Positions 1-24,000 of a DNA stretch of 24,000 nt are shown here, piece after piece. The stretch is taken from contig CAZZLD010000005.1 in NCBI GenBank assembly GCA_964655075.1, positions 117,741-141,740 of the forward strand. The letters run 5' to 3'. The DNA comes from an uncultured Candidatus Bathyarchaeia archaeon. GTDB taxonomy: Archaea > Thermoproteota > Bathyarchaeia > Bathyarchaeales > Bathyarchaeaceae. The translations under genes were made by a program, and so were the position numbers. A model generated the notes under the pieces. That model worked only from the letters and a program-made list of their open reading frames with translations, did no database searches and was not told where the DNA came from. Every line of letters starts with the position of its first letter. Within the stretch, counting starts at the first letter, position 1.

Positions 1-50
1 TAAATGGAAAGGTTATCGACCGCTTTACTGTATCAATCAATCAAGATAGG

Positions 51-380
51 TTGACTGAGCTGTACCCCAGCATATGGAGGGTGATCTTTTCAGTTGCTGT
101 TCTTAGGGACCGTGATTCTTTAGTCAAAGAATTGCTTGACCACAAAAATGTAATCGAAGTGGACGAAGCTACACCAGCTGCTGTTCACGACATCTTAGTG
201 CAAGCCCAATTCAGCAACATGGAGGAGTTCAACGAATTTGCAAAATGGTTGAAATCCAAACAGAATGTAGACCCATCACGACTTGATGTCATTCCCATCC
301 ACAAACAACATAAAAGAAGAAGACGAATCTTATCAGTTATTAAGCCCAAGAAAGAAAAAGCAGTAATTATTCGCGTGTAA
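51..380 (+). CDS. Small stand-alone Lrp/AsnC ligand-binding (RAM)-like domain protein with a basic C-terminal tail
   Basis: 109-aa ORF opening with TTG at 51, directly after an in-frame TAG; GTG at 81 is an alternative start. The segment 'VIFSVAVLRD..LVKELLDHKNVIEVDEAT..HDILVQAQFSNMEEFNEFAKWL..RLDVIPI' fits a beta-alpha-beta-beta-alpha-beta RAM pattern. There is no HTH part. Family call is by eye only. Confidence 0.45.
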   Translation: MTELYPSIWRVIFSVAVLRDRDSLVKELLDHKNVIEVDEATPAAVHDILVQAQFSNMEEFNEFAKWLKSKQNVDPSRLDVIPIHKQHKRRRRILSVIKPKKEKAVIIRV

Positions 381-388
381 GCGGTTCG

Positions 389-811
389 ATGGTTTACCCA
401 AAGCTTAAAACAGAAATTCAGCGAGACTATAGGATTGTGGTAGGTATGTCTAAGGAAGACAAGATGTTGGAGGAGCTGAAGCGGATAAGAGAGCTGTTAA
501 CGCCGAAGCCTGCTCCACCGCCGAAAAAAGGCTTATGGAACGAATTCATGGACTTCCTCTCAAAATACAAGGTCATGGGCCTCGCTGTCGCCTTCATCAT
601 GGCCATATACCTCGGTGGACTGGTTAAAGCCCTCGTGGACGACCTAGTCATGCCGATAGTTACCCTTGTTATGCCCGGCATTGAATGGGAAAACATAGTA
701 GTTGGACCTTTCCGTGTTGGAGACTTCATCGGCGCGTTGATAACCTTCCTCATCGTAGCCTTCGTGATCTTCATAATAGTTAAGATCACTAAGCGATGGG
801 GAATCGAATAG
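389..811 (+). CDS. mscL: Large-conductance mechanosensitive channel MscL with an N-terminal extension
   Basis: 'WNEFMDFLSKYKVMGLAVAFIMAIYLGGLVKALVDDLVMPIV' matches the MscL N-helix/TM1 signature (F-x-x-F...V-x-x-LAV..I.....V.SLV.D..MP). A second TM and a basic C-terminus follow. ATG at 389 lies 9 nt after the upstream stop; ATG at 446 is an alternative start. Confidence 0.85.
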   Translation: MVYPKLKTEIQRDYRIVVGMSKEDKMLEELKRIRELLTPKPAPPPKKGLWNEFMDFLSKYKVMGLAVAFIMAIYLGGLVKALVDDLVMPIVTLVMPGIEWENIVVGPFRVGDFIGALITFLIVAFVIFIIVKITKRWGIE

Positions 812-826
812 CATCAACTCCCCTCC

Positions 827-839
827 TTTTTTCTTTATT
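827..839 (+). terminator. Oligo-T tract (TTTTTTCTTTATT) downstream of mscL; candidate archaeal terminator
   Basis: A T6 run begins 16 nt after the mscL stop, in a convergent intergenic region. Archaeal RNA polymerase terminates at oligo-T. Confidence 0.3.
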
Positions 840-899
840 AAAATAGGGCAGTGACTCTATCGCATGAGGCTTTGCAGGCTGGCTACAGCATGAGCTAGT

Positions 900-1076
900 T
901 TATTCTTCTTCGGCCCATTTTTTGGCTTTTTTAACGCCCTTTTTTGTGACTTCTACTCCTTTCTTCCCTGCTTTCTTTCCGACTTCAACGCCCTTTTCGC
1001 CGACTTTTATTCCCACCTTTACTCCCTTTTTTGCAGCTTCCTCTGTCTTTTTCTTAGCTTTCTTGAAGAATGACAA
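900..1076 (-). CDS. Small (58 aa) highly basic Lys/Gly/Val repeat protein, function unknown
   Basis: TTG at 1076 is preceded by AGGAGGTGA with an 8-nt spacer. The product is LSFFKKAKKKTEEAAKKGVKVGIKVGEKGVEVGKKAGKKGVEVTKKGVKKAKKWAEEE, with about 4 copies of a (K/E)KGV(K/E)V(G/T)-like unit. The longer ORF to 1157 lacks a comparable SD. Confidence 0.55.
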   Translation of the reverse strand: MSFFKKAKKKTEEAAKKGVKVGIKVGEKGVEVGKKAGKKGVEVTKKGVKKAKKWAEEE

Positions 1077-1199
1077 ACCATTCACCTCCTTTGATACAAG
1101 AAAATAGTTGTGCTCCAGGTTTTTAAACACTAGTCCTCTGTCGCAGAGAAAACGCAAACTCTAATATGCGGAAGAGCTAATTCTGAATCTGTGATCAAA

Positions 1200-1460
1200 A
1201 TGAAGCCGAAGGTCAGAAAACCTAATGAGAGGGAGCGGGAAGAGGCGAAGTCTTGGCCAATCTGGGAAAAGGAAGAGTCCAAATTCCCTTGGGAGTACGA
1301 TCAACAGGAGACTTGCCTAATCATAGAGGGAAAAGCCGTTGTCAAAACCCCAGAAGGAAACGTGGAATTCGGAGCAGGCGACTACGTTGTGTTTCCAAAG
1401 GGCCTAAAGTGCACTTGGGAGATACGAAAGAAGATCAGGAAGCACTATAGCTTAGAGTAA
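1200..1460 (+). CDS. Cupin_3 (DUF861-type) small cupin domain protein
   Basis: 'WPIWEKEESKFPWEYDQQETCLIIEGKAVVKTPEGNVEFGAGDYVVFPKGLKCTWEIRKKIRKHY' is the typical DUF861 cupin pattern (W..W....F.W.Y...E.c.i.eG...V......v.f.aGD.v.FP.G..c.W.v...v.KhY). GTG at 1191 is an alternative start. Confidence 0.85.
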   Translation: MKPKVRKPNEREREEAKSWPIWEKEESKFPWEYDQQETCLIIEGKAVVKTPEGNVEFGAGDYVVFPKGLKCTWEIRKKIRKHYSLE

Positions 1461-1597
1461 AAAACGCGCATACGATGCTCTAAAAGCATTACCATGTGGT
1501 TTTGTCCCTTTCAAAACGATTTCTGCAAACATTTATTTTATTGAACCCTAAAAGGATGCTGGTTTAAAGAAGATTCGCGGGCAGTTGGTGTTAGCCA

Positions 1598-2719
1598 TTG
1601 AGCGATGAAGAGGAAATGGTTGTCACCCCTTGGGAAGTCTCGGGGCCGGTTGACTACGAGAAGCTGATTGAGCAGTTCGGCACACAGCCTCTAACCAACG
1701 AGCTGTTGGAGAGGATAAAGAAGCACACGGGAAAACTGCACATACAACTCCGCAGGAGGCTGTTCTTTTCCCACCGAGACCTCGACTGGATCCTCGATCA
1801 ATACGAAGCAGGACAGAGATTCGTGCTCTACACGGGTAGAGGACCATCGGGACCTGTCCACATCGGACACTTGGTTCCGTGGATTTTCACGAAGCACCTC
1901 CAAGACAAGTTCAACGCGAAACTGTATTTCCAGATGACCGACGACGAGAAGTTTCTGATTCACCCCGAGTTCACCCTTGAAAAAACCGCTGGTTTCACTT
2001 ACGAAAACACGTTGGACCTCATCGCCGTGGGGCTTGACCCTGAAAAAACGAAGGTTATCGCAGACGTTAAAGACGTCAAGTTGCTCTACGAGATTGCAAT
2101 AAAAGTAGCCAAACACGTGACTTTCTCCACCGTTAAGGCGGTCTTCGGCTTCCAAGACAGCTCAAATATAGGAATAATCTTCTTCCCCGCCATCCAAGCG
2201 GCACCATGCTTTGTAGCATCAGCCCTCGCAGGCGAAAACGTGCCCTGCCTGATCCCCGCAGCCATCGATCAAGACCCGTACTGGCGAGTCACAAGGGACA
2301 TAGCCCCAAAAATCGGATACTACAAACCCGCTCAAATCCACTGCAAGTTCCTGCCGGGCTTAGGAAAAGGAGGGAAAATGTCGGCTTCCATGCCGGAAAC
2401 ATGCATATTCACCGTGGACACTCCTGAACAAGCGGAAAAGAAAATCTGGAACGCCTTCACAGGCGGCAAACCGACCGCCAAAGAACAGAAAAAGACGGGG
2501 GGAACCCCTTCGGTGTGCACGATTTACCAGTATTTTTACTACCTGTTCGAGGAAGGCGACAAAGAAATGGTGGAAATCGACAAAAGATGCAAGACGGGAG
2601 ACATCGTCTGCGGCGACTGCAAAGCGCTTTTGGCAGAAAGAGTGAAACGGTTCCTGAAAGACCATCAGAAGAAGAGAGAAAAGGCGAAAGACGTCATAGA
2701 CAAGTTCTTCGTCAAATAG
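1598..2719 (+). CDS. trpS: Tryptophan--tRNA ligase, archaeal/eukaryal type
   Basis: 'VTPWEVSG.VDYEKLIEQFG' N-terminus, HIGH motif 'PSGPVHIGHL' and KMSKS-class motif 'KMSAS'. TTG at 1598; ATG at 1616 is an alternative start. Confidence 0.95.
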   Translation: MSDEEEMVVTPWEVSGPVDYEKLIEQFGTQPLTNELLERIKKHTGKLHIQLRRRLFFSHRDLDWILDQYEAGQRFVLYTGRGPSGPVHIGHLVPWIFTKHLQDKFNAKLYFQMTDDEKFLIHPEFTLEKTAGFTYENTLDLIAVGLDPEKTKVIADVKDVKLLYEIAIKVAKHVTFSTVKAVFGFQDSSNIGIIFFPAIQAAPCFVASALAGENVPCLIPAAIDQDPYWRVTRDIAPKIGYYKPAQIHCKFLPGLGKGGKMSASMPETCIFTVDTPEQAEKKIWNAFTGGKPTAKEQKKTGGTPSVCTIYQYFYYLFEEGDKEMVEIDKRCKTGDIVCGDCKALLAERVKRFLKDHQKKREKAKDVIDKFFVK

Positions 2720-2754
2720 CGTTTATCTCTTACCCTAGTTTAGGAGAGGCACCC

Positions 2755-3372
2755 TTGAAAACCCTAATCGTTGACACCCGAATTAACCAGACCCTCCTAA
2801 GCTCCGTTGTTCCAGCCATAAAACCGTTCAGCGACTACGAAGTGGTAAGTTACGAGGACGTTAAACCCAACTTCAGAATCAAGAAGGACATCAACGCCGT
2901 GATTTTAACTGGTTCAGAAGCCAGAATCGTCTCGGAGGAGGACGTGGCGAAATTCAGCGAAGTAACCAAACTAATGAAACGCATAAACCTGCCAACGTTG
3001 GGCATCTGTTTCGGCCATCAACTCATGGCTCTCGCCCACGGAGCAAGCGTGGCCTCCTGTGAAAAGCCAGTTATGAACAGATTTGAAATGGTTCGCGTCC
3101 TTGAAGCAGATGAACTATTCCTCGGATATGAAAGCGGAGAGAAGATTCCGTTAGCTGAAACCCATAACGACTACGTGAGGAGAAACAGCTTAGAGGAAAG
3201 CGGTTTCAAGTTATTGGCTGATTCTCAGTCCTGCGAAGTTGAAGCGATAAAACACAGGAACAAACCGTTTTACGGCGTCCAATTCCACCCGGAAAGGACG
3301 AAGATCGAAGGAGAAGAACATAAGGACGGAATCAAAGTGATAAAAAACTTCTACCGCTACGTTGTGCATTGA
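2755..3372 (+). CDS. Class I glutamine amidotransferase (GATase1) family protein
   Basis: Nucleophile elbow 'LGICFGHQLMA' and 'FYGVQFHPE' His/Glu motif. TTG at 2755 is preceded by GGAGAGG. The upstream 240 nt of tracked ORF 2515..3372 overlaps trpS out of frame and is Arg-rich noise. Confidence 0.85.
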   Translation: MKTLIVDTRINQTLLSSVVPAIKPFSDYEVVSYEDVKPNFRIKKDINAVILTGSEARIVSEEDVAKFSEVTKLMKRINLPTLGICFGHQLMALAHGASVASCEKPVMNRFEMVRVLEADELFLGYESGEKIPLAETHNDYVRRNSLEESGFKLLADSQSCEVEAIKHRNKPFYGVQFHPERTKIEGEEHKDGIKVIKNFYRYVVH

Positions 3373-3423
3373 ACCTGAATCTTAAAAATGGAGAACCTCT
3401 GAAGCTGGCGTGCGCATGCAGGT

Positions 3424-4425
3424 TTATTTTTGGGAAACTGGAATAAATTTTATTATTTGGAAGTCTCCAATGGGAATAACCCCAAAATCGGCGTCTTCTG
3501 ATGTTGGATCAAGTGGAATCCAATCATTCAAATCTTTTCCATCTTCAAGTTCTTGGTGAACAAGAGGTTTACAATAGTCAGGGGCACTCGGAATATAAAC
3601 TGCAGAATATACATGATCGGGAACTTTGTCATTATCTGTATCTGCGAATATCAACGCTGATTCGAAACCTATTGCTGATAGAAGAGAGCACAATAAAATT
3701 GCTTGATCTTCACAATCGCCAGCTCGAAGTTTCAGCGTTGTTGCCGGAGACTGAATTTCCTCGAACTCTAACGGATCCCGCACGTATTGAATTTCATCCC
3801 TTACAAATTCGTAGATTTTTCTTGCCTGCTTAAAGTCACCAGCACTAAACCTCATACCTAAACGTACTGCAAGTTTCCTAACACTCTTCGCGTTTCGATC
3901 TACTGCATCAGTAATCTTTGTGATAGAAAGATCGAGACTTTCTCTAGCTTTACCTCCTGATTGACCTTCCATTTTGTCTATAAGATGACAGATTGACCTG
4001 CGCAAATTATCTCCAATGGCACGATTTTGCCTAGAAAACCAAGCAACTTCTTTCTTATCCCGATCTGCTTCAGAATATTTTCGCATTAGAGGAATAAGTG
4101 AGGTGTCCAAAATTGTGCTTATCCCCAGCGCATGTCCCAGATACGCTAGGTGCAGTGAATCATTTTCTTGCTCTTTTTTGGCCAATGCCTTGTAATGTAG
4201 CATTACACATTTTGTGAAATAGATAATTCGATGTAAAACTTCATATGCGTTTAATCCAGTTGAGGTTGACGGAAAAGATTCGACAAGAATCCTTCTAGCT
4301 GTTGCTATAGAAACTATTGCACTATCAATTTTTCCTTGATCAAGTTCCTCTATCGCTTTTTGCAAAAATCGATTTGCCTTGACTAAAAAGTTTTCTTCCA
4401 AAGGGCACCCTCTTAAACCTATCAC
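3424..4425 (-). CDS. Transglutaminase-like cysteine protease-fold protein with an approx. 190-aa N-terminal helical domain
   Basis: C-terminal core 'LRAGDCEDQAILLCSLLSAIGFESALIF...DHVYSAVYIP...WIPLDPT' gives the Cys-His-Asp transglutaminase-core arrangement. The GTG start abuts the upstream stop (TAG|GTG). Confidence 0.8.
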   Translation of the reverse strand: MIGLRGCPLEENFLVKANRFLQKAIEELDQGKIDSAIVSIATARRILVESFPSTSTGLNAYEVLHRIIYFTKCVMLHYKALAKKEQENDSLHLAYLGHALGISTILDTSLIPLMRKYSEADRDKKEVAWFSRQNRAIGDNLRRSICHLIDKMEGQSGGKARESLDLSITKITDAVDRNAKSVRKLAVRLGMRFSAGDFKQARKIYEFVRDEIQYVRDPLEFEEIQSPATTLKLRAGDCEDQAILLCSLLSAIGFESALIFADTDNDKVPDHVYSAVYIPSAPDYCKPLVHQELEDGKDLNDWIPLDPTSEDADFGVIPIGDFQIIKFIPVSQK

Positions 4426-4776
4426 CTAGCGTTTCGACATGAAAATTTGAACCCACTTTTCGACGCGGGATTTGAGAGGTTCTGGTCCAGATATAGATCC
4501 ATCCCCATTTACCGTGACCTCCTGATTTCGCAAGCTGAGTATCCCGCTTATTGGATCAAAACTTTTGATTCCCCGTTCGTACAAAAAGGATGCGAACTTA
4601 TTGATGTTAAAATCATTTGTTGAAACAACTTCTTCATAGACAACCCGTTTAGCTACTGTTCCAACTTCCTTCGAAATTTGGATGACACTGTTACAGTATG
4701 GGCATTTAACGAATTTGGAATATGGAGAGATCGGACCCTTATAAGTAGCCCCACAGTTTTCACAGATCACGTTCAC
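4426..4776 (-). CDS. Zinc-ribbon protein (N-terminal CxxC...CxxC) with an uncharacterised C-terminal domain
   Basis: 'MNVICENCGATYKG...VKCPYCNSVIQ'. The GTG start overlaps the upstream stop (GTGA), and the stop abuts the downstream start. Confidence 0.7.
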   Translation of the reverse strand: MNVICENCGATYKGPISPYSKFVKCPYCNSVIQISKEVGTVAKRVVYEEVVSTNDFNINKFASFLYERGIKSFDPISGILSLRNQEVTVNGDGSISGPEPLKSRVEKWVQIFMSKR

Positions 4777-5207
4777 AAAGCTTCGCCACCAATGCCACGT
4801 TGGATAGCACTGATCCAGTCTCTTGCATTATAGACTTCAAAAGCTGGATTTTCCATTCCTTCAGGAGTGTCAAGGCTGACTATAAGGACCTCATACGGTT
4901 CTTTGCTAAAGAAAGAAGGTGGTTCATTCAAAGTACCCTTCTTCCTTGTGCGCGTCTCCACCGTGGCTCCCACAACACCATCTATCGGAAGGTTGATTTT
5001 CACACCTGCCGTTTGCACCTCATTTTTCTTGCCAAATCCCAGAAAGCCTCCTGATTTGACCACGCGTTGCTCTAAGAACAGAAATCGTTTGTTGGTCAAA
5101 ATAAGTTTTCCCCACATGAGAGATCCGATTCTGCTATAACCATTATGATAAACAACATTTTGTTGCTCTCTAACAACTTTCTCGCCACGCCCTAGGAAAA
5201 AACTCAT
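4773..5207 (-). CDS. PH/GRAM-like (bacterial PH-type) domain protein
   Basis: 'WGKLILTNKRFLFLE', 'INLPIDGVVGATVE' and the C-terminal helix 'ARDWISAIQRGI' match the GRAM/bPH pattern. ATG at 5207 is preceded by GGAGGTGA with a 10-nt spacer. Confidence 0.6.
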   Translation of the reverse strand: MSFFLGRGEKVVREQQNVVYHNGYSRIGSLMWGKLILTNKRFLFLEQRVVKSGGFLGFGKKNEVQTAGVKINLPIDGVVGATVETRTRKKGTLNEPPSFFSKEPYEVLIVSLDTPEGMENPAFEVYNARDWISAIQRGIGGEAL

Positions 5208-5343
5208 TTAGTTTTTTCACCTCCCCCTTTCTCTTGATATGATATACTTGATGAGATACACACTTTTAACCCTTTTGACGAGGGTTTTCCGATTTCCAAA
5301 AACGTTAAATCCGAACGGGGCGGGTAATATTCGTTGGAAAGGA

Positions 5344-5754
5344 ATGAAAGCGAACATGAGGAGAAGAGCCAAGGGCGTAAGTACCGAGGTTGAGTATCCT
5401 CCCGCGAAGAGGAGGATTCCATACCGGTCTTTAGCGTATTATGTCGGACGCCCTCTCAGGATCTTCGCGAAAGAAAACCCGCTTGTGAAGCATCCGGCAA
5501 TTTATGAAGGAACGTTATCAGGCGTCTTTGAGAATCCAACGGCTCTGCTTTTGGAGGACGCGTGTGCTCTTGTTTTAGATCTGGTTCCCATGCAGAAATA
5601 TTACAGCGTAGTGAAACGGGACAGAATTGGGGCGTTTTTCATTCGCATGGATGAAATCAGATACTTTGAGATATTGCCTGAGGGAAGCAGAAAACTACGC
5701 GCTTCGAAAAGTTATAAGCTAGGCATCAAAACCTTAGAGGATGTTGAAGGCTGA
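5344..5754 (+). CDS. Hypothetical protein, possible Sm-like (LSm) fold
   Basis: 'YVGRPLRIFAKEN...IYEGTLSGVFENPTALLLEDAC' resembles Sm1 (G.L.g.D....L.L.da) and 'IGAFFIRMDEIRYFEI' resembles Sm2 (IRG.nI). The start is taken at ATG 5344; tracked ORF begins at 5239. Weak by-eye call. Confidence 0.5.
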   Translation: MKANMRRRAKGVSTEVEYPPAKRRIPYRSLAYYVGRPLRIFAKENPLVKHPAIYEGTLSGVFENPTALLLEDACALVLDLVPMQKYYSVVKRDRIGAFFIRMDEIRYFEILPEGSRKLRASKSYKLGIKTLEDVEG

Positions 5755-5796
5755 CGCGCCTGGGATTTGGTAACCTAAATATAGAGAGTGGTTTAA

Positions 5797-6381
5797 TTGG
5801 AGGAAAACGAGAAAGCCCCTGTCAATTTGTCCTCAGCCTATAGGCTGCTGTATCCGAGGAACGTTGTGTTAGTAAGCTGCATAGACAAATCGGGCAAAGC
5901 CAACATCATAACATTAGCTTGGTCCATGCCAGTCTCAATGGATCCCCCCATGGTGGCTATAGGACTAGCTCCCAGAAGATACTCCTACAAGCTGATTCGG
6001 GAAACCGGGGAATTTGTGGTCAACATTCCCACTATGGACATTGCCAAGGAAACGTTGTTCTGCGGCAGAAGAACAGGGAGAGAACATGACAAGTTTAAAG
6101 AAGCGCCTTTGACGCCTCTTCCCGCAAAAATGGTTAGGCCGCCGATAATCAAGGAGTGCGTGGCGCACTTAGAATGTAGGCTACGGCAAGAGGTAACCAC
6201 GGGAGACCACACGCTGTTAATCGGCGAAGTCTTAACCGCCCACGCAAACAGAAGAGTTTTCGATGAAAGATTCGACGTCAAAAAACTGAAACCGATCCTC
6301 CACATGGGTGGAGACAACTTCCTAACTATAACGCCTAAAATAGTTACGCCTCAACTGCCTGAAGACAGCAAACGAAGCTAA
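5797..6381 (+). CDS. Flavin reductase-like FMN-binding (split-barrel) domain protein
   Basis: 'YRLLYPRNVVLVSCIDKSGKANIITLAWSMPVSMDPPMVAIGLAPRRYSYKLIRETGEFVVNIP...HLECRL...GDHTLLIGEV' is the typical flavin reductase family pattern. TTG start. Confidence 0.9.
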   Translation: MEENEKAPVNLSSAYRLLYPRNVVLVSCIDKSGKANIITLAWSMPVSMDPPMVAIGLAPRRYSYKLIRETGEFVVNIPTMDIAKETLFCGRRTGREHDKFKEAPLTPLPAKMVRPPIIKECVAHLECRLRQEVTTGDHTLLIGEVLTAHANRRVFDERFDVKKLKPILHMGGDNFLTITPKIVTPQLPEDSKRS

Positions 6382-6421
6382 TAAATCAGACAACGACACC
6401 ACTATTTTTGAGAGAAAAACC

Positions 6422-6550
6422 GTGGCTAGAAGAGTTAGAAAAATCAGACCGTTTGACAGAGCTGAGTGCAAAGTCTGCTCCATGAAGGGAAGCTTCTACT
6501 GCTGGAGGCAATGCCCCTACAACACTTGGCGCCAGAGACAGATCGAATGA
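6422..6550 (+). CDS. Candidate 42-aa Cys-containing micro-protein (C-x2-C-x7-C-x3-C)
   Basis: ORF from GTG: MARRVRKIRPFDRAECKVCSMKGSFYCWRQCPYNTWRQRQIE. It fills the flavin reductase-map intergenic gap and is too short for the ORF track. No homolog recognised. Confidence 0.25.
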   Translation: MARRVRKIRPFDRAECKVCSMKGSFYCWRQCPYNTWRQRQIE

Positions 6551-6569
6551 GGCGACAACACCAGAACGG

Positions 6570-6578
6570 TTTTTAAAA
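6570..6578 (+). promoter_or_regulatory. TATA-box-like element (TTTTTAAAA) upstream of map
   Basis: AT-rich box ending 34 nt upstream of the map ATG, compatible with a short-leader archaeal promoter. Confidence 0.3.
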
Positions 6579-6611
6579 CCAACAGAAGCTTAATGACATG
6601 TGTGAAAGGCG

Positions 6612-7514
6612 ATGAGCACCCTTCGTGAGACTCTAAAGAAGTGGCGACATGCCGGAAAAACCGTAGCTGAGGTCAGAGAAAAAGCGAGAGAAGTTGTTTA
6701 TGAGGGCATGCCCATTATTGACCTCTGCGAAAAGGTAGAGGCTCTAATTCGGGAAAAAGGCTGTAAACCCGCTTTTCCTTGCAACGTTTCCGTTAACGAA
6801 ATCACTGCGCATTACAGTTCTCCTCCGCGGGACAAGCGAACCATTCCAGAGGGAGCCTTAGTGAAGATAGACCTCGGTGCTCACGTGGACGGGTACATTG
6901 CTGACTCGGCGGTAACCGTGTGCTTCAATCCTGAATATGAAAACCTCGTTTACGCGGCGAACAAGGCCCTCGAAAAGGCGACTGATATCCTCCGTCCAGG
7001 GTTATCTATGTCGCAGTTCGGTTCAATCATCCAGAGTACAATAGAGAGCTACGGGTTAAAACCCGTCTCGAACCTCACAGGCCACCAGATTGGACGCTAT
7101 CTGATCCACACGGGAAAGTCACTGCCAAACGTGTCCCATCTTTCTTTAGATAAGATAAACGCAGGGGAGGTTTACGGTGTTGAGCCCTTCGTGACAGTTC
7201 CTGACGCTGCGGGAAAAGTTAAGGGCGTTTCCGAAGCTTTCATCTTCCGTTTTGTAAAGCACAAAACCTTAAGGAACCCCCTTTCCAAACGGCTTCTGAA
7301 TTACATTAGTAAAAATTTCCGTACGTTGCCTTTTAGTGAACGTTGGCTCCAAGGATTGATGTCGCGGGACAATTACAGAATCGCGTTCTCAGAACTTCTC
7401 TCGACGAGAAGCTTAATGGCTTACCCTGTGTTTGTAGAAACTAGTGGAAAACCCGTAGCGCAAGCGGAACACACAGTTTTGATAACAGAAGACGGTTGCA
7501 CTATACTGACCTAA
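6612..7514 (+). CDS. map: Methionine aminopeptidase, type 2 (archaeal)
   Basis: 'FPCNVSVNEITAHYSP', 'DLGAHVDGYIADSAVTV', 'TGHQIGRY.IH.GKS.P' and 'AQAEHTVLIT' match the MetAP2 metal-ligand blocks. Length is 300 aa. Confidence 0.95.
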   Translation: MSTLRETLKKWRHAGKTVAEVREKAREVVYEGMPIIDLCEKVEALIREKGCKPAFPCNVSVNEITAHYSSPPRDKRTIPEGALVKIDLGAHVDGYIADSAVTVCFNPEYENLVYAANKALEKATDILRPGLSMSQFGSIIQSTIESYGLKPVSNLTGHQIGRYLIHTGKSLPNVSHLSLDKINAGEVYGVEPFVTVPDAAGKVKGVSEAFIFRFVKHKTLRNPLSKRLLNYISKNFRTLPFSERWLQGLMSRDNYRIAFSELLSTRSLMAYPVFVETSGKPVAQAEHTVLITEDGCTILT

Positions 7515-7608
7515 AGCCGCTTATTTTTTCATTGGAGCAGGAAAACTGTAGGTTATATGAGTCAGCTTTATATTGTAAAACCGATAATTATCAAGCTGTG
7601 AATGACAG

Positions 7609-7785
7609 ATGAGAACTGCAGCAGTAAAAAGACCTTGGAAAACAGTGCAGTTGCCAGGAGACCTGATTAGACAAGTAGACAAAATCGCAGCAACCCCCGG
7701 ATTAGGATACACGTCTAGAAGCGAATTCATCAAAGAAGCCATACGCCTAAGAATCAAAGAACTCGAAGCCAAAAAAACTAGATGA
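7609..7785 (+). CDS. Ribbon-helix-helix (CopG/Arc-type) DNA-binding protein, 58 aa
   Basis: MRTAAVKRPWKTVQLPGDLIRQVDKIAATPGLGYTSRSEFIKEAIRLRIKELEAKKTR has a beta-strand 'VQLPGDL' followed by two helices with 'SRSEFIKEAIR', the classic RHH pattern. A TATA-like TTTATATT sits about 35 nt upstream. Not in the ORF track; it lies under antisense ORF 7521..7805. Confidence 0.75.
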   Translation: MRTAAVKRPWKTVQLPGDLIRQVDKIAATPGLGYTSRSEFIKEAIRLRIKELEAKKTR

Positions 7786-7879
7786 CCTTTAGGCGGACAT
7801 CTCAATTTTTGGCTCCTTTAACATATTTAGGATTATCTTCTATTCTTGTTCCATAAATCCTGCGAATCTTTTGAGGGGT

Positions 7880-8299
7880 TTAAGTTTCGCTTTTTTCCTC
7901 TTTCTTAACTTCGCGGTAGATGGAGTCAATTATCATTTTCTCGTTGCATTTTGGGCATGTTTCACTATCTTGGAGAATATAGTCGCCGCGCTGAAATTCT
8001 CGGATATTTTTGAAGCCGCATTTTTGACATAGAACCTCGGTAAGTACTTTTTGAGGTTTTAAGATCAGTTGTGGAGCCGTCTTTCGCGTCTGAATTAACA
8101 AGGAGAAACCGTATGTTGAAACAACCAAACCTACGATGCCTATCACCGCCAACCAAAGCCCATTAACTAAGCCGCTGCCGCTCATGAACGCCTCAAATGC
8201 AAAATAGAGAAAGACAAGCGACACCAGGAGGATTACGGAGATTACCGTAAATAAGATTAGAGGACCTTTCTTCGTTTGAGAACTCTTTTCTTCACTCAC
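7880..8299 (-). CDS. Membrane protein (2 TM) with a C-terminal zinc ribbon
   Basis: Two hydrophobic helices (LILFTVISVILLVSLVFLYFAF; LWLAVIGIVGLVVSTYGFSLLI) are followed by 'CQKCGF...CPKCNEKM'. The gene starts 10 nt downstream of the preceding gene. Confidence 0.75.
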   Translation of the reverse strand: MSEEKSSQTKKGPLILFTVISVILLVSLVFLYFAFEAFMSGSGLVNGLWLAVIGIVGLVVSTYGFSLLIQTRKTAPQLILKPQKVLTEVLCQKCGFKNIREFQRGDYILQDSETCPKCNEKMIIDSIYREVKKEEKSET

Positions 8300-8309
8300 T
8301 TTCTTTCAC

Positions 8310-9431
8310 CTACTGTCCAATCCCGATGGTGTTCCCTATTCCAGCTATTATGACTGAATCACCCTTCTTTGTTCGCTCAAGAATCAACCGCTTAATCCGT
8401 TCAATGACTTTGTCAGCAGCATCAATTACTTCCTTCCGCATCGTGGAAACCGCGTCTCCGAGGCTTTCCTTGATTATCACCGCGTTCATAGGAATCTTAT
8501 GCTTAAGCAACGCTTCGTCAGCTTTATATTTCTCGACCCCTGGCCCACCGATGGCCACGCCCACACCCTCAGCGACTTCTCCGGGCTGCTCCCCTTCAAA
8601 CTTCTGAGCGGCATCTATAATGATTATCGTGGCAATCTTTCCGTCGTTTTCCTCTACGATCCGTTTTATGCCTTCCCCGGGCTTACCCACGTTTCCGCCT
8701 GGGCCCTCTGCCTTTAGAACGTAGGCTGTTCGCCCTTCTATGGGCACCTTAGCCATGACAGTGTCCGTGGCTATCGTGCTTTTTTTATGTCCGTGCATTA
8801 ACCTCGCTGCGACAAGCGCTCCTGCACCATCGCCTATAGGTTGACCGTTAGTAAAGGCCCTCAGCGCGTCAGCGTAAGCTTTCGCTTCTTGCATAAGGAT
8901 GGGCAGCGCCATTTGAACCTGCATTATAACGTAGAGGCTCATGGTTTTTTTGCCGAGTAGATAAAAGTGTCTTATGACTTTGTAGATTATGTTCAAGGCG
9001 AGAGCCGCCTCAAGCATGTTCTCCAAGTTGTTTATTTGAGCTTCACTTGCCTCTGGGGCCATACGTTTTATTTCATCCTTAAAACGGAGATCGCGAACAT
9101 CCAGTACATGTTCAAGCTTCCAGACGACGCCTGAGGGATCCATGCTCTCAGGCGGATAGGCAACATATTCCAAAAACTCGTCCACTCTACTCGTGGGATC
9201 TTCTTTGGACTTTCCTATCTCTTTCATGGTGTCTATGGCGACTTTCCGCCCTTCATCCCTCATCTGTTTGAAGCGACCTAGAAAATTCCCCACTTCCCTC
9301 AACATGTTCCACACCTGAATGCGTTGACTGTAAAACATCATGAACACAAAGACCCCGAGCCAAAGTATCTGAAAAATGATTCCGAAAATGTTGTTTTCAC
9401 CGAAAAGTCCCTGCGAGACCCCTTGGATCAC
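8310..9431 (-). CDS. Conserved archaeal membrane-anchored protein, DUF1512-like (family name from memory)
   Basis: 373 aa with an N-terminal TM (IFGIIFQILWLGVFVFMMFY) and a large soluble domain with Gly-rich segments. The GTG start is preceded by GGTGAT. Size and architecture fit DUF1512, but this is not verified. Confidence 0.7.
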   Translation of the reverse strand: MIQGVSQGLFGENNIFGIIFQILWLGVFVFMMFYSQRIQVWNMLREVGNFLGRFKQMRDEGRKVAIDTMKEIGKSKEDPTSRVDEFLEYVAYPPESMDPSGVVWKLEHVLDVRDLRFKDEIKRMAPEASEAQINNLENMLEAALALNIIYKVIRHFYLLGKKTMSLYVIMQVQMALPILMQEAKAYADALRAFTNGQPIGDGAGALVAARLMHGHKKSTIATDTVMAKVPIEGRTAYVLKAEGPGGNVGKPGEGIKRIVEENDGKIATIIIIDAAQKFEGEQPGEVAEGVGVAIGGPGVEKYKADEALLKHKIPMNAVIIKESLGDAVSTMRKEVIDAADKVIERIKRLILERTKKGDSVIIAGIGNTIGIGQ

Positions 9432-9574
9432 TGATTAATCACCTTTTTCAGGAAAAATACACGCGGTTAGTAATAAACTTTGAGATAAAACGGGTAATAA
9501 CAACTGATTTTTACGTCTATCCAACTGCGACAACGAATTATATATCGATAACCTTTCTAACCGCTTTGAACTGT

Positions 9575-10123
9575 TCAGGAGCCTCGTTTTGTATTTTCAT
9601 AAATGTAGGAACACAGGAGTTTCCACCATTCAGTAAGCCTTTGTGCCTCTTCAATCCATCTGCTGGTTATCTCCGGAGAAGCTTTCGTCTCTTTTGCTAA
9701 TTCTTTTGCTGACGCTTTAGCGAGATCCTCAATTGTATTTATTCCTAAGGCTTTGAGTTGTTTTTCCCTTGCGGGTTCAATGCCTTCAACTTCTGCCAGT
9801 TCAAGGGGAAGCTGGGCTGTGGTAGCGGGTTGAGAAAGGGAGAAGCGGGTCACCATCGCTTTTGACTCTTTCGTTTTCATATCCTGTCTCATCATGTAAA
9901 GACCTATTAGTATTAAGACTACGCACCCAGCGATTGGGGCGGCGAGGAGGCTGAGTTTAATTGGAGCAGGAGTGATCCAGAAATTCCAGAGGCCGGGCAA
10001 CGTTTTCGGGGGCTCTATTGAGATTAGGCAGAATATGCCGAGGAGCGTCGAAGCCGCTAGGCTGAGGGTGATTAAGCCGCCCCAGAAGACAGAGGTTTTT
10101 TCGCCTTCAAACATCTTGAACAC
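9575..10123 (-). CDS. Membrane protein (2 TM) with a C-terminal helix-hairpin-helix (DUF4332-like) domain
   Basis: Two TM helices are followed by 'VEGIEPAREKQLKALGINTIEDLAKASAKELAKETKASPEITSRWIEEAQRL', which is HhH/DUF4332-like. GTG at 10123; ATG at 10114 is an alternative start. Confidence 0.75.
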   Translation of the reverse strand: MFKMFEGEKTSVFWGGLITLSLAASTLLGIFCLISIEPPKTLPGLWNFWITPAPIKLSLLAAPIAGCVVLILIGLYMMRQDMKTKESKAMVTRFSLSQPATTAQLPLELAEVEGIEPAREKQLKALGINTIEDLAKASAKELAKETKASPEITSRWIEEAQRLTEWWKLLCSYIYENTKRGS

Positions 10124-10455
10124 GACTGTGGCTCCACTCTGTTTTTATTCGTTAAGTTAATAAATATACTCACTATTTTCGGCAGTTACTCGAATGGATG
10201 TGAAAAAAAGGTTTTGGTTAATAAATTTATCAGTTATGAACATGGGAAGATGTTTGGGTGCCATTTATTCCAATCTTTTCTTATGGCATGTGAACTATTT
10301 TTGGTAATGAGTATATGCAGGTTGATAAGCCAAGTCCGCTGTTTTCGCTGATTTTGCTCAACTAGCCGCGTGTCATTCTTCATCCCCCTTCAGCATAGAG
10401 TGGACGAGAACCCTCAGAGCCTTGAACACCTCTATGTTAGGGAACTACACGAGGA

Positions 10456-11121
10456 TTAGATTGGAAGTTTTGGTACTACGATCTTTTGTTCCTTGGGTAA
10501 ACTCTCTTTTGTGACTATAATGCTTGGACCTTTAGTTTTGTCAATGTTCTTCTTACCTTTCAGAAACTCGTCAAGGGCTATAGGCATCGACTTTGATAAC
10601 CATGGTGATGCCCCTGAGAGCCCTGTGTTGTAATGCATCGGTATAATGATTTTCGGATCTAGCTTGTTGATAACCGACCATGCTACATCAGGCCCTATAG
10701 TGGCTCCTCCCGCAACTGGCGTGAACACCACATCTACCTTGCCTACGTCCTTCGCCTGTTCTACAGTTAGGTCGTGGCCTAGGTCTCCTAGGTGACACAA
10801 CCTAAGGCCGTCAACCTCTACAACATAGACGCTGTTTTTACCCCTTTGACTGCCGCCAACGGCATCGTGTAGGGTCGCTACCCCCTTCACGAGTATGCCA
10901 TTGACCTCCTTTGCACCTACGAACCCTTCTAAGACGACCCCTCCTTCCTTAAGGACTGGTTTCGAGTTGTTGTGGTCTACGTGGCTGTGGCTACACAGGA
11001 CGACGTCAGCCTTTGCCTTCGGCTCAGGCAGACCGATTCCTCCAAAGGGGTCGAACACAATTGTGGCATTCCGGCCCTTTACTTCAAAGCAAGCGTGTCC
11101 ATGCCATATGATCTTAACCAA
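10456..11121 (-). CDS. MBL-fold metal-dependent hydrolase (UPF0173-like)
   Basis: 'IIWHGHACFEVKG...IVFDPF...DVVLCSHSHVDHNN' contains the HxHxDH metallo-beta-lactamase motif. Length is about 220 aa. Confidence 0.9.
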   Translation of the reverse strand: MVKIIWHGHACFEVKGRNATIVFDPFGGIGLPEPKAKADVVLCSHSHVDHNNSKPVLKEGGVVLEGFVGAKEVNGILVKGVATLHDAVGGSQRGKNSVYVVEVDGLRLCHLGDLGHDLTVEQAKDVGKVDVVFTPVAGGATIGPDVAWSVINKLDPKIIIPMHYNTGLSGASPWLSKSMPIALDEFLKGKKNIDKTKGPSIIVTKESLPKEQKIVVPKLPI

Positions 11122-11375
11122 CGTTCATATCTCCTTTTCAAACATTCTAGGCACAATTGGACAGAACCTTTTAATAACTTTAAGGATGTGCAAGCCTCTA
11201 CAAAACGGATATCTAGGAACCGATGAAAGCCCTCTTCAGGATTGATTGGGAGGACTGGGCATAAGAGCATATTGATAACTCTAGGGGGCGCAAGCGCACG
11301 CCCAACCACCCGCAGAGAATCGGATGCTTACATTATAAAACGCTCGGGAAAGGTTTTTGAGATTCTTATTCCGCT

Positions 11376-12668
11376 TTATCCAGGTCTGTATCTCAAGAGA
11401 GCGGCAAAGCCTCCCAGAGCTGTGAGCTTTGCTTTTTCTTCCGACTCTGTACGTATCACTTCGACCTTTGCGGCTGTCTGTGAAGCCACATCCTCTAAAA
11501 CGTCTATTATGTCCTTCTCCTCCACCTCGTATTCAACTGCGTTGCACTTCTCGCATGGGCTTGATATCATTTCTTGTATAGTTTGAACCTTCTTCTCCTT
11601 ATTCACTATCTTTGCCCTTGATAGTTCGCATCTTTTGCACATTGCAACAATTTCAATCATGTCCGTACTATCTGTTACTAGCGCAACTTCCACTTCACCG
11701 TTCTTAAGCGCGTTCAACACCGAATCTAAGCCGCAAATGGCCAAACCGTCTTGCTTGCCCATATCTGCCAGAAGGCGCTGCACGGTCCTCTTCTCCTCTG
11801 GCACACCCATATTCTTCAGTGCCTCAGATGATTTGCTAAGCACTTCTCTCACCCCTTCTCTGCCGGCGGATTGCGTATCAACTCTGCTCAGCAGCATATT
11901 CTTTAGCTCATAATGAAGGTAATCGCCCTTTAAGAAATCCTCTTTCGTTGGGCCCGGTCCTCCAACTATCAACGCCGTAACTTTATGGTTCTCGAGAAAT
12001 GCCTTTGTTGCATGCTCCGCAACCCTGTGGAAAAAGTATGTAAGTTCCATGTCACGTTCTCTTTCGTACCTTCTTTGGCTCTCCCCGCCCTTTCCAGACT
12101 TTCCTGGAATCCCCGACGTGATATTTTCGATTAATTCGAGGCGTTCACCATCGAGTATCCCAAAGCTAGCCTCCTTTGAATCCATGGCGACAAGCCCCAC
12201 AACTCTTTCGTCTCTCAGCATTTCCCTTAGCGGCTCTAACCGGAAATGGTCGTCAACCTCGTAAAGATAGGCGGTAATCGGCTCTGGTGGGACGAGCTCT
12301 TCGACGTTCAAAACTTCGCTTTCCGAATCGTTCGCGACGAAAGTTCCAGCAAATATCGCGAGCCCATTCTCTGGAATTTCCTTCTGCAGCTTTAGACGCT
12401 GGATTACATTCTTGAGGGCGTCTTGAAGGCGATCCCTAACGCTCTCAGATTTCATGACAGCAGAATCAGACTCCTCCTTGAGGATTGCGACTATCTCATC
12501 TATTGATTTCTCCCGAGGTATGTAGAGCGAGATGAACTCCATTCCCCTTCCCTCTTTGTCTGCTAGCCACGCTATGAGCTTCCTCAGTTTGTACTGTTTC
12601 ACGGAATTAGTGGTTGCCATCTGACATCCGTGAAAATGCATTACTTTTTCAGTAACCAAATTTGACAC
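11376..12668 (-). CDS. aRF1/eRF1-family protein with non-canonical NIKS, YxCxxxF and GGQ motifs (aRF1-like paralog, probably release-inactive)
   Basis: The full three-domain aRF1 layout aligns by eye to archaeal aRF1: 'GRGMEFISLYIP', 'LEPL', 'GIPGKSGKGGESQRRYERER', 'LIVGGPG.TKEDF', a CxxC..CxxC minidomain and 'GGFAALLRY'. The motif positions read SAVMKS, YEVDDHF and GGE. GTG at 12668; ATG at 12620 is an alternative start. Confidence 0.85.
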   Translation of the reverse strand: MSNLVTEKVMHFHGCQMATTNSVKQYKLRKLIAWLADKEGRGMEFISLYIPREKSIDEIVAILKEESDSAVMKSESVRDRLQDALKNVIQRLKLQKEIPENGLAIFAGTFVANDSESEVLNVEELVPPEPITAYLYEVDDHFRLEPLREMLRDERVVGLVAMDSKEASFGILDGERLELIENITSGIPGKSGKGGESQRRYERERDMELTYFFHRVAEHATKAFLENHKVTALIVGGPGPTKEDFLKGDYLHYELKNMLLSRVDTQSAGREGVREVLSKSSEALKNMGVPEEKRTVQRLLADMGKQDGLAICGLDSVLNALKNGEVEVALVTDSTDMIEIVAMCKRCELSRAKIVNKEKKVQTIQEMISSPCEKCNAVEYEVEEKDIIDVLEDVASQTAAKVEVIRTESEEKAKLTALGGFAALLRYRPG

Positions 12669-12689
12669 CTTAACATTCAGTTACAGCAG

Positions 12690-12707
12690 AAGCTAATTTA
12701 TTAGCTT
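12690..12707. promoter_or_regulatory. Perfect 8-bp-arm palindrome AAGCTAAT-TT-ATTAGCTT in a divergent promoter region
   Basis: Read directly from the sequence. It lies 22-39 nt upstream of the aRF1-like GTG. The GCTAAT/ATTAGC half-site recurs as an inverted pair at 12756-12761 / 12773-12778. Confidence 0.3.
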
Positions 12708-12873
12708 TCTTGATGCCCTGAGAATACTTTGTTTCTTCTGCCACGGGTTTTAAGTGCTAATCAAATTTCATAATTAGCTCTGGTTTAAACAAGTTTAATG
12801 AATGTTTAACATACATTTAAATAAATTGTGGTGAACGAAACATTCAAACAACGCAAAGGTAAGGGAGACATAA

Positions 12874-13158
12874 ATGAGGGTTAAAGTGAAGTATTTTACG
12901 GTTCTCAGGGAGATAACCAAAAAGAGAGAAGAAGAAATTGAGTTGCCCGAGGCGGCTACTGTTGAGGGACTGTTAAATCTTCTTTCTGAAAGGCACGGCC
13001 GCAAATTTACAGAGTATGTGTACGGCGAAGTGGAGAGGGCGCGGTCCCATCTTCAGTTCCTAGTCAACGGCAGAAACACAACAACCATGCAGGGCTTCAA
13101 AACAAAACTGAAAAACGGCGACGAAGTAGCGATTCTACCCCCAGTAGGCGGAGGGTAA
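12874..13158 (+). CDS. MoaD/ThiS-family ubiquitin-like small protein (SAMP-like), C-terminal GGG
   Basis: 'MRVKVKYFTVLREI...IELPE.ATVEGLL..L...H.....' and 'VNGRN......TKLKNGDEVAILPPVGGG*' fit a beta-grasp MoaD pattern with an exposed C-terminal Gly-Gly. Confidence 0.85.
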   Translation: MRVKVKYFTVLREITKKREEEIELPEAATVEGLLNLLSERHGRKFTEYVYGEVERARSHLQFLVNGRNTTTMQGFKTKLKNGDEVAILPPVGGG

Positions 13159-13180
13159 ACAAGCGCGCTTAGGGGGAGGA

Positions 13181-13843
13181 TTGTTCATAATTTGTGGAAC
13201 ATGGGAAAAGTACTACGAAACGTTGAGGCAGATACCAGATAGATGGAAGCAGCTGGTTCCCTTCGTCGTTGAGGCACTACCTACGTTCAAGCGTTACAAG
13301 TTTAATCACATGCTTGATTTGGGATGTGGTGCGGGCAGGCATTGTATCTATCTGGCGAAAAACGGGTTTAATGTTATTGGGGTTGACATTTCTAAAAGTG
13401 CATTAGAACTAGCAAAGGACTGGGGCAAGAACGAGAAGCTAGCAAACGTAAGTTTCATGCGAGCAACGATGACAGATCTTCCATTTCGTAAGCGTCAGTT
13501 CAATGCGGTGATCAGTGTCAGCGTCATACACCATGCCATGATGAAGAACATCATTAAGACTGTAGACGAAATTTATAGAGTCCTCGAGAAAAATGGGCTA
13601 TTTCTTGCAAATCTTACTTCAGTGGAGGATTATAGATACGGCGGAGGTCAGAAAGTGGAAGGGGGTACTTTTAGAATTTTGGACCATTTTGAAGAAGAAT
13701 CCGTTGAAGAGTTGCATCATTTCTTCACAAAGCAGGAGGTTTCTAAACTATTGGCTCGTTTCACTGAAGCAGAAGTAAAACCCCTTGTTGTAGGTAAAAA
13801 AGATCAACTCCATCACTGGTGGAAAATAACAGCGGTCAAGTAG
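13181..13843 (+). CDS. Class I SAM-dependent methyltransferase
   Basis: Motif I 'MLDLGCGAGRHCIYLAKNGFNVIGVDIS' and post-I/II blocks ('FNAVISVSVIHH', 'VLEKNGLF'). The TTG start directly follows GGGGGAGGA, so the start is uncertain. Confidence 0.85.
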   Translation: MFIICGTWEKYYETLRQIPDRWKQLVPFVVEALPTFKRYKFNHMLDLGCGAGRHCIYLAKNGFNVIGVDISKSALELAKDWGKNEKLANVSFMRATMTDLPFRKRQFNAVISVSVIHHAMMKNIIKTVDEIYRVLEKNGLFLANLTSVEDYRYGGGQKVEGGTFRILDHFEEESVEELHHFFTKQEVSKLLARFTEAEVKPLVVGKKDQLHHWWKITAVK

Positions 13844-13852
13844 CGTGCGCTC

Positions 13853-15151
13853 CTAGATGATTTCTGCGGCTAGGTATGTTGAGAAAGCCTTGTTAACTTT
13901 GACTTGGAGGAATTTGCCCAATATGTTCTTTTTGCTTTTTATCACCACAGGTTTGTAGGCAAAGTTTCTTCCTATCCAAGAACCGTTCCGTCCCTTTTCG
14001 TCCACGATTATTTCGCCCTTCCACCCAAGCCAACCTTGATTCCTTTCAAAACAGATTCTCCTGAAAAGCGTGGTCATTCTTTTGCTTCTTTCATTTACTT
14101 CCCGCCTCGGAAGTTGCTCCATGTCTTCTGCAGTGGTTTTCGGTCTGGGAAAGAACTTTGAGATGTTAAGAACCTCAGGCTTTATCTCCGTTATCAGCTT
14201 CATAGACTGTTCAAATGCCTGTTCGCTTTCGTTGGGAAAACCGCAAATTATGTCAGTAGCAACCGTGATTTTCGGAATTTCCTCCCTGAAGGAGGCTACG
14301 ATGTTTTTGAAGGTTTCCACTGAGTAGGGTCGGTTCATAAGTCTCAGAATACCGTTGTCTCCGCTCTGAACAGGCATGTGCAAAAACTTGAAGACCTTTT
14401 CATTTCGGTAAATCCTGATTAAGCGGGGCAATATTTCCGACAGATGCGTAGGATTCATCATCCCGACTCTAACGAAGAATTTTCCTTCAATTTCACAGAT
14501 TTCCTCGAGTAGACTTGCTAAGTCTGTTCCGAGGTCAGCGCCGTAGGCGCCGGTGTCTTGAGCGGTTATCCAAATCTCCCTCGCGCCATCTTTGACCGCT
14601 TTTTCAACTCCACTAACAACGGTTTTTTTCGGATAGGAGAAGAGCCTACCTCGGGCGAAACGGACGCAACAGTAGGCACAAGCGCCTGTGCAGCCCTCAG
14701 CTATCTGCATTATTTCCACAAACCTGTTGGTTCTAACCTTGGGCAACTTCGGTTTGATTGTGGGCTTTTCTGAGAAGAAAATCTTGTTTCTTCCTCCAGC
14801 TTCAGCTTCCTTTACCGCCAAGAGAATTCTGTCAACAGATTGCGGGTCAATGAGAGCCGAATAGTTTGGAGCCGTTCGTTGAATAGCGGGTAAATTGATT
14901 TTAGGTAGGCATCCGGTGATGACTAAGGGTTTGTTTAACTGGCTTAGGAAATGCAGCCGCCAGAGGATTCTGTCCTCGGTTTGTTTCTTAACGCCGCAGG
15001 TGTTGACGAGGAGAACGTCCGCTGACTCAGGTGAACCACTCAGGTGGTATCCTGCCTCTTTTAAGTAAGCCAGCATGACCTCGAGGTCGTATCTGTTGGC
15101 GGTGCAGCCGTAATTTTCAACGTAGATGCAGGTTTCTCGGATGTTCATCAC
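13853..15151 (-). CDS. Radical-SAM tRNA methylthiotransferase, archaeal MiaB-like (e-MtaB/CDKAL1-type)
   Basis: N-terminal UPF0004 domain 'YVENYGCTANRYDLEVM...LLVNTCGV', radical SAM 'EGCTGACAYCCV' (CxxxCxxC) and a C-terminal TRAM-like segment. Length is 432 aa. Confidence 0.92.
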   Translation of the reverse strand: MMNIRETCIYVENYGCTANRYDLEVMLAYLKEAGYHLSGSPESADVLLVNTCGVKKQTEDRILWRLHFLSQLNKPLVITGCLPKINLPAIQRTAPNYSALIDPQSVDRILLAVKEAEAGGRNKIFFSEKPTIKPKLPKVRTNRFVEIMQIAEGCTGACAYCCVRFARGRLFSYPKKTVVSGVEKAVKDGAREIWITAQDTGAYGADLGTDLASLLEEICEIEGKFFVRVGMMNPTHLSEILPRLIRIYRNEKVFKFLHMPVQSGDNGILRLMNRPYSVETFKNIVASFREEIPKITVATDIICGFPNESEQAFEQSMKLITEIKPEVLNISKFFPRPKTTAEDMEQLPRREVNERSKRMTTLFRRICFERNQGWLGWKGEIIVDEKGRNGSWIGRNFAYKPVVIKSKKNILGKFLQVKVNKAFSTYLAAEII

Positions 15152-15272
15152 ACAGGAAGGTAAATGGACCTTCTAATAAAAACTATATGGCACACCCCGC
15201 TTTCAACTCAACACGCAAAAAAAGGGCGTACTGCGCATTTTAGGGCTAAAAACGGGTCTAATCGGATTTTAA

Positions 15273-15292
15273 CCCGTGAAACGGGCTTTTTT
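15273..15292 (+). other. Orphan hairpin (CCCGT-GAA-ACGGG) followed by C+T6; intrinsic-terminator-like element with an alternative upstream pairing partner
   Basis: Read directly: 15273-15277 pairs with 15281-15285, and a T6 run spans 15287-15292. ACGGGT at 15252-15257 can pair instead with ACCCGT at 15272-15277. Confidence 0.25.
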
Positions 15293-15426
15293 GATGCGTT
15301 AAAATTAAGAAAATGTTCGGGTTCTTTAAGGGGTTTACTTTACATAAAGTTGCAAATGGTTTTAGTTGGATTTTGGGAAAGGTTTATTAAGGAAGTCTTT
15401 TTCATATTTAAATCATATTTATTTCT

Positions 15427-15446
15427 AAATATAATGCAATATATAC
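15427..15446 (+). promoter_or_regulatory. AT-rich TATA-box candidates (AAATATAA / AATATATAC) upstream of cdrS-ftsZ
   Basis: They lie 40-60 nt upstream of the ATG at 15486. A GGTGAT SD-like motif sits at 15475-15480. Confidence 0.3.
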
Positions 15447-15485
15447 TTGTCAGCAACATGGAGAGAGTACCACAGGTGATAAGAA

Positions 15486-15653
15486 ATGAGATTAATAACC
15501 TTACATCTACCCGAAACCTATATACAGGCGCTAGATCAGTTGGTGGACAGTCGTTATTATCCCAACAGGGCCGAAGCCATCCGGATAGCTGTCCGCGATC
15601 TGTTGAGCGATGAAGTCTGGAGAAGGGAATTTGTAAATGCAAATAGCAGATAA
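15486..15653 (+). CDS. cdrS: CdrS-like ribbon-helix-helix protein (55 aa) immediately upstream of and overlapping ftsZ
   Basis: MRLITLHLPETYIQALDQLVDSRYYPNRAEAIRIAVRDLLSDEVWRREFVNANSR shows the RHH pattern with 'PNR(S/A)EAIR.AVRDLL'. An in-frame TAA lies 2 codons upstream of the ATG. The 3' end overlaps the ftsZ ATG by 17 nt. Not in the ORF track. Confidence 0.75.
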   Translation: MRLITLHLPETYIQALDQLVDSRYYPNRAEAIRIAVRDLLSDEVWRREFVNANSR

Positions 15654-16749
15654 GGCGCTTCAGTCCGTTTGGCCTGAAGCGGTCCACGAGGGGATCCGTG
15701 AACCCGGCTACTGCCGCATAGCGGTTCTCGGCGTTGGTGGCGCAGGAAACAACACCGTTAACCGCCTAATGGAAACAGGAATCGCAGGAGCCGAGTGTGT
15801 CGCTATAAACACGGACATCCAGCATCTCAACGCTGTGCACGCAGCCCACAAGGTTCTGATCGGGGAGAAAACCACTAGAGGCTTGGGGTCCGGAGGAGAC
15901 CCGAAGATCGGAAGAGCCTCAATAGAAGAGTCAATTGAAAAAGTTGACAGCCTACTCACCGACGTTGACATTGCGTTCATTACTGCAGGAATGGGCGGCG
16001 GAACTGGCACAGGAGCTGCTCCTGTAGTGGCTGATCTGGCCCGACGCAAAGGCGCAATCGTGGTCGGAGTCGTCACCACGCCCTTCAAAATCGAAAGGGG
16101 AAGAGGCTGGTATGCAGCGCAGGGATTGAACGCCATGAGGAGAGCCTGCGACACGGTGGTAGTAATTGACAACAACAAGCTTATGGAGGCGGTTCCTCAC
16201 CTACCGTTGATTGAAGCTTTCGGCGTTGCAGACAGCGTTCTGTCAAACATGATCAAGGGCATAGCGGAAACCATATCGGCGCCGAGCCTTATCAACTTGG
16301 ACTTCGCCGACTTTAGAACCATAGTGAAGATGGGCGGAGTAGCCGTAGTTGGCATAGGAGAGTCAGACGCGCCGAACAGGGCGGAGGAAGCCGTTAGAAA
16401 CGCTTTGAGGAGTCCTCTGCTGAACATTGACTATGCGGGAGCAAAAGGGGCGTTGATCCACGTTTCTGGAGATGACGAAATGAGCATAGAGGAAGCAAAC
16501 CGAGTAGCGGAGATCATAACCGGAACCATGGGCGACGACTCCCTCGTCATCTGGGGCGCGAGGGTAGATCCAGCACTAGCAGGAGTCTTAAGGGTAACTA
16601 TGGTCATAACTGGCGTACATTCGCCCGACATGCTGAGCGGCTTCGGAACCATGCCGCCAAAAATCTTCGACTTAGATCCAACCGCCGACTCCGAGGAACC
16701 ACTAAATCTGGACTTGAACCTTGATCAACTTGAAAAAACTAGGCCCTAA
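15637..16749 (+). CDS. ftsZ: Cell division protein FtsZ (tubulin homolog)
   Basis: 'IAVLGVGGAGNNTVNRL', tubulin signature 'GMGGGTGTGAAPVVA', and 'TPF.FEG' as 'TTPFKIERGRG'. Confidence 0.97.
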   Translation: MQIADKALQSVWPEAVHEGIREPGYCRIAVLGVGGAGNNTVNRLMETGIAGAECVAINTDIQHLNAVHAAHKVLIGEKTTRGLGSGGDPKIGRASIEESIEKVDSLLTDVDIAFITAGMGGGTGTGAAPVVADLARRKGAIVVGVVTTPFKIERGRGWYAAQGLNAMRRACDTVVVIDNNKLMEAVPHLPLIEAFGVADSVLSNMIKGIAETISAPSLINLDFADFRTIVKMGGVAVVGIGESDAPNRAEEAVRNALRSPLLNIDYAGAKGALIHVSGDDEMSIEEANRVAEIITGTMGDDSLVIWGARVDPALAGVLRVTMVITGVHSPDMLSGFGTMPPKIFDLDPTADSEEPLNLDLNLDQLEKTRP

Positions 16750-17401
16750 ACCCCTCTTTCACAGCCATAAAACTCTTTTTTAACCTTAAAGCCCAAGGTT
16801 TCGCCTTTCCCTGAGGAACAGTTGCGCCTCTTCTTATAGCTTCAATTATTTCATCGGTTTCTGGATCAGCATCAATCAGCGTGTAAGCCATACCGATTGT
16901 CTCAGGCATGTGAGAGTCGCTTCCAGCCGTTTGAGGAAGATTGAAGCGAACAGCAAGGTTCCGGCTGAGACGTGTAGAAAAGGCGAAAGGAAAAGTTGCT
17001 GAATTAATCACCTCAATCGCGTCTAAGTTCAAACGCTCAAGCGTTCGGGGGTTCCAGCCGATACGCAGAAGCGCTATAGGATGAGCAGCTACGGCTATTC
17101 CACCTTCCTCGTGAATTCTCTCGATAATCTCAGGGCGGCTCAACTTCGAAGGGATAGGCTTGGTCACGTTGAGGGCAAGCAGATGACCGTGGGAAGTTTC
17201 TATCTCAATGCCCGGAATAACGATTAGTCCCTTAACTTTGCTTAGCCGGAGGGCGCCAGCAACCGTCCCGTGATCTGTTATGGCGACCCCGTCTAAGCCC
17301 TGCTTCTTCGAAAAGGCTACAACCTCTTTGAGGGTGGTTACGCCATCGCACGAATAGCATGTATGAACGTGCAGGTCGATTTTGAGGGGTGCATCGCTCA
17401 C
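16739..17401 (-). CDS. PHP (polymerase/histidinol phosphatase) domain metal-dependent phosphoesterase
   Basis: 'IDLHVHTCYSCDG', 'ITDHGT' and 'AAHP' PHP motifs. The GTG start overlaps the metG stop (GTGA). The 3' end overlaps the ftsZ 3' end by 11 nt, convergently. Confidence 0.9.
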   Translation of the reverse strand: MSDAPLKIDLHVHTCYSCDGVTTLKEVVAFSKKQGLDGVAITDHGTVAGALRLSKVKGLIVIPGIEIETSHGHLLALNVTKPIPSKLSRPEIIERIHEEGGIAVAAHPIALLRIGWNPRTLERLNLDAIEVINSATFPFAFSTRLSRNLAVRFNLPQTAGSDSHMPETIGMAYTLIDADPETDEIIEAIRRGATVPQGKAKPWALRLKKSFMAVKEGFRA

Positions 17402-19254
17402 CTTATCTTGCTCCCGACTTTCACGGTTTTCTCCGGTTTAAGTAGAGAAACACCTTTTTCGTCTTCCGCGGCTAAGATCATAACCTCCGATTCGACGCCG
17501 AAGACGTGCCTCGGCTGAAGATTAGTCACAACCGCAACCTGTATTCCCTGAAGCTGTTCAGGAGCATAAAATCGGGCGATGCCCGCTACAGCCTGTTTTG
17601 TTTCGCCTTCGCCGATGTCGATGGTTAGCTTAACGAGGTTTTTGGATTTGGAAATAGCCTCTGCCTTCACGATTTTGCCTATTCGAAGGTCTAACTTCGA
17701 GAAATCTTCAAACGAAACTTTTTCTGGAATTGACACTTTTCTTTTCTCCTTTGTTGGCACTTCCTTTCTGATATCTTCTATTTTTTTGAACAGTGGTTTA
17801 GGCTTGTTTATTTTGTGTCCGCTTTTAATAGTTATTTGTGCTGTTGAGTCCCACTTTTGTTTGTGGACAGAATTTGCCAAGTTTAATTGATGCCACAGGT
17901 TTTCAGCTGAAGATGGAAGATACGGTTCAAGCAAAACAGCCAAGTTTCTGACGGCGTTTACGCAGAGAAACAAACATGTATTAGCCTTCTCTTTTCTAGC
18001 CCAAGGTTGCTTCTGTTGGAAGTATCGATTACAGAAACTTGAGAATCCCAAAATTTTGTTTAATCCTCGATCTAATCGTATGTTCTCTAACTCCTTAGAA
18101 ACCTTTGCGCCAAGAGCCTTGATCTGTCCTTCAAATTCTTTATCCGACGCGTCATATTCTTCTGCTTCAGGCACTTTTCCGTCGAATCTAGTCCAGATGA
18201 AAGTCAGCGTTCTGTGAATAAAATTCCCGACATTGTCAACCAATTCGTTATTGAATCGACTCTTCAAGCTCTCCTCGGAGAAGTCGCCGTCCTCCCCGAA
18301 GGCAACTTCTCTGAACAGAAAATATCTAAGGGCGTCAACAGAATACTTTTCAGCCAAATACAGAGGGTCTATCGCGTTGCCTAAGCTCTTGCTTATTTTC
18401 TGGCCATTAATAGTTAAGAATCCGTGGGCAAAGACTGTTTCGGGCAAATCGTAACCGGCACTCAGCAGCATTCCAGGCCATATAATCGCGTGGAACCGCA
18501 AGATGTCTTTAGCTATAAATTGTACCTTCGCTGGCCAATATTCTCCAGCAACCAGATAGTTCACTAAAGCATCAAACCAAACCCAAAAACGGTGCTTACT
18601 ATCAATCGGTAATTCAATTCCCCACTCAAGATTAGGCCTAGAGATGCTGATGTCTCTGAGGCCCTCTTTAATGAAGCTAACCACTTCGCTTCTTCGAGCT
18701 TTCGGCTGGATAAAATCAGGGTTTTCCTCGATGTATTTCAACAGTTTTTCTTGATACGCAGATAATTTGAAGAAATAGTTCTCTTCCTTTATGACCTTCG
18801 GAGCTTTTTTATGTAAAGCGCATTTGCCGTCCACTAAGTCACTTTCAGTTAGAAAAGCTTCGCAGCCTTCGCAATACAGGCCTTTGTACTTTCCTTTGTA
18901 GATGTCTCCCTTCTCGTAGACACGCAAGAAGAACTTCTTAACGTTCTCCTTGTGCCTATTCTCAGTCGTTCTGATGAAATCGTCATTGCTTATGTCTAAG
19001 GTTCTCCAAGCGTTTTTCCATTTTTCAGCCATAGAATCCGCATATTTTTGAATATCCTTGGCCCCTCGTTCTTTGGCTGCCTGCACAGTCTTTGCTGAAT
19101 TCTCATCTAAGCCTGTGAGAAAATATACATCGTCTCCTCTGAGTCGGTACCATCTAGCTAAGATATCCGCAGCCACGGTTGTGTAAGTATGCCCGATATG
19201 AGGCACGTCATTCACGTAATAAATCGGCGTAGTTACAAGCACCTTATCCTTCAA
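17398..19254 (-). CDS. metG: Methionine--tRNA ligase with a C-terminal EMAP/Trbp111-like tRNA-binding domain
   Basis: 'TTPIYYVNDVPHIGHTYTTV' (HIGH), 'KISKSLGN' (KMSKS), a CxxC..C knuckle 'CEGCEAF...DGKCALH', and the C-terminal 'DLRIGKIVKAEAISKSKNLVKLTIDIGE'. The start is set at TTG 19254 (MKDKVLVTTPIYY). The tracked ORF extends to ATG 19425. Confidence 0.95.
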   Translation of the reverse strand: MKDKVLVTTPIYYVNDVPHIGHTYTTVAADILARWYRLRGDDVYFLTGLDENSAKTVQAAKERGAKDIQKYADSMAEKWKNAWRTLDISNDDFIRTTENRHKENVKKFFLRVYEKGDIYKGKYKGLYCEGCEAFLTESDLVDGKCALHKKAPKVIKEENYFFKLSAYQEKLLKYIEENPDFIQPKARRSEVVSFIKEGLRDISISRPNLEWGIELPIDSKHRFWVWFDALVNYLVAGEYWPAKVQFIAKDILRFHAIIWPGMLLSAGYDLPETVFAHGFLTINGQKISKSLGNAIDPLYLAEKYSVDALRYFLFREVAFGEDGDFSEESLKSRFNNELVDNVGNFIHRTLTFIWTRFDGKVPEAEEYDASDKEFEGQIKALGAKVSKELENIRLDRGLNKILGFSSFCNRYFQQKQPWARKEKANTCLFLCVNAVRNLAVLLEPYLPSSAENLWHQLNLANSVHKQKWDSTAQITIKSGHKINKPKPLFKKIEDIRKEVPTKEKRKVSIPEKVSFEDFSKLDLRIGKIVKAEAISKSKNLVKLTIDIGEGETKQAVAGIARFYAPEQLQGIQVAVVTNLQPRHVFGVESEVMILAAEDEKGVSLLKPEKTVKVGSKIR

Positions 19255-19435
19255 CACAACCACATCTGAGATTTTGGTGAGCGTGGTACACTTCCGAGCT
19301 TTGATTTTGTGAATAATGACTTCGCCTCTTGTACTTAAAGCCAACGCAGTCGGTTGAAGTGCTGTGAGTGAGATAAGACAGATGCCTTCAATTTTGCATG
19401 TTTTGCAGATGTGACATTGAGGCATAAGTTACGGA

Positions 19436-19588
19436 GTGAGCATAACAAGGGATAAAATCCAAGATTTGATCAGCTTCCTTAAGCGGAAAAGCGAAGAAAG
19501 AACGCTCACTCTTGTTTACGCGGCTTGGGATGAGAAACATGACAGTGCAGTGGCTCTTAAAACGTTCCTTGAAGGCCATGTTGAATAA
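19436..19588 (+). pseudogene. C-terminal remnant of a DUF488/YeaO-family gene (50 codons)
   Basis: 'RDKIQDLISFLKRKSEERTLTLVYAAWDEKHDSAVALKTFLEGHVE' resembles the C-terminus of E. coli YeaO as I remember it ('...LADIAKKQPLTLLYSAKNTTQNHALVLADWL'). An in-frame TGA lies 6 codons upstream of the GTG. No intact N-terminal half is found in any frame. Confidence 0.5.
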
Positions 19589-19946
19589 CACGTGTTCCGG
19601 GCGCCGTAAGAATATTGTATATAGCTGAAAAACGAGATTATGAACGTAATTTGTGCAAATTTGGTGCGGGGGGTTAGGTTTGGACATCGGTTTAGATTCT
19701 CGGTTTGATCGGATCAGAAACTTGCTAGAGCGTTAAGCATCGAGGCATTGTCAGTTTGATGATTGACAAGAGAAAAAGGATTCGGATTTCTCGCGCATCT
19801 GCAGACCTGTGTGGACTATAAAAGGCTAAAATGGCTTGTTTTTACAAAAAAAGTTAGATACTTGTACTAATTTCCTTAAAAGCTCCAAAACTTAGATGTC
19901 TGTACCATAACGCCTTAATTATGCCGTGTTTTTACTTCTACTGTAA

Positions 19947-20408
19947 ATGGTGACGGAGGTGAAAAGCACGAAAGCATGGAAAAAGGCATTACCTATTCTT
20001 GCTATTGCTCTAGTCTTAGTTCCTGGTCTATTCTTTGTAGCTCATGCACAGACGTCGACAGCGACGCCGACGGCAGCAAACCCTAACAATAACGTGAACG
20101 AGCAGTATCCCAATTATACTGGTTCCGTAAAGGCTCCAGAGAACGCTACAGATCAACAGCTTGCAGCTCTAGCGACAATCAGTCCGGACCAGGCAAAGGC
20201 TTCAGCTCTCAAAGACCCAACGGTTGCTGGAGGCACGGTTACAAGCGTTTCACTGGACGATGAAAACGGAAACTTGGTGTACTCGGTGGAGATTGCTAAA
20301 GGCTCAACCAGTTATGACGTGAAAGTCGATGCTGGAACTGGAGGCGTATTGTTTATCGACCAAGGCATCGAGAATGAAGTCGGCGCTGTAGAAAATTTAG
20401 AAGACTAG
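19947..20408 (+). CDS. Secreted or membrane-anchored PepSY domain protein
   Basis: N-terminal signal/anchor 'ALPILAIALVLVPGLFFVAHA', then 'ISPDQAKASALKDP..GGTVTSVSLDDENGNLVYSVEIAKGSTSYDVKVDAGTGGVL', a PepSY pattern. Confidence 0.8.
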   Translation: MVTEVKSTKAWKKALPILAIALVLVPGLFFVAHAQTSTATPTAANPNNNVNEQYPNYTGSVKAPENATDQQLAALATISPDQAKASALKDPTVAGGTVTSVSLDDENGNLVYSVEIAKGSTSYDVKVDAGTGGVLFIDQGIENEVGAVENLED

Positions 20409-20475
20409 CAATGACAATTGAGCCCAAAGCATTAATTTCCCTTTTTTTCTAGTACATTAACGGAGCCGATAATGT

Positions 20476-21027
20476 TTGAAGAAAACCTCTGGAACGAGGA
20501 AGAAAATCTATGACTACATACAAGAACATCCTGGCTCGCATTTACGTGAGATCGGGAGGAACCTAGACTTGGCGATTGGCGACATACAGTATCAATTGAA
20601 CGTTTTAGAGAAGGCAGGTCACGTTGTTTCTAAGAGAATGGGAATTTACAAACGTTTTTATTTAAGCAAGATGTTTGGTGAAAGGCAGAAAGACATTGTA
20701 GGAACATTGTCGCAAGAGACTCCAAGAAAAATTTTGCTTTTGCTACTGCATAAGCCTGGCGCTGGTCACGGAGAAGTTGCAAGGTTTGCAAAAGTGTCGG
20801 CTCCAACTGTGACATGGCACATGAAAAGGTTGATTGATGAAGGATTAGTTGAGGTGCATCGTGAGGGACGAAACGTGAAGTATTACATCAGTGGTTCTGC
20901 TGGGGACATTGAAAAGGTTATGAAGAGCTATCACCCAATGTTCTGGGAGAGGTGGGCGGATAGGTTTGCAGAGGTCTGGTTAGACCTATCAACCTACAAG
21001 AAGAAGGAGGAACGAGAGAGTGTTTGA
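20476..21027 (+). CDS. Transcriptional regulator with two tandem winged-helix (ArsR/MarR-like) domains
   Basis: wHTH 1 is 'IYDYIQEHPGSHLREIGRNLDLAIGDIQYQLNVLEKAGHVVSKR'. wHTH 2 is 'ILLLLLHKPGAGHGEVARFAKVSAPTVTWHMKRLIDEGLVEVHREGRNVKYYI'. TTG start. Confidence 0.8.
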   Translation: MKKTSGTRKKIYDYIQEHPGSHLREIGRNLDLAIGDIQYQLNVLEKAGHVVSKRMGIYKRFYLSKMFGERQKDIVGTLSQETPRKILLLLLHKPGAGHGEVARFAKVSAPTVTWHMKRLIDEGLVEVHREGRNVKYYISGSAGDIEKVMKSYHPMFWERWADRFAEVWLDLSTYKKKEERESV

Positions 21028-21319
21028 AGGACTTGACATAGCAGAGCTGCTTAAACTAGGCTCAGGATTATTTGCTCTTATTCTTCTATTCATATCGCTA
21101 CTAGCGTACTACAGAAGCAGGCAAAGAAGGCTCCTCTTTGTTTCAGGCGCATTCGGTCTTTATTTCATTAAGATAATCATTGAACATCTAGACCTTTTCA
21201 TTCCTAATATAGAAACTTCGTTCTTGGACTTGCTTTTGGCATTCATCGACTTCATCATACTCTTACTGTTTTTCCTTGCCATAGTAAAAAGCGATAGAAA
21301 AGGTGCGACGTCTTCATGA
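21020..21319 (+). CDS. Small integral membrane protein (about 3 TM), unknown function
   Basis: GTG at 21020 is preceded by GGAGG with a 9-nt spacer and overlaps the regulator 3' end by 8 nt. Three hydrophobic segments are present. Confidence 0.65.
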   Translation: MFEGLDIAELLKLGSGLFALILLFISLLAYYRSRQRRLLFVSGAFGLYFIKIIIEHLDLFIPNIETSFLDLLLAFIDFIILLLFFLAIVKSDRKGATSS

Positions 21320-21525
21320 GAAATGCTAATGATTCTTTTCCTACATGTTCTGAGCTGGCGCTTCTCCATAAATTGGTTAACAGTACTAAATTATGTGGAG
21401 GTTCAAAATTTTTGAGGTTGAGAGTAACGCGCACGAACTGGACGGCCCAGAACATCAGCATGGTGTATACATGTTCAGCGAAAAAGTTGCTACAGAAGGC
21501 TTTGTTTGAAGGGCAAAAGAGATAA
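21316..21525 (+). CDS. Hypothetical 69-aa basic protein, supported only by translational-coupling geometry
   Basis: The start overlaps the upstream stop (ATGA at 21316-21319), and the stop overlaps the DedA start (TAATG at 21523-21527). No recognisable domain. Competing antisense ORFs exist. Confidence 0.4.
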   Translation: MRNANDSFPTCSELALLHKLVNSTKLCGGSKFLRLRVTRTNWTAQNISMVYTCSAKKLLQKALFEGQKR

Positions 21526-22541
21526 TGCACAACATCCGAATTTTCTCTAAGCTTATATTCGTCTTCGGCATTGGCTACGCGTTTATATGGGCGCTGTCCA
21601 TCCTTATCTTAATTCCATATTATTCTTCTGCGGAGTTCAGCTACGCGCCCTACGCCGGTCTTCCGTTCATGGCGGCAATGGCCTCCGAGTTGAGTGAGCA
21701 TTATATACCATTGCCCGTGTTTTTCATCGCTTTAGCGTTCTTGTTCCCTTTGGTCTCGATTTTCACTCTTTTCTCCACCTGGACACTTCGTAAGATTTCA
21801 GAGACGGCTTCTAGAAGTAGGTTCATTTCTCAACCGTTATATATCATAGCTATCATGCTGGCTTTGGCTAGCTTTGTCCCTATGGTTTGGGTCCTGAGAG
21901 AACTTGTGGTTATTGAGGGGCCCGTTGTTCAAAATTGGCTCGCAAATGCGATGCCGCTCCTAGCCTCTTACATTCAAGCGGGTCAAGGATTTGTGAACTC
22001 CATTGTCACCGCTTCTAAGAGTTGGATGGCGACATATGGACCGATTGGTTTGTTCACGGCTATGATAGTCTCTTCGATAATCTCTCCGATACCAAACGAA
22101 GTCATCTTGGCCTTTGCGGGCATGACCATGAGCCCAATGAGTGTGGCAGCCTTTGGTGCCTTAGGCTCAACTGTGGGCGGCGTGCTCTGCTTCTACATCG
22201 CAAGGTTGGGAGGAAGACCGTTAGCAGAGAAGTTCGTGAAGAAAAGCACCATAGCCTCAATGGATGGATGGTTCCAGCGATGGGGTTCATGGGCAATAAT
22301 ACTCGGAAGGCTTGTCCCTTTCATTCCCTTTGATGCAATTTCATACCTCTCAGGTTTAACCAAGGTTAGAATTGAAAGGTTCGCTTTTCTCACGTTTCTA
22401 GGCTCAGTGCCGAGATGCCTATTCTACGCTTATGTAGGAGAACTGATTGCTGAGTATAACCTTCCCATTCTGATTGTCCTTTTTGTGATCATGCTGACGG
22501 CCTTTTTGTTCTTCAAAATTAAAAAAAAGAGAAACACATAG
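21525..22541 (+). CDS. DedA/VTT (SNARE-associated, TVP38/TMEM64-like) family membrane protein with an extra N-terminal polytopic region
   Basis: The C-terminal half 'SSIISPIPNEVILAFAGM...GSTVGGVLCFYIARLGGRPL...ILGRLVPFIPFDAISYLSGLT' matches the VTT-domain pattern. About 170 aa of additional TM helices lie at the N-terminus. Confidence 0.85.
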   Translation: MHNIRIFSKLIFVFGIGYAFIWALSILILIPYYSSAEFSYAPYAGLPFMAAMASELSEHYIPLPVFFIALAFLFPLVSIFTLFSTWTLRKISETASRSRFISQPLYIIAIMLALASFVPMVWVLRELVVIEGPVVQNWLANAMPLLASYIQAGQGFVNSIVTASKSWMATYGPIGLFTAMIVSSIISPIPNEVILAFAGMTMSPMSVAAFGALGSTVGGVLCFYIARLGGRPLAEKFVKKSTIASMDGWFQRWGSWAIILGRLVPFIPFDAISYLSGLTKVRIERFAFLTFLGSVPRCLFYAYVGELIAEYNLPILIVLFVIMLTAFLFFKIKKKRNT

Positions 22542-22574
22542 TGAATCGTTTCAACTTTTTCAAGGAGCAATATC

Positions 22575-23270
22575 ATGATAAGTCAGATGCAGGGAGAAAG
22601 TATTCCTAGACCTCGCCTAGAACTAAGGGAGATTCTCCTTGCAACTCTCGTCATAGGTGTAGGTGTCCTTTTTGAGTACATTGATGAAGTGGTATTGAGC
22701 AAAAGTGTGCCTTCAGGCCCTGACACGTTTCCACCTTGGATTACGCGCTGGGATGCTTCCTTGCTCCTGTACATCAACCCTGCGCTCATTAACCCTATTC
22801 TTAGCATCTTACTTGGCTTGATAACGCACATAGGTAGCACGCTTGCAATCGTGGTGCTGTGCGTCGTATTCTATTTCTTAGGTTACAAAAGAGAAGCTGT
22901 ATTGATCTTCACAACTATTGCATTAGGAACTCTTATAGCGTTTCCTTTAAAGGTGCTTATTATACGACCTAGACCATATTCAACGCTATCGACGGTGGTC
23001 GCTCTTGAACATGATGCAGGCTCAAGTTTTCCCAGCGGGCACTCAGAGAGAATCTTCGCCCTTGCAGCTGTTCTTTCAAGGAAAAAATGCAAAACAGCGT
23101 TGCTCTTATATCTTCTGGCTGTAGCTGTTGCCTTCAGCAGGGTGTATTTGGGGGTTCATTACCCTTTAGACGTTTTTGTTGGAAGTTTAATAGGCTGGGC
23201 TGTTGGCAAGGTCACCCTGCGATATGAGAAAAAAGTGTTTGAAGTAGCTTCTCACTTCGTCAGACTATGA
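22575..23270 (+). CDS. PAP2-superfamily lipid phosphatase (polyprenyl-diphosphate/phosphatidate phosphatase-like)
   Basis: All three PAP2 motifs are present: 'KVLIIRPRP' (KxxxxxxRP), 'PSGHS' and 'SRVYLGVHYPLDV' (SRxxxxxHxxxD). ATG is preceded by AAGGAG. Confidence 0.92.
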   Translation: MISQMQGESIPRPRLELREILLATLVIGVGVLFEYIDEVVLSKSVPSGPDTFPPWITRWDASLLLYINPALINPILSILLGLITHIGSTLAIVVLCVVFYFLGYKREAVLIFTTIALGTLIAFPLKVLIIRPRPYSTLSTVVALEHDAGSSFPSGHSERIFALAAVLSRKKCKTALLLYLLAVAVAFSRVYLGVHYPLDVFVGSLIGWAVGKVTLRYEKKVFEVASHFVRL

Positions 23271-23396
23271 CCCGCGCGCTGAATAACGCCGGGAAATAGA
23301 TCCAAACCTTAGTTTAAGTCCTTGTTTTTTGACGACTCTATAAAGATACGCACGCACGAAAAAAGTCGAATGAGAGTGGCGTTGTTAATGCGCCAT

Positions 23397-24000
23397 TTAG
23401 CTTTTTGACGTGTTGATATCTCTTATCCGTGTGAGTATTAAGGTGGCTGAAATGAATGCTGGAATTGACGCTAAGAATGGGATAATCTGTCCCCAGCTAT
23501 TATACAGATACCCACCTAATATTTGGGCGGGAATTGCAGTGATTAGGGAAAAAAAGCCGAATAACGCCATCAGCCTCCCCCGCATCTCTTGCGGTGAAAG
23601 GTCAGCTTGGAGAGCGGTCAAAGAAGGCCCAAGTAGCGCGGTGCTTGCGCCACCTAGAGCGCTCCAAGCTACAAAGTCATCCGTACCCTTTGATCTTACG
23701 AATATCAGCTGGTTCAAGGGAATTGAAAGCGAGGCGTAAATCGCGCTTTTCCTGAGACCGACCTTTTCAACGATCTGCGTAGCGGGTAGAAGAAGCAACA
23801 CGCTTATCAGCCCTGCCAAATTTGTGAGGAGACCATAGGATTCAGGCTGTAATCTTAATGCATCGATCAAGTAGAGTGATGTGTACGGCACAGTCATTCC
23901 GGTTCCTATGCTGGCCAGAATGGAATAGATAAGAAGTTTTTTAACCCCATTGCTGGCGTTTTTCAGGACGTAAGTAGTGTTCTTTATAAAATCTGAGGTG
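23397..24000 (-). CDS. MFS-type transporter, C-terminal half (gene continues beyond the window end)
   Basis: Six-TM-like hydrophobic pattern with 'LSPQEMRGRLMALFGF'. The reading frame stays open from 23897 to 24000 with no stop. Confidence 0.75.
   Translation of the reverse strand, partial: TSDFIKNTTYVLKNASNGVKKLLIYSILASIGTGMTVPYTSLYLIDALRLQPESYGLLTNLAGLISVLLLLPATQIVEKVGLRKSAIYASLSIPLNQLIFVRSKGTDDFVAWSALGGASTALLGPSLTALQADLSPQEMRGRLMALFGFFSLITAIPAQILGGYLYNSWGQIIPFLASIPAFISATLILTRIRDINTSKS

Follow-up and report, generated by a model that had tools for sequence, protein, structure and literature searches.

Members of the Bathyarchaeia are abundant, uncultivated archaea of sediments, and their regulatory biology is, to our knowledge, essentially unknown. 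Archaeal signal-transduction hubs built on KaiC-like proteins, with associated output domains, were reportedly described by Makarova et al. in 2017, and a superfamily of transglutaminase-like cysteine proteases is said to have been described by Makarova, Aravind and Koonin in 1999. LapG, a signal-controlled protease of the transglutaminase fold, provides a precedent for control of such an enzyme by a signalling partner, and transglutaminase-like proteases serve as effectors in some defence systems. Yeast Vps36 combines a GLUE domain with NZF fingers, and ubiquitin-like precursors are trimmed by proteases of the DUB/ULP/Atg4 type.

The TackOD1 and iKaiC domains have been described as archaeal signal-transduction domains (PMC5847659). 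CheF, an archaeal chemotaxis adaptor, has two PH-like domains proposed to be protein-interaction platforms, and its signalling pathway ends at a complex that contains the KaiC-like protein ArlH (PMC9126983). A proposed ESCRT-I component of Asgard archaea, Znr_PH_CC_SB, combines Zn-ribbons with a PH domain (PMC11188069). The PHb, GRAM and GLUE domains share a buried ion pair between a Glu that precedes beta1 and an Arg at the start of beta3 (PMC2817789).

The three-gene cassette analysed here (g1, g2 and g3) lies in a stretch of 24,000 nucleotides, hereafter the window, from an uncultured Candidatus Bathyarchaeia archaeon (GCA_964655075.1, contig CAZZLD010000005.1, forward-strand positions 117,741-141,740). 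Our preferred reading, to which we give a probability of roughly 40%, is that the cassette may be a cytoplasmic, Bathyarchaeia-specific regulatory module of the KaiC-like/iKaiC network, with g1 and g2 as its core and g3 as an accessory output.

Organisation, linkage and inheritance of the cassette

The cassette consists of three minus-strand open reading frames, of which the first two overlap at 4773-4776, as the first-pass annotation had reported. Gene g1 (4773..5207, minus strand) runs from an ATG at 5207 to a TGA at 4773 and encodes 144 amino acids; an SD-like sequence read upstream of it, GGAGGTGA (5217..5224, minus strand), is separated from the ATG by a spacer of 9 nt. Gene g2 (4426..4776, minus strand, 116 amino acids) starts at a GTG at 4776, so that the g1 stop and the g2 start share four nucleotides (GTGA, 4776-4773), and an NTGA start/stop overlap of these two genes is also present in seven related loci (L001, L002, L017-L020 and L028). 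Gene g3 (3424..4401, minus strand) encodes 325 amino acids from a TTG start, or 333 if it is extended to a GTG at 4425. The true start is probably the TTG at 4401 and not the GTG. The database gene call (P0001, 325 amino acids) has its N-terminus, MEEN, at the TTG at 4401-4399, and MEEN is the N-terminal start in all g3 orthologues as well; the TTG lies 24 nt past the g2 stop and is preceded by an SD-like GAGGGTG of its own. This sequence, together with the spacers of 20-30 nt between g2 and g3 in orthologous loci, makes a separate ribosome-binding site for g3 probable, independent of the upstream SD. Of the gapless joining claimed in the first-pass annotation, the overlap of g1 and g2 therefore stands and the TAG|GTG abutment of g2 and g3 (4426/4425) is replaced, probably, by a 24-nt spacer; nor does a single SD appear to drive the whole unit by translational coupling, as had been supposed. 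All three are real genes and not chance open reading frames, since their homologues reach E-values of 1e-122, 1e-76 and 1e-35, and every motif quoted from them earlier (GKLILTNKRFLF, ARDWISAIQ, CxxC...CxxC, GDCEDQ, DHVY and PLDPT) was found. Neither a clear transmembrane segment nor an obvious N-terminal signal sequence was detected in g1, g2 or g3 by hydropathy and sequence inspection.

Among loci anchored on g1, g2 is adjacent in 12 of 12 and g3 is present in 8 of 12; among those anchored on g3, g2 is found in 12 of 12 and g1 in 11 of 11. The trio occurs in at least four gene orders or orientations with flanking genes that are not conserved, indicating that the linkage survives rearrangement, and no g3 subfamily member with the same N-terminal domain was found away from g1 and g2 (12 of 12 linked, even after rearrangement). 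The absence of g3 from 4 of the 12 g1-g2 loci marks it as accessory, so that g1 and g2, rather than the protease, make up the core of the cassette. When all open reading frames of 11 loci were clustered, no further conserved partner emerged except a secreted or membrane protein that is conserved near the cassette in the iKaiC subclade only (described below). A protein with Band_7/SPFH and Zn-ribbon domains is encoded close to g1 in just two loci. The neighbours of g1-g2 in loci without g3 include an HD-domain protein, a radical SAM protein, ribosomal protein S12, a DUF1385 protein and proteins without any match, among which there is no consistent replacement effector. The first-pass annotation had staked its proposal of a new conserved unit on co-occurrence of the genes in other genomes, on their lying outside characterised pathways and on conservation of the catalytic triad: the genes do co-occur, the triad is conserved (see below), and profile searches and the literature consulted, which covers part of the work on KaiC hubs, yielded no published description of such a cassette, no characterised pathway to which it belongs and no system of this composition.

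Pairwise-identity matrices of the cassette proteins are correlated (Mantel r 0.77, 0.55 and 0.83, the last for g2 and g3; 0 of 2000 permutations), a pattern to be expected of any neighbouring genes that are inherited vertically together, and inheritance of the cassette looks vertical from the sequence comparisons. These observations bear on the earlier suggestion of a conflict-type module, that is, an anti-virus system with a toxic thiol protease as its effector, held under the control of a sensor/adaptor pair. Transglutaminase-like effectors of other defence systems offer a model for it; g3 is accessory and sometimes lost, it has a weak match to ProA (E 2e-3, 15 bits against a cut-off of 1500), and an integrase-like gene lies near the cassette of L008 and a transposase near those of L099/L100. 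However, the genes around the cassette in the window are of the housekeeping kind (TrpRS, MetAP, aRF1, FtsZ and MetRS), PADLOC models produced no significant match to g1, g2, g3, the long form of g2 or the P0178 fusion (both described below), and g1, the best-conserved member of the cassette, retains about 80% identity where g3 retains about 57%, unlike fast-evolving conflict genes. The congruent divergence of the three genes is likewise consistent with vertical inheritance. A role in conflict thus finds no support and is considered highly improbable.

A PH-fold protein, a Zn-ribbon adaptor and a transglutaminase-fold enzyme

From its predicted structure, g1 can be assigned with confidence as a stand-alone PH-fold protein of the prokaryotic GRAM/GLUE-like type. 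The AF2 model (pLDDT 88.3, pTM 0.81) has seven or eight strands and a C-terminal helix, in keeping with the antiparallel sandwich of seven beta-strands under a C-terminal helical cap that marks the PH superfamily. PH domains dominate the Foldseek matches in the PDB (probability 1.00, TM approximately 0.45-0.54), the best being the PH domain of Vps36 (2cay, E 7e-4, TM 0.52), followed by the PH-GRAM domain of MTMR2. The PH/GRAM-like nature of g1, first proposed from GKLILTNKRFLF (5076-5111, minus strand) and ARDWISAIQ (4800-4826, minus strand), is thereby borne out. A search of a viral structure library with g1 returned generic phage 'bacterial PH domain' proteins only.

The g1 family comprises 27 representatives among 1.84e9 proteins, belongs to no Pfam family and is a new archaeal family of PH-fold proteins. 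W131, G33, L35 and F123 are invariant throughout its 27 divergent members, W131 being the conserved Trp of the predicted helix (residues 128-140) that is characteristic of the PH superfamily; the alignment also displays the signature G-x-L-x-L-T-x-x-R-x-x-F. The core family has E9 and R41 without exception, and these occupy, as a match of sequence positions, the places of the buried ion pair mentioned above. A basic strand and loop, ETRTRKKGT (residues 84-92; 4932..4958, minus strand), contains the core-family invariants E84, R86, R88, K89, K90 and T92 (ExRxRKKxT; alignment A1), and a motif resembling R-x-R-[SK]-[KR] is still present in distant relatives.

The likeness to Vps36 raises the question of whether g1 might be an archaeal counterpart of the membrane- or ubiquitin-binding GLUE domain, working with a Zn-finger partner in an ESCRT-related or membrane-remodelling process. 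The GLUE model (Vps36_ESCRT-II) is the best Pfam match for 19 of the 27 family members, with GRAM and bPH_3 models matching few; it coincides with the top Foldseek match in the PDB, and g1 carries a basic patch. None of these GLUE matches reaches the gathering threshold, however, not even the best (E 5.5e-5); g1 itself reaches no threshold in the Pfam PH clan (E 1.1e-3 and 19.6 bits against 24.1 for Vps36_ESCRT-II), and the E-value for GLUE among PDB sequences is 0.31. Combinations of Zn-ribbon and PH domains do occur in proposed Asgard ESCRT-I components (PMC11188069), but prokaryotic PH domains in general have GRAM and GLUE as their closest neighbours (PMC2817789), so that the resemblance is unspecific. 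A specific homology of g1 to ESCRT or GLUE proteins was downgraded for these reasons. No genes for EAP30/winged-helix, steadiness-box, ESCRT-III, Vps4 or ubiquitin proteins were found in the window or in related loci, and FtsZ is encoded in the window; an ESCRT-related function is considered very unlikely.

In g2, a variable linker connects a four-Cys Zn-ribbon at the N-terminus to a conserved C-terminal domain of about 60 amino acids, in agreement with the Zn-ribbon plus unassigned domain first reported for it. The four cysteines (C5, C8, C25 and C28; CxxC...CxxC read at 4753-4764 and 4693-4704, minus strand) are retained by every Zn-type g2 sequence with a knuckle spacing of about 16 residues, as in a Zn-ribbon, and Pfam Zn-ribbon models match weakly, all below threshold. 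Seventeen g2 homologues were found, and alignment A3 has F56, F61, L65, G69, D74, S77, G78, G93, G97, L101, E106 and W108 as invariant residues. By tblastn the constant part of g2 is the C-terminal domain (residues 56-116; 4429..4611, minus strand), for which no family was found in Pfam or NCBIfam and no PDB relative by profile or sequence search; on the evidence of sequence, it is a new small domain.

The g3 protein has an all-helical, TPR-like N-terminal domain (approximately residues 1-170) joined to a transglutaminase-fold core with a Cys-His-Asp triad (AF2 pLDDT 87.9). The core matches Transglut_core (PF01841) at residues 196-307 with E 1.1e-11 and 45.4 bits against a threshold of 23; further Pfam matches are to DUF553 and the CEP76 peptidase, and the match to Peptidase_C93/BTLCP (PF06035; E 0.22, 11.7 bits against 27) is below the cut-off. 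Foldseek places it in the papain-like/transglutaminase core fold, with matches to 3isr (E 8.7e-4), 3kd4, LapG (4u65_E), PNGase (2f4o), PeiW/PeiP and TglA, and relates the N-terminal domain to the TPRs of sNASP, Hif1, Hip, Sec72 and FKBP38. The catalytic residues, numbered as in P0001, are C230 in GDCEDQ (3703..3720, minus strand; residue 238 from the GTG), H263 in DHVY (3607..3618, minus strand) and D298 in PLDPT (3502..3516, minus strand). Across 28 orthologues that reach down to 36% identity, G228, D229, C230, D232, D262, H263 and D298 are invariant and P296 and L297 nearly so; the helical N-terminal region joined to an intact core, as read in the first-pass annotation, is borne out. The N-terminal domain is less conserved than any other part of the cassette and has few conserved polar residues.

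Resemblance of the core to PNGase and PeiW/PeiP would also suit a housekeeping peptidase or amidase that acts on small substrates in the manner of PNGase or pseudomurein isopeptidases, with g1 and g2 as merely co-transcribed neighbours of separate role, and the occurrence of g1-g2 without g3 in 4 of 12 loci fits such independence. In contrast, the constant linkage of the g3 subfamily to g1 and g2 and the correlated divergence of g2 and g3 argue against it, and g3 is predicted to be cytoplasmic, lacking a signal peptide, whereas PeiW-type enzymes act on the cell wall. We consider a housekeeping amidase unlikely.

Probable ties to the KaiC-like network and a proposed mechanism

Residues 56-115 of g2 align by tblastn to the C-termini of proteins of 315-325 amino acids in four related loci (L003, L004, L006 and L010). 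The N-terminal part of these long g2 proteins matches Pfam KaiC (PF06745) with E 3.9e-11 and 43.2 bits against 26.6, and has no Walker A lysine ('LTSPSCDERD'). In one subclade, then, an inactivated KaiC-like domain takes the place of the g2 Zn-ribbon and the C-terminal domain is kept. P0178 is a fusion of a PH domain to the same iKaiC domain, P0179 and P0186 are fusions of PH to Zn-ribbon, and distant PH relatives of g1 adjoin KaiC-like proteins with a degenerate Walker A motif and a TackOD1 multi-Zn-ribbon protein. The domain swap, together with PH relatives that are fused or adjacent to iKaiC or TackOD1, most likely places the cassette in the archaeal KaiC-like signalling network. This link would run through a sister subclade and distant relatives, as the g2 of the window has no match to KaiC (PF06745) in Pfam, which makes the window's cassette a neighbour of the KaiC-like/iKaiC family and not a member.

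Under the preferred reading of a KaiC-network module, g1 would be a binding platform, a role for which the PH-like domains of CheF offer an archaeal precedent in signalling, and would pair with the N-terminal module of g2, whether Zn-ribbon or, in the sister subclade, inactivated KaiC-like domain, the two forming an obligatory core. We infer a physical complex of g1, g2 and g3, in which g3 would be the accessory output enzyme: its TPR-like domain would hold a protein or peptide partner, and its Cys-His-Asp site would cleave or otherwise modify an amide bond in a protein target, as a protease, isopeptidase, deamidase or transamidase. The basic strand of g1 (ExRxRKKxT) is a likely site for an anionic ligand, for instance the headgroup of a membrane lipid or a partner that is phosphorylated, and the C-terminal tail of g1 (GGE-φ-φ-COOH) may be a short linear motif read by another member of the cassette, with g3 as a candidate to bind it as ligand or process it as substrate.

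This tail (GGEAL in the window; 4776..4790, minus strand) follows the pattern (I/V)GGE-φ-φ-COOH, which is near-invariant in alignment A1 except that the two end residues are more variable; the final block of g1 has a pLDDT of 48 in the AF2 model and is thus predicted to be disordered. The tail is missing from distant clades in the family alignment. Codons of the type GGN-GGN-GAR can spell a Shine-Dalgarno sequence, and the tail was therefore considered as an artefact of the g2 ribosome-binding site. This was rejected, because the tail persists, with its codons varied synonymously, in loci whose g2 is convergent, lies about 90 nt off or does not follow g1 at all: it is conserved at the protein level. 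A strict correlation between tail and g3 was likewise set aside as partial only. Tails are relaxed in L008 and L009, and the g3-less loci include one GGQ and one AGE; two of the four (L004 and L099) retain GGE, so that the tail is not strictly tied to g3. The poor conservation of the g3 N-terminal domain and its few conserved polar residues argue against that domain as the reader of an invariant tail.

The same tail invites the idea of protein tagging or pro-protein processing, in which g3 would trim the GG-E-φ-φ end of g1, as proteases do with ubiquitin-like precursors, and g1 might then be transferred to lysines by transamidation. An invariant, disordered GG(E) with more variable final residues, an intact thiol site in a fold that isopeptidases and transamidases also have, PeiW/PeiP and PNGase among them, and the changed tails of the GGQ and AGE loci would all be in keeping with it. 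The fold of g1 is PH and not beta-grasp, however, no E1/E2/PafA-like ligase is encoded in any neighbourhood, GGE is kept in two loci without g3, and we know of no precedent for a PH-fold protein modifier. Tagging or processing of this kind is judged quite improbable, and a fuller version, in which the g1 tail would be matured by g3 and possibly transferred by transamidation as a new non-beta-grasp tagging or pro-protein system wired to the KaiC-like network via g2, has a slim chance at best. Processing of the tail in this way would make the cassette a protein modifier of a new kind; otherwise its contribution to archaeal signalling is useful but specialised.

The cassette defines a new PH-fold family, a new g2 C-terminal domain and a subfamily of transglutaminase-fold enzymes that is dedicated to the cassette and was never found away from the other two. 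The exchange of Zn-ribbon for iKaiC and the PH-iKaiC fusions provide a concrete and testable tie between PH-like platforms and the proposed archaeal KaiC-like hubs, and suggest that one output of a KaiC-like network may be regulated thiol proteolysis or amide modification. All three proteins are small, putatively soluble and easy to express, so that direct tests can address what they bind, what becomes of the tail and which substrate the enzyme acts on.

Comparison with known systems

With the PHb/GRAM/GLUE branch g1 shares the beta-sandwich and C-terminal helix, W131 and the G-x-L-x-L-T-x-x-R-x-x-F signature, and by sequence position its E9 and R41 are candidate counterparts of the ion pair; it differs in falling below all Pfam PH thresholds as a separate family of 27 representatives, in its own ExRxRKKxT strand and GGE-φ-φ tail, and in having no ESCRT-II winged-helix domains. 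Unlike Vps36 of ESCRT-II, g1 is a stand-alone protein of 144 amino acids, with no EAP30, Vps25, ESCRT-III or Vps4 in the window or related loci. As judged by the description of Asgard Znr_PH_CC_SB, g1 and g2 differ from it in having neither a coiled coil nor a steadiness box and in lacking an ESCRT gene context. CheF has no sequence relationship to g1, which is a single stand-alone PH domain with no CheY or archaellum genes nearby. Ubiquitin-like and Pup-like modifiers, characterised by a beta-grasp fold or, in Pup, intrinsic disorder, by a C-terminal GG/GGQ/GGE and by an associated ligase, differ from g1, which has the PH fold, two residues after GGE and no E1/E2/PafA/Dop-like genes in its neighbourhoods.

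The g3 enzyme is like the transglutaminase-like cysteine protease superfamily (PF01841) in its above-threshold Pfam score, invariant Cys-His-Asp triad and fold, and unlike it in its predicted cytoplasmic location, its TPR-like N-terminal domain and its genetic tie to a PH protein and a Zn-ribbon adaptor. It is set apart from LapG/BTLCP by a score below the Peptidase_C93 threshold and by the lack of an N-terminal signal sequence, the LapG class being periplasmic. Compared with the KaiC-like/iKaiC hubs, the g2 of the window has a Zn-ribbon and not iKaiC, and the part of that literature consulted describes no association with PH-fold partners, the g2 C-terminal domain or a transglutaminase-fold enzyme; the cassette resembles these hubs in that a sister subclade has iKaiC in the g2 position, PH domains are fused to iKaiC, and iKaiC and TackOD1 are found beside distant relatives of g1.

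Gene structure and predicted folds

The cassette comprises three minus-strand genes: g1 (ATG 5207 to TGA 4773; 144 aa), encoding a PH-fold protein, g2 (GTG 4776 to TAG 4426; 116 aa), encoding a Zn-ribbon adaptor, and g3 (stop TAA 3424), encoding a transglutaminase-fold cysteine enzyme. All three are considered real genes because their best homologues reach E-values of 1e-76 (g1), 1e-35 (g2) and 1e-122 (g3), and the named matches are all from Bathyarchaeota/Bathyarchaeia. A 9-nt spacer separates the g1 ATG from GGAGGTGA (5224-5217), and the g1 stop and g2 start share the tetranucleotide GTGA, a 4-nt overlap kept in seven related loci. The motifs quoted in the first-pass annotation were all found in the window sequence at the positions given, but its g3 start (GTG 4425, abutting the g2 stop) is probably wrong. 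MEEN is the N-terminus both of the gene as called in the database (P0001, 325 aa) and of every orthologue, so the true start is probably TTG 4401-4399, 24 nt downstream and preceded by a separate Shine-Dalgarno-like GAGGGTG. The g2-g3 spacer in orthologous loci is likewise 20-30 nt. Hydropathy gave no clear transmembrane segment for any of the three proteins, nor was a signal sequence obvious at their N-termini, and thus all look cytoplasmic.

No Pfam family matched g1 above threshold, the sole match being Vps36_ESCRT-II (GLUE domain; E = 1.1e-3). Its AlphaFold2 model (23 homologues; pLDDT 88, pTM 0.81) is a beta-sandwich with a C-terminal helix, and Foldseek matched it in the PDB to the yeast Vps36 PH/GLUE domain (E = 7e-4, TM = 0.52), then to the PH-GRAM domain of MTMR2 and dozens of other PH domains. 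Among 27 divergent family members, 19 matched GLUE (best E = 5.5e-5), two GRAM and one bPH_3, all below threshold. W131, the Trp that is the hallmark of the C-terminal helix in PH domains, is invariant across the 27 members together with G33, L35 and F123. In the core family E9 and R41 are invariant as well, at the sequence positions where PHb, GRAM and GLUE domains have their buried Glu-Arg pair. The modelled fold, the Foldseek matches and W131 uphold the PH/GRAM-like assignment made earlier, and g1 is, as modelled, a prokaryotic-type PH domain. The likeness to the Vps36 GLUE domain, the one feature to suggest an ESCRT module, is not specific evidence for one, since prokaryotic PH domains in general lie closest to GRAM and GLUE (Xu et al. 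2010, PMC2817789); moreover, no ESCRT or ubiquitin genes are present within the window. With 27 representatives at E <= 1e-3 in a set of 1.84 billion proteins, the g1 family is very small; its core members share an invariant basic strand (E84-x-R86-x-R88-K89-K90-x-T92), and g1 evolves far more slowly than its partners (mean pairwise identity over 16 loci 65%, versus 48% for g2 and g3).

The g3 product matches Transglut_core (45.4 bits; threshold 23) as well as DUF553 and the CEP76 peptidase-like domain. The intact Cys-His-Asp triad recognised by the first reading (C230, H263 and D298 in P0001 numbering) proved invariant in 28 orthologues with identity down to 36%. In the AlphaFold2 model (pLDDT 87.9), the core resembles proteases, amidases and isopeptidases with the transglutaminase fold (3isr, 3kd4, LapG, PNGase, PeiW/PeiP, TglA), and the N-terminal ~170 residues match, with low TM scores, the TPR-like peptide-binding scaffolds sNASP, Hif1, Hip, Sec72 and FKBP38. 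In the g2 product four cysteines (C5, C8, C25, C28) are conserved, and a variable linker leads from them to a likewise conserved C-terminal domain of ~60 aa, for which searches of Pfam, NCBIfam and PDB sequences found no match.

Linkage, rearrangement and genomic context

A g1-profile scan of one genome per GTDB species yielded ten loci, all in Bathyarchaeia-type MAGs, and two contexts were added by exact look-up. In these g1-anchored loci g2 always adjoins g1 (12/12) and g3 is present in eight, being missing from L004, L008, L099 (transposase beside g1) and L009 (short contig). Scanning metagenomes with a g3 profile yielded twelve loci that had full-length orthologues and could be analysed (L017-L028), in which g2 is adjacent to g3 in all twelve and g1 in 11 of the 11 with flanking sequence. 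The gene order is g1>g2>g3 in the window, L001, L002, L005, L017-L020, L022, L024, L025 and L028, g3>g1><g2 in L007 and L026, g1><g2 g3> in L027 and L097, and <g2 g3>g1> in L023; L008, L009 and L099 have a divergent g2<>g1 pair without g3. No flanking genes are conserved among the compared cassette loci. Pairwise-identity matrices of 16 loci are correlated (Mantel r = 0.77 for g1-g3, 0.55 for g1-g2 and 0.83 for g2-g3), none of 2000 permutations reaching the observed values. Because linkage outlasts rearrangement, persisting through four arrangements, and this g3 subfamily was never seen apart from g1 and g2, the three genes constitute a functional unit, as first proposed; its core is g1-g2, with g3 a dedicated yet dispensable accessory.

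In L099 (3701-4588) and L100 (1139-1870), both lacking g3, a DDE transposase gene comes immediately after g1 and may have displaced g3, and an integrase-like ORF (8395-9303) lies ~2 kb from g1 in L008, also g3-less. In L097 (8944-9984, minus strand) and L100 (3600-4583, plus strand), a gene ~3 kb from g1 encodes a Band_7/SPFH protein that carries several Zn-ribbons at its C-terminus; the two copies are just 28% identical and none occurs in the other loci, and the proximity is probably coincidental. In L003-L006, L022, L024 and L025, which have a g1-g2 gap of ~90 nt in place of the 4-nt overlap of the window clade, an oligo-T tract (T5-T7) begins right after the g1 stop; the tract might serve as an archaeal terminator or attenuator permitting higher expression of g1 than of g2-g3. 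Two 'MFD' series MAGs have apparent frameshifts: g2 is split in L006 (2364-2669 and 2829-3197), and in L010 g1 lies in two frames (6001-6177 and 6119-6430) and g3 is split (7483-8049 and 8119-8496). We would guess that assembly or sequencing errors are a likelier cause than real pseudogenes.

The window is ordinary chromosome, with genes for MscL, TrpRS, GATase, flavin reductase, MetAP, DUF1512, aRF1, a MiaB-like enzyme, FtsZ, MetRS and others in addition to the cassette. It contains no defence or mobile-element genes, and a PADLOC search of the cassette proteins gave no defence match; the conflict-type role entertained in the first-pass annotation is therefore not supported. The FtsZ homologue (Tubulin and FtsZ_C; 15637-16749, plus strand), ~10 kb from the cassette and with no Cdv/ESCRT genes nearby, is consistent with FtsZ-based division in this archaeon. 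A 171-aa ORF without a Pfam match (5239-5754, plus strand), 31 nt from the g1 start, is not conserved beside the cassette in other loci and probably starts further in, for example at an internal Met ~35 codons downstream. The listed glutamine amidotransferase ORF (2515-3372, plus strand) shares ~200 nt with the 3' end of the TrpRS gene and has an Arg-rich low-complexity N-terminus, the Pfam GATase match running from residue 123 on; its true start is probably downstream.

The C-terminal tail of g1

Core-family g1 proteins end in a near-invariant tail, (I/V)GGE-φ-φ, modelled with low confidence (pLDDT 48). A role of its codons as a Shine-Dalgarno sequence for g2 (GGN-GGN-GAR) was ruled out: the tail persists, though its Gly codons vary, in loci with a convergent g2 (L007, L026, L027), in one in which g1 comes last (L023) and in those with a T-rich spacer of ~90 nt behind g1 (L003-L006, L024, L025). 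The constraint thus acts on the protein, irrespective of g2 position, and the tail is a putative short linear motif whose reader would be another cassette part, g3 or g2. Neither the tail nor a g3 homologue in the neighbourhood was found in distant g1 clades; among g3-less core loci the tail is relaxed in L008 (GGQAV) and L009 (AGELL) and intact in L004 and L099. A tagging or pro-protein system, in which g3 would trim the GG-E-φ-φ tail and so mature the PH-fold g1 with its own transglutaminase-fold enzyme, is improbable, as no ligase gene was seen in the neighbourhoods, g1 has no beta-grasp fold, and tail and g3 are not strictly correlated.

Proposed association with KaiC-like signalling and possible mechanism

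In one Bathyarchaeia subclade the g2 position is occupied by a 315-325-aa protein (L003:6523-7500; L004:6523-7497; L010:6563-7510; L006:2364-3197) whose C-terminal ~60 residues correspond to the g2 C-domain and whose N-terminal ~260 residues, in place of the Zn-ribbon, match KaiC (PF06745, E = 3.9e-11) and DUF7504 and lack the Walker A lysine ('VVLTSPSCDERD'), that is, an inactivated KaiC-like domain (iKaiC). Only this subclade also encodes, divergently from g1 and on the minus strand, a conserved ~175-aa protein without a Pfam match (L003:5244-5771; L004:5239-5772; L006:879-1373; L010:5170-5697), in which a beta-rich domain lies between an N-terminal signal/transmembrane segment and a C-terminal transmembrane anchor. 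Among distant g1 relatives, P0178 (L011:39-1250) has the PH domain fused straight to an inactivated KaiC-like domain of the same type ('VLLTSPSCDERD'), and P0179 (L012:7001-7606) and P0186 have it fused to a C-terminal Zn-ribbon; others adjoin Walker-A-degenerate KaiC-like proteins (L014, L015) and, in L015, a TackOD1 multi-Zn-ribbon protein. A second PH-like paralogue follows the P0178 gene, and the P0179 gene and a RadA gene are divergently oriented. Makarova and colleagues reportedly described iKaiC and TackOD1 in 2017 as archaeal signal-transduction components and output domains. Galperin et al. (2018, PMC5847659) describe iKaiC and TackOD1 in these terms. Since adjacency and fusion tie the PH domain to a Zn-ribbon or iKaiC, these associations point to affiliation of the cassette with the KaiC-like signalling network.

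The most likely mechanism, to which as a whole we give a probability of about 0.4, is an inferred complex of a PH platform, a bridging adaptor and a thiol-enzyme output. The g1 platform would bind an anionic ligand via its basic strand and also the N-terminal module of g2, which would act as a bridge by way of the conserved C-domain; g3, with its TPR-like domain holding it in place, would cleave or modify a protein amide bond in a thiol-dependent manner as the output, the g1 tail being a possible target.

Literature searches found no published description of a PH, Zn-ribbon and transglutaminase-fold combination, and every part of the cassette is a member of a known superfamily. The role proposed here for g1, that of a PH-like platform for protein interactions in archaeal signalling, has a precedent in CheF (PMC9126983), and the module as a whole agrees with what is known of iKaiC-associated signalling in archaea.

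What the first reader, a model, noticed from the sequence alone, without database searches (positions are those of the whole stretch)
11376..12668. aRF1-family protein with all three functional signature motifs altered (NIKS->VMKS, YxCxxxF->YxVxxxF, GGQ->GGE)
The protein aligns end to end by eye with archaeal class-I release factor aRF1, covering the N, M and C domains, the CxxC..CxxC minidomain and the C-terminal GGFAALLRY. The hallmark positions, however, are non-canonical. The stop-codon-reading TASNIKS loop reads DSAVMKS (VMKS codons GTC ATG AAA TCT at 12447-12458). The YxCxxxF motif reads Y-E-V-D-D-H-F. The peptidyl-tRNA hydrolysis motif GGQ reads GGE (GGC GGG GAG at 12081-12089, in 'GKGGESQRRYERER'). 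I re-derived these codons from the DNA. Established knowledge says the GGQ glutamine is essential for peptide release and that NIKS/YxCxxxF determine stop-codon recognition. This protein is therefore unlikely to be the cell's release factor. Conserved genes in the window end with TAG (trpS), TAA (map, ftsZ) and TGA (GATase), so there is no sign of stop-codon reassignment here. It may be a ribosomal A-site-binding paralog with a Pelota-like rescue, quality-control or regulatory role. It would still be built to engage aEF1-alpha/ABCE1 through an intact C-domain.
Basis: partly seen in the sequence, partly recalled or inferred. Interest (0 to 1): 0.8.

Follow-up and report, generated by a model that had tools for sequence, protein, structure and literature searches.

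The report
Accessory release-factor paralog in Bathyarchaeia
This gene is an intact, selectively maintained extra copy of the archaeal translation release factor that has lost its stop-codon-reading residues and, in this genome, its catalytic glutamine; it sits beside no fixed neighbours and co-exists with a normal release factor in a close relative, so it is probably a codon-independent ribosome-binding factor rather than the cell's terminator.

Summary
The ORF (most likely ATG 12620 to stop 11376, 414 aa) is a full-length aRF1 homolog reading VMKS, YEVDDHF and GGE where canonical factors read NIKS, YxCxxxF and GGQ.

It belongs to a distinct clade (here "V") of more than 140 sequences, nearly all from peat and soil Bathyarchaeia.
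- The whole clade lacks NIKS and the YxCxxxF cysteine.
- The glutamine position is not fixed as E. It reads Q/S/E/W/M/A/L and evolves almost neutrally.
- The two glycines and the flanking loop never change, and the gene is under purifying selection (dN/dS about 0.18).

A close relative (89% identical) lies 7.6 kb from a fully canonical aRF1 on the same 146-kb contig. That canonical lineage is 77/77 NIKS/YRCDSRF/GGQ. Two V copies are pseudogenes. V is therefore an accessory paralog.

V groups with Nitrososphaeria aRF1 (96% bootstrap), not with the Bathyarchaeia canonical factor, which suggests horizontal origin. Unexpectedly, V copies 85-95% identical in DNA almost never share flanking genes, whereas canonical aRF1 loci always do.

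Function is untested. The best guess is a codon-independent A-site factor delivered by aEF1-alpha, acting in rescue or hibernation. I rate it a new variant of a known kind.

The parts
11376..12620 (-). Coding sequence of the aRF1 paralog 'V' (414 aa plus TAA stop at 11376-11378). The start is the ATG at 12618-12620.
   Evidence: ORF found. TIGR03676 scores 384.5 bits and Pfam eRF1_1/2/3 match. Upstream in-frame starts are not conserved in 12 aligned loci. The clade has a median dN/dS of 0.176.
12216..12620 (-). N domain (residues 1-135), which is the decoding domain in canonical aRF1.
   Evidence: Pfam eRF1_1 matches residues 14-135. Domain dN/dS is 0.21. V-specific conserved residues are listed.
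12537..12545 (-). G-M-E at the position of the GTS/GTE loop. The canonical Thr is Met here and is variable in the clade.
   Evidence: Motif table. T27 is conserved in at least 90% of 40 canonical factors but variable in V.
12447..12458 (-). VMKS at the position of NIKS.
   Evidence: Sequence read and aligned. The loop varies in sequence and length across the clade. Codons 55 and 56 have omega about 1.0 and 0.9.
12243..12263 (-). YEVDDHF at the position of YxCxxxF. The Cys is replaced by Val.
   Evidence: The C-to-V change is found in 93% of V sequences against Cys in 40 of 40 canonical factors. Codon 122 has omega 0.09.
11811..12215 (-). M domain (residues 136-270).
   Evidence: Pfam eRF1_2 matches at 6.2e-35. 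Domain dN/dS is 0.14, the lowest of the three domains.
12045..12119 (-). Peptidyl-transferase-centre loop TSGIPGKSGKGGESQRRYERERDME (residues 168-192). It is nearly invariant in the clade apart from residue 180.
   Evidence: Motif table. Invariant columns G178, G179, S181, R183, R184, E186, R187 and R189 are listed.
12081..12089 (-). GGC GGG GAG = GGE at the position of GGQ.
   Evidence: Codons at this site across loci are CAG/CAA (Q), TCN (S), GAG (E), GCG (A) and ATG (M). G178 and G179 show 0 nonsynonymous against 8 and 13 synonymous changes, while codon 180 shows 15 nonsynonymous against 9 synonymous.
11379..11810 (-). C domain (residues 271-414), including the CxxC..CxxC insertion (11544-11639) and GGFAALLRYR (11385-11414).
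   Evidence: Pfam eRF1_3 match. C328, C331, C356, C359, G403, G404, L409 and R410 are kept in both V and canonical factors.
12621..12710 (-). Upstream stretch that travels with the gene: an A/T-rich TATA-like box (about 12692-12703) and a leader.
   Evidence: Similarity to all related loci stops at about 12710 in the window. Other loci share up to about 165 nt upstream. Promoter function is inferred, not shown.
11335..11375 (-). Downstream stretch that travels with the gene.
   Evidence: Similarity to related loci ends at 11324-11335. Other loci share up to about 135 nt downstream.

Best explanation
This gene encodes an accessory paralog of archaeal release factor aRF1 (clade 'V'). It is carried by peat and soil Bathyarchaeia in addition to a normal aRF1.

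Shown:
- V descends from a Nitrososphaeria-type aRF1.
- The whole clade has lost the residues that read stop codons (NIKS loop, Cys of YxCxxxF, Thr of the GTS loop).
- The catalytic-glutamine position has become nearly neutral; it is Glu in this genome.
- The two glycines, the rest of the PTC loop, the M-domain core and the C-domain surface used by aEF1-alpha and ABCE1 remain under strong purifying selection.
- The gene does not keep a fixed chromosomal position.

Inferred mechanism: aEF1-alpha-GTP delivers V to the ribosomal A site without codon recognition. The N domain docks at the decoding centre whatever the codon is, or with none present. The GG loop still enters the peptidyl-transferase centre. 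V would thus act on stalled or idle ribosomes. It could be a rescue factor that recruits ABCE1 for splitting, with weak or optional peptidyl-tRNA hydrolysis, or a Balon-like placeholder during dormancy. It would not terminate normal translation.
For: Identity and fold:
- TIGR03676 scores 384.5 bits, Pfam eRF1_1/2/3 match and PDB aRF1 4af1 matches at 1.6e-64.
- The AF2 model has pLDDT 80 and its best Foldseek hits are aRF1/eRF1 at 3e-37. Balon matches at 1e-16 and Pelota at 5e-14.

Paralog status:
- L026 carries V (89% identical) and, 7.6 kb away, a 422-aa aRF1 with GTASNIKS, YRCDSRF and GGQ. That canonical gene sits in its normal syntenic context.
- The canonical lineage is 77/77 GGQ, NIKS and YRCDSRF, with dN/dS 0.051.
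- L049 and L051 carry truncated or frameshifted V copies.

The gene is functional:
- Median dN/dS is 0.176 over 488 pairs, with N 0.21, M 0.14 and C 0.18.

Selective loss of function-specific residues:
- Of 61 positions at least 90% conserved in 40 canonical a/eRF1, V keeps 41.
- The 15 that became variable include T27, A54, I56, K57, S58, T61, R62, V65 and Q180. C122 is switched to V.
- The NIKS loop carries indels.
- Site omegas are: codon 180 0.57, codons 55/56 about 1.0/0.9, G178/G179 0, S181 0.03.

Ancestry:
- V plus Nitrososphaeria has 96% bootstrap support and V plus Bathy canonical has 0%.

Standard code:
- Stop codons in the window are TAA 7, TAG 6, TGA 4.

Precedents:
- 4.3% of archaeal genomes hold two aRF1 copies, and only one of the two M. 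barkeri copies was shown to recognise stop codons (PMC12626013).
- Balon is an aeRF1-family hibernation factor without NIKS or GGQ, delivered by EF-Tu (10.1101/2022.11.24.517861).
Against: - No functional data exist. Ribosome binding, aEF1-alpha delivery and ABCE1 recruitment are inferred only from conserved residues.
- Co-residence with a canonical aRF1 is shown directly for one relative (L026), not for the window's own genome. Only 24 kb of that genome's 195-kb contig was visible.
- Basal V members, and 57 of 142 sequences, keep GGQ. From my own knowledge of published RF1 and eRF1 mutagenesis, the Gln side chain is not strictly required for hydrolysis in vitro. V may therefore still release peptides.
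- There is no conserved gene neighbourhood to hint at a pathway.
- A housekeeping rescue or hibernation role does not predict the non-syntenic, cassette-like distribution.
Confidence: 0.5

Rival explanations
1. V is still a working peptide-release factor, but one with changed or no codon specificity. It could be a specialised terminator for particular contexts, or an ArfB/ICT1-like codon-independent hydrolase. Catalysis would rely on the GG backbone and tolerate S/E/W/M/A at the third position.
For: GG and the flanking loop are invariant, with omega 0 at G178/G179 and 0.03 at S181. Basal lineages keep GGQ. The M domain is the most constrained domain. From my own knowledge of published work, many Gln substitutions in bacterial RF1 and in eRF1 retain partial release activity in vitro.
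Against: Near-neutral evolution at residue 180 towards chemically disparate residues (E, W, M, S, A) argues that catalytic efficiency is not under selection. The decoding loop is degenerate and carries indels, so no defined codon specificity is evident. Every canonical factor examined keeps Q: 77/77 and 40/40.
Confidence: 0.2
2. V is a horizontally mobile or 'conflict' gene. It could be a defence effector that shuts down ribosomes, a decoy for something that targets aRF1, or a selfish cassette. Its role would be tied to its movement between genomes rather than to housekeeping translation.
For: V copies 85-95% identical in DNA share a flank in only 7 of 86 pairs, and 0 of 3 at 95% or above. Canonical aRF1 pairs share a flank in 465 of 465 cases. 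Homology ends within about 165 nt upstream and about 135 nt downstream of the gene. Short-read contigs carrying the window's identical neighbours break inside V's ends. The neighbours are unrelated ordinary genes, one locus has an adjacent DDE transposase, and V has foreign ancestry.
Against: There are no PADLOC or PHROG matches and V is absent from IMG/VR viral contigs. No integrase, terminal inverted repeats, target duplications or tRNA sites were found. Composition equals that of the neighbours. The variable tip residues evolve at omega of 1 or less, which indicates relaxation rather than an arms race. One subclade of about 8 loci keeps a stable position between EndA-like and MtnA-like genes.
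Confidence: 0.2
3. V is a decaying duplicate with no function, on its way to becoming a pseudogene.
For: Catalytic and decoding residues are relaxed. Two clear pseudogene copies exist. dN/dS is 3.5 times that of the canonical factor.
Against: More than 140 intact full-length copies span 55-100% identity. dN/dS is 0.18 in all three domains. There are 44 clade-specific conserved residues. Invariant GG codons have accumulated 8-13 synonymous changes.
Confidence: 0.03
4. V is the sole release factor of these organisms, and Bathyarchaeia terminate translation with a non-canonical factor.
For: NCBI and JGI annotate it as aRF-1 and it passes the TIGR03676 equivalog cut-off. The nearest canonical sequences in a search of 1.84 billion representatives were all from other classes.
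Against: A canonical aRF1 is on the same contig in L026. At least 503 canonical relatives occur in the same peat and wetland metagenomes. V pseudogenes exist. The Q site is neutral. All three stop codons are in use.
Confidence: 0.04

Closest known systems
Canonical archaeal class-I release factor aRF1 (TIGR03676; e.g. PDB 4af1, 3agk)
   Same: V has the same three-domain fold and length. It shares the GG dipeptide with the loop SxxRYxRxR, the GGPGPTK motif, the CxxC..CxxC insertion and the C-terminal GG(F/I)AAxLRY motif. It scores above the family cut-off.
   Different: NIKS, the Cys of YxCxxxF, the Thr of the GTS loop and (in this genome) the Gln of GGQ are replaced, and these positions evolve nearly neutrally. 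V is an extra, non-syntenic copy evolving 3.5 times faster than the resident canonical factor.
Second aRF1 copy of Methanosarcina (aRF1-2) and other two-copy archaeal genomes
   Same: An additional aRF1 homolog sits next to a working one. [quoted passage not shown] The function of the second copy is unknown.
   Different: V has an independent origin: it groups with Nitrososphaeria aRF1 and lives in Bathyarchaeia. I could not retrieve the Methanosarcina sequences to compare motifs. A neutral Gln position and lack of synteny have not been reported for them in the papers I could search.
Pelota / aDom34
   Same: Pelota is an aRF1-family A-site factor delivered by aEF1-alpha that works with ABCE1. 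It is independent of stop codons and lacks a catalytic Gln.
   Different: V keeps the full eRF1-type N domain and the long GG loop that Pelota lacks. TIGR00111 scores 74 bits against a cut-off of 177.65, and structural matches to Pelota are much weaker than to aRF1.
Balon / Rv2629-family ribosome hibernation factor (bacteria)
   Same: Balon is an aeRF1-family protein without NIKS or GGQ. It occupies the A site and is delivered by the EF-Tu homolog. It is structurally similar to V at Foldseek E = 1e-16.
   Different: Balon is only about 10% identical to aRF1 and has its own HP motif and lasso loop in place of the GG loop. V is a recent, 45-57% identical derivative of aRF1 that keeps the GG loop. 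NF052289 scores 34.6 bits against a cut-off of 320.
ArfB / ICT1 (bacterial and mitochondrial codon-independent release factors)
   Same: This is a possible functional analogy only: a release-factor-derived protein that acts on stalled ribosomes without reading a codon, using a GG(Q) loop.
   Different: The fold is unrelated (bacterial RF type). ArfB and ICT1 strictly keep GGQ, whereas V does not.

Membership tests
aRF1/eRF1 class-I release factor | Three-domain eRF1 architecture with HMM scores above the curated cut-offs | tested here: met
   TIGR03676 scores 384.5 against 234.7. eRF1_1, eRF1_2 and eRF1_3 score 49.2, 120.9 and 55.5 bits, all above their cut-offs. The top Foldseek hits are aRF1/eRF1.
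aRF1/eRF1 class-I release factor | NIKS loop, YxCxxxF and GTS-loop Thr for stop-codon recognition | tested here: not met
   The window protein reads VMKS, YEVDDHF and GME. These residues are absent in all 41 V sequences aligned. They are present in 77/77 Bathy canonical factors and at 90% or more in 40 diverse factors.
aRF1/eRF1 class-I release factor | Invariant GGQ for peptidyl-tRNA hydrolysis | tested here: not met
   The window reads GGE (GAG at 12081-12083). Across the clade the residue counts are Q 57, S 47, E 16, W 12, M 7, A 2 and L 1. The GG dipeptide itself is invariant.
aRF1/eRF1 class-I release factor | It is the organism's (normally single) termination factor | tested here: not met
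   A canonical aRF1 sits on the same contig as V in L026, and V pseudogenes exist.
aRF1/eRF1 class-I release factor | Stop-codon-dependent peptide release activity | not testable with these tools
   This needs an in vitro release assay.
Pelota / Dom34 | Match to the pelota equivalog model, with an Sm-like N domain and no GG loop | tested here: not met
   TIGR00111 scores 74.4 bits against a cut-off of 177.65 and matches only the M and C domains. The N domain matches eRF1_1. The GG loop is present.
Balon / Rv2629 ribosome hibernation factor | Match to the family model (which carries the HP motif and lasso loop) | tested here: not met
   NF052289 scores 34.6 bits against a cut-off of 320. The structural similarity is only at the level of the shared superfamily.
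Accessory second aRF1 copy (as in Methanosarcina) | Co-residence with a canonical aRF1 in one genome | tested here: met
   On L026 contig CAWJIN010000022.1, V lies at 10001-11239 and the canonical aRF1 at 18857-20125.
Accessory second aRF1 copy (as in Methanosarcina) | Common descent with Methanosarcina aRF1-2 | not tested
V groups with Nitrososphaeria aRF1, so an independent origin is likely.
Known anti-phage defence or phage protein families | Match to a PADLOC or PHROG model, or presence on viral contigs | tested here: not met
   The best PADLOC E-value is 0.02 and the best PHROG E-value is 0.047. No relative was found in IMG/VR.

The most novel reading that the evidence does not exclude
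V is a previously undescribed kind of archaeal translation factor. It would be a horizontally acquired, single-gene, position-hopping aRF1 derivative that binds the A site without reading a codon and without needing the catalytic glutamine. In this reading it is an archaeal counterpart of Balon-type hibernation or rescue factors caught early in its evolution from a true release factor, or a ribosome-targeting conflict gene that spreads among Bathyarchaeia.
Probability: 0.3. Interest if true: 0.8.

Novelty: new variant of a known kind. Interest (0 to 1): 0.62.

Why it matters
GGQ is treated as universally invariant in class-I release factors. Here a large natural family keeps the GG loop under strict selection but lets the glutamine drift through Q, S, E, W, M and A. 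That amounts to a natural mutagenesis series for asking what the loop does apart from catalysis.

The clade also shows an intermediate step between a true release factor and codon-blind A-site factors such as Pelota and Balon, in an abundant but uncultured archaeal class.

There are practical consequences too. Annotation pipelines call this protein 'aRF-1' because it passes the equivalog cut-off. This can mislead genetic-code inference, single-copy marker counts and phylogenies for Bathyarchaeia. The non-syntenic spread of a translation-factor gene is unusual and needs explaining.

Tried and rejected
1. I looked for the canonical partner among the nearest sequences. The closest non-self clusters (P0121-P0125, 45-51% identical) looked like candidates, but two further database searches showed they are Nitrososphaerales/Thaumarchaeota aRF1, many with inteins. 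Other near representatives are Caldarchaeum, Helarchaeota and Marsarchaeota.
2. Matching 'longest contig' lengths between V hits and canonical hits gave no match.
3. The exact look-up of P0001 found no record.
4. No conserved operon was found. At most 9 of about 50 loci share a neighbour.
5. The test for positive selection at the Gln site was negative: omega is 0.57, which indicates relaxation.
6. The search for mobile-element hallmarks found no tRNA sites, terminal repeats, target duplications or integrase. There were also no defence or phage family hits and no viral contigs.
7. The search for an 'empty site' using the window's identical neighbours only returned contigs that break at V.
8. 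Pelota was not seen in the 1.26 Mb of fetched loci, which is uninformative.
9. Rfam found nothing in the window.
10. No paper describing this clade was found. The supplement of PMC12626013 that lists two-copy genomes is not held.
11. The organism name of the window could not be obtained. The host is inferred from relatives' record titles.
Full report
**Observation**

The window holds an ORF at 11376..12668 on the minus strand.

The protein is an end-to-end aRF1 homolog:
- NCBIfam TIGR03676 scores 384.5 bits against a cut-off of 234.7.
- Pfam eRF1_1, eRF1_2 and eRF1_3 are all above their cut-offs.
- The best solved relative is archaeal aRF1 4af1 at E = 1.6e-64. In the printed alignment VMKS lies under NIKS, YEVDDHF under Y-x-C-x-x-x-F and GGE under GGQ.
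- An AlphaFold model (pLDDT 80) finds aRF1/eRF1 first (3e-37), then Balon (1e-16) and Pelota (5e-14).

An alignment of 12 related loci shows that the upstream in-frame GTG and ATG are not conserved. The likely start is therefore ATG 12620, giving 414 aa.

**Not an error, and not a fixed motif**

A search of 5.8 billion proteins returned 120 hits at 83-100% identity. Where a source names them, they are labelled Bathyarchaeia aRF-1. In these hits the third GGQ residue reads Q 51, S 34, E 14, W 13, M 7 and A 1, and the NIKS-equivalent reads many different xxKS strings. YEVDDHF is conserved.

A scan of GTDB species genomes gave 50 loci. Nearly all come from peat, permafrost and soil MAGs titled Bathyarchaeia or Bathyarchaeota (SPRUCE, Microflora Danica, Stordalen palsa, Chersky). 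One is a complete 2.35-Mb chromosome, OY970176.1.

Codons at the Gln site are CAG/CAA (Q), TCN (S), GAG (E; window, L003, L011, L044), GCG (A) and ATG (M). GGE is therefore real, but it is one state of a labile position.

**Paralog, not the cell's terminator**

Locus L026 is a 146-kb long-read contig of a Bathyarchaeota MAG. It carries a V gene 89% identical to the query. A 422-aa aRF1 with GTASNIKS, YRCDSRF and KAGGQSARRYERLR lies 7.6 kb away and is only 36.5% identical to V. That canonical gene sits in the same flanking context as canonical loci from metagenomes.

Using it as a query recovered at least 503 relatives in peat and wetland metagenomes. In the 77 full-length ones, GGQ, NIKS and YRCDSRF are each 77/77, and median dN/dS is 0.051.

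Two MAGs carry only wrecks of V: a copy truncated after residue 153 (L049) and a frameshifted, stop-containing remnant (L051). Seventeen Pfam-supported genes in the window end in TAA (7), TAG (6) and TGA (4).

Together these results make 'sole release factor' very unlikely. The window's own genome could not be searched beyond 24 kb, so co-residence there is inferred.

**What selection keeps and what it has released**

V is under purifying selection. Median pairwise dN/dS is 0.176 (range 0.11-0.41), with N 0.21, M 0.14 and C 0.18.

Of 61 positions at least 90% conserved in 40 diverse canonical a/eRF1:
- V keeps 41.
- V switches 5 to a new conserved residue, including C122V in YxCxxxF.
- V lets 15 vary. 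These include T27 (GTS loop), A54/I56/K57/S58 (TASNIKS), T61/R62, V65 and Q180.

The NIKS loop also carries insertions and deletions across the clade.

Codon-wise counts on a tree of 42 genes give these omegas:
- Codon 180: about 0.57 (15 nonsynonymous, 9 synonymous changes).
- Codons 55 and 56: about 1.0 and 0.9.
- G178 and G179: 0, despite 8 and 13 synonymous changes.
- S181: 0.03.
- V122: 0.09.

The tips that read the codon and position the catalytic water are therefore relaxed, not positively selected. The GG backbone, the loop TSGIPGKSGKGG-x-SQRRYERERDME, the zinc-ribbon cysteines and the C-terminal GGFAALLRYR are held fixed.

Basal V lineages (55-70% identical) all keep GGQ but already lack NIKS and the Cys. 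Loss of decoding therefore came first and loss of Gln later, and more than once.

**Ancestry**

The nearest non-self clusters among 1.84 billion representatives are canonical aRF1 of Nitrososphaerales/Thaumarchaeota.

In neighbour-joining bootstraps, V is monophyletic at 100% and V plus Nitrososphaeria (with one unnamed sequence) has 96% support. V plus the Bathyarchaeia canonical clade is never recovered.

The affinity holds in each domain. The window protein is 51/57/45% identical to a Nitrososphaeria factor in the N/M/C domains, against 38/42/30% to the Bathy canonical factor. The simplest reading is horizontal acquisition of a Nitrososphaeria-type aRF1 by a Bathyarchaeia lineage, followed by functional change. 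An old duplication with loss cannot be excluded by a distance tree.

**An unexpected property: no fixed address**

DNA similarity between the window and every related locus is confined to the gene plus about 50-90 nt on each side. With 2-kb flanks compared by blastn, the share of locus pairs that have at least one flank in common is:

| Gene DNA identity | V pairs sharing a flank | Canonical aRF1 pairs sharing a flank |
|---|---|---|
| 95% or more | 0/3 | 3/3 |
| 90-95% | 4/45 | 14/14 |
| 85-90% | 3/41 | 21/21 |
| 80-85% | 1/68 | 107/107 |
| below 80% | 26/367 | 320/320 |

The shared unit is the gene plus at most about 165 nt upstream (an A/T-rich TATA-like box and a leader) and about 135 nt downstream. 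Neighbours are unrelated ordinary genes such as enolase, fumarase, aldo-keto reductase, a P-type ATPase and glycogen phosphorylase. One locus has an adjacent DDE transposase.

Short-read contigs carrying the window's identical neighbours stop inside V's two ends, as expected if the same sequence sits in several contexts in the community.

I found no hallmark of a known mobile element or defence system:
- No tRNA sites, terminal repeats, target duplications or integrase.
- No defence or phage family match and no viral contig.
- GC and GC3 equal those of the neighbours.

One subclade of about eight loci does keep a stable position between an EndA-like gene and an MtnA-like gene. The mechanism of relocation or transfer is unexplained.

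**How it most likely works**

Shown:
- The aRF1 fold is intact.
- The C-domain and M-domain surfaces are constrained.
- The GG loop is constrained.
- Decoding residues and the catalytic Gln are unconstrained.
- V co-exists with a normal release factor in a close relative.

Inferred: like aRF1 and Pelota, V is carried to the A site by aEF1-alpha-GTP. It does not discriminate codons. Its GG loop still docks in the peptidyl-transferase centre. It acts on stalled or idle ribosomes in one of two ways:
- Rescue, with ABCE1-mediated splitting and weak or optional hydrolysis.
- A-site occupancy during dormancy, as shown for the bacterial aeRF1-family factor Balon, which lacks NIKS and GGQ and is delivered by EF-Tu.

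I give the overall statement 0.5. Within it, 'accessory paralog, not the terminator' deserves about 0.9 and the specific mechanism about 0.35-0.4.

Rivals:
- A still-active release factor that is codon-independent or has altered specificity (0.2).
- A mobile or conflict gene whose role is tied to its spread (0.2).
- The sole non-canonical terminator (0.04).
- A decaying duplicate (0.03).

**Comparison with what is known**

Two aRF1 copies occur in 4.3% of sampled archaeal genomes. [quoted passage not shown]

I found no paper describing a Bathyarchaeia aRF1 paralog, a natural aRF1 family with a drifting Gln, or a non-syntenic aRF1 gene. The library is incomplete, however.

V fails the defining motif tests for a release factor and the model cut-offs for Pelota and Balon. 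It is best filed as a new variant within the aRF1 family.

**Verdict**

Interest is 0.62. GGQ drift under an invariant GG loop and the cassette-like distribution would surprise specialists. Against that, extra aRF1 copies of unknown function are already known, and no function is demonstrated here.

Noticed in passing
Proteins P0121, P0122, P0123, P0125, P0129 and many others (not in the window): Many Nitrososphaeria and other archaeal aRF1 genes carry inteins at exactly the two functional motifs. One is inserted before the Cys of YxCxxxF (..LYM|CLSPG...VHN|CDDHF) and one after GGQ (..KGGQ|CVSS...LHN|SARRYER). This gives proteins of 500-1450 aa. About 40 of the 150 best cluster representatives are of this kind (Pfam PF14890).
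   Followed up: partly
window 11324-12710 versus loci L002-L051, L134-L137: The V gene behaves like a single-gene cassette. Copies 85-95% identical in DNA lie in unrelated chromosomal contexts, and homology ends about 165 nt upstream and about 135 nt downstream. Canonical aRF1 loci are always syntenic. No transposition hallmarks were found.
   Followed up: partly
L132 (Logan SRR14802573_184096) and L133 (Logan SRR14802572_20337): Contigs that encode proteins identical to the window's ThiS-like and MBL-fold neighbours end inside V, at about window 12533 and 11412. This suggests an assembly-graph break at a sequence shared by several genomes in the sample.
   Followed up: partly
window 12592-12640 (-): A conserved inverted repeat (tgcattttcacgga / tccgtgaaacag, a 9-bp perfect core) brackets the ATG start codon of V. 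It is also present in L006 and other loci and may be a translational control hairpin.
   Followed up: no
L049 10001-10459; L051 about 9950-10450: L049 holds a truncated V copy with a stop after residue 153. L051 holds a multiply frameshifted V copy (GKTVKGGQ type, with an in-frame stop). V is therefore dispensable in some lineages.
   Followed up: yes
L009 and L029 (both JBEKPM01); L028 and L031 (both DATHCB01): Two different V copies (83% and 73% identical to the query; 72% and 83%) occur in the same MAG. This means either two copies per genome or mixed bins.
   Followed up: no
L036, L040, L042, L043, L046, L047: V is split into 2-3 frames in several long-read Microflora Danica MAGs. These are probably homopolymer sequencing errors rather than pseudogenes.
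   Followed up: no
window 19718-21196 versus L027 1-1480: A 1.5-kb stretch encoding a PepSY-domain protein and a double-wHTH regulator is 86.6% identical to a stretch about 8.5 kb upstream of V in L027. The two V genes are only 71% identical in protein and the intervening genes differ.
   Followed up: partly
record titles (L014, L030, L032; also P0022): Several contigs carrying this archaeal gene are deposited in MAGs named as bacteria (Acidoferrum, Sulfotelmatobacter, Limnocylindrales, Zixibacteria). This is likely binning contamination. A few others are titled Nitrososphaeria or Conexivisphaerales.
   Followed up: no
representatives P0171, P0196, P0224, P0226, P0246, P0256: Other aRF1-like clusters in metagenomes also lack NIKS and/or the YxCxxxF Cys (for example YRRNHKF, YRTEKKF, YYVDNHF) while mostly keeping GGQ. 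Divergent aRF1 paralogs may therefore be more widespread than this clade.
   Followed up: no
window 13181-13843 (+) and 12874-13158 (+): A class-I SAM methyltransferase and a ThiS/MoaD-like protein lie just upstream of V on the opposite strand. They are not neighbours of V in other genomes, so no link is inferred.
   Followed up: yes
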